Positions 1 through 30,146 of a DNA stretch of 30,146 bases are shown here, one piece after another. The translations under genes were made by a program, and so were the position numbers. Position 1 is the first letter of the stretch. The number at the start of each line of letters is the position of its first letter. This stretch comes from Patescibacteria group bacterium UBA3527 (GTDB lineage Bacteria; Patescibacteriota; Minisyncoccia; Phycocordibacterales; UBA918). The notes under the pieces were generated by a model. The model was not told the origin of the DNA and ran no database searches. It saw only the letters and a program-made list of their open reading frames with translations. The DNA lies in the NCBI GenBank assembly GCA_002377025.1, contig DFPA01000058.1, forward strand, positions 1-30,146, in the 5' to 3' direction.

Positions 1-93
1 GCATTGTATCAACAGAGTTGGGATCATGATGCTGGTTGGTATTGTTTTGCAAGGAAAATAGGGACTAATTCGGTTGTGAAGCCCGTCTATTAA
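1..93 (+). CDS. Possible 3' end of an upstream gene (partial)
   Basis: Frame 1 is open from base 1 to TAA at 91-93 (ALYQQSWDHDAGWYCFARKIGTNSVVKPVY*). It is too short to identify. Confidence 0.25.
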   Translation, partial: ALYQQSWDHDAGWYCFARKIGTNSVVKPVY

Positions 94-94
94 C

Positions 95-122
95 TTGCGA
101 ATTGAAATCTAAACTGCATAAT
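95..122 (+). promoter_or_regulatory. Putative sigma70 promoter of leuS
   Basis: TTGCGA(95-100)-N16-CATAAT(117-122), with the ATG 8 nt downstream. Confidence 0.4.
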
Positions 123-130
123 GCATTGAT

Positions 131-2548
131 ATGCATAAAAAGTTCGACAGTAAAACTATTGAGAGAAAATGGCAAGAAGCCTGGAGTGCCAGTGGAATAT
201 ACAACACAAAAGAGCGCGATAACAACCAAGAAAAGGAATACGTACTGGTAGAATGGCCGTATCCTTCAGGAAATCTTCATATTGGTCACTGGCACGCATT
301 TTCCGTGCCTGATATCTACGTACGCTTCAACCGTATGCTTGGTAAACAAGTGATTTTTCCGATGGGTTTTGATGCCTTTGGGCTACCAGCAGAAAATGCC
401 GCTATTAAGAGGAATATAAACCCTCGAGAGTGGACTGAGAGTAACATTGAACACATGAAAGGTCAGCTTGTGAGTATGGGCAATGCTTTTTCCTGGGATC
501 TGACTACTAGCTCCACCGATCCGGAATACTACAAATGGACACAGTGGATGTTTACTCAATTTTTTGAACAGGGCATTGCCTATCGCGGAAAAGGGCTGGT
601 AAATTGGTGTCCCGGCTGTAACACAGTTATTGCCAATGAGCAGGTTCTAAGTGATGACACTTGTGAGCGTTGCGGTAATGAAGTGGAAAAGAAGGAAATG
701 CCACAATGGATGCTGCGTATCACGGATTATGCTGATAGATTGATAGACGATTTGAAGGGGCTTGACTGGCCGGAGCATATCAAAGAAGCACAAAGGCGAT
801 GGATAGGTCGCAGTCAAGGCGCTGAGATAGATTTTGAATTGTCCACCGGAGACAAGGTGACGGTTTTCACCACTCGTCCTGATACTTTGTACGGAGCAAC
901 CTACGTGGTACTCGCACCGGAGCACCCCCTCTTACAAACAGACGAAGTGCGAGGAAAGACCTCGAACTTGAGGGAGGTGGACGAATATATAGAAAACGCT
1001 ACCAAGAAGACTGAGCGCGATCGTTTGGATGATACTAGAGAAAAGACCGGAGTAAAACTAGAGGGTATCACAGCCAAAAATCCTGCCTCGGGTGAGAATA
1101 TTCCTGTATATATTGCTGACTATGTACTGGCCTCTTATGGTACAGGGGCCATTATGGCGGTACCGGCTCACGATGAACGTGACAGCGAATTTGCCAAAAA
1201 ATTTAGTATTCCCGTGAAGCAGGTTATTAAACCAACTTTTAGTAGTACCGATGCTGCGAAATCATTGGACAAGCTTCCATATTGTGGAGATGGAGTTATT
1301 GCACACTCAGGTGAATTTGACGGCATGGATTCACAGGAAGCTAAGAGGAAAATTGTCGAAAAAGTCGGTGGGAGAATGACCAGTACCTATAGACTGCGTG
1401 ACTGGTCTGTAGGTAGGCAACGCTACTGGGGAGTACCCATTCCAATTGTTTATGACCCTGATGGAAAGGCACATCCTGTACCTAAGGAACATCTTCCCTG
1501 GATACTTCCTGAAGATGTTGATTTTAAGCCAACAGGTGAAGCTCCGCTGGCAAAAAGCGAGGAGCTTAAGAAGAGAACCGAGGAAATATTTGGCGTAGGT
1601 TGGACTCCGGAAGTGGAAACTCTGGATACGTTTGTGGACTCTTCTTGGTATTTTCTGCGCTACATAGATAACAAGAATAATGACGAATTGTCCTGTAAGG
1701 AAGCTCAAGAAAGCTGGATGCCAATAGATATATATTTTGGCGGCGCAGAACACACCACCATGCACCTTTTGTACTCTCGCTTCTGGCAGAAAGCTCTCTA
1801 CGATCTTGGTTTGGTGACAGTAGATGAGCCATACAAAAAGAGAATCAATCGAGGTCTTATCCTCGGTCCGGATGGAAATAAGATGAGTAAGAGTAAAGGC
1901 AATGTAATTGATCCGGATGAACAAGTAGAAAGAGTGGGAGCCGATACGGTGAAAATGTATCTGGCCTTTATGGGGCCGTACGGAGAAATGACAAACTATC
2001 CGTGGGATATGGGCGGAATCGCAGGTATTAGACGATTTCTTGAACGAGTAAATGGTCTCTACGAGCATGTGGTTGAGAGTGAGACACAGGAAGTAACAGA
2101 GGAGCTACATCGACTTATAAAGAAAATACACACAGATATACCAGAGTATAAGTTTAACACCGCCATTAGTTCTATGATGAGTTTCGTTAATATCGTAGAG
2201 AAAGAAGGTTTGTCACAAAGCTCCTACGAAACCTTCCTTAAGTTATTGGCACCTTTTGCTCCACATTTGGCCGAAGAGTTATGGAGCACTCTTAACAAAG
2301 GTGACTCAATTCATGTCGAGAAGTTTCCAACTTACGATGAATCTTTGGTGGTTCTGAAGAAAATGACAATTGGAGTGCAAATAAACGGGAAACACCGAGG
2401 GGAGGTGACCGTCACTCCTTCCACTACCGAGGAGGAAGTAATGAAGATGGTTTACTCCGTAGAGGTATTACGAGATAAAATAGGTTCCAAGAAGCCTAAA
2501 AAGGTAATTTATAAGCCTGGCAAAATATTAAATATCATCGTAGATTAA
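131..2548 (+). CDS. leuS: Leucine--tRNA ligase
   Basis: PYPSGNLHIGH (HIGH) and KMSKS motifs, CP1 editing motifs FTTRPDTL and GTGAIMAVPAHDERD, Zn knuckle CPGC...CERC, and GAEHTTMHLLYSRF. Confidence 0.98.
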   Translation: MHKKFDSKTIERKWQEAWSASGIYNTKERDNNQEKEYVLVEWPYPSGNLHIGHWHAFSVPDIYVRFNRMLGKQVIFPMGFDAFGLPAENAAIKRNINPREWTESNIEHMKGQLVSMGNAFSWDLTTSSTDPEYYKWTQWMFTQFFEQGIAYRGKGLVNWCPGCNTVIANEQVLSDDTCERCGNEVEKKEMPQWMLRITDYADRLIDDLKGLDWPEHIKEAQRRWIGRSQGAEIDFELSTGDKVTVFTTRPDTLYGATYVVLAPEHPLLQTDEVRGKTSNLREVDEYIENATKKTERDRLDDTREKTGVKLEGITAKNPASGENIPVYIADYVLASYGTGAIMAVPAHDERDSEFAKKFSIPVKQVIKPTFSSTDAAKSLDKLPYCGDGVIAHSGEFDGMDSQEAKRKIVEKVGGRMTSTYRLRDWSVGRQRYWGVPIPIVYDPDGKAHPVPKEHLPWILPEDVDFKPTGEAPLAKSEELKKRTEEIFGVGWTPEVETLDTFVDSSWYFLRYIDNKNNDELSCKEAQESWMPIDIYFGGAEHTTMHLLYSRFWQKALYDLGLVTVDEPYKKRINRGLILGPDGNKMSKSKGNVIDPDEQVERVGADTVKMYLAFMGPYGEMTNYPWDMGGIAGIRRFLERVNGLYEHVVESETQEVTEELHRLIKKIHTDIPEYKFNTAISSMMSFVNIVEKEGLSQSSYETFLKLLAPFAPHLAEELWSTLNKGDSIHVEKFPTYDESLVVLKKMTIGVQINGKHRGEVTVTPSTTEEEVMKMVYSVEVLRDKIGSKKPKKVIYKPGKILNIIVD

Positions 2549-2552
2549 GGGC

Positions 2553-2581
2553 TAGACATACGTAAAATCGTATGTTATAAA
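2553..2581 (+). promoter_or_regulatory. Sigma70 promoter containing a palindromic operator-like site
   Basis: TAGACA(2553-2558)-N17-TATAAA(2576-2581) with an extended TG. The inverted repeat ACATACG-N6-CGTATGT lies at 2556-2575. Confidence 0.6.
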
Positions 2582-2619
2582 AGCCTTAACGCATAGAACT
2601 CAAGCAAGAACAAATTCTT

Positions 2620-3645
2620 ATGATTACCTTTAAACCAAAACAAGTAACTAAAAAACTCCTCTCTGTTCTACCTGATAGAGCTCGAGATGTGCTCGAGAAA
2701 CGTTATGGAGTAGGAAAAACCAGCGAGAAACAAACATTGGAAGCAATCGGTCAGACTTATGGCATTACCCGCGAACGAGTGCGTCAGATAGAGAACTATG
2801 GTATCAGGTCTATTCAAAAGTCTGATATCTACCTTGAATTTGAATCTATTTTTGCGGAGCTGCAAAAGGCTATTGAGGAGCTAGGTGGAGGGGTGGTTGC
2901 TGAAGAAACTCTGCTCTCAGTCCTTACTAAAGATGAGATCACAAGGAACCATATCTATTTTCTATTGGTGGTAGGTGATTTGTTCTATCGGAGCAAAGAA
3001 AATCCTTACTACAATCACCGCTGGTATACTGACAAGAACATTTCCGAAATTGTGGAAAAAGGGTTGAGGAATGTGTATCGCAGTCTCGATAGTGACGAAC
3101 TCATCTCAGAAGAGGAAGTTCTGAGCCGTTTTCGTGATGAATTGATTGAGATTGCTGACAGACACGATGACGAGATTTTGAAAAAATGGTTGCAAATTTC
3201 CAAAGAGGTGGCCAGTAACCCCCTTGGAGAGTGGGGACACGCTTCTTCTCCCAACGTAAAAGTGAAAGGGGTGCGTGACTACGCATATTTGGTCGTGAAG
3301 AGACATGGTTCACCAATGCACTTTCGCGAAGTTGCAGAGGCAATCACTGAACTTTTTGAACGGCAAGCGCACACCGCTACAACTCACAATGAACTTATCA
3401 AAGATGAGCGCTTTGTGCTCGTCGGTAGAGGCCTTTACGCCCTGACTGAGTGGGGATATTCTGCCGGTGTGGTGAAGGATGTGTTACGTGACATTCTTGA
3501 GAAGGAGGGTGCTCTTACCAAAGATGAGTTGATTGATAAAGTTCGCAAGGAAAGATACGTAAAGGATAATACTATCGTAGTTAATTTGCAGGATCATAAT
3601 TTGTTTAAAAAACTTTCTGACGGTAGATACGCATTGGTTGAGTAA
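2620..3645 (+). CDS. Sigma70 region-4-like HTH plus C-terminal winged-HTH (HARE-HTH/RNAP-delta-like) DNA-binding protein
   Basis: N-terminal RARDVLEKRYG...TLEAIGQTYGITRERVRQIE matches sigma region 4. There is no sigma region 2. The C-terminal PMHFREV...HNELIKDERFVLVGRGLYAL is wHTH-like. Confidence 0.75.
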   Translation: MITFKPKQVTKKLLSVLPDRARDVLEKRYGVGKTSEKQTLEAIGQTYGITRERVRQIENYGIRSIQKSDIYLEFESIFAELQKAIEELGGGVVAEETLLSVLTKDEITRNHIYFLLVVGDLFYRSKENPYYNHRWYTDKNISEIVEKGLRNVYRSLDSDELISEEEVLSRFRDELIEIADRHDDEILKKWLQISKEVASNPLGEWGHASSPNVKVKGVRDYAYLVVKRHGSPMHFREVAEAITELFERQAHTATTHNELIKDERFVLVGRGLYALTEWGYSAGVVKDVLRDILEKEGALTKDELIDKVRKERYVKDNTIVVNLQDHNLFKKLSDGRYALVE

Positions 3646-3650
3646 TTTTG

Positions 3651-3683
3651 AACAAAGGGCGAGCTGAAAGCTCGCCCTTTGTT
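3651..3683. terminator. Intrinsic (likely bidirectional) terminator hairpin
   Basis: Perfect 15-bp stem AACAAAGGGCGAGCT-gaa-AGCTCGCCCTTTGTT, 5 nt after the stop at 3645. Confidence 0.85.
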
Positions 3684-3696
3684 GTACAATAGTGAC

Positions 3697-5076
3697 GTGG
3701 ATTACAAAAAGGCAATTGAAAGGGTTCCCATTCTCGGCTTTATTGTTAAGTGGCTGGCCGGGAATAATGAGGATTATGGTGGCATTCTAGCAATTACTGC
3801 TATTTTGATGCTAACTTTCATGGGCCTATATACAGATGTATCATGGGTCCAGATAGTCGCTATCACTATTGCCTTAAGTCCGATTTGGATAACTTATCTG
3901 ATCTTCAATCTGTTTTTTTGGATGTGGATGAACCAGGTCGGTCGAAAATTTTGGATAAAGGAAGGTCGCTCTACCCTGAGAATTAAACTTCCGGAAGAAG
4001 TGACAAAATCTCCCGAGGCAATGGAATTTGTTCTGTCTCAATTACATAATGTCGCAAATCCGGATAACCTGATGCAGACTTATTTAGACGGCAAACGACC
4101 GTTAAATTTGAGTCTGGAAATTGTTTCAATCGGTGGGGAAATTAGGTTTTATGCCAATGTACCGAGATCAAAGGCTAAGCCGGCTTTTGAGGCAAATATG
4201 TATGCGCAATATCCCGGGGTGGAAATTGTTGAAGAGCCTGTCGATTATACATGCGAGATTCCTTTGGACACCGACGAGTGGGATTGGATGAGTTTCCACA
4301 TGGGGAAGAAAGAAGATGAAATTTTTCCCATTAAGACATACGTGGATTACGAATTGAATCGCATGCCAAAAGAGGAAGAAAAGGTCGATCCTATAACTCC
4401 TATGCTGGAAATCTTAAGTAACTTAGACCCTGATGAACGCTTATATGTTCAGTTTGTTATAAAGGCCTTTAGGAGATCATCGTTCAAGAACGGACAATTA
4501 ATCAGAGGGAAGGGGCCGGATTGGACCGAAAACCTATTTAAAAAGATAAACGAAATGATGAACCGAGATCCGGAAACTCGAGCAGCCAAGGAGGGAGGCG
4601 GAGCAGAGGAATTGGCTCGTCTAACAGCGGGAGAAAGAGAAACCATTGCGGCAATGGAGAGAAATGCGGAAAAATATCCGTTCGAAACGGGAATTAGATG
4701 GATGTATTTTGCTAAGAAGGGAAAGTTCCAGGCTGACAGAATCAATCCCACGATAAGAACTTTCAGTCAGTACGATATAATTGGAAGAAACCAGATTGGT
4801 GTTCGTTGGAGAACGGACATTCATTACAAAGACATTGTACCTGGGTCATATAAGAAGATTGCCGCCTGGAAAAGGCAGGAGTTCAAAGAATATAAGTTGA
4901 GATTTTACTTTCCTAAAACACTCGATGCCTATCCAAAAATATTCACTGCTGAGGAGCTCGCTACTATGTTTCACTTACCGGGCAAGGTCGCACTTACTCC
5001 ATCTCTCACCAGAGTTGGTTCAACCAGAGGTGAGGCTCCGAGTAATCTCCCGGTACAGAACCTTCCAGCTGATTGA
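3697..5076 (+). CDS. Membrane-anchored hypothetical protein resembling the N-terminal domain of CPR VirD4/TraD-like proteins, without an ATPase domain
   Basis: Two N-terminal hydrophobic segments. Motifs SLEIVS.GGEIRFY, MYAQYPGVEI and EELATMFHLP...PSNLP recall this CPR family. No Walker A motif. The GTG start at 3697 is preferred because TACAAT lies at 3685-3690; the track start is 3679. Confidence 0.6.
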   Translation: MDYKKAIERVPILGFIVKWLAGNNEDYGGILAITAILMLTFMGLYTDVSWVQIVAITIALSPIWITYLIFNLFFWMWMNQVGRKFWIKEGRSTLRIKLPEEVTKSPEAMEFVLSQLHNVANPDNLMQTYLDGKRPLNLSLEIVSIGGEIRFYANVPRSKAKPAFEANMYAQYPGVEIVEEPVDYTCEIPLDTDEWDWMSFHMGKKEDEIFPIKTYVDYELNRMPKEEEKVDPITPMLEILSNLDPDERLYVQFVIKAFRRSSFKNGQLIRGKGPDWTENLFKKINEMMNRDPETRAAKEGGGAEELARLTAGERETIAAMERNAEKYPFETGIRWMYFAKKGKFQADRINPTIRTFSQYDIIGRNQIGVRWRTDIHYKDIVPGSYKKIAAWKRQEFKEYKLRFYFPKTLDAYPKIFTAEELATMFHLPGKVALTPSLTRVGSTRGEAPSNLPVQNLPAD

Positions 5077-5078
5077 CT

Positions 5079-6053
5079 ATGAAACTGAGCGACAAGCTAG
5101 CTGATTTTGTGAGCGGAGATTTTGATGCCAGGAAAATCCTGCTCAAACTTTCCATAGCGATAGTATTGAGCGTTTTGATCTATGCTGTCTTTCTTTTCTC
5201 TGTTCCTCGCACCTCGTACCCGATAGTTGTTGACATACCTTTTGGCTCTAGTACCGCTGACATAACACGGTTGCTCGAGGAGAAGAAAGTAGTCAGGTCA
5301 GGCGGGATACTGTACTTATGGCTACTGGCGTTCCATGATGCCTCGTCCATACAGGCGGGCGTACACACATTTACACGACCCGGCAGTGTTCGTGACGTAG
5401 CAAGAATGCTGGTAAGTGCTAGACCGCAAGGTGAATCGTACGCACTTACTTTCCCTGAAGGTTTTTCAATAGCGAAATATGCGGAAATAATTGCGACTGC
5501 TAATCCCGGGTTGGCCGGTGATTTTACCAAAGCCGCTGAAGGCAAGGAAGGTTACTTGTATCCCGATACATACTTCGTACCCATAGACTACACTGCCCAG
5601 GAGTTAGTTATGTTGATGCAAGATAACTTCAATGCCAAGGTAAAGAGCCTTGAACACGAAAGCCTTTCACCTTATGAAGTGCTAATATTGGCGTCCATAG
5701 TGGAAAGGGAAGCAAATAGCGAGAAGTCTATGAGGATGGTGTCTAGTGTGTTACAAAATAGATTGCAAATTGGTATGCCACTACAGGCAGACGCAACGCT
5801 GGAATATGTATTAAACAAGCCGCTTACAGAGTTGACTGAGGCCGACTTAAAAATTGACTCACCCTACAATACTTACTCTCACAACAGACTCCCTCCTACC
5901 CCAATAGGTAATCCCGGAAGCCAATCTATAGATGCAGTTTTGAACCCCGAAAAAACCGATTACTTTTATTACATAACAGGGAGTGATGGAGTATTTCATT
6001 ACGCGACTACCTATAATGAGCACTTGAGTAATGTTGCCAAGTATTTACGCTAG
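5079..6053 (+). CDS. mltG: Endolytic peptidoglycan transglycosylase MltG (YceG family)
   Basis: N-terminal TM helix, plus LILASIVEREA, NRLQIGMPLQADAT and DSPYNTY...LPPTPIGNPG. Confidence 0.93.
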   Translation: MKLSDKLADFVSGDFDARKILLKLSIAIVLSVLIYAVFLFSVPRTSYPIVVDIPFGSSTADITRLLEEKKVVRSGGILYLWLLAFHDASSIQAGVHTFTRPGSVRDVARMLVSARPQGESYALTFPEGFSIAKYAEIIATANPGLAGDFTKAAEGKEGYLYPDTYFVPIDYTAQELVMLMQDNFNAKVKSLEHESLSPYEVLILASIVEREANSEKSMRMVSSVLQNRLQIGMPLQADATLEYVLNKPLTELTEADLKIDSPYNTYSHNRLPPTPIGNPGSQSIDAVLNPEKTDYFYYITGSDGVFHYATTYNEHLSNVAKYLR

Positions 6054-6086
6054 GTATATCTCATGTTATACCTCATGAGATATACC
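6053..6086. repeat. Perfect 13-bp inverted repeat abutting the mnmA start codon
   Basis: GGTATATCTCATG(6053-6065)-ttatacct-CATGAGATATACC(6074-6086), followed directly by ATG at 6087. Confidence 0.85.
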
Positions 6087-7148
6087 ATGAGAAAAGGAAA
6101 GACAGTATACGTAGGACTTTCCGGAGGAGTAGATTCCTCGGTGTCTGCTTTGCGTTTGAAGAAAGCCGGTTATAACGTAGTTGGGGTTTTTATTAAGGTA
6201 TGGCAACCGGACTTTCTTCAGTGTAACTGGGAGGAAGAGAGACTTTCCGCGATGCAGGTGGCAGCTCAACTTGATATACCGTTTCTAACATTTGATGCAG
6301 AGAATGCCTATAGAGAGAGAGTGGCTGACTACTTTGTTGCGGAGTACCGCTCAGGCAGAACTCCAAACCCCGATGTAATGTGCAACAAATACATAAAATT
6401 TGGGGTGTTCTTAGACTTTGCTACAAAACACGGCGCAGACTACGTTGCCACCGGACACTATGTTAGACGACAGGGACACCAAATGCTTCGTGGTGTGGAC
6501 ACTAATAAAGACCAGTCGTACTTCTTGTGGGCACTTTCTTCAGATGACATGGAGAGAACCCTCTTCCCAATAGGAGATTCACCCAAAAGTACCATAAGAA
6601 AAGAAGCCAAAGCTGCTGGTTTGCACACTGCCGATAAAAAAGACAGTCAGGGGATTTGCTTTCTCGGACAGGTCGATATTGCAAACTTCCTCAGTCATTT
6701 TGTCGAGTTGAAACCTGGTGATGTGTTAGATACGAGCGGTCGAGTAATTGGCTCTCATGTCGGCGCTTTGGTTTACACGTTGGGACAAAGACATGGTTTT
6801 ACAGTCTGGAACGGAAATTCTACCGAAAGACTTTATGTCGTTGAGCGTAATCTTAAGAGCAATACGGTAACTGTCGACAGCAAAGAGCCACGATTAGCGG
6901 ACAGTAGCCAGGTCTTGCTCGGTAATTGTACCTGGAGAAGCAAGATTGACGATAGCGAAGTATACGAGGTGCAATTTAGATATAGACAAAAACCCATTAG
7001 AGCGAAGATAGTAAGTGCGAGTGGCCGCAACGCCACTATCGAACTGCTTGATAATACAGAGATGCCGGCAGCGGGACAATCGGCTGTGGTTTATGATCGA
7101 GAGTGGTGTCTTGGCGGTGGTATCATTGAAGCATGTCAATCGTTGTAA
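6087..7148 (+). CDS. mnmA: tRNA-specific 2-thiouridylase MnmA
   Basis: PP-loop SGGVDSSV, plus TPNPDVMCN, ATGHY, DQSYFL, KKDSQGICF, YTLGQRHG and GQSAVVY. Alternative ATGs lie at 6063 and 6075. Confidence 0.96.
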   Translation: MRKGKTVYVGLSGGVDSSVSALRLKKAGYNVVGVFIKVWQPDFLQCNWEEERLSAMQVAAQLDIPFLTFDAENAYRERVADYFVAEYRSGRTPNPDVMCNKYIKFGVFLDFATKHGADYVATGHYVRRQGHQMLRGVDTNKDQSYFLWALSSDDMERTLFPIGDSPKSTIRKEAKAAGLHTADKKDSQGICFLGQVDIANFLSHFVELKPGDVLDTSGRVIGSHVGALVYTLGQRHGFTVWNGNSTERLYVVERNLKSNTVTVDSKEPRLADSSQVLLGNCTWRSKIDDSEVYEVQFRYRQKPIRAKIVSASGRNATIELLDNTEMPAAGQSAVVYDREWCLGGGIIEACQSL

Positions 7149-7966
7149 CTAAAGCCGATGGAAGTAGAGAGCGTTTCAAAGAAACAAAGCTAAGAAAATC
7201 ACTAAAAAGATCAGGTGCTACAGATGAAGAAGTAAAGGAAATAGTTGATAAGGTCAACAAAATCCTATACGACGGAATCCGAACGGGTGAAATTTATCGA
7301 AGGGCGTTTGAGTTTCTTCGTGCTAACGAAGTAACATCGGCGGCTAGATATTCATTGAGAAGAGCTTTGTTTGGTTTGGGACCAACCGGATTTCCATTTG
7401 AAGACTTTCTGGCGGAACTATTTGAAGCAGAAGGCTATAAATCTAGAACCCGCGTCGCTCTAACAGGTCATTGTGTGGAGCATGAGCTGGATGTGGCAAG
7501 TTATAATGCCGAGCATTCTTTTGTCTGCGAGGCAAAGTTTCACGCCAGACCAAGTATCAAATCTGACTTACAGGTAGTTATGTATTGTTATGCTCGTTTT
7601 CTCGACTTACGGGGAAGAAAAATTTGTAAGGAAGATCATTGTGGTATTGATAATTTTGTTGTGGTGACTAACACTAAATTCACCAGAACCGCTGAGGACT
7701 ACGCGAAGTGTGTTGGTGTAGAACTACTAAGTTGGGACTATCCAAAGAAGAACAACTTACATGATCGAATCCAGAGAGCTCAAATTTATCCTATATCTAC
7801 ACTGCAACAGCTTAGTATGTCGGATAAGAGAGCTCTAATTAAGAGGGGAATAATCACTTGTCGTAGCCTACTCAAAAATGAATCACAGTTGCGTCATCTA
7901 CACATAAGTGAGAAGAAATTTGAGGCAGTAATTTCTGAAGCTCGTCAACTCTGTCATGACCAATGA
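7133..7966 (+). CDS. ATP-cone domain fused to a Mrr-like PD-(D/E)XK nuclease domain
   Basis: N-terminal VTKADGSRERFKETKLRKSL is an ATP-cone signature. The central FEDFLAELFEAEGY...ELDV...CEAKF is restriction-endonuclease-like. Confidence 0.8.
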   Translation: MSIVVTKADGSRERFKETKLRKSLKRSGATDEEVKEIVDKVNKILYDGIRTGEIYRRAFEFLRANEVTSAARYSLRRALFGLGPTGFPFEDFLAELFEAEGYKSRTRVALTGHCVEHELDVASYNAEHSFVCEAKFHARPSIKSDLQVVMYCYARFLDLRGRKICKEDHCGIDNFVVVTNTKFTRTAEDYAKCVGVELLSWDYPKKNNLHDRIQRAQIYPISTLQQLSMSDKRALIKRGIITCRSLLKNESQLRHLHISEKKFEAVISEARQLCHDQ

Positions 7967-7970
7967 GTTT

Positions 7971-7979
7971 TGGTATAAT
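7971..7979 (+). promoter_or_regulatory. Extended -10 promoter
   Basis: TGGTATAAT immediately after the stop at 7966, upstream of the ATG at 8013. Confidence 0.55.
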
Positions 7980-8012
7980 CGTCTGTATTAAACAATAACT
8001 CTGTATAGTTGT

Positions 8013-8534
8013 ATGACAGAACTTAATCAAGAAAACAAAAAGACAATTTCTGCGTTTGCAGCCGGACTGTTGGTAGGTGCTCTGCTGGTCTGGATTTTTA
8101 CCGGTGATAACGCAGCGGCACCGGCTGACCAACAAGGCGACGATCAAATAACTGTTGAGGGTGGCACAGAAGCTGAGGCAAACTCCGCAAGCCCAGATAC
8201 GGGCATCGATTCACCGACATTTGGTAATGGTAGTGCATCAGTAACTGATCAGAATGCCGGAATGGAAGTAACCCTAAACGGTGCGAACTTTCCATCGGAG
8301 GAAGGTTGGGTAGCTGTGCGAAGTTATAGCGAAGGTCAACTTGGTAGTATTTTGGGAGCAGCCAGATACAGTAATTCGGACGGATTAAAACCAAAGACGA
8401 TCTCACTCCTTACTCCAACTATTTCAGGAAGAACCTACGCCATTGTCTTTTTCTCTGAAGATGGCAACAAGACATTCAATCTAGATGGTGATGTGCAGAT
8501 TGATACCGACTTGACTACCTTCCAAGTCAACTAG
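8013..8534 (+). CDS. Single-TM surface protein: acidic linker plus a small beta-rich extracytoplasmic domain
   Basis: TM segment ISAFAAGLLVGALLVWIF, a low-complexity acidic linker, and a C-terminal WVAVR...ILGAAR...YAIVFFSEDG domain. Confidence 0.7.
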   Translation: MTELNQENKKTISAFAAGLLVGALLVWIFTGDNAAAPADQQGDDQITVEGGTEAEANSASPDTGIDSPTFGNGSASVTDQNAGMEVTLNGANFPSEEGWVAVRSYSEGQLGSILGAARYSNSDGLKPKTISLLTPTISGRTYAIVFFSEDGNKTFNLDGDVQIDTDLTTFQVN

Positions 8535-8550
8535 CAGCAGCTGCATGTAG

Positions 8551-8577
8551 CAAAAAAGCCACAAGATGGCTTTTTTG
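8551..8577. terminator. Intrinsic (likely bidirectional) terminator
   Basis: CAAAAAAGCCA-caaga-TGGCTTTTTTG, with A- and T-tracts on the two arms. Confidence 0.8.
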
Positions 8578-8581
8578 TTTG

Positions 8582-8590
8582 TGCTATACT
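8582..8590 (+). promoter_or_regulatory. Extended -10 promoter of the 8606-12526 operon
   Basis: TGCTATACT directly after the terminator, with the ATG at 8606. Confidence 0.55.
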
Positions 8591-8605
8591 TTCGACATAG
8601 ACACA

Positions 8606-9382
8606 ATGGCTGAATATACATACAAATACAATCCTGATAGGGGAGCGGACTGGAACTATGGTGGAATGAAGTGGAGACTGTCACGTTCAAAAATTGATTT
8701 GTTCATGGAGTGTCCTAGATGCTTCTATTTGGATAACAAACTGGGTACAAAACGTCCGGGTTTTCCTTCCTTCAATTTGAATATTGCGGTAGATGAGCTA
8801 TTCAAGAAAGAATTTGATGGACATCGTGCAGCCGGTACTCCTCATCCGATAATGACCAAGTACGAGCTTGATGCGGTGCCGTTTAAGCACAGAGATATTG
8901 ACTTATGGCGGGACAACTTCAAAGGTCTGGAACATACCCACAAGGAGACAGGCCTAACTGTTTCAGGAGCTGTGGATGATGTTTGGCAAAACTCGAAAGG
9001 AAAACTCATTATCGTCGATTACAAAGCTACTTCTAAGTCGGAGAAGATTGAAGAATTGGGAGATTCGCCATGGGAAAAACAATACCAACGCCAGCTTGGA
9101 GTCTATAGGTGGCTCTTGGAACAGAATGGTTTTGAAGTGGAAGAAGAGGGATACTTAGTATATGCCAACGCTGACAAATCAGTAGATGTATTCGACAACA
9201 AGCTCACATTTGATACAACATTGGTGTCGTGCCCTACAGACATAAGTTGGATAGAGAATACACTCAGAAACATCAAGATATGTCTTGAGGACAAGAAATA
9301 TCCCGCTCCTGGAGAGAATTGCGAATATTGCCCTTATCGTGAGGCATGTGGTAAGAAATTGCAAGCTATCTATAAAGAATAA
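8606..9382 (+). CDS. PD-(D/E)XK nuclease, Cas4/AddB-like, with a possible Fe-S Cys motif
   Basis: LSRSKI...ECPRCF, GAVDDV...IIVDYKAT, QLGVY, and C-terminal CEYCPYREAC. The start at 8606 is preferred over 8579 because of the promoter position. Confidence 0.85.
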   Translation: MAEYTYKYNPDRGADWNYGGMKWRLSRSKIDLFMECPRCFYLDNKLGTKRPGFPSFNLNIAVDELFKKEFDGHRAAGTPHPIMTKYELDAVPFKHRDIDLWRDNFKGLEHTHKETGLTVSGAVDDVWQNSKGKLIIVDYKATSKSEKIEELGDSPWEKQYQRQLGVYRWLLEQNGFEVEEEGYLVYANADKSVDVFDNKLTFDTTLVSCPTDISWIENTLRNIKICLEDKKYPAPGENCEYCPYREACGKKLQAIYKE

Positions 9383-9383
9383 T

Positions 9384-9635
9384 ATGAAGACATTTTCTGA
9401 TAGAGTGTATGAGGTGGTAATAAATATACCTAGAGGGGAGACTTTATCCTATGCTGAAGTTGCCAGGAAGGCCGGCTCCCCAAGAGCGTTTAGGGCGGTT
9501 GCTAACTTAATGGCAAAGAATTACAATTTGGCTATACCGTGCCATCGTGTAATAAGGTCAAACGGAGAATTAGGTGGATATAACAGAGGCGGTGTCGAAG
9601 CTAAGAAGAAATTACTTATAAATGAAAGTAACTAA
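9384..9635 (+). CDS. Minimal single-domain O6-methylguanine-DNA methyltransferase (MGMT/Ogt family)
   Basis: IPRGETLSYAEVA, RAVAN, active-site IPCHRVI and GGYNRG. The ATG at 9384 is 1 nt after the upstream stop, giving 83 aa. Confidence 0.9.
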   Translation: MKTFSDRVYEVVINIPRGETLSYAEVARKAGSPRAFRAVANLMAKNYNLAIPCHRVIRSNGELGGYNRGGVEAKKKLLINESN

Positions 9636-9636
9636 C

Positions 9637-9945
9637 ATGGATGACCAAGCATTTAATCAAAAACAAGGTGAAGTAAATGAAGCTCAAGACCAGCTCAGAC
9701 GACTGGAAGCAAAGATTGATGAGAAAAGAAGAACAAGAGAAGCAGACCAAAGAGGGCGAAGACAAGAAATTCAAAGGGCTTTCGAGGAAAAACTGCACGC
9801 TGCAGAGAAGTGGCGCGATGAGATGCTGGCGCAACTCGCTCAGAACGCTGACGACTCCGTCAAGGCTTTCATGAAAGAAAAGACTCTACTGGAGAAAAAA
9901 ATTGAGATGTTGCAAAGAGAGCTGGATAACATTCGCCGTAGTTAA
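9637..9945 (+). CDS. Charged coiled-coil hypothetical protein
   Basis: E/K/R/Q-rich heptad-like sequence, coupled to both neighbours (1-nt gap upstream, TAATG overlap downstream). Confidence 0.6.
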   Translation: MDDQAFNQKQGEVNEAQDQLRRLEAKIDEKRRTREADQRGRRQEIQRAFEEKLHAAEKWRDEMLAQLAQNADDSVKAFMKEKTLLEKKIEMLQRELDNIRRS

Positions 9946-10523
9946 TGTACACCGAGAAGGTAGAAAAAGCTCTTCGAGCGGCCAGTACTCTGCATAGAGA
10001 CCAAGTTAGAAAGGGACCGGGTAACCCCCCTTATGTAACACATCTTTTTGCTGCCGCCTTGATTGTTTCTCAGTATACATCTGATGAAGATGTTGTTGTA
10101 AGCACTATTTTGCATGACACTATTGAGGATACCGACTACACATTGGAGGAATTGGAGGAAGATTTTGGCTCCAGGATCAGAGAAATAGTTCAGGCTGTTA
10201 CAGAACCGAAGGAAATTAAAGACTGGAGCAAGAGAAAAGATCGGTACTTAAAGTCACTTAAAAGTGGCCCCAATGAAGCTCTGTTGGTAGCAGCAGCTGA
10301 TAAAATACACAATATGCTGAGTATCGTACGTGATTTTACAGGCCATGAGGACAAATTTGTTAGAGAGTTTGGCGGTTCATTAGATGAGAGACTGGGGCAG
10401 TATCAAAACTTCGGCAACCTCATCAATAGCCGAGTTAAAAATGCTATCGTGCACGAATTTAATACGGTATTTATGAAATATAAGCAGTTTCTAGTTGAAC
10501 TAGAGACATTACAAAAGAAATGA
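9945..10523 (+). CDS. HD-domain protein, RelA/SpoT hydrolase-like (Mesh1/small alarmone hydrolase type)
   Basis: HRDQVRKG, PYVTHL, LHDTIEDT, V..VTE and AADKIHN motifs. No synthetase domain. Confidence 0.85.
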   Translation: MYTEKVEKALRAASTLHRDQVRKGPGNPPYVTHLFAAALIVSQYTSDEDVVVSTILHDTIEDTDYTLEELEEDFGSRIREIVQAVTEPKEIKDWSKRKDRYLKSLKSGPNEALLVAAADKIHNMLSIVRDFTGHEDKFVREFGGSLDERLGQYQNFGNLINSRVKNAIVHEFNTVFMKYKQFLVELETLQKK

Positions 10524-10524
10524 T

Positions 10525-12291
10525 ATGAAAAGCAGAAAGACGAAAATGAAATTAGAATGGGATTTGAAAAAGCATTATTATAAGAGTGAGAAGGACCCAC
10601 AAATAGAGAAAGACCTAAAAAAATCTGAACGGGCCTTTAAGCGGTTTGTTCAGAAATATAAGAACAGCCAGTTCACATCCTCGGCCAGTAAGCTACTAAA
10701 CTCATTGAAAGACTATGAAAAACTGATGGGATTATCTGTGTCTAAACCGGCTTACTATTTTCACTACAGAAAGGAACTCTCCGCTACTGATAAGGTAGCT
10801 GCCATGGAGCTAAATAAACTGGAAGCAAGGCTGACAGAGTTGGAAAATTCGATACTCTTCTATGAAGTTGCACTGGCTCAGATTGATAAAGCAAAGCAAA
10901 AGCAGTATTTGCGAAGTAACCTTCTTAGTGATTACCGCGAGTATCTGCGACGCGTGTTTCGTGACGCAAGATTTGTTCTTTCTGAACCTGAAGAGAGGGT
11001 ATTAAACTTAAAGTCTATGCCGGCACGTAGTATGTGGATAGCTGCAACGGATAAAATCCTGAATCAGAAGACAATTGTACACAAGGGGAAATCTGTCCCT
11101 ATTCACGGAGCTCTTATGGGTTATATGGATAAGAACAAAAAAGAACGCCATCAGATCTACAACAAGGCGGTGACTGTCTTGGAGGAAGTGGCTCCGGTGG
11201 TGGAAAGCGAGCTGAATGCTCTTTACACCGACAAAAAGATCAACGATGAGCTTCGCGGTTACACACTGCCGTACGAGGGTACGCTAAACTCTTACGATCA
11301 ATCGGTAGAGAGTCTTGAATCCTTGCGTAAATTAATTACCACCGAAGGCTATGACCTTAGTCGAAAGTTCTATTCACTAAAGAAGAAATGGCTTAAAAAA
11401 GAACTGACCTTTATCGACCGTGATGAAGGTAGGTCAAAAATAGCAAAAATTCCATTTGCAAAAGCGGTGACAATTTGTCGTGAAGTATTTTATGAAGTGA
11501 ATGAGAAATACGGGAAAATATTTGATGAAATGCTTGAAAGTGGACAATTAGACGTATACCCCAGAAAAGGCAAAGGCGGAGGTGCTTTTTGCAGTAGTGG
11601 AATCAATCAACCAACCATGGTTTTCCTCAATCACAATGATGGTCTGGATGGTCTACGAACACTTGCTCACGAAATGGGACACGCTGTACATGCGTACAGA
11701 AGTAAGCTCCAGCCGGTTTTATATGAGGGACATTCTATAGCCACCGCTGAAACCGCCAGCACCTTCTTTGAAGGTTTGGTTATGAAGAAGTTACTCAATA
11801 AGTCCACAGGCAAGGAAAAAGTAGAGCTCTTAAACAAACACATTAGCGACAATCTGAAAACTATCGTAATGTGCATTGCCAGATTTGAGATAGAACTGGA
11901 ATTTCATCAAAAAGTGCGCCAGTGCGGCCTTCTTACTTGGCAAGAAATGAGGAATATATACGTTTACCATATGAAGAAAATGTCCGGCAGGGCAGTTAAA
12001 GTGCGCCCCATCGACGGTATGCATTTCGTATACAAACCGCACTACCGTATGAATTTTTACCAATACTCATATTCCTTTGGTAGTCTGGTCAGTAATATAA
12101 TGATTGCACGATATCTGGAGAATGAAACTTATCGCAGCGAAGTGGACAGGTTTCTTACTGCCGGAGAATCCTTGTCTGTTGATGGTATATTTAAGTCCAT
12201 AGGAATAGATACCAGCAGAATAGCAGTTCTTAGAGAGGGTCTTGCTTTACTGGAAAAAGATATTGCGGAGTTTGCTAGGTTAATTAAATAG
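10525..12291 (+). CDS. pepF: Oligoendopeptidase F (M3B family)
   Basis: N-terminal EWDL, KGGGAFCS, HEMGH zinc motif, AETASTFFE, and HYRMNFYQYSYSFG. An alternative start lies at 10546. Confidence 0.88.
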   Translation: MKSRKTKMKLEWDLKKHYYKSEKDPQIEKDLKKSERAFKRFVQKYKNSQFTSSASKLLNSLKDYEKLMGLSVSKPAYYFHYRKELSATDKVAAMELNKLEARLTELENSILFYEVALAQIDKAKQKQYLRSNLLSDYREYLRRVFRDARFVLSEPEERVLNLKSMPARSMWIAATDKILNQKTIVHKGKSVPIHGALMGYMDKNKKERHQIYNKAVTVLEEVAPVVESELNALYTDKKINDELRGYTLPYEGTLNSYDQSVESLESLRKLITTEGYDLSRKFYSLKKKWLKKELTFIDRDEGRSKIAKIPFAKAVTICREVFYEVNEKYGKIFDEMLESGQLDVYPRKGKGGGAFCSSGINQPTMVFLNHNDGLDGLRTLAHEMGHAVHAYRSKLQPVLYEGHSIATAETASTFFEGLVMKKLLNKSTGKEKVELLNKHISDNLKTIVMCIARFEIELEFHQKVRQCGLLTWQEMRNIYVYHMKKMSGRAVKVRPIDGMHFVYKPHYRMNFYQYSYSFGSLVSNIMIARYLENETYRSEVDRFLTAGESLSVDGIFKSIGIDTSRIAVLREGLALLEKDIAEFARLIK

Positions 12292-12292
12292 T

Positions 12293-12526
12293 ATGACAAT
12301 TTTGATTTGGGGGATGACTTTATCACTTGTCGGTAAACTTACTTTGGCTCTAAGTCTGATATTGGCTCACGGTAAAGTGATGCGACAACACGAAATCGAC
12401 GAGGCTGTCATACAAACATTTAAGTTGGAGAAAACACTTGGTATTATCGGTGTCGTTTTCCTGGTGGTTGGCTATATCCTGGAACTCCATCATTTTGTGG
12501 GACTCTCATTTTTGTTAGGAATGTAA
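12293..12526 (+). CDS. Small two-TM membrane protein
   Basis: 77 aa with two hydrophobic segments flanking HGKVMRQHEIDEAV, and a 1-nt gap after pepF. Confidence 0.65.
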   Translation: MTILIWGMTLSLVGKLTLALSLILAHGKVMRQHEIDEAVIQTFKLEKTLGIIGVVFLVVGYILELHHFVGLSFLLGM

Positions 12527-12549
12527 TTCTATGCTAATTTAGCCTACAT

Positions 12550-14418
12550 ATGAGTGGAAACGAAATAAGAAAGAAATTCTTAGAGTTTGCCGTTAGAAAT
12601 GGGCACGCTATTATCCCCAGCTCCGGCCTTGTTCCGGAAAATGATCCTACTACTTTGTTCACAGGAAGCGGGATGCAACCATTGGTACCTTACCTTTTGG
12701 GTGAAGAACACCCTAAAGGTAAGCGTTTGGCAAACTCACAGAAGTGTTTCCGTGCTGAAGATATAGAGGAGGTAGGAGATAACAGACACACCACTTTCTT
12801 TGAAATGCTCGGCAATTGGTCATTGGGTGATTACTTTAAAGAAGAGCAACTACAGTGGTATTACGAATTTTTAGTCGATGAACTGGGTATTGATCCGAAC
12901 AAACTATACGTGACCGCTTTTGTGGGAGATGAAGAAAGTGATATTCCCAAAGACACTGAATCAGTAAAGATTTGGCAAAAGTTGTTTGCAAGTAGAGGAA
13001 TAAGCAATGATGTAGCTGAAATTGGTAGCGAAGACAACGGTTACACAAGAGGTATTAAGGAAGGTGAAAGAATTTTCTACTATGACGCCAAGAAGAATTG
13101 GTGGAGTCGAGCAGGTACTCCCATCGACATGCCGGTTGGAGAAATAGGCGGACCTGACAGTGAAGTTTTCTATGATTTTGGTACACCGCATGATAAAAAA
13201 TGGGGTGAACATTGTCACCCTAACTGCGACTGCGGCCGTTTTATGGAGATAGGAAATTCTGTTTTTATGGAATATGTGAAAACAGACAGCGGTTTTGAAA
13301 AATTGCCGGCGCAGAACGTGGACTTTGGCGGAGGTTTGGAGAGAGTGGCAGCCGCCCTACACGATGACAGCGACATGTTCAACGTAGATTTGCTCCATAA
13401 CATAATTAAGAAAATTGAGGAGCTTTCCGGCAAGGAGTATGCGTCCGACAAAGAATCCTTCCGCATTATTGCCGACCATATTCGTGGTGCGGTTTTCATG
13501 ATCGCCGATGGTGTCTTACCCGGCAGCAGCGACCAAAACTATTTTGTTAGGCGGTTGTTGCGTCGAGCGGTGCGCTATTCTGACAAACTGGGCGTTCAAG
13601 AGGACAAGTTTGCAGAAATAGGAGAAAGAGTCATAGAAACCTTCGGGTTGTATTACACCAACCTTCATGAGAAGCGAGAAATTATTAATGAGGCCCTTTG
13701 CGCAGAAGAGATGACTTTTAGAAAGACGCTGGATAAAGGCCTTAAGGAGTTCGAAAAAATCAGTCAAAATGGTGTGAGTGGACATGATGCTTTTGTACTA
13801 TTTACCACCTATGGCTTCCCATATGAACTCACGGAGGAATTGGCCAACGAGAAAGGCCTTACGCTAGACAAAAGTGAGTTTGAAACAGAAATGAAAGCAC
13901 ATCAAGATAAGTCACGAGCCGGAGCGGAACAAAAATTTAAAGGGGGGCTGGCAGATCATTCAGATAAGGTCGTGCAATATCATACTGTCACACATTTGCT
14001 ACTATCCGGATTAAGAAAACATCTGGGCGAACATGTTCACCAGGCCGGTTCAAACATTACCGGAGAAAGACTACGCTTCGATTTCACTCATAATGAAAAG
14101 ATGACAGATGATGAAAAGCACAAAGTTGAGAAATTTGTAAATGACGCTCTAGAAGCGGGGGGGGTTGTAAGTACAGATGTCATGTCAAAAGAGGCCGCAC
14201 AAGAGGACAAAACCATCGAAGCTAGCTTCTGGGACAGATATCCCGACGAGGTGAAGGTATACACCATTACCAACAGTCAAGGCGATGTTATCTCCAGAGA
14301 ACTGTGCGGAGGACCACATGTTACTAACTTGAGCGAGATAAAAGGTAAATTTGTCTTAAGAAAGGAGGAATCTTCTGCAGCAGGAGTGCGACGCATAAAG
14401 GGTGAACTGACTGAGTAA
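12550..14418 (+). CDS. alaS: Alanine--tRNA ligase, short form (aminoacylation plus editing domains, no C-Ala)
   Basis: DPTTLFTGSGMQP, RHTTFFEMLGNWS, DFGGGLER, IIADHIR and editing HTVTH...ELCGGPH. The protein ends shortly after GVRRI. Confidence 0.96.
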   Translation: MSGNEIRKKFLEFAVRNGHAIIPSSGLVPENDPTTLFTGSGMQPLVPYLLGEEHPKGKRLANSQKCFRAEDIEEVGDNRHTTFFEMLGNWSLGDYFKEEQLQWYYEFLVDELGIDPNKLYVTAFVGDEESDIPKDTESVKIWQKLFASRGISNDVAEIGSEDNGYTRGIKEGERIFYYDAKKNWWSRAGTPIDMPVGEIGGPDSEVFYDFGTPHDKKWGEHCHPNCDCGRFMEIGNSVFMEYVKTDSGFEKLPAQNVDFGGGLERVAAALHDDSDMFNVDLLHNIIKKIEELSGKEYASDKESFRIIADHIRGAVFMIADGVLPGSSDQNYFVRRLLRRAVRYSDKLGVQEDKFAEIGERVIETFGLYYTNLHEKREIINEALCAEEMTFRKTLDKGLKEFEKISQNGVSGHDAFVLFTTYGFPYELTEELANEKGLTLDKSEFETEMKAHQDKSRAGAEQKFKGGLADHSDKVVQYHTVTHLLLSGLRKHLGEHVHQAGSNITGERLRFDFTHNEKMTDDEKHKVEKFVNDALEAGGVVSTDVMSKEAAQEDKTIEASFWDRYPDEVKVYTITNSQGDVISRELCGGPHVTNLSEIKGKFVLRKEESSAAGVRRIKGELTE

Positions 14419-14469
14419 TACCGGTATATTAGCAATCCACCTTATAGATCAACTTAGTGACTCTGATCT

Positions 14470-14478
14470 TGGTATAAT
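14470..14478 (+). promoter_or_regulatory. Extended -10 promoter, probably giving a leaderless mRNA
   Basis: TGGTATAAT followed by 6 nt and then ATG at 14485. Confidence 0.6.
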
Positions 14479-14484
14479 TTTCCA

Positions 14485-15654
14485 ATGAAACAACTCTTCA
14501 AGAGAAAGAGTAAAGCGAGGTTCAGTGTCCTTTTGCTTATCAAGGCCACTCATGTCTCATTGGTTATTTTTTCCACCAAAGATGGGCAGTCTGACGTAGT
14601 TTGGTCGGCAGAAGAGAATATACGTTTTCACGAAGGCGAAGCAAGTGTTGAAGTTTTTAAACGAATGGGTGCAGCGATTCTACGTTTAGGCCTTGCACTG
14701 GAGGATGACGGCTTGAAGAAGCTAAAAGCCACCAGTGGTGGTGTAAATGTGGACAGTTTTCACGGGGTCATGAGTTCCCCCTGGTCATATACAGTATCAA
14801 GAAATATCAACGTTGAGTTTGAGGAAGAAACCCAAATCACAGATACGGTCATACTCGAGGCGACGCAGGCATCCGATGAACAATCTGAGGCCTTCGTATC
14901 CGGAAAAAAGTTCTTTAAGCAACTGGGAATTTATCCGATCAGTAAAAGAAATACCGGCAAGTTGCTTAATGGATACGAAGTGAATGATCCGATTGGACTA
15001 ACTGCCAAAACCATTACTATTGAGCATACAGTCGAGCTCACACAAGAAAAGCTCATTAGTGCCGTTGAGGAATTAAAGGACAAGATGTTCCCTAAGAGTA
15101 AGCTTTATTTCCATACATTCAGTGGTCTGATACTCGATGCAGTGAGAAATAATTTTAGAACACCCCGCAACATTTCAATAGTCGATATTTCTGATGAAGT
15201 TACGGAAGTGAATGTTTACCATGCTATGACCTGCTTACGTTCATTGCATCGGGATATTGGACGGATGGATTTGGTGAGAAATATAGCTAAAATATCTAAG
15301 CTGCCAGAAGGTGAAGTCAGTAGTTATCTTAAGACAGATATTTCGAACCTGCGCGAGAATTTGAACAAAACCAAACGTGCCAGGTTCGATAAAGTAATAG
15401 ATGATTTTGTCACCGATCTTACTGATTTTGTTAGTGATGTGGGTAAAGATGTCCAATTACCAAAGTATGTATTCTTTCTTGCCTACTCCGGTGAATTAAG
15501 CTTTTTTGCTGACATTCTTTGCGATGCCTTACATAAGACAACCGGAGTTGATCATGTGGTACAACCTGTTGCTGCCGAAATCTTTGACGTTCGCGGGAAT
15601 GCTTCGGTCTCTTCATTGGCAGTTGTCAGTGCTCTTGGTATAAAAGAAAGATAA
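14485..15654 (+). CDS. Degenerate FtsA/PilM-like actin-fold protein
   Basis: ISIVDISDEVTEVNVY resembles the FtsA phosphate-2 strand (VDIGGGTTD). IGRMDLVRNIAK...EV resembles the FtsA helix pair, and LPKYVFF resembles the adenosine strand. The Gly motifs are degenerate. Confidence 0.45.
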   Translation: MKQLFKRKSKARFSVLLLIKATHVSLVIFSTKDGQSDVVWSAEENIRFHEGEASVEVFKRMGAAILRLGLALEDDGLKKLKATSGGVNVDSFHGVMSSPWSYTVSRNINVEFEEETQITDTVILEATQASDEQSEAFVSGKKFFKQLGIYPISKRNTGKLLNGYEVNDPIGLTAKTITIEHTVELTQEKLISAVEELKDKMFPKSKLYFHTFSGLILDAVRNNFRTPRNISIVDISDEVTEVNVYHAMTCLRSLHRDIGRMDLVRNIAKISKLPEGEVSSYLKTDISNLRENLNKTKRARFDKVIDDFVTDLTDFVSDVGKDVQLPKYVFFLAYSGELSFFADILCDALHKTTGVDHVVQPVAAEIFDVRGNASVSSLAVVSALGIKER

Positions 15655-15708
15655 GTTGGCAATATGTGTGTACAGGATGATAATTAATGGCTATACTAGA
15701 CAGTAAAC

Positions 15709-16986
15709 ATGGATAAAAAGTGGAATTTACAAGATATTAAGCCGACTGATGGCACGGCGCTTAGGAACAAACGCTCAACACACAAAGTTCGCAATCAAGA
15801 ACCTTCTTCGAGTTCCGACACTATAAAAGTAAAATCAACAAAAAAGAAGAGGCGCGTCAGCAAAGGCACAGTGACGTTACTTTCTTTTTCTGTTTTTGTG
15901 ATAGGCGTCTTTGTTTTGGTTGGTCTTTTAAGCAGTCAAGCCGAAGTATTCGTGACACCTCGATCAGATGAAGTTACCCTGAGTACCAGTTATAATTATC
16001 TGGCAGAGAAGAAGCCCGATGAAGGTGGCCTTGGATATGAACTTATGAGCCTACGCGGCGAAAACGAGGCAACGGTGAGTGCTACCGGTGAAGAGGAAGT
16101 ATCGATTCCTGCAAGTGGTACACTCGTTATCACAAACACCAATAATGTTGAGCAAGTTTTAATAGAAAAAACAAGGTTTGAGTCCCCGGATGGAAAAATT
16201 TACCGCATAGCCGATGGTGTGAGAGTGCCTGGTGGAACTAGTGAGGAGCCGGGAAGACTTGAAGTTACGGTGACAGCTGAGGAGGCCGGAGCAGAGTATA
16301 ATGTGGAAGCAGGTACAGCTTTTACTGTACCTGGCCTCAAGAGTGATCCGAAGTTATATGCCGCTATCAGAGCTACTAATCCAGCCGAAATCGCCAATGG
16401 TTTTGTGGGAAAGAGACTTAAAGTAGCAGATGATGATTTGCAAAAGGTTAAGTCTGACGTATCAGAAGCTCTTAAGGAGAAACTGCTCGTACGAGCCAGC
16501 GAAGAAACACCGTCCGGTTTCCAATTCTTCCCGGATTCCGCTTCTTTTGTAGAGGAAGTAGAGGTTAAAAGCAATGGTGACACTGAAGCTCTGATTAATG
16601 TAAAAGTCACGCTACAGATACCTCTGTTTAAGAGTGAGGCACTGGCGAAGTTTTTGGCTACCAATTCAATACCGGGATATGAAGGACTGCCGGTCCGACT
16701 GGATTCAATTGACGATGTAACCTTTTCTTACACAAATCCCGATATTGCAAGTAACTTAGGTAACATTAACGAGTTTGAATTTAACCTTTCCGGTAAAGCA
16801 CTGTTGGTTTGGGAGTTTGATGAAGTGGCTTTTGCTACAGACTTGCTGGGAGTACCAAGCTCAGCCCTGGGACAAGTTATTAAGGCTTATCCGGGCATCA
16901 AAAGTGCCAAAGCGGAGCTTAGACCTTTTTGGAAATCATCATTTCCACCGAGTTTGAGTAAGATAAACATAACTGAAAGGTTGTAG
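15709..16986 (+). CDS. Single-TM protein with an extracytoplasmic baseplate J/gp47-like domain
   Basis: Basic N-terminus, TM LLSFSVFVIGVFVLVGLL, then ASGTLVITN...GKIYR...VTVTAEEAGAEYNV...G, typical of baseplate-J-like beta domains. Confidence 0.6.
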   Translation: MDKKWNLQDIKPTDGTALRNKRSTHKVRNQEPSSSSDTIKVKSTKKKRRVSKGTVTLLSFSVFVIGVFVLVGLLSSQAEVFVTPRSDEVTLSTSYNYLAEKKPDEGGLGYELMSLRGENEATVSATGEEEVSIPASGTLVITNTNNVEQVLIEKTRFESPDGKIYRIADGVRVPGGTSEEPGRLEVTVTAEEAGAEYNVEAGTAFTVPGLKSDPKLYAAIRATNPAEIANGFVGKRLKVADDDLQKVKSDVSEALKEKLLVRASEETPSGFQFFPDSASFVEEVEVKSNGDTEALINVKVTLQIPLFKSEALAKFLATNSIPGYEGLPVRLDSIDDVTFSYTNPDIASNLGNINEFEFNLSGKALLVWEFDEVAFATDLLGVPSSALGQVIKAYPGIKSAKAELRPFWKSSFPPSLSKINITERL

Positions 16987-16991
16987 AAAAC

Positions 16992-17020
16992 TTGACGTTT
17001 ATCAAACACTTTGTTAGACT
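16992..17020 (+). promoter_or_regulatory. Sigma70 promoter of the infA-alpha operon
   Basis: TTGACG(16992-16997)-N17-TAGACT(17015-17020) with an extended TG. Confidence 0.65.
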
Positions 17021-17031
17021 CGGTGCGCCTA

Positions 17032-17250
17032 ATGTCAGAAAGTAAAACAAATGACCTCGTATATGGAACAGTCGAGGAGGCGTTGCCTAATACGCTGTTT
17101 CGTGTCGTCTTGGATGACACCGGCGAAGAGATGCTGGCCTATCTTGCCGGCAAAATGAGAAAGTTTCGTATCCGTGTTTTGGTAGGCGATAAGGTAGCTG
17201 TAGAGCTTGATCCTTACGGTGGAAAAGGCAGGATAACAAAACGTTTATAA
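17032..17250 (+). CDS. infA: Translation initiation factor IF-1
   Basis: [37 protein letters not shown], and GRITKR. The start at 17032 is preferred over 17011. Confidence 0.97.
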
Positions 17251-17268
17251 AACCAGGCATCAATTTTT

Positions 17269-17385
17269 ATGAAAGTAAAATCATCAATTAAGAAAAGAAG
17301 TGCTGATGATATTATCGTCCGTCGACGTGGACGTGTTTACGTAATTAACAAGAAGAAGCCACGAAATAAACAAAGACAAGGTTAG
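17269..17385 (+). CDS. rpmJ: 50S ribosomal protein L36, cysteine-free type (absent from the ORF track)
   Basis: My translation: [38 protein letters not shown] (38 aa), located between infA and rpsM. Confidence 0.96.
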
Positions 17386-17386
17386 T

Positions 17387-17764
17387 ATGAGAATTTCCGG
17401 AATTACAATTCCAGACGAGAAGCAGTTAGCATTCGGTCTGACAGCCATATATGGCATCGGACGCAGTCAGAGTGCCGCTATTTTGACTGAACTTGGCATA
17501 GATGCCGCCAAGAAACCGTCAGACCTATCTACCGAAGAAGAGAATAAGATTAGGGACAAAGTTGAAACATTGCAAATAGAAGGTGACCTTAAGCGAAAAG
17601 TGGCAGCTGATATAAAGAGATTGAAAGATATTGATTCATACCGTGGCTCAAGGCATGCCAAGAGGCTGCCGGCGCGTGGACAGCGCACCAAGACAAATGC
17701 TCGTACTCTTAAGGGTGTGAAAAAGACTATGGGTAGTGGTCGTCGTAAGTTGGAGAAAACTTAA
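17387..17764 (+). CDS. rpsM: 30S ribosomal protein S13
   Basis: RISGITIP, LTAIYGIG, EGDL, IKRLKDIDSYRGSRH, and LPARGQRTKTNART. Confidence 0.98.
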   Translation: MRISGITIPDEKQLAFGLTAIYGIGRSQSAAILTELGIDAAKKPSDLSTEEENKIRDKVETLQIEGDLKRKVAADIKRLKDIDSYRGSRHAKRLPARGQRTKTNARTLKGVKKTMGSGRRKLEKT

Positions 17765-17790
17765 AATAACTTTATAAATCAGATTTTCCT

Positions 17791-18222
17791 ATGGGTAAGA
17801 AACGAGTAATAAAAAAAGGAGGTGGTTCTGATGTCTTGGGTACATCAAGAGCACTAAGTAGAATTCCAAAGAAAAAAGTAGCAGAGGGGACTTTGAATAT
17901 TTTGGCTACTTTTAACAACACCATTGTTACTTTGGCGGATGCTAAGGGTAACAGTATCATTGCCGCATCGTCCGGTGCGATGGGGTTTAAAGGTTCCAGA
18001 AAAAGTACTCCATTTGCAGCTGCAAAGGTCGGCGAGATCCTTGGTGAGAAAGCGAGTCAAATGGGAATGAGAGAAGTTTCAGTTGTCATTAAGGGAGTGG
18101 GAGCGGGCCGTGAGTCTGCATTGCGCTCTTTTGCCGGCCAAGGTATAGGGATAAAGAGAATTACTGACAAAACTCCTGTTCCGCATAATGGACCAAGAGC
18201 TAAGAAGGCTAGGAGAGTATAA
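17791..18222 (+). CDS. rpsK: 30S ribosomal protein S11
   Basis: ATFNNTIVT, GFKGSRKSTPFAA, GAGRESA, and DKTPVPHNG. Confidence 0.98.
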   Translation: MGKKRVIKKGGGSDVLGTSRALSRIPKKKVAEGTLNILATFNNTIVTLADAKGNSIIAASSGAMGFKGSRKSTPFAAAKVGEILGEKASQMGMREVSVVIKGVGAGRESALRSFAGQGIGIKRITDKTPVPHNGPRAKKARRV

Positions 18223-18227
18223 AGCTT

Positions 18228-18836
18228 ATGAAAATCGGACCAAAGTTTAAAATTGCCAAAAGACTAGGCGCACCAATTTTTGAGAAAACACAGACTCAGA
18301 AGTTTGCCCTATCTGAAGCCCGTCGAGGCAAGACCTTGAAGCGTCGTCCCGGGGCAATGAGTGACTACAAGCGTCAGCTCATTGAAAAGCAAAAAATGCG
18401 CTTCACATATGGAGTATCAGAAAAGCAGTTGAGGAAATATGTTAATGAAGCTGTTAGAAAAAGTGCTCAACCAATCAGTTACTTGGTTGCCAGACTCGAG
18501 AGTCGTTTAGATAATGTGGTATATAGAGCCGGAATGGCCAAGACGAGACAAATGGCTAGACAGATGGTTTCGCACGGTCACGTGACAGTCAACGGTAGGA
18601 AATCCACTATTCCATCTCAACAAATGAAGGTGGGAGACAAATTCACTGTTCGTGATGGTAGTCGAAATACTTCACTTTTTGAAAATTTTACGGAAAATCA
18701 CCAAGCAGCAGGTGTGCCGGCATGGATTAAATTTGATTCTAAAGCTATAGCGGGTGAAATAACAGCTCTTCCAACTTACGAACCTTCTGAAACTTTGTTT
18801 GATCCTGAACAGATTCTGGAATACTACAGTCGATAG
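18228..18836 (+). CDS. rpsD: 30S ribosomal protein S4
   Basis: SDYKRQLIEKQK, LESRLDNVVYRAG, and ARQMVSHGHVTVNG. Confidence 0.98.
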   Translation: MKIGPKFKIAKRLGAPIFEKTQTQKFALSEARRGKTLKRRPGAMSDYKRQLIEKQKMRFTYGVSEKQLRKYVNEAVRKSAQPISYLVARLESRLDNVVYRAGMAKTRQMARQMVSHGHVTVNGRKSTIPSQQMKVGDKFTVRDGSRNTSLFENFTENHQAAGVPAWIKFDSKAIAGEITALPTYEPSETLFDPEQILEYYSR

Positions 18837-18877
18837 TACTTATTAGTCATTACTTAACTTAGTTAATAAAACAAGAT

Positions 18878-19840
18878 ATGTTAGAAAACAACGTAGCTCT
18901 ACCAAGCAAGCCTCGAGTAGTCAAAGAAGAAGAATTCTTTGGTGTTTATGAAATCGATGGACTGTTCCCTGGATATGGACACACCTTGGGAAATTCGTTG
19001 CGTCGTATTGTACTATCGTCACTACCTGGTGCCGCAGTTACACTAGTTAAGATTGAGGGTGTAAAACACGAGTTCGACACCATTACCGGAGTCAAAGAAG
19101 ATGTTGTTACTATCTTACTCAACTTGAAGCGCTTGCGCTTGTCACTTCATAGTGAAGAACCTCAAACAATCACTCTCAAGAAGTCTGGTGTTGGTGTGAT
19201 TACAGCCAAAGACCTAGATGCACCTTCACAGGTGGAAATACTCAACGCAGATCAACCAATCGCTGAAATCACAAGCAAAACAGGTAAACTTGAAATGGAA
19301 ATTACCGTAGAAAATGGAATGGGTTATGTTGCTCGTGAAGTTCATCAAAAAGATAAAGTGGAGATCGGCACGATTGCACTTGATGCCGTATTTACACCGA
19401 TTCGACGCGCAAACTACGAAGTAGAAAATATGCGAGTCGGAGATCGTACTGACTATAATCGCCTCAGAATAATGATTGAAACAGACGGTACTCTGACCCC
19501 GCGACAGGCTCTTGAAAAGTCTATTGAGATTATGATCCATCAACTGAAGGCTGTTATCGGTTTCCAAGACCAAGCTCCAATAGAGGAGGAAGTCAATTTG
19601 GCAGACAGTGAAGGTGACAGTGAAAAAGAAGTCGACCCAGATACATTGAAAACGCGCATTGAGGCTCTTGACCTGACACCGCGAACACAAAGTGCCCTAG
19701 AGGAGGCCAATATTAGAACTATTGGAGGACTTGTCCGAAAGAAAAAAGATGATATTCTGGCACTCGAAGGAATTGGCCCGAAAGGCCTTGAAGAAATCAT
19801 AGAGAAGCTCAATGAGCTTAAGGTAAGTCTGGCAGAATAA
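18878..19840 (+). CDS. rpoA: RNA polymerase subunit alpha
   Basis: GYGHTLGNSLRRIVLSSLPG, GVKEDV, DAVFTPI, and alpha-CTD IEALDLTPR...GIGPKGLEEI. Confidence 0.98.
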   Translation: MLENNVALPSKPRVVKEEEFFGVYEIDGLFPGYGHTLGNSLRRIVLSSLPGAAVTLVKIEGVKHEFDTITGVKEDVVTILLNLKRLRLSLHSEEPQTITLKKSGVGVITAKDLDAPSQVEILNADQPIAEITSKTGKLEMEITVENGMGYVAREVHQKDKVEIGTIALDAVFTPIRRANYEVENMRVGDRTDYNRLRIMIETDGTLTPRQALEKSIEIMIHQLKAVIGFQDQAPIEEEVNLADSEGDSEKEVDPDTLKTRIEALDLTPRTQSALEEANIRTIGGLVRKKKDDILALEGIGPKGLEEIIEKLNELKVSLAE

Positions 19841-19841
19841 T

Positions 19842-20192
19842 ATGCGACATAGCAAACAAAAAAGAACACTGGGTAGAAAGGGAAATCAGAGAACGGCACT
19901 CTTGCGCGGTTTGGCTGTGGATTTGTTAAACAAGAAGAGAATCACAACCACGCTGGCTAAAGCTCGAGAATTGCGGCCATTTGCTGAGAAACTTATCACC
20001 ATCGCAAAAAAAGACACCGTAGCTGCCAGAAGGATTGTGGCTACTCGTTTGGGTGAACCTCGACCCAGTGTTATTCGGAAACTATTTGAGGAAACCGCCA
20101 AAGAGTACAGCGAGAGAAACGGCGGTTATACTCGAATCATAAAAGTTGGTCGTACCAACGGTCGTGATGAGGCTGTGATTGAACTTGTTTAA
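19842..20192 (+). CDS. rplQ: 50S ribosomal protein L17
   Basis: MRH...LGRKGNQR, ITTTLAKARELR, and RNGGYTRIIK. Confidence 0.98.
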   Translation: MRHSKQKRTLGRKGNQRTALLRGLAVDLLNKKRITTTLAKARELRPFAEKLITIAKKDTVAARRIVATRLGEPRPSVIRKLFEETAKEYSERNGGYTRIIKVGRTNGRDEAVIELV

Positions 20193-20196
20193 TACC

Positions 20197-20559
20197 ATGA
20201 CAGACACAAACACCACAACAGAATATACAATCAACGCTGAAGGCAAGAGATTAGGTAAGGTAGCGACTGAGGCTGCAGTACTCTTGATGGGTAAAAACGA
20301 TACGAATTTTGCCAAACACACGGTAGCTGACGTACACGTTAAGATCGAGAATGCCGCCAAGCTAGATATTCCGGAAAAAAAGAAAGGAGAAATTTACCAA
20401 TCTTATTCAGGATATCCGGGGGGCCGTCGCACTGAGACACTTGAACATCTTGGCGAACGTCTTGGTTATAGCGAAGTTGTGCGCCGTACAGTGAAAGGCA
20501 TGCTACCCAAGAACAAACTGCAAGCAAGGATGATGAAGAATCTAGAAGTTTCAGAATAA
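20197..20559 (+). CDS. rplM: 50S ribosomal protein L13 (terminally trimmed)
   Basis: INAEGKRLGKVATEAA, YSGYPGG, and VKGMLPKNKL. The ATG at 20197 gives 120 aa. Confidence 0.95.
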   Translation: MTDTNTTTEYTINAEGKRLGKVATEAAVLLMGKNDTNFAKHTVADVHVKIENAAKLDIPEKKKGEIYQSYSGYPGGRRTETLEHLGERLGYSEVVRRTVKGMLPKNKLQARMMKNLEVSE

Positions 20560-20564
20560 TTATT

Positions 20565-20966
20565 ATGGCGACAGAAAAATACATAGAAGCAATTGGACGA
20601 AGAAAAACAGCTACTGCGAGAGTGCGTCTAACACCTGCCGGCAGTACTAATATCGTCGTGAACAACAAAACTCTGGAGGACTATTTTCCTCATGACGGAC
20701 TCCTAAAATCAGTGCTCTCAGTTTTGGAGACTAAAGACGCGGGAATTGAGCATTATTCTATTTCTGCAAAAGTCGTTGGCGGCGGAACCACTGCACAGGC
20801 TGAGGCAGTTCGGTTGGGAATTGCTCGCGCTCTGGTGAAAGAGAATGCGGAAAGACGCACTGTGTTGAAACCGCTTGGTTTTCTAAAAAGAGATCCACGC
20901 TCAGTAGAGCGAAAGAAGTTCGGTTTGCGTAAGGCGCGCCGACGCCCGCAGTGGACAAAGCGATAG
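20565..20966 (+). CDS. rpsI: 30S ribosomal protein S9
   Basis: GRRKTATARV, GGGTTAQAEAVRLGIARAL, and RDPRSVERKKFGLRKARRRPQWTKR. Confidence 0.98.
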   Translation: MATEKYIEAIGRRKTATARVRLTPAGSTNIVVNNKTLEDYFPHDGLLKSVLSVLETKDAGIEHYSISAKVVGGGTTAQAEAVRLGIARALVKENAERRTVLKPLGFLKRDPRSVERKKFGLRKARRRPQWTKR

Positions 20967-20976
20967 ATATTGGTAG

Positions 20977-21008
20977 ATAAAACCGGTGAGGCAACTCACC
21001 GGTTTTAT
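20977..21008. terminator. Intrinsic terminator after rpsI
   Basis: 14-bp stem ATAAAACCGGTGAG-gcaa-CTCACCGGTTTTAT with a GNRA loop. Confidence 0.88.
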
Positions 21009-21033
21009 TCGCCACCTTCAATATTACAAAACC

Positions 21034-21062
21034 TTTACACTTGCCTCTACGTGACGTATAAT
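21034..21062 (+). promoter_or_regulatory. Sigma70 promoter of grpE-dnaK-dnaJ
   Basis: TTTACA(21034-21039)-N17-TATAAT(21057-21062), with the ATG 9 nt downstream. Confidence 0.65.
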
Positions 21063-21071
21063 GCTGCCGTT

Positions 21072-21626
21072 ATGGTAAAAAATGATCGTAGAAATGATGA
21101 TGAGTGCAATGACGAACTGACCGAAGAAGAGGAGATAGTAGCGGAAGTGAGCCAAACTGAAAAAATCAAGCAACTTCGTGCCAAGTTAAAGGAGTCAGAG
21201 ACAAAACGTCTCCAAGAGCTGGAAAATTTGCAGAGAAGTAAGGCCGACTTTCTAAATGCCAAGCGCAGGTTAGAAGAGGAGAAGAGCACGATTCGATCAA
21301 GTGAAGAGGTTCGACTTGCGGTGCAACTCTTCCCGCTATTAGACAGTTTTGCTCAGGCTAAAGCAGACGAAAAAATATGGGGTTCAGTCGATAAAAGCTG
21401 GAGAGACGGCTTCCTGGCTATTGAGAACCAACTACGCTCTATCTTGACAGCAATGAACATTACCGAAGTCGAGGCATTGAACGAACATTTTGACCCGAAC
21501 ATACACGAGGCCGTTGGTACAAAATCGAGCGACCACGAACCAGAGGTAGTGCTTGAAGTGGTCCAAACCGGTTATATGAAGGGAGATAAGGTGCTACGCC
21601 CGGCCAAAGTTATCATTAGTGAATAA
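21072..21626 (+). CDS. grpE: Nucleotide exchange factor GrpE
   Basis: [21 protein letters not shown], and [16 protein letters not shown]. The track start at 20970 would run through the terminator, so 21072 is preferred. Confidence 0.95.
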
Positions 21627-21636
21627 CGTAGTTAAT

Positions 21637-23526
21637 ATGTCTAAAATACTTGGAATTGATTTAGGAACAACCAACTCAGCAATGGCTATTATTGAAGCCG
21701 GTGAGCCGGTTGTTATTGAAAATGCGGAAGGTAATCGTACCACTCCATCAGTGGTTGCCATTTCAAAGAAAGGCGAACGGCTGGTAGGTCAAATAGCTCG
21801 CCGGCAGGCGGTAACAAACCCGCAAAATACTATATATGGGATTAAGCGCTTCATGGGTCACAACTTTGCAGAAGAAGCGATCCAGAAGGATAAAGAGATA
21901 GTTCCGTATGAAGTTAAGGAAGGTGAAGATAAGGGAGTGATGGTAAAAATGGGTGATAAATACTACCGTCCGGAAGAAGTGTCCGCTATGATCCTTTCTA
22001 AGCTTAAGGCCGATGCTGAAGCAAAAATTGGCGAGAAAATAACTGAGGCTGTGATAACGGTGCCTGCATACTTCAACGATGCTCAAAGAAAAGCTACTCA
22101 GGACGCTGGAAAGATAGCCGGTCTTGACGTAAAACGCATTATTAACGAGCCTACAGCAGCCGCTTTGTCCTACGGTTTCAACAAAAAGAAGGATGAAAAA
22201 ATTGTAGTTTATGACTTTGGAGGAGGCACTTTTGACGTTACAGTTCTTGAGGTTGGCGATGATGTGGTAGAAGTACAATCCACCGATGGTGATGCGCACA
22301 TGGGTGGACGTGATATCGACCAAGAAATAGTACGTTATCTCATTTCGGAATTTAAAAAAGAGGAGGGGATTGATCTTGCTAAAGACCCGCTGGCACTTCA
22401 ACGTCTAGATGATGAAGCTGAAAAAGCTAAAAAGGAGTTGTCTAGCTCGGGAGAAACAGAGATTAACATTCCTTTTATTGCCAATGTCGATGGTACTCCA
22501 AAAAATCTACTTATAACGCTTACTCGTGCAAAATTGGAGGAGCTGGCTAAAGAATATATAGACCGCTCAATTGAAATCACCAAGAGGGCTCTCGAAGCTT
22601 CACCGTTTAGCAGTGAAGAAATTGATGAAGTCATCCTGGTTGGAGGTCAAACGAGAATGCCAAGAGTGCAAGAAGCTGTGAAGGATTTGTTTGGTAAGGA
22701 GCCAAATAAGAGCATCAATCCAGATGAAGTAGTGGCCTTAGGTGCTGCTATACAAGCTGGTATATTTCAAGGTGATGTACAAGACATTACTCTCGTTGAC
22801 GTAATCCCATTGTCACTGGGAATTGAAACAATGGGTGGAGTGTCTACAAAATTAATAGAGAGAAATACACACATTCCGACCCGTAAAGAGCAGATATTTT
22901 CTACAGCTGCAGACAATCAAACATCTACGGAAATTCACATCACTCAGGGAGAAAGACCAATGGCGAGTGATAATAAGTCCCTCGGACGCTTTGTGCTTGA
23001 TGGTATTCCGCCGGCACCAAGAGGTGTCCCGCAAATTGAAGTGACTTTTGACGTGGACAGCAACGGTATTCTAAATGTCACGGCCAAAGATAAATCTACC
23101 GGCAAGGAACAGTCTATTCGCATAGAGGCCAATTCCGGTTTGTCCGAAGACGATATAGAAAAAATGCAGAAAGATGCAGATGCTCACGCTGAAGAAGATA
23201 ATAAGAAAAAGGAGCTGATTGAAGCCAAGAATGTTGCCGAGCAAATAGTCTATATGGCAGAGAAATCACTGAAAGATTACGGCGATAAGATACCGGAAGA
23301 AGTAAAGTCCGATGTGGAAGAGAACATAAAGGAACTAAAAGACGCCGTTGGTGGAGATGATCTTGTCAAGATCAAGAGTGCTTCTGAAGCACTAAGTACA
23401 TCTGTCCAAAAAATAGGAGCGAATATGGCAAGTGGCGGCGAGTCCCGGGAAAAAACTGAAACCGATGAGACAGTTCGTGATGCGGAAGTGACGCAAGAGG
23501 AGAAAAAAGACGAAGACAATGGCTAA
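21637..23526 (+). CDS. dnaK: Chaperone DnaK
   Basis: [45 protein letters not shown], and [10 protein letters not shown]. Confidence 0.99.
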
Positions 23527-24580
23527 GCGCGACTTTTACGAAATACTGGGCATTAACAAAAATGCCTCAAAGGATCAGATTAAAAAGGCGTTTCGTAAGC
23601 TGGCCGGAAAGTACCATCCTGATAAAAAGACAGGTGATGAAGCTAAGTTCAAGGAAATTAGCGAAGCCTATGCGGTTTTGGGAGATGACAAAAAACGCGC
23701 TGAATATGACGCCTACGGCCACTCTTTCGCCGGTGGTAGTGCCGGACAAGGATTTAACTGGGCTGACTTTCAAGGAGGAAGTCGAGGTTTCAACTTCGAT
23801 CTCAACGATATTTTTGAAAACTTTGGTGACATATTCCAGGGAGCAGGACACAGGAATAAGCGCGGACATGACATTTCTATCGATCTTAACCTTACTTTTA
23901 AAGAGTCGGTTTTTGGAGTTGAGAGAAAGGTCTTACTGACAAAGAATTCGAACTGTTCTACTTGTGATGGTAAAGGAGCAAAACCCGGTACTGAATACAC
24001 AAAGTGTTCTACTTGTGATGGAGCAGGTCGAGTGAGGGAAGTTCGTCAGAGCATAATGGGCAGCTTCCAAACTGTAAAGGTTTGTGATGTCTGTCATGGC
24101 ACGGGTGAAACACCGAAGGAGTTTTGTGCTGTCTGTAAGGGAGCCGGGATAGAGAGGAAGCAGGATGAAGTGATCATCAATATACCGGCCGGCATCGAAA
24201 ACGGCGAGGTGATACGCTTGTCGGGACAAGGCGAAGCCGTACAAGGCGGTCAGTCGGGCGATCTTTATATCAAAATTCACGTTGAGCCCGGCACAAATGT
24301 GAAGAGGGAAGGAAGTAACTTAATATCTGATCTACCGGTCAAGCTTTCTGACGCACTTTTAGGAGCCGAGTATAAGGTGGATACTTTGGATGGAAGTGTA
24401 ACAATACATGTGCCGGCCGGTATAAAGCATCATGAAATGCTCCGCATAAAAGGAAAAGGAGTTCCAAAGTCTGGCTCGAGCAGAGGTGACTACCTGGTAA
24501 GAGTAAAGATTGAGACTCCTAATAAGCTGTCGAGAAAAGCTAAGAAACTTGTAGAAGAACTTCGAAAGGAAGGGGTTTAA
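23519..24580 (+). CDS. dnaJ: Chaperone DnaJ
   Basis: J domain with HPD, G/F-rich region, four CxxCxGxG repeats, and C-terminal GDLY motif. Confidence 0.98.
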
Positions 24581-24618
24581 ACTGTATACATTTCCTGAGG
24601 CATATACCCTTGGTAGGT

Positions 24619-24624
24619 TATAAT
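24619..24624 (+). promoter_or_regulatory. -10 element, possible leaderless start of the 24632-27827 transcript
   Basis: TATAAT followed by 7 nt and then ATG at 24632. No clear -35. Confidence 0.45.
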
Positions 24625-24631
24625 TAAGCAG

Positions 24632-25114
24632 ATGGAAACATCTGCCATTATATCTCTTATCCAGGAGTCACTGTTTGTAATAATAGTTTTTTTTGGCTTT
24701 CTTGTTTACTCAATGCTTAGAGGTAGGCATTACTTGATCAACTTAATCATAGGTCTTTATTTTGCCCTACTTATATCGCTTGAGTTTCCATACTACGAGA
24801 CCATACTTGGGGCCGCCAATACAGACCAGAGCCGAGCGATCCTTATGATTCTAGTATTTGCCGCATTTACAATTGCATCCACAACTTTACTCGGACGATT
24901 TTTGCATCAAGGTGATTATGATCGGGGAGTAATCGGTATTCATAGAAAGATTATTTACTCTCTGGCGGCAACAGTACTAGTAATGACTTATAGTTTTCAC
25001 GCCTTGCCGGTAACAGAGTTGGTTGACCCGGGGCCGATTCAGGCTTTGTTTGCAAGCCAAAACAGTTTCTTCTTTTGGCTCTTTGTACCTATTTTAATAT
25101 TGTTCTTTTTGTAG
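24632..25114 (+). CDS. Four-TM membrane protein (loosely CvpA-like)
   Basis: 160 aa, mostly hydrophobic segments. No diagnostic motif. Confidence 0.65.
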   Translation: METSAIISLIQESLFVIIVFFGFLVYSMLRGRHYLINLIIGLYFALLISLEFPYYETILGAANTDQSRAILMILVFAAFTIASTTLLGRFLHQGDYDRGVIGIHRKIIYSLAATVLVMTYSFHALPVTELVDPGPIQALFASQNSFFFWLFVPILILFFL

Positions 25115-25116
25115 TT

Positions 25117-25497
25117 ATGACAAGAGATGACTACGACCAGAATGGAAGTTGGGGGATTCTAGCGAGTATTGACTTGCACTCATGTAATCCTGACTTTATT
25201 CGAGATGCAGAGAAAATTAAGGACTTCACGCGTCAATTTTGCGACTTAATTGACGTAACAAGATTTGGCGAGTGTCAGATCGTTCACTTCGCCGATCACG
25301 ACGAAGACGTCGCTGGCTTCTCTATGGTGCAACTTATTGAAACTTCACTGGTTTCTGGACATTTTGCAAATAAAACAAACAATGTTTACTTGGATGTCTT
25401 TTCTTGCAAGTATTACGACCCAGATGCAGCTCATGAGTTCGCCAAGAAGTTTTTTGAGGCAAGGGATTCAACAGTTTGTGTGCTGCTCAGAAAATAG
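25117..25497 (+). CDS. speD: Pyruvoyl-dependent S-adenosylmethionine decarboxylase family proenzyme (class 1B-like, ET/S variant)
   Basis: IDLHSC and GFSMVQLIETSLVSGHF...YLDVFSCK. Ser69, Ser77, His82 and Cys97 have the canonical spacing (-8, 0, +5, +20). The ATG at 25117 gives 126 aa. Confidence 0.85.
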   Translation: MTRDDYDQNGSWGILASIDLHSCNPDFIRDAEKIKDFTRQFCDLIDVTRFGECQIVHFADHDEDVAGFSMVQLIETSLVSGHFANKTNNVYLDVFSCKYYDPDAAHEFAKKFFEARDSTVCVLLRK

Positions 25498-25499
25498 TT

Positions 25500-26024
25500 A
25501 TGGAATTTGTTGAACAGTCGCACAAGGATCTTTACTTGAGAGTAACTGCAGACATTGATTCACTTTGGGAGTATAAGATGCTCTCTAAAGCCAGTCTGAA
25601 TTTCCAAGGGTTACAGATTGAGTTTGGAATTTTAGGAGAGAGCCACTATGTGCTGGTTGCCAACAAGAGCTCTCGCTTCGCTGAGGTTTTTGCGTGTGGC
25701 AAGAAAAAATATGACGATGGGATTGAATTTAGTGACTTGATTGGAAGCTCCTTTGAAAAACAATTCGGGGACATATCATATCAGTTTGAGATGGAAGTAG
25801 TGAATGAACTAGAATCTTCTAAGCTATCTAGACTAAGAGAAAAGCGCAATGATCCAGATGTTAAGTACCTCAAGCACGACTTTCCAGCAAAGGACAAAGA
25901 CTTGTCGCATCCAGTGACAGAAGTGTATTTGAATACAAAAGGTGTCATCATTGTTGAGTCAGTTCATACATATCCCAATGAGAATGTTTCTGTTTTTACT
26001 AAGTCAAATTTTTTCATTACATAG
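25500..26024 (+). CDS. Uncharacterised protein (DUF2617-like from recall) with AdoMetDC-like motifs
   Basis: ILGESHYVLV...AEVFACG and SVHTYPNE motifs. 174 aa, coupled to speD and speE. Confidence 0.6.
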   Translation: MEFVEQSHKDLYLRVTADIDSLWEYKMLSKASLNFQGLQIEFGILGESHYVLVANKSSRFAEVFACGKKKYDDGIEFSDLIGSSFEKQFGDISYQFEMEVVNELESSKLSRLREKRNDPDVKYLKHDFPAKDKDLSHPVTEVYLNTKGVIIVESVHTYPNENVSVFTKSNFFIT

Positions 26025-26025
26025 C

Positions 26026-26880
26026 ATGAATAATTCAACTAAGCTTCATACGTACGAAACTCTCTACAAGGATTGGGGTCAGTTTTTTAGAGACTATGAA
26101 GTGCTAGTCGAGTCCAAAACTGGTGAACAGGACTTACTTCTCATTGATACCGAGTCCTTTGGAAAAGTTTTAATACTAGATGGAGTTGTACAGTTAACAG
26201 AGAGGGATAATTTTGTTTACCATGAAATGCTCACTCACGTACCCTTGATTGCACACGGAAGTGCAAAAAATGTTCTCGTTATCGGCGGCGGTGATGGAGG
26301 CACTATTCATCATGTATTGATGCACAGAGGCATAGAGGTGACAATGGTTGAGATTGACGAACAAGTCACTGAGTTTTCGAAAGAGCATCTGGCATTTGTA
26401 AATCATGACTCCTTTAGCAACCCAAGATTGTCGTTGCATATAGGAGACGGAGCAAAATTTGTCAAAGAGACTGCAGAAAAGTTTGATGTAATTATTGTTG
26501 ACTCAACGGACCCAATAGGACCTGGTGAAGTGCTATTCACTCGGGAGTTTTATGCGGATTGTAAACGCTGTCTTGGGGAAAACGGGATTCTTGTGACTCA
26601 AAACGGAGTACCGTTTACTCAACCTGAAGAGCTAGAGGAGTCAGTGTCTTACTTCAAAGAGTTATTCAAGTGCGGCACATGCTATTGTGCCTCGGTGCCA
26701 ACTTACGTAGGCGGAGTGATGGCTTTTGGCTTTGCTACAGATAATGTAAATCTTGTTAGTCAGCCAAAAGAAGACCTGGGCAAGAAAATTATAGATGCGG
26801 GCATTTGTTCGAAATACTACAATTCTGACATTCACCAGGCCTCTTTTGCTCTCCCAAACTTTATTAAGGAAATTGTTTAA
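26026..26880 (+). CDS. speE: Polyamine aminopropyltransferase (spermidine synthase)
   Basis: LDGVVQLTERDNFVYHEML, VLVIGGGDGG, VTMVEID, and FDVIIVDSTDP. The ATG at 26026 gives 284 aa. Confidence 0.95.
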   Translation: MNNSTKLHTYETLYKDWGQFFRDYEVLVESKTGEQDLLLIDTESFGKVLILDGVVQLTERDNFVYHEMLTHVPLIAHGSAKNVLVIGGGDGGTIHHVLMHRGIEVTMVEIDEQVTEFSKEHLAFVNHDSFSNPRLSLHIGDGAKFVKETAEKFDVIIVDSTDPIGPGEVLFTREFYADCKRCLGENGILVTQNGVPFTQPEELEESVSYFKELFKCGTCYCASVPTYVGGVMAFGFATDNVNLVSQPKEDLGKKIIDAGICSKYYNSDIHQASFALPNFIKEIV

Positions 26881-26882
26881 GT

Positions 26883-27827
26883 ATGCTATTGCCTGAGTGG
26901 TCAGTTGTCGGACTAGTTGCAGTTTCGATAGGAGTTGCAGGTACTTTCTTTGACAAGTATCTTCTTGAGAAATACTTTAACTCGGAGGATGAAGCAGATG
27001 ACGGTGGCCCCGGTGCACTGATGATTTTTTCCTCATACTTTGCATCTATAGTGGCGCTAGCGATTTTTCTTTTCTACCACAGCCGTATAGAGTTTGCTCT
27101 TGGTACTGGCATGGCAGGCTTGTTTGCTGGCGCTTTATTTGCAATATGGGTGTTTCTGTACTTGGAGGCCATTAACAGAGTCGAGTTGTCACGAGTGGTG
27201 CCCTTACTACAGACTATTCCTGCCTTTAGTCTGTTAATAGCCTTCGTAACACTGGGAGAGATTCTCACGCTCGAACAGGTATTAGCTATGCTAGGCCTTA
27301 TACTGGGTGCGATAGTACTTTTGTACACTAAAGAGGAGAATTGTTTTAGGCTGGATGGTACCACTCTCTGCATTATGCTTGGAGTATCATTGCTCACTGC
27401 TCTTAGCGACACCATTTTCAAAGCGGTTGCGCTTACCTCTAACTATGCTAGTGCAGCATTTTGGTCCTGGTGTGGATTTGTCTTGTTTGGAATCTCACTT
27501 TACTTGTTCAGCTCTCATTATCGGTCCCAGTTTGAGCTACTTACCAGAGAAAGATTTGGTGAGAAGTTCACCCTAAACTCCCTGAACGAAATTTTTGACA
27601 ATCTGCATGAACTACTTTTCTTTCTAGCGATTACGCTTGGACCTATTGCACTAGTCCATTCTATTAATGCCTATGAACCTATACTGGTACTGGTTGTAGG
27701 ATTTCTTATGGCTGCTCTCGCACCAAGGTACTTCAAAGAAGACAACTCGGGGAGTGTTGTTATATACAAAATATTCGGTGTATTAGTTATTACCGTTGCC
27801 AGTGTCTATCTTTATAGCGTAACTTAA
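26883..27827 (+). CDS. EamA/DMT-family transporter
   Basis: About 10 hydrophobic segments in two repeats, with ELSRVVPLLQTIPAF...LGE and GPIALVHSINAYEP motifs. Confidence 0.8.
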   Translation: MLLPEWSVVGLVAVSIGVAGTFFDKYLLEKYFNSEDEADDGGPGALMIFSSYFASIVALAIFLFYHSRIEFALGTGMAGLFAGALFAIWVFLYLEAINRVELSRVVPLLQTIPAFSLLIAFVTLGEILTLEQVLAMLGLILGAIVLLYTKEENCFRLDGTTLCIMLGVSLLTALSDTIFKAVALTSNYASAAFWSWCGFVLFGISLYLFSSHYRSQFELLTRERFGEKFTLNSLNEIFDNLHELLFFLAITLGPIALVHSINAYEPILVLVVGFLMAALAPRYFKEDNSGSVVIYKIFGVLVITVASVYLYSVT

Positions 27828-27829
27828 GT

Positions 27830-28909
27830 CTAGAAATACGATTCTAATTTGCCGCGACGGCGCACATCTGTGGTGGCGCAATGAATTGATCCTCCGAACG
27901 GATAGAAGTTTCTAAATGGTACAGGGATAGGTTCGATGCCGTGTTTATACAACAATTCCATCAGTGGTGTTTCGTTCTCTTCTACAATGGCTCTCTTACT
28001 GTCTATGCTTAGGAAATTTATCGTCAACCAGTCGCTCGAGAAGTACAGCGCTGAGTCAAAAGGTTTCGTAGGTGCGGGAGCTTCGATAATTTCCCATGAG
28101 TCAAACATGTCAGGTAGATGATCCTTTCGAACCCATGATGGATTTATGAGAAGTTTCCCGGGTGCAATAGGAACTATAGAGGTGTCTATATGTAGAGGAT
28201 GCTCTTCATCGAAGGAAAGTTCATGAATAGTATACTCGCTACCTATATGCCTACGTACCCACTCGATTCCCATCTCGTTCGTCACCTCACTTTTCTGAAC
28301 AAAAATATCTGTGCCAAATCGGACAAAATCAGCGGCATCAAATGCAACCTCTTTCTCTGAAATAGCAAACTGCCTTATACCATCAGGCTCAGCATTTTCT
28401 GGATCAAAATCTTGATTATAGAATGCATCATTCATTGTAGACTTTGGGGCAGGAAGCCACCTCGCACCATCCTTGAAGTATTCTTCAATAAGATCTCTAA
28501 AAGCAAAAATTTCAAAGTAGCGGGTTCTCCATGCCATCGGCGCCTCCACAATAATGTCACCAACAATAAGTAGAACGTCGCGTGGCATAGCAGCATACAG
28601 ACCAGTACTACTCCACCAAGGAGTTTTGTAGGTGTCGGAAAAGTCTAGAGGAGCAGGTCTTTTTACCGTTATATCTAATTTCTCTAGAACAGTGACAAGA
28701 TTGTTAAGCTCTTCCTCTGCTGCATCTGTCATTTCTCTTGGAAAAGGCTTGCCGCCATACTCATCAAAGAACCACTTCGAGTGGGAAGGAGTGGCTGAAC
28801 CCAATGCTACATTCCACTCCGGCACCACTGCATTCTTTACGGTTCCTACAATAACTTCCTCCAAAGGGTCCCATTCGTTACATGACCACACTTTCTTACT
28901 TACATCCAT
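27830..28909 (-). CDS. L-arginine-dependent amidinotransferase (AGAT/StrB1 family)
   Basis: VWSCNEWDPLEEVIVG, MPRD, and catalytic triad motifs FDAAD, LHIDT and GGSIHCATTDVRRRG. Confidence 0.95.
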   Translation of the reverse strand: MDVSKKVWSCNEWDPLEEVIVGTVKNAVVPEWNVALGSATPSHSKWFFDEYGGKPFPREMTDAAEEELNNLVTVLEKLDITVKRPAPLDFSDTYKTPWWSSTGLYAAMPRDVLLIVGDIIVEAPMAWRTRYFEIFAFRDLIEEYFKDGARWLPAPKSTMNDAFYNQDFDPENAEPDGIRQFAISEKEVAFDAADFVRFGTDIFVQKSEVTNEMGIEWVRRHIGSEYTIHELSFDEEHPLHIDTSIVPIAPGKLLINPSWVRKDHLPDMFDSWEIIEAPAPTKPFDSALYFSSDWLTINFLSIDSKRAIVEENETPLMELLYKHGIEPIPVPFRNFYPFGGSIHCATTDVRRRGKLESYF

Positions 28910-28999
28910 AACTTTTGCTAGTTAATAAATACTATCCCCACTATATCAGAAGTAACTATCAGGACGTACGGTACTATGTGTTTATAAGAGGAACTTTGT

Positions 29000-29152
29000 A
29001 TGAACAACAAGATTACAAGACTGCTGTTTAGATCACTTTTGATATTAGTTTTGATTAGTGTCGCGGCTACTTTTTATCGCTACGTTGTAGAGCGTGATTT
29101 TGAAGCCATTGACGACACAGAGGATTATGAGGAAGAAGTATTAGACGAGTAG
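29000..29152 (+). CDS. 50-aa single-TM small protein with an acidic tail (absent from the ORF track)
   Basis: My translation: MNNKITRLLFRSLLILVLISVAATFYRYVVERDFEAIDDTEDYEEEVLDE*. It ends 4 nt before the kinase ATG. Confidence 0.6.
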   Translation: MNNKITRLLFRSLLILVLISVAATFYRYVVERDFEAIDDTEDYEEEVLDE

Positions 29153-29156
29153 CATT

Positions 29157-30146
29157 ATGGATCCGATTATTTATTGCGCCTTTGACCCTGCAAAATATCT
29201 ATTTATCTCCCCGGAGGTTTCACCATTGATTTACTATTCACACTTGATTGCAGGATTTGCAGCACTTTCAATTAGCCTTTTAGTGTATTTACATAACCCG
29301 AAGCTACTTGTATCGAAGCTTTTCTTGGCCTTTGCTGTGGTCTTTGGTACATGGACATTCTTGGATGTTATTTTGTGGGCAACGAATGATCCCGGCATAG
29401 TCATGTTTGCTTGGTCTGTGCAAGTATTAGCTGAGCCAGCGCTTTTCGCTATTGCTTTCTATTTATTCTACGTCTTTATTTACAAAGCTATTCCTCCGTT
29501 ATGGCTCAATATTGTAATCTTCGCTGCTTTGCTACCACTAGTGGCACTGCTACCTACGAGTTTGAATCTTGAGGCTGTTTCTCTAGCTGAGTGTGAGAGC
29601 AAAGAAGGTCTGCTGGCTTTGTACTACACTTATATCCTTAATGGCCTTTTCACCGCTCTTACAGTTTGGTTTGGATTTAAGCAAATCGGAAGTCTAGAAG
29701 CTAATCACAAGAGATCAGCCAAGTTTATTGCTGTAGGGTTGGTCACTTTTCTTCTATCTTTTACTGTGGCTAACATGATCAGTAGCATCACCGATAATTG
29801 GAACATTAGCCAATATGGTCTGTTTGGAATGCCTGTCTTTGCTGGACTTGTTGCGTACAGCATAGTTCAATTTAGAACTTTTACTATCCACATCGCGGGG
29901 GCACAAGTTCTGGTGGTTGCATTGTTCGGTCTTGTAGCTGCCTCATTTTTTGTAAAAGAGGCACAGAGAGAAATGATTGCTTTTGGAACACTCTTCCTTA
30001 CTGCCATAGTTGGGTACTTCTTGGTTAAAGGAGTAAAAAAGGAATTTGAACAGAAACTGGAGTTAGAGAGGTTAGCTGCGCAATTGGATAAAGCCAACAA
30101 ACGCCTGAAAGTTTTGGACAAGATGAAGTCTGAGTTCGTTTCCATT
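29157..30146 (+). CDS. Multi-TM sensor histidine kinase (HisKA_7TM-like input), partial, running off the window end
   Basis: My translation gives 330 open codons with many TM segments, then the coiled coil LERLAAQLDKANKRLKVLDKMKSEFVSI leading into the H-box. The phosphoacceptor His lies beyond the window. Confidence 0.85.
   Translation, partial: MDPIIYCAFDPAKYLFISPEVSPLIYYSHLIAGFAALSISLLVYLHNPKLLVSKLFLAFAVVFGTWTFLDVILWATNDPGIVMFAWSVQVLAEPALFAIAFYLFYVFIYKAIPPLWLNIVIFAALLPLVALLPTSLNLEAVSLAECESKEGLLALYYTYILNGLFTALTVWFGFKQIGSLEANHKRSAKFIAVGLVTFLLSFTVANMISSITDNWNISQYGLFGMPVFAGLVAYSIVQFRTFTIHIAGAQVLVVALFGLVAASFFVKEAQREMIAFGTLFLTAIVGYFLVKGVKKEFEQKLELERLAAQLDKANKRLKVLDKMKSEFVSI

What the first reader, a model, noticed from the sequence alone, without database searches (positions are those of the whole stretch)
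25500..26024. Unknown protein between speD and speE carries split AdoMetDC-like motifs
Seen: the N-half has LGE-SH...EVFACG (Ser48, Cys66). This parallels canonical SE-SH...DxFTCG and the neighbouring SpeD, which also shares ANK...VFxC. The +5 His is missing, but the C-half has SVHTYPNE, resembling IHTWPE/IHITPE. Established: in eukaryotic class 2 AdoMetDC the pyruvoyl Ser and catalytic Cys come from the N-half and the processing His from the C-half. Trypanosomes use a dead paralog (prozyme) as an activator. Inference: this DUF2617-like protein may be a compact single-chain pyruvoyl decarboxylase, possibly for Arg or Orn, supplying the missing amine. It could instead be a prozyme-like partner of SpeD.
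Basis: inference. Interest (0 to 1): 0.8.

Follow-up and report, generated by a model that had tools for sequence, protein, structure and literature searches.

The report
Candidate miniature SAM decarboxylase (DUF2617)
The unknown gene between the "speD" and speE genes encodes a DUF2617 protein that looks like a shrunken, single-chain S-adenosylmethionine decarboxylase. It is the best candidate for the aminopropyl-donor enzyme that many bacteria with a spermidine synthase appear to lack.

Summary
Window 25500-26024 (+) encodes a 174-aa DUF2617 protein (Pfam E 4e-15) with GES48H, E62VFAC66 and H156TYPNE161.

- **Conservation:** S48, H49, E62, C66, T140, H156 and Y158 are present in 144-147 of 147 diverse homologues, and in all nine actinobacterial members checked. 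S48, C66 and H156 are missing together in the same three sequences.
- **Fold:** an AlphaFold model (pLDDT 93) has human AdoMetDC as its best and only full-length PDB match (Z 8.8). Class 1 AdoMetDCs match its N-half. Sequence profiles show no homology.
- **The neighbour:** the upstream "SpeD" carries the Gln/Thr/Phe/Tyr signature of SpeDC, an ornithine decarboxylase. The activity missing from this operon is therefore AdoMetDC, not an amine supply.
- **Distribution:** 46 of 56 DUF2617 genomes have no PF02675 hit, yet a spermidine-synthase-like gene lies beside DUF2617 wherever enough flank was available. In Chloroflexota, 54 of 56 genomes with a strong SpeE have PF02675. One of the two exceptions carries DUF2617 instead.

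**Verdict:** probably a self-processing pyruvoyl AdoMetDC of a new compact architecture (confidence about 0.5). No biochemistry supports this yet. I found no paper saying so.

The parts
24632..25114 (+). 160-aa multi-pass membrane protein with no Pfam family. It is the first gene of the tightly packed unit, 2 nt before the next ATG.
   Evidence: It is 37% identical to the 161-aa gene that precedes DUF2617 in the syntenic contig L008 and 47% identical to the one in L103.
25117..25497 (+). Class 1b AdoMetDC homologue of the SpeDC type: a predicted pyruvoyl L-ornithine decarboxylase with processing site E75-T76/S77, H82 and C97.
   Evidence: PF02675 E 1e-21. It scores below the TIGR03330 cut-off. 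Q72, T76, F83 and Y91 are invariant or nearly so in 51 homologues, matching the four SpeDC-diagnostic residues of PMC10407285. It is the only PF02675 hit in the genome.
25500..26024 (+). DUF2617 protein, 174 aa: candidate compact single-chain AdoMetDC-fold pyruvoyl enzyme.
25638..25646 (+). E47-S48-H49: proposed self-cleavage site (E47|S48), with S48 as the pyruvoyl precursor. In the model it lies at the turn between strands 38-45 and 48-54.
   Evidence: S48 is present in 144/147 and H49 in 146/147 homologues. Secondary structure. The function is inferred.
25683..25697 (+). E62-V-F-A-C66, at the end of strand 59-66. It parallels the class 1 motif D-[VI]-F-[ST]-C (T. maritima C83).
   Evidence: E62 147/147, C66 144/147. 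It is the only segment that hhalign pairs with the SpeD-like profile, and that pairing is not significant.
25881..25919 (+). F128-P129 ... T140: proposed counterparts of human F223 (adenine stacking) and S229.
   Evidence: F128 146/147, T140 146/147. The correspondence is inferred from spacing and from the aligned ranges.
25965..25982 (+). H156-T-Y-P-N-E161, at the end of strand 150-158 of the C-half. It parallels H-T-W-P-E (class 1 H68) and H243-I-T-P-E247 (human).
   Evidence: H156 144/147, Y158 147/147, P159 145/147, E161 125/147. H156 is lost only in the three sequences that also lack S48 and C66.
26026..26880 (+). Canonical short spermidine synthase / polyamine aminopropyltransferase (SpeE). 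It consumes dcAdoMet.
   Evidence: NF002010 345 bits (cut-off 260), TIGR00417 299 bits (cut-off 250) and PF01564 E 3e-56. Its start lies 1 nt after the DUF2617 stop.
26883..27827 (+). EamA/DMT-family transporter, the last gene of the co-directional unit.
   Evidence: PF00892 E 8e-8. It is also present between DUF2617 and SpeE in L013.
27830..28909 (-). L-arginine:glycine amidinotransferase homologue, convergent with the unit. It could release L-ornithine from L-arginine for SpeDC.
   Evidence: E 4e-103 to human AGAT (1jdx), and also matches HsvA and SxtG. It is conserved in the syntenic contigs L008 and L013.

Best explanation
The DUF2617 protein is a compact, single-chain member of the AdoMetDC fold: two beta-alpha-beta-beta-beta-beta half-domains of about 85 aa forming a pseudo-dimer, as in eukaryotic class 2 AdoMetDC.

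Proposed mechanism, all of it inferred:
- The proenzyme cleaves itself between E47 and S48. This gives a beta chain of about 5.5 kDa and an alpha chain of about 14.6 kDa whose N-terminal Ser becomes a pyruvoyl group.
- H156 and T140, from the C-half, assist processing.
- C66 acts as the proton donor.
- Y/F3, F128 and E161 bind the adenosine.
- The enzyme decarboxylates S-adenosylmethionine to dcAdoMet for the SpeE encoded 1 nt downstream.

In this operon the pathway would run as follows. The amidinotransferase turns arginine into ornithine. SpeDC turns ornithine into putrescine. DUF2617 turns SAM into dcAdoMet. SpeE then makes spermidine or a related polyamine.

Shown by tools: the gene, the residue conservation, the fold resemblance, the gene linkage and the phyletic pattern. 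Inferred: self-cleavage, the pyruvoyl cofactor and the substrate.
For: 1. **Fold.** The model from a 147-sequence alignment has pLDDT 93.2 and pTM 0.89. In an exhaustive scan of 48,161 PDB chains, the top hit is human AdoMetDC proenzyme 1msv_A: Z 8.8, 135 residues aligned, model 2-171 against chain 4-260. The next, unrelated hit has Z 6.5 and covers only the C-half. 1jl0_A also gives Z 8.8. Class 1 AdoMetDCs 1vr7 and 2iii match the N-half (Z 5.2-5.6). The AdoMetDC-like N-domain of human spermine synthase (3c6k) and an ESM Atlas PF02675 cluster match the C-half. Foldseek gives probability 0.84-0.87 for 1msv and 1jl0.

2. **Residues.** S48, H49, E62, C66, F128, T140, H156 and Y158 are each kept in at least 144 of 147 homologues, and also in nine actinobacterial members. 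The 1vr7_B alignment ends at model 69 and chain 86. If ungapped there, this puts C66 on T. maritima C83.

3. **Co-loss.** Exactly three of the 147 sequences lack S48, and the same three lack C66 and H156. Two of them (38% identical to each other) are each followed by an intact class 1b PF02675 gene. In the one long contig (L103), a deoxyhypusine-synthase-like gene follows and no SpeE was found.

4. **Operon logic.** The only PF02675 gene in this genome is of the SpeDC type. PMC10407285 reports speDC clustered with speD and speE. Here DUF2617 occupies the speD slot, with 1-2 nt gaps to its neighbours.

5. **Linkage.** A SpeE-like gene lies within about 3 kb in 4/4 phylum relatives, 9/9 Actinobacteria and 12/14 pattern-found loci with enough flank. 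All 28 of these SpeE-like ORFs keep the GGGDG motif, and 25 keep D-x-P-D-P.

6. **Complementarity.** PF02675 is absent from 46 of 56 DUF2617 genomes. At least four of the ten hits are of the SpeDC type. In a sample of 201 Chloroflexota, 54 of 56 genomes with a strong SpeE have PF02675. The two exceptions are DUF2617-positive G777 and a genome with only a partial SpeE. In the control genomes, C. glutamicum and H. volcanii have DUF2617 and SpeE-like genes but no PF02675.

7. **In-situ displacement.** The membrane-fused SpeE of G777 (operon DUF4178-DUF2617-DUF350-SpeE) is 54% identical over its full length to that of G716, whose overlapping neighbour is PF02675 SpeD.
Against: - There is no detectable sequence homology to AdoMetDC. 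Pfam gives no PF02675 or PF01536 hit at E<=1, hhalign probability is 0.3-0.7%, and no N-half/C-half repeat is detectable.
- Z 8.8 is only modestly above the 7-8 that the tool reports as typical for models without a true match. Foldseek E-values are all above 0.008, with TM 0.40-0.46.
- Mog1p/PsbP/START-like folds match the C-half at Z 6-7.
- I had no access to model coordinates. Residue-to-residue equivalences, and the clustering of S48, C66 and H156 in space, are therefore inferred from ranges and topology only.
- Each half is about 85 aa against about 120 aa in class 1b, and it lacks the second helix.
- The residue before the Ser is Ala or Glu in roughly equal numbers.
- E161 is not kept in some mycobacterial-type members.
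- A few genomes (G403, G419, G429) carry both DUF2617 and a bona fide-type SpeD.
- Many long, weak SpeE-like genes in Chloroflexota exist with neither enzyme.
- No MetK was found in this genome, which is only 79% complete.
- The genome counts are not phylogenetically independent.
- There is no biochemical evidence.
Confidence: 0.5

Rival explanations
1. DUF2617 is an enzyme with a different chemistry, and its resemblance to the AdoMetDC fold is convergent or superficial. It might be a Cys/His or Ser/His hydrolase, an amidase, or a transferase that acts on a polyamine or on the unknown product of the membrane aminopropyltransferase operon.
For: [quoted passage not shown] No sequence-profile link to AdoMetDC exists. 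The structural Z is only moderately above background, and other alpha+beta folds match half of the model. Its usual partners (DUF4247, DUF350, DUF4178) have unknown roles.
Against: This does not explain where dcAdoMet comes from for the GGGDG-bearing SpeE enzymes in the 46 of 56 genomes without PF02675. It does not explain why the conserved residues fall on the same strands and turns as the AdoMetDC processing and catalytic residues. It does not explain why DUF2617 and SpeD alternate next to orthologous SpeE genes.
Confidence: 0.25
2. DUF2617 is a pyruvoyl-dependent decarboxylase of the AdoMetDC fold, but its substrate is an amino acid (Arg, Orn or Lys), and it supplies the amine acceptor rather than the aminopropyl donor.
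For: The fold and residue evidence is the same as for the best explanation. AdoMetDC-fold enzymes have repeatedly become arginine or ornithine decarboxylases (PMC10407285).
Against: In this operon an ornithine-decarboxylase-type SpeDC is already adjacent, so a second amine-forming enzyme would be redundant while dcAdoMet would have no source. Across genomes the family is anti-correlated with PF02675 among SpeE carriers. That pattern is expected for a replacement of AdoMetDC, because amines can be scavenged or made by PLP enzymes. The conserved aromatic pair (Y/F3 and F128) and E161 fit adenosine binding (inference from the human enzyme).
Confidence: 0.12
3. DUF2617 is a non-catalytic AdoMetDC-fold partner. 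It could be a scaffold or activator of SpeE, like the AdoMetDC-like N-domain of human spermine synthase, or a prozyme-like activator of a SpeD homologue.
For: The C-half matches the N-domain of human spermine synthase (3c6k_A, Z 5.5). The T. brucei AdoMetDC/prozyme pair matches at Z 5.4. Linkage to SpeE is tight. A small clade with S48, C66 and H156 all replaced persists next to a class 1b SpeD homologue, showing that a non-catalytic form can be retained.
Against: A full set of catalytic-type residues is near-invariant in 144 of 147 sequences and is lost only as a block. That is the signature of an active site, not of a scaffold. Most DUF2617 genomes have no PF02675 protein to activate. This reading also leaves dcAdoMet without a source.
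Confidence: 0.1

Closest known systems
[quoted passage not shown]
   Same: It is the best and only full-length structural match (Z 8.8). It is a single chain built from two AdoMetDC-like halves. The processing Ser and the Cys are in the N-half, and Ser/Thr plus His-x-x-Pro-(x)-Glu are in the C-half. Class 2 likewise has little or no detectable sequence similarity to class 1 despite the shared fold (PMC10407285).
   Different: DUF2617 is 174 aa against about 330 aa, with only one short helix per half. It has no Pfam PF01536 match. The site reads S-H rather than S-S. The Ser-to-Cys spacing is 18 rather than 14. It is found in bacteria and archaea. Its activity is untested.
Prokaryotic class 1b AdoMetDC/SpeD (T. 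maritima TM0655, PDB 1vr7; PF02675)
   Same: The N-half aligns structurally (Z 5.4-5.6). The motif grammar matches: x-S-H at a beta-turn, then [DE]-[VI]-F-[ATS]-C 18-20 residues later, and H-T-[WY]-P-(N)-E. The genomic role is the same: next to speE, and interchangeable beside orthologous membrane-fused SpeE genes.
   Different: Class 1b is a homodimer of chains of about 120-130 aa, each carrying all the motifs. In DUF2617 the motifs are split between two non-identical halves of one chain. There is no profile-level homology.
[quoted passage not shown] 2023, PMC10407285)
   Same: They are prokaryotic single chains made of two AdoMetDC-fold modules with one functional processing site. A two-domain SpeD-SpeDC fusion, with both processing sites present, was seen here in a DUF2617-bearing Peribacteria genome.
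   Different: Those fusions are about 270-290 aa and are readily recognised by PF02675. DUF2617 is much smaller and unrecognisable by sequence.
AdoMetDC / DUF4178 / DUF350 / membrane-fused SpeE operons, and their DUF4247+DUF2617 variant (PMC11237479; Li et al. 2019, as cited there)
   Same: Most DUF2617 genes sit in exactly this operon type.
   Different: The window has a different and simpler context: a short canonical cytoplasmic SpeE, a SpeDC, an EamA transporter and an amidinotransferase. DUF350, DUF4178 and DUF4247 were not found among the flanking genes scanned. The literature does not assign DUF2617 to the AdoMetDC fold or function.
Trypanosomatid AdoMetDC prozyme
   Same: It is an AdoMetDC-fold paralogue with weak structural similarity (5tvf_E, Z 5.4).
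   Different: The prozyme is catalytically dead and needs an active AdoMetDC partner. DUF2617 keeps its catalytic-type residues and usually has no PF02675 partner. Only the rare 'dead' DUF2617 clade resembles this situation.

Membership tests
Pfam DUF2617 (PF10936) | Score above the gathering threshold over the full-length profile | tested here: met
   56.7 bits against a cut-off of 22.3; residues 24-170 match profile positions 24-159 of 160. The genome scan gives 56.9 bits. AFDB DUF2617 cluster models match at TM 0.54-0.77.
AdoMetDC fold (class 1 PF02675 / class 2 PF01536) | Sequence-profile similarity to PF02675 or PF01536 | tested here: not met
   No hit at E<=1. hhalign of A1 against the SpeD-like profile A2 gives probability 0.3%. 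The two halves give 0.1-0.7%. No PDB sequence hit.
AdoMetDC fold (class 1 PF02675 / class 2 PF01536) | Two-layer beta-sandwich of two beta-alpha-beta-beta-beta-beta units, superposable on solved AdoMetDC structures | tested here: inconclusive
   1msv_A and 1jl0_A are the top hits at Z 8.8 with 135-136 residues aligned over the whole model. 1vr7, 2iii, 5tvf and 3c6k give Z 5.2-5.6. The model's secondary structure fits the unit twice. However, Z is near the tool's stated background of 7-8, and Foldseek gives TM 0.40-0.46 with E>0.008.
AdoMetDC fold (class 1 PF02675 / class 2 PF01536) | Invariant processing Ser at a beta-turn (pyruvoyl precursor) | tested here: met
   S48 is kept in 144/147 homologues. 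In the model it is the first residue of strand 48-54, after the G46-E47 turn. It is also kept in 9/9 Actinobacteria.
AdoMetDC fold (class 1 PF02675 / class 2 PF01536) | Catalytic Cys at the end of the next strand, 14-20 residues after the Ser, with an acidic residue at -4 in class 1 | tested here: met
   C66 is kept in 144/147 and lies 18 residues after S48. E62 is kept in 147/147 and lies at -4. Strand 59-66.
AdoMetDC fold (class 1 PF02675 / class 2 PF01536) | Processing His (T. maritima H68 / human H243) and Ser (S55 / S229) contributed by the other half or subunit | tested here: inconclusive
   H156 (144/147) is in H-x-Y-P-N-E at the end of strand 150-158, and T140 (146/147) is on strand 139-145. 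The range ends of the 1msv and 1jl0 alignments place H156 within about 2 residues of H243. No residue-level superposition was available.
AdoMetDC fold (class 1 PF02675 / class 2 PF01536) | Autocatalytic cleavage to alpha and beta chains with an N-terminal pyruvoyl group | not testable with these tools
   Needs intact-mass or SDS-PAGE analysis of purified protein. Predicted fragments are 5.5 and 14.6 kDa.
AdoMetDC fold (class 1 PF02675 / class 2 PF01536) | Decarboxylation of S-adenosylmethionine | not testable with these tools
   Indirect support only: gene linkage, phyletic complementarity and in-situ displacement.
Prozyme-like dead paralogue | Loss of catalytic residues, plus an active AdoMetDC partner in the same genome | tested here: not met
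   The residues are intact in this protein. The only PF02675 gene in the genome is SpeDC-type. 46 of 56 DUF2617 genomes lack PF02675.
SpeDC pyruvoyl ornithine decarboxylase (applies to the neighbouring gene at 25117-25497) | Four diagnostic residues (Gln, Thr, Phe, Tyr) around the processing site, plus the conserved Ser, His and Cys (PMC10407285, Fig. 8) | tested here: met
   Q72, T76, F83 and Y91, with S77, H82 and C97, are invariant or nearly so in 51 homologues (text). The exact figure positions could not be viewed.

The most novel reading that the evidence does not exclude
DUF2617 is a third structural class of S-adenosylmethionine decarboxylase: a self-processing, single-chain pseudo-dimer of about 175 aa. 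It would be the unrecognised source of dcAdoMet for spermidine-synthase-type enzymes in many Actinobacteria (the family includes the M. tuberculosis example protein cited in PMC11237479), haloarchaea, Chloroflexota, Patescibacteria and others that have SpeE but no SpeD. It would also be a prokaryotic parallel to the two-half architecture thought to be a eukaryotic invention.
Probability: 0.45. Interest if true: 0.9.

Novelty: new variant of a known kind. Interest (0 to 1): 0.8.

Why it matters
- **A missing step.** Aminopropyltransferases need dcAdoMet. PMC10407285 calls spermidine synthase the obligatory partner enzyme of AdoMetDC. Many genomes nevertheless carry a SpeE-type enzyme with intact dcAdoMet-type motifs and no recognisable AdoMetDC. 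If DUF2617 is that enzyme, a whole family of 'unknown function' would be assigned.
- **Annotation.** Polyamine pathway predictions would change for many bacterial and some archaeal lineages. The membrane aminopropyltransferase operons would gain their missing first step.
- **Evolution.** There would be a second, independent example of an AdoMetDC pseudo-dimer with one active site, which bears on models of how the eukaryotic enzyme arose.
- **Testability.** The claim can be checked with one expression construct and a delta-speD E. coli strain.

Tried and rejected
- **Single-sequence AlphaFold model**: pLDDT 52, unusable. It was replaced by the alignment-based model.
- **Sequence routes to AdoMetDC.** All were negative: Pfam and NCBIfam, a PDB profile search, hhalign against a SpeD-like profile, and N-half against C-half. 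The ESM Atlas feature search gave no usable hit.
- **The search for related loci** with alignments A1 and A3 failed because no stretch was conserved enough. A degenerate DNA pattern for the H-x-Y-P-N-E region was used instead. It biases the 40-genome sample towards members with an intact H156 motif.
- **PF01536 (class 2)** rang nowhere, not even in the controls. That search is uninformative.
- **Phylum-wide scans** show that DUF2617 is sparse: 5/401 in the window's own phylum, 9/251 in the phylum of G441 (reached through a Microthrixaceae contig), and 2/201 in Chloroflexota. A large balanced contingency table was therefore not possible.
- **Rejected readings.** The 'ANK' similarity to the neighbour is not conserved. 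The prozyme reading for this protein and the Arg/Orn substrate reading are treated under the rival explanations.
- **Literature.** Four papers mention DUF2617, and none of the three I could see listed links it to AdoMetDC. Searches on Rv2597 and Rv2601, and on Haloferax with AdoMetDC, gave nothing relevant.
Full report
**The gene and its neighbours.** Window 25500-26024 (+) is an intact ORF of 174 aa. It sits in a tightly packed co-directional unit with gaps of only 1-2 nt:
- a 160-aa membrane protein (24632-25114);
- a PF02675 'SpeD' homologue (25117-25497);
- the ORF in question;
- a canonical short spermidine synthase (26026-26880; NF002010 345 bits, TIGR00417 299 bits);
- an EamA transporter (26883-27827).

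A convergent gene at 27830-28909 is an L-arginine:glycine amidinotransferase homologue (E 4e-103 to human AGAT). The assembly is 0.55 Mb in 62 contigs and 79% complete. Sampled genomes of its phylum are 0.5-1.6 Mb, so it looks like a candidate-phyla-radiation genome.

**Checking the observation.** The ORF is a DUF2617 protein (PF10936, 56.7 bits). An exhaustive HMMER search found 181 cluster representatives at E<=1e-3. In an alignment of 147 of them, at 20-37% identity to the query, these residues are kept in 144-147 sequences: S48, H49, E62, C66, F128, T140, H156 and Y158. P159 is kept in 145 and E161 in 125.

A further result concerns the exceptions. Exactly three of the 147 sequences lack S48, and the same three also lack C66 and H156. 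The three residues are thus retained or lost as a unit, as expected for one active site.

**Fold.** A single-sequence model was poor. The alignment-based AlphaFold model is confident (pLDDT 93.2, pTM 0.89), and AFDB DUF2617 models agree with it (TM up to 0.77).
- An exhaustive VIA-align scan of 48,161 PDB chains put the human AdoMetDC proenzyme (1msv_A) first: Z 8.8, 135 residues aligned, model 2-171 against chain 4-260. The next hits (Z<=6.5) cover only the C-terminal half.
- 1jl0_A scores the same.
- Class 1 AdoMetDCs from T. maritima and A. aeolicus match the N-half (Z 5.2-5.6).
- The AdoMetDC-like N-domain of human spermine synthase matches the C-half, and the T. brucei AdoMetDC/prozyme entry (5tvf_E) matches across both halves (model 2-172) (Z about 5.4-5.5).
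- An ESM Atlas PF02675 cluster also matches the C-half.
- Foldseek ranks 1msv and 1jl0 with probability 0.84-0.87 but weak E-values and TM 0.40-0.46.

The model's secondary structure reads twice as beta-alpha-beta-beta-beta-beta. From my knowledge of the T. maritima structure, that is the order of the first six elements of class 1b AdoMetDC. In that frame:
- S48 opens the fourth strand, after a tight turn;
- C66 closes the fifth strand, with E62 four residues before it (compare D-V-F-T-C in class 1);
- in the second half, T140 lies on the third strand and H156-T-Y-P-N-E161 ends the fourth (compare H-T-W-P-E in class 1 and H243-I-T-P-E247 in the human enzyme).

This split (Ser and Cys in the N-half; Ser/Thr, His and Glu in the C-half) is the class 2 arrangement. 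PMC10407285 states that class 2 consists of two fused class 1b units, has almost no sequence similarity to class 1, and has no cleavage site in its C-terminal domain.

*Caveats on the fold.* The tool notes that a best Z of 7-8 is common for models with no true match. Mog1p/PsbP/START-like folds match half of the model. I could not obtain coordinates for a residue-level superposition. Sequence-profile methods see nothing.

**The neighbouring 'SpeD' is an ornithine decarboxylase type.** Its family is large: 1,940 proteins at E<=1e-3. In 51 of them, Q72, S77, H82, Y91 and C97 are invariant, and T76 and F83 are kept in at least 90%. PMC10407285 gives Gln, Thr, Phe and Tyr around the processing site as diagnostic of SpeDC. 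SpeDC is a pyruvoyl L-ornithine decarboxylase with no AdoMetDC activity, found clustered with speD and speE.

It is the only PF02675 hit in this genome. The operon therefore already has an amine-forming enzyme, and the amidinotransferase could supply its ornithine. What the operon lacks is a source of dcAdoMet for SpeE. DUF2617 occupies the slot where speD is expected.

**Comparative genomics.**
- The closest homologues lie in syntenic contigs: dnaK, dnaJ, the membrane protein, DUF2617, SpeE (with or without EamA), the amidinotransferase, then HisKA. None has a PF02675 gene in the cluster.
- In the window's phylum, 5 of 401 genomes have DUF2617. The four others (one of them 98% complete) have no PF02675, but each has a SpeE-like gene within about 3 kb.
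- A degenerate DNA pattern scan recovered at least 39 confirmed DUF2617 loci (HMM E<=1e-10) from Chloroflexota, Acidobacteriota, Desulfobacterota, Campylobacterota, Poribacteria, Gemmatimonadota, Patescibacteria and others.
- Where at least 4.5 kb of downstream sequence was available, 12 of 14 loci had a SpeE-like gene on the same strand. All 28 such SpeE-like ORFs keep GGGDG, and 25 keep D-x-P-D-P. From general knowledge, these motifs distinguish dcAdoMet-using aminopropyltransferases from methyltransferases.
- PF02675 is absent from 32 of those 40 genomes, including several complete chromosomes. Of the eight hits, three are SpeDC-type, one looks arginine-decarboxylase-like, one is unclear, and three carry a bona fide-type SpeD.
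- In nine actinobacterial carriers, eight lack PF02675, and all have a long SpeE-like gene 1-2.5 kb away.
- Among the tool's named control genomes, C. glutamicum and H. volcanii have DUF2617 and SpeE-like genes but no PF02675.

As a baseline I used 201 sampled Chloroflexota. Of the 56 genomes with a strong SpeE (E<=1e-30), 54 have PF02675. The two exceptions are G777, which is DUF2617-positive with DUF2617 1.4 kb from its SpeE, and a genome with only a partial SpeE hit.

The membrane-fused SpeE of G777 (operon DUF4178-DUF2617-DUF350-SpeE) is 54% identical over its full length to that of G716. In G716 the overlapping next gene is a PF02675 SpeD. Orthologous aminopropyltransferases thus pair with either SpeD or DUF2617. 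These counts are descriptive only, because related genomes are not independent.

**The 'dead' clade.** Two of the three sequences that have lost S48, C66 and H156 (P0080 and P0131, 38% identical to each other) are each followed directly by an intact class 1b homologue (AESHISFHTFPE...DVYTC). For P0080 the contig is syntenic with the window: its membrane protein is 47% identical and its HisKA 37% identical to the window's. There a deoxyhypusine-synthase-family gene follows the class 1b homologue, and no SpeE was found on the stretch read. The active-site residues have therefore decayed exactly where a canonical PF02675 enzyme is adjacent and the dcAdoMet consumer is missing from the cluster. 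This fits functional overlap with SpeD. It also shows that a prozyme-like state exists, but not in the window's protein.

**Explanation and rivals.**
- *Best (confidence about 0.5).* DUF2617 is a self-processing pyruvoyl AdoMetDC of compact pseudo-dimeric architecture that supplies dcAdoMet to SpeE.
- *Different chemistry on a look-alike fold (about 0.25).* An unrelated enzyme acting on polyamines.
- *Non-catalytic partner of SpeE or SpeD (about 0.1).*

Self-cleavage, the cofactor and the substrate are all inferred. None can be tested with these tools.

**What is known.** The DUF2617-SpeE operon type is already described, including its link to polyamine genes. [quoted passage not shown] None of the three listed papers that mention DUF2617 connects it to the AdoMetDC fold or activity. 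Neither Pfam (2025 copy) nor NCBIfam names it. Within this scan, an earlier unchecked note on actinobacterial DNA (e1-2137239) already called DUF2617 a 'shrunken S-adenosylmethionine decarboxylase'. I reached the same reading before seeing that note.

This report adds:
- the SpeDC identity of the neighbour;
- a new, simpler operon context with a canonical cytoplasmic SpeE;
- the co-loss of the three residues;
- the dead clade next to a class 1b homologue;
- the Chloroflexota baseline and the in-situ displacement.

I class the finding as a new variant of a known kind, with high interest, and directly testable.

Noticed in passing
window 25117-25497 (+): The gene read as 'speD' has the SpeDC (pyruvoyl L-ornithine decarboxylase) signature Q72/T76/F83/Y91 with the site IET|S77. 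A search found 1,940 proteins at E<=1e-3; the 120 listed are at least 60% identical and come from CPR bacteria, Bacteroidota and DPANN archaea. Database names call them AdoMetDC.
   Followed up: partly
window 27830-28909 (-): An L-arginine:glycine amidinotransferase homologue (E 4e-103 to human AGAT; it also matches HsvA and SxtG) with no Pfam hit at E<=1. It is conserved next to DUF2617-SpeE in syntenic contigs. It could generate ornithine for SpeDC, or amidinate the polyamine product.
   Followed up: partly
window 26883-27827 (+), and the whole genome G000: An EamA/DMT transporter closes the operon, and no MetK (PF02773) was found in the 79%-complete genome. From general knowledge, the SAM importers of Rickettsia and Chlamydia are DMT-family proteins, so this could be a SAM importer or a polyamine exporter.
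   Followed up: no
window 24632-25114 (+): A 160-aa multi-pass membrane protein without any family assignment always precedes DUF2617 in the syntenic CPR contigs (37-47% identity). It may play the part that DUF350 proteins play in the usual operon.
   Followed up: partly
L103:2394-4535 (NCBI GCA_040384005.1 contig); L105: A clade of DUF2617 proteins with S48, C66 and H156 all replaced sits directly upstream of an intact class 1b AdoMetDC homologue. In L103 a deoxyhypusine-synthase-family gene follows. This is a possible pseudoenzyme or prozyme-like pair.
   Followed up: partly
L078 / L087 (G419, Peribacteria MAG), ORF 1039-1914 (-): A 292-aa fusion of a bona fide-type SpeD module (SESHFTIHTRPE) with a SpeDC module (QLIETS), next to a short SpeE. 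It is readable only with TGA recoded (5 in-frame TGA). The same genome also has DUF2617.
   Followed up: no
Chloroflexota sample: Dozens of genomes carry long (510-890 aa), weakly scoring SpeE-like genes with neither PF02675 nor DUF2617. Their aminopropyl-donor source, or their real activity, is unexplained.
   Followed up: no
L041, L059, L066 (Poribacteria chromosomes): Here DUF2617 overlaps the start of the 516-aa SpeE-like gene by a few bases. This is the tightest DUF2617-SpeE coupling seen outside the window.
   Followed up: no

What the first reader, a model, noticed from the sequence alone, without database searches (positions are those of the whole stretch)
27830..28909. Intact amidinotransferase with a non-AGAT acceptor pocket
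Seen: the Asp, His and Cys triad motifs are intact, and the loop before the catalytic His reads FDEEHPLHID. Established: human AGAT has FKDPNPMHID, where Asn300 and Met302 contact the acceptor. Family members accept glycine, lysine, inosamine phosphates or polyamines. Inference: the Asn-to-His and Met-to-Leu changes, plus the acidic DEE, point to an acceptor other than glycine, possibly a cationic amine. The enzyme is unexpected in CPR and was probably acquired horizontally.
Basis: partly seen in the sequence, partly recalled or inferred. Interest (0 to 1): 0.68.

Follow-up and report, generated by a model that had tools for sequence, protein, structure and literature searches.

The report
Patescibacterial amidinotransferase with HsvA-like pocket
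This is an intact arginine-type amidinotransferase from a rare clade found only in ultra-small (CPR) bacteria; its substrate channel resembles the polyamine-modifying enzyme HsvA more than the creatine enzyme AGAT, but the molecule it amidinates is still unknown.

Summary
Window 27830-28909 (minus strand) encodes a 359-aa AGAT-family amidinotransferase with all catalytic residues, and the loop FDEEHPLHID aligns with human FKDPNPMHID.

- His at the Asn300 position is the bacterial norm. It also occurs in the lysine-specific AmtA.
- Leu for Met302 is confined to a small sub-lineage. The clade consensus is D-E-H-P-M.
- Glycine-specific CyrA carries Phe and Ser at these two positions, so they predict little.

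The better sign of a non-AGAT pocket was missed. AGAT Arg322 is Trp259 here (117 of 120 clade members), as in HsvA (Trp) and SxtG (Phe). The flap region scores 64 bits against HsvA and 39.6 against AGAT.

The gene is rare in CPR. Close orthologs occur in 8 of 120 genus genomes and in none of 24 (order), 300 (class) or 400 (phylum) sampled genomes. It still forms a CPR-only clade with native codon usage, so it is not a recent import.

Only the target's sub-lineage sits beside polyamine-type genes. The acceptor remains unproven; a carboxylate-free amine is my best guess (about 0.5).

The scan has met this clade before in other genomes.

The parts
27830..28909 (-). Amidinotransferase gene (359 aa), AGAT/HsvA/SxtG/StrB1 family, member of a CPR-specific clade
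   Evidence: ORF; PDB sequence matches at E 1e-100 to 1e-103; model pLDDT 93.3; Foldseek TM 0.95 to AGAT and HsvA; clade support 100/100
27878..27880 (-). Codon of Cys344, the catalytic nucleophile (AGAT Cys407), within GGSIHCATTD
   Evidence: invariant in the family alignment
28184..28213 (-). The '300-flap' plus catalytic His and Asp: F233-D-E-E-H237-P-L239-H240-I-D242 (AGAT F296 to D305)
   Evidence: The variant EEHPL...IDTS is exclusive to the sub-lineage at 77% identity or more; the clade consensus is D-E-H-P-M
28133..28135 (-). Codon of Trp259, at the position of AGAT Arg322. It is the main pocket difference, shared with HsvA (Trp) and SxtG (Phe)
   Evidence: W in 117 of 120 and Y in 3 of 120 clade members
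28337..28339 (-). Codon of Asp191 (AGAT Asp254 of the Cys-His-Asp triad), within FDAADF
28577..28579 (-). Codon of Asp111 (AGAT Asp170, guanidinium binding)
26883..27827 (+). EamA/DMT-type permease (314 aa), convergent with the amidinotransferase; the two stop codons are 2 bp apart
   Evidence: Pfam PF00892. Adjacent to the enzyme in most orthologous loci, in convergent or tandem orientation, but also present at this locus in genus genomes that lack the enzyme
26026..26880 (+). Spermidine synthase/aminopropyltransferase SpeE. The likely start is ATG 26026; the longest ORF starts at GTG 25942
   Evidence: NCBIfam NF002010 345 bits, Pfam PF01564; start checked. Found beside the enzyme only in the target's sub-lineage
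25500..26024 (+). DUF2617 protein between the AdoMet_dc homolog and SpeE
   Evidence: Pfam PF10936, E 2.7e-15; co-occurs with SpeE in L032, L113 and L115
25117..25497 (+). Pyruvoyl-type AdoMet_dc-family decarboxylase homolog (substrate not established)
   Evidence: Pfam PF02675 77 bits; NCBIfam SAM_DCase_Bsu only 27.7 bits against a cut-off of 75.65. It is the only copy in the genome
29000..29152 (+). 50-aa single-helix membrane protein with an acidic tail, divergent from the amidinotransferase and directly upstream of the kinase
   Evidence: ORF; homologs at the same place in L002, L003 and L012-L015, and in L019, which lacks the enzyme
29157..30146 (+). Multi-pass membrane sensor histidine kinase (N-terminal part; it runs off the window)
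   Evidence: ORF. Orthologs carry HisKA/HATPase_c and lie next to the enzyme in all 15 loci examined. The kinase is also present at the locus without the enzyme

Best explanation
The gene encodes a soluble, catalytically competent amidinotransferase.

Mechanism, inferred from the family. The guanidino group of a donor, most likely L-arginine, is bound by Asp111 and Asp242. Cys344, activated by His240 and Asp191, takes over the amidino group as a covalent S-amidino intermediate and releases ornithine. A primary amine then enters the same channel and receives the amidino group, giving a new guanidino compound.

Evolutionary setting. The protein belongs to a clade found only in Patescibacteria (CPR). 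It is an old but mostly lost accessory gene, lodged at a fixed site between an EamA permease and a small-membrane-protein/sensor-kinase pair.

Pocket and acceptor. The channel is not AGAT-like. The Arg that is conserved in AGAT, CyrA, StrB1-like and most bacterial homologs (AGAT Arg322) is Trp, and AGAT Ala306 is Thr. Both states match HsvA (acceptor spermidine or putrescine) and SxtG (acceptor a carboxylate-free aminoketone). I therefore think the acceptor is a primary amine without an alpha-carboxylate, most plausibly a di- or polyamine, giving an amidino-polyamine or agmatine-like product.

Local context. In the target's own sub-lineage the gene lies next to SpeE, DUF2617 and an AdoMet_dc homolog, and the flap has changed (EEHPL...TS). 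This fits a local link to polyamine metabolism.

What is shown: intactness, fold, clade, pocket residues, distribution and gene contexts. What is inferred: the donor, the acceptor class, and any export by EamA.

Sub-confidences: active amidinotransferase 0.9; acceptor is not glycine or another amino acid 0.5-0.55; acceptor is specifically a polyamine 0.35.
For: - Catalytic set complete and fold confident.
- The CPR clade is monophyletic with a long stem: SH-aLRT 100 and UFBoot/SH-aLRT 100/100 with stem 0.65.
- Trp at the Arg322 position in 117 of 120 clade members. That position is Arg in the AGAT-like, CyrA, large bacterial and StrB1-like clades, Trp in HsvA, and Phe or Tyr in SxtG and its relatives.
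- Only 7 positions separate the CPR clade from the large Arg322-type bacterial clade. At two of them, T243 and W259, the CPR state matches HsvA and the SxtG-like clade.
- Residues 215-275, which hold the flap, the catalytic His and the 322 loop, score 64 bits against HsvA, 56 against SxtG and 39.6 against AGAT. The whole protein scores about equally against all three.
- A tree constrained to CPR+HsvA has a log-likelihood 6.3 units higher than the free-search tree.
- HsvA amidinates spermidine (PMC6187163). SxtG has an acidic pocket for cationic amines (PMC12371840).
- All loci examined from the sub-lineage at 77% identity or more (window, L032, L113, L114, L115) carry SpeE, DUF2617 and/or an AdoMet_dc homolog just beyond the adjacent membrane-protein gene (EamA, or an unrelated small membrane protein in L032 and L115). 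Orthologs at 68-73% identity have none.
- The own genome, 79% complete, shows no ornithine or arginine decarboxylase, arginase/agmatinase, agmatine deiminase, arginine deiminase or ornithine carbamoyltransferase. Ornithine therefore has no recognised consumer, and the guanidino product is more likely the point of the reaction.
- In another branch of the clade the gene is followed by a PRMT-like methyltransferase with an intact double-E guanidinium-binding loop. That also fits a pathway centred on the new guanidino group.
Against: - No assay exists and no ligand modelling was possible.
- The role of AGAT Arg322 in binding the substrate alpha-carboxylate is recalled from Humm et al. 1997 and Fritsche et al. 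1997; I could not read either paper here.
- Flap residues are known to be poor predictors of acceptor.
- Ten clade members carry exactly the AmtA flap DMHPM, and one carries the AGAT flap DPNPM.
- A basic residue (R or K) usually follows W259-V260 and might substitute for Arg322.
- The target pocket lacks the extra Glu residues of SxtG; compare the residues named with the alignment.
- The tree does not resolve the sister group. CPR+vertebrate AGAT is not rejected (p 0.395) and CPR+CyrA is not rejected (p 0.168).
- 7 of 9 enzyme-positive genus genomes lack a bona fide SpeE and lack AdoMet_dc. The polyamine-gene link is one lineage-specific event.
- EamA and the kinase occupy this locus with or without the enzyme, so adjacency alone does not show a functional pair.
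- HsvB/HsvC-type ATP-grasp partners are absent from the window.
Confidence: 0.5

Rival explanations
1. It is an amino-acid amidinotransferase. It makes guanidinoacetate from glycine (like AGAT or CyrA) or homoarginine from lysine (like AmtA), and the product is a stand-alone metabolite or antimetabolite.
For: Overall best PDB sequence match is AGAT. His at the Asn300 position and Met at 302 in the clade consensus match AmtA, and 10 clade members have the exact AmtA flap. An R or K usually lies two residues after Trp259. A CPR+AGAT grouping is not rejected. Public annotation calls the orthologs 'glycine amidinotransferase', though this is automatic naming only. The PRMT-like neighbour in one branch recalls the AGAT-GAMT pair of creatine synthesis.
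Against: Arg322 is conserved in every clade that holds a characterised or annotated glycine enzyme that I could place (the vertebrate AGAT fragment and the CyrA ortholog). It is lost here. The flap and 322-loop region is clearly closer to HsvA and SxtG than to AGAT. I could not obtain an AmtA sequence, so its residue at position 322 is unknown.
Confidence: 0.3
2. It works mainly in the de-amidinating direction on decarboxylated guanidines. Agmatine or N1-aminopropylagmatine donates its amidino group to an acceptor such as ornithine, releasing putrescine or spermidine. This would replace the missing agmatinase/ureohydrolase in the neighbouring polyamine cluster.
For: Transamidination is reversible (AmtA). 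No arginase-fold ureohydrolase, agmatine deiminase or PLP decarboxylase was found in the genome. The neighbouring AdoMet_dc homolog scores poorly against the SAM-decarboxylase equivalog. Homologs of it occur in 31 of 121 genus genomes, but SpeE in only 4, so it may decarboxylate something other than SAM. DUF2617 accompanies SpeE even without the AdoMet_dc homolog. Loss of the carboxylate-binding Arg would suit decarboxylated substrates.
Against: Most enzyme-positive genomes have neither SpeE nor the AdoMet_dc homolog. No source of the co-substrate ornithine is evident. The genome is only 79% complete. Nothing tests the direction of the reaction.
Confidence: 0.1
3. It is a hydrolase such as an arginine deiminase or dihydrolase, or an inactive relic, rather than a transferase.
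For: The guanidino-modifying superfamily includes hydrolases with the same fold, which appear as weaker Foldseek matches.
Against: Sequence and fold matches to true amidinotransferases are far stronger: TM 0.89-0.95 against 0.55-0.64, and E 1e-73 to 1e-103. 145 positions are at least 95% conserved across 120 clade members, which indicates purifying selection.
Confidence: 0.04

Closest known systems
HsvA, polyamine (spermidine) amidinotransferase of Erwinia amylovora and Pseudomonas syringae (PDB 5WPI; phevamine pathway)
   Same: Same fold (TM 0.95, rmsd 1.3, 46% identity). Same catalytic residues. Trp at the AGAT Arg322 position and Thr at the Ala306 position. Shares the F-D-E start of the flap. 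It is the best-scoring PDB match over the flap and 322-loop region (64 bits). A CPR+HsvA sister grouping is not rejected and gives the best likelihood found.
   Different: HsvA has Ala where the target has His (Asn300 position). HsvA works with two ATP-grasp ligases (HsvB, HsvC) beside a type III secretion cluster; no such genes are in the window. The sister relationship is unproven. The acceptor here is untested.
Human L-arginine:glycine amidinotransferase (AGAT/GATM, PDB 1JDW)
   Same: Best whole-length sequence match (E 6e-103), TM 0.95. Identical catalytic Cys-His-Asp triad and Asp170/Asp305/Ser354-355 equivalents.
   Different: The flap is E-E-H-P-L rather than D-P-N-P-M. Arg322 is Trp, Ala306 is Thr, Met353 is Phe and Asn399 is Tyr. 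No mitochondrial presequence. The flap region scores only 39.6 bits.
SxtG, saxitoxin-pathway amidinotransferase (PDB 6U1R)
   Same: Aromatic residue (Phe) at the Arg322 position, Thr at 306 and Leu at the Met302 position. The SxtG-like clade is the weakly supported sister (84/76) in the free tree.
   Different: SxtG's extra acidic residues (E255, E276, E58/E59) are His, Ser and non-acidic residues here. SxtG sits in a toxin gene cluster, and this gene does not.
AmtA, L-arginine:lysine amidinotransferase of Pseudomonas savastanoi pv. phaseolicola
   Same: His at the Asn300 position. The clade consensus D-x-H-P-M equals AmtA's D-M-H-P-M, and ten clade members are identical to it in the flap.
   Different: The target itself has Leu where AmtA's essential Met246 lies. 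AmtA's residue at the Arg322 position could not be checked because no sequence was available. No phaseolotoxin-type context.
CyrA/AoaA, cyanobacterial L-arginine:glycine amidinotransferase
   Same: Same family and catalytic residues. Its flap also departs from AGAT (D-I-F-P-S).
   Different: The CyrA ortholog keeps Arg at position 322 (NPERP). In the free tree it lies in a separate clade, split from the rest by a 99/93 branch. A CPR+CyrA constraint costs 30 log-likelihood units but is not formally rejected (p 0.168).

Membership tests
AGAT/StrB1-type amidinotransferases (guanidino-group-modifying enzyme superfamily) | Catalytic Cys-His-Asp triad (AGAT C407, H303, D254) | tested here: met
   C344, H240 and D191 align exactly. 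H and C are invariant and the Asp nearly invariant (at least 90%) in the 49-sequence family alignment
AGAT/StrB1-type amidinotransferases (guanidino-group-modifying enzyme superfamily) | Guanidinium-binding acidic pair (AGAT D170, D305) | tested here: met
   D111 and D242
AGAT/StrB1-type amidinotransferases (guanidino-group-modifying enzyme superfamily) | Full-length fold of the solved amidinotransferases | tested here: met
   AF2 pLDDT 93.3. Foldseek TM 0.95 to AGAT, 0.95 to HsvA, 0.93 to SxtG and 0.89 to StrB1; hydrolases of the superfamily reach only 0.55-0.64
AGAT/StrB1-type amidinotransferases (guanidino-group-modifying enzyme superfamily) | Amidino transfer from arginine through an S-amidino-Cys intermediate | not testable with these tools
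   Needs an enzyme assay
Glycine amidinotransferase in the strict sense (EC 2.1.4.1: AGAT, CyrA) | Arg at AGAT position 322 (substrate carboxylate contact, role recalled from the literature) | tested here: not met
   Trp259. The vertebrate AGAT fragment P0235, the CyrA ortholog and their clades have Arg
Glycine amidinotransferase in the strict sense (EC 2.1.4.1: AGAT, CyrA) | AGAT 300-flap D-P-N-P-M | tested here: not met
   E-E-H-P-L. This is a weak criterion, because CyrA has D-I-F-P-S and still uses glycine
Glycine amidinotransferase in the strict sense (EC 2.1.4.1: AGAT, CyrA) | Phylogenetic placement inside the AGAT or CyrA clade | tested here: inconclusive
   The free tree places it outside both. 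AU tests do not reject CPR+AGAT (p 0.395) or CPR+CyrA (p 0.168)
HsvA-type polyamine amidinotransferase | Aromatic residue at position 322, Thr at 306, and an HsvA-like flap and loop sequence | tested here: met
   W259 and T243. Region 215-275 scores 64 bits against HsvA and 39.6 against AGAT
HsvA-type polyamine amidinotransferase | Monophyly with HsvA | tested here: inconclusive
   Polytomy. The constrained CPR+HsvA tree has a log-likelihood 6.3 units higher than the free tree, p-AU 0.60
HsvA-type polyamine amidinotransferase | Operon with HsvB/HsvC ATP-grasp ligases | tested here: not met
   None among the window's ORFs or Pfam hits. Present next to the Pantoea HsvA ortholog
HsvA-type polyamine amidinotransferase | Preference for spermidine or putrescine as acceptor | not testable with these tools
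   Needs an assay
AmtA-type lysine amidinotransferase | Flap D-M-H-P-M with the essential Met (AmtA Met246) | tested here: inconclusive
   The His is present. The target has Leu at the Met position, while 109 of 120 clade members have Met and 10 have the exact AmtA flap

The most novel reading that the evidence does not exclude
The enzyme handles decarboxylated guanidine/amine pairs (agmatine, putrescine, N1-aminopropylagmatine, spermidine). In this sub-lineage it would form an undescribed polyamine route together with the neighbouring AdoMet_dc-family decarboxylase, DUF2617 and SpeE. That route would have no ureohydrolase. It would either make amidino-spermidine-type guanidino-polyamines for export through the adjacent permease, or remove the amidino group by transfer in place of agmatinase. 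More broadly, the CPR clade, with its PRMT-like partner in some lineages and its constant position beside a multi-pass sensor kinase, could make a guanidino compound used in the interaction of these episymbionts with their hosts.
Probability: 0.15. Interest if true: 0.75.

Novelty: new member of a known kind. Interest (0 to 1): 0.42.

Why it matters
CPR bacteria have tiny genomes and very little biosynthesis, so each retained accessory enzyme hints at what they exchange with their hosts. This clade of amidinotransferases is uncharacterised; no paper in the searched library pairs 'amidinotransferase' with 'Patescibacteria'.

The Arg322-to-aromatic replacement, shared with the two solved enzymes that amidinate carboxylate-free amines, gives a simple marker that can be tested by mutation. 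It could sort the many family members annotated as 'glycine amidinotransferase' by likely acceptor class.

If the acceptor is a polyamine, the window would document guanidino-polyamine chemistry in CPR, next to an unusual spermidine gene set. If the enzyme turns out to be an ordinary glycine or lysine amidinotransferase, the finding is a routine family member in an unusual host.

Tried and rejected
- Pfam-A and NCBIfam gave no usable family hit for the enzyme, even at E 10.
- The HsvA, SxtG and AGAT structure papers are not held. The roles of Arg322 and of HsvA's Trp therefore rest on memory and on conservation patterns.
- Authentic AmtA, StrB1, SxtG and human AGAT sequences could not be brought into the tree. 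I used stand-ins: a Pantoea hsvABC ortholog (L030), a Dolichospermum cyr-cluster ortholog (L031), representatives carrying the SxtG flap (P0133) and a vertebrate AGAT fragment (P0235), and StrB1-like representatives.
- The listing of cluster members returned only generic names.
- Functional coupling to EamA and to the sensor kinase, inferred from adjacency alone, was considered and downgraded. Both genes occupy the locus in genus genomes that lack the enzyme. EamA is present in 5 of 9 enzyme-positive genomes, against 51 of 121 overall.
- Co-occurrence with SpeE or AdoMet_dc across the genus shows no enrichment: the overlap is 2 genomes, with about 2.3 expected for AdoMet_dc.
- Recent horizontal transfer was tested by GC, GC3 and codon usage, and no signal appeared.
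- A promoter and terminator scan of the flanks found nothing above chance.
- AU tests could not fix the sister group.
- No residue-level pocket geometry could be extracted, because model coordinates are not exposed.
Full report
**1. The observation**

The minus-strand ORF 27830-28909 is intact and encodes 359 aa with an ATG start. phmmer against all PDB chain sequences gives end-to-end matches:
- human AGAT, E 6e-103
- HsvA, E 1.6e-101
- SxtG, E 2.8e-100
- StrB1, E 1.8e-73

Every catalytic or guanidinium-binding residue of AGAT has its counterpart:
- D111 = D170
- D191 = D254
- H240 = H303
- D242 = D305
- S291/S292 = S354/S355
- C344 = C407

Residues 233-242 read FDEEHPLHID, opposite AGAT's FKDPNPMHID. 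An AlphaFold2 model built from a 49-sequence alignment is confident (pLDDT 93.3, pTM 0.92). Its Foldseek TM-scores are 0.95 to AGAT, 0.95 to HsvA, 0.93 to SxtG and 0.89 to StrB1. Hydrolases of the same superfamily reach only 0.55-0.64. Pfam and NCBIfam have no model that captures the protein.

**2.

The literature held here gives the 300-flap of the characterised enzymes:

| Enzyme | Flap | Acceptor | Source |
|---|---|---|---|
| AGAT | D-P-N-P-M | glycine | PMC4887976, |
| AmtA | D-M-H-P-M | Lys or Orn only | PMC4887976, |
| CyrA/AoaA | D-I-F-P-S | strictly glycine | PMC4887976 and PMC3684758, |
| HsvA | E-P-A-P-M | spermidine, putrescine | PDB alignment, |
| SxtG | C-P-E-A-L | carboxylate-free aminoketone | PDB alignment, |

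An AmtA M243P/H244N variant keeps AmtA's specificity.

Among 120 close relatives of the target (at least 63% identity), the Asn300 position is His in 97, Asn in 11 and Tyr in 9. The Met302 position is Met in 109 and Leu in only 11. The exact variant FDEEHPLHIDTS is confined to the ten sequences that are at least 77% identical to the target.

In 75 named bacterial homologs from Actinomycetota, Myxococcota, Acidobacteriota, Photorhabdus/Xenorhabdus and others, the flap is almost always D-x-H-P-M-H-I-D-A-T. Three conclusions follow. His at this position is the bacterial norm. Leu is a local variant. Neither residue predicts the acceptor.

**3. The pocket difference that does stand out**

Directly after the conserved N-P of the loop that follows the catalytic His, most clades have Arg (AGAT N319-P-D-R322). 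This holds for the AGAT-like, CyrA-like, large bacterial and StrB1-like clades.

The CPR clade has Trp there in 117 of 120 sequences and Tyr in 3. HsvA has Trp (NKGWV) and SxtG has Phe (NPEFV).

The phmmer alignment of the target alone is ambiguous, because the target carries a two-residue insert. Clade members without the insert align ungapped, which places Trp on Arg322.

I then screened for positions that are at least 90% conserved in the CPR clade and at least 80% conserved as a different residue in the large bacterial clade. Only seven positions came out:
- M159
- A189
- V218
- T243 (AGAT A306)
- W259 (R322)
- F290 (M353)
- Y336 (N399)

At T243 and W259 the CPR state equals that of HsvA and the SxtG-like clade.

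The 61-residue stretch holding the flap, the catalytic His and this loop scores 64 bits against HsvA, 56 against SxtG and 39.6 against AGAT. The whole protein scores about equally against all three.

From memory of Humm et al. 1997 and Fritsche et al. 1997, Arg322 contacts the alpha-carboxylate of arginine or ornithine. I could not read these papers here, so this point is marked as recalled. HsvA amidinates spermidine (PMC6187163). SxtG takes carboxylate-free amines in an acidic pocket (PMC12371840). This is the basis for preferring a carboxylate-free amine as acceptor.

**4. Phylogeny**

I built trees from three sources:
- CPR relatives
- representatives of 50%-identity clusters
- named genome loci

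An HsvA ortholog (Pantoea stewartii hsvABC beside a type III secretion cluster) and a CyrA ortholog (Dolichospermum cyr-type cluster) were added.

The CPR sequences form one clade with full support and a long stem: SH-aLRT 100, and 100/100 with stem 0.65 under LG+C20 PMSF. No non-CPR sequence nests in or next to the clade. The nearest non-CPR homologs are 50-55% identical.

The sister group is unresolved:
- The free tree pairs the clade weakly (84/76) with the SxtG-like clade.
- A tree constrained to CPR+HsvA has a log-likelihood 6.3 units higher than the free tree (p-AU 0.60).
- CPR+vertebrate AGAT is not rejected (p 0.395).
- CPR+CyrA costs 30 log-likelihood units (p 0.168).

**5. Distribution and origin**

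The genome holds 552,779 bp in 62 contigs and is 79% complete. Close orthologs (69-80% identity) occur as follows:

| Sample | Genomes with a close ortholog |
|---|---|
| Same GTDB genus | 8 of 120 |
| Other families of the order | 0 of 24 |
| Class, even sample | 0 of 300 |
| Phylum, even sample | 0 of 400 |

The class sample contains five StrB1-like paralogs at 30-33% identity. The phylum sample contains one homolog at 36%.

Metagenomes nevertheless hold well over 100 distinct 90%-identity clusters of the clade.

The gene's composition matches the genome. Its GC is 0.438 and GC3 0.400, against genome ORF means of 0.419 and 0.404. Its codon-usage distance is at the 9th percentile for genes of similar length. 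Orthologs sit at the same syntenic site. The gene is therefore truly rare in CPR. It looks like an old resident of one lineage that most descendants have lost, not a recent import.

**6. Gene neighbourhood**

The backbone RpoA-L17-L13-S9-GrpE-DnaK-DnaJ-p160-EamA-[enzyme]-p50-kinase is shared with relatives.

Genus genomes without the enzyme keep DnaJ-p160-EamA, followed by the small membrane protein and the kinase. In one of them an unrelated 267-aa gene sits in between. Adjacency to EamA and to the kinase is therefore first of all a property of the locus.

Two observations keep a functional link open. In more distant CPR lineages the enzyme and an EamA gene are tandem, 6-8 bp apart (L005, L029). 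The kinase also stays adjacent in three otherwise different contexts.

In one branch (L026, L027/L036, L035) the enzyme is followed by a 281-aa methyltransferase and then the kinase. That methyltransferase matches PRMT6, PRMT7, CARM1 and PRMT1 (E 1.7e-13). It retains the D..RT..F motif, the VLDxGxGxG motif and the double-E loop that binds guanidinium.

**7. The polyamine genes**

In the window, the EamA gene is preceded by three genes:
- an AdoMet_dc-family gene (25117-25497)
- a DUF2617 gene (25500-26024)
- speE (26026-26880)

A bona fide SpeE occurs in only 4 of 121 genus genomes. AdoMet_dc homologs occur in 31 of 121, mostly next to EamA.

Of the nine enzyme-positive genomes, only G000 and its nearest relative G362 have these genes. 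Across the genus there is therefore no general co-occurrence.

Within the sub-lineage at 77% identity or more, every context examined has polyamine-type genes at the same place:

| Locus | Genes present |
|---|---|
| Window, L032, L115 | AdoMet_dc, DUF2617 and SpeE |
| L113 | SpeE and DUF2617 |
| L114 | AdoMet_dc only |

This is also the only sub-lineage with the EEHPL...TS flap. It counts as one evolutionary event and is suggestive rather than statistical.

The genome shows none of the following, within the limit of 79% completeness:
- PLP ornithine or arginine decarboxylase
- pyruvoyl arginine decarboxylase of the PdaD type
- arginase or agmatinase
- agmatine deiminase
- arginine deiminase
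- ornithine carbamoyltransferase
- APC permease

**8. Reading**

Shown:
- An intact AGAT-family amidinotransferase.
- Membership of a CPR-only, patchily retained clade.
- A substrate channel that departs from AGAT at the Arg322 position in the same way as HsvA and SxtG.

Inferred:
- Arginine is the donor.
- The acceptor is a carboxylate-free amine, most plausibly a polyamine (about 0.5 for the class and 0.35 for polyamines specifically).

Rivals:
- An amino-acid acceptor, glycine or lysine (0.3).
- De-amidination of agmatine-type compounds in place of a ureohydrolase (0.1).
- A hydrolase or an inactive relic (0.04).

**9. Relation to earlier notes of this scan**

After my own analysis I looked up earlier notes. 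The same clade has been reported from other genomes:
- as an old CPR-specific amidinotransferase beside a transporter and a sensor kinase (e1-1297378, e1-1588762)
- beside a PRMT-like methyltransferase (e1-1142212)

My independent results agree with these. I add that the kinase and EamA are present at the locus without the enzyme, so 'wiring' is not demonstrated.

Notes on the neighbouring DUF2617 and AdoMet_dc genes (e1-5291450, e1-5291452) supplied the idea behind rival 2. I tested that idea only through gene counts and contexts.

**10. Verdict**

The claim of horizontal transfer is weak. The finding is a new member of a known enzyme family with an HsvA/SxtG-like pocket, in an unusual host and with an unknown acceptor. 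Interest is moderate.

Noticed in passing
window 25117-25497; genus genomes G301-G442: AdoMet_dc-family homologs occur in 31 of 121 genomes of the genus, but a bona fide spermidine synthase in only 4. In at least 15 genomes the AdoMet_dc gene lies next to, or within about 2 kb of, the EamA permease gene. The window's copy scores 27.7 bits against the SAM-decarboxylase equivalog, whose cut-off is 75.65. Most of these decarboxylases therefore probably do not feed an aminopropyltransferase, and they may act on another substrate such as arginine.
   Followed up: partly
L113:7104-8609 (GCA_964353075.1); window 25500-26880: In one relative, SpeE and DUF2617 are adjacent with no AdoMet_dc-family gene called in the stretch shown. 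This is compatible with the earlier suggestion that DUF2617 supplies the decarboxylated SAM.
   Followed up: no
L026:7164-8009, L027:7192-8040, L035:4074-4910, L036:4144-4983: A 281-aa PRMT-like methyltransferase lies directly downstream of the CPR amidinotransferase and upstream of the sensor kinase. It matches PRMT6 at E 1.7e-13 and retains the D..RT..F motif, the VLDxGxGxG motif and the double-E guanidinium-binding loop. Bacterial PRMT-like enzymes are unusual.
   Followed up: partly
window 29000-30146; L019:3242-3921: A small (44-50 aa) single-helix protein with a strongly acidic tail always precedes a multi-pass membrane histidine kinase. The pair is conserved across the genus whether or not the amidinotransferase is present.
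   Followed up: partly
L007-L011 (G271, G018, G212, G125, G113): Five of 300 class genomes carry a different, StrB1-like amidinotransferase at 30-33% identity (motif IYRSSHIDST...N[AS]xR[VA], Arg322 retained). A second family member is therefore scattered in CPR.
   Followed up: no
P0060; P0091, P0096, P0099, P0101, P0103, P0104, P0107, P0115, P0119, P0120: Within the CPR clade, one member has the exact AGAT flap DPNPM and ten have the exact AmtA flap DMHPM, while all keep Trp or Tyr at the Arg322 position. The flap varies freely within the clade.
   Followed up: partly
L027/L036 (GCA_050260455.1, labelled Bacillota) and L034 (labelled Saccharibacteria): Both carry CPR-clade amidinotransferases, and L034 has Paceibacteria-type synteny. 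The taxon labels of these MAGs look unreliable.
   Followed up: no
L032:4136-4732 and L115:6150-6737: In the closest relatives the EamA gene between SpeE and the amidinotransferase is replaced by an unrelated membrane protein of about 195 aa. The permease slot is therefore interchangeable.
   Followed up: no
window 25075-26024: The longest ORFs of the three spe-cluster genes overlap each other: TTG 25075, TTG 25476 and GTG 25942. ATG starts at 25117, 25500 and 26026 give a tightly packed, non-overlapping operon that matches the gene lengths in relatives.
   Followed up: yes
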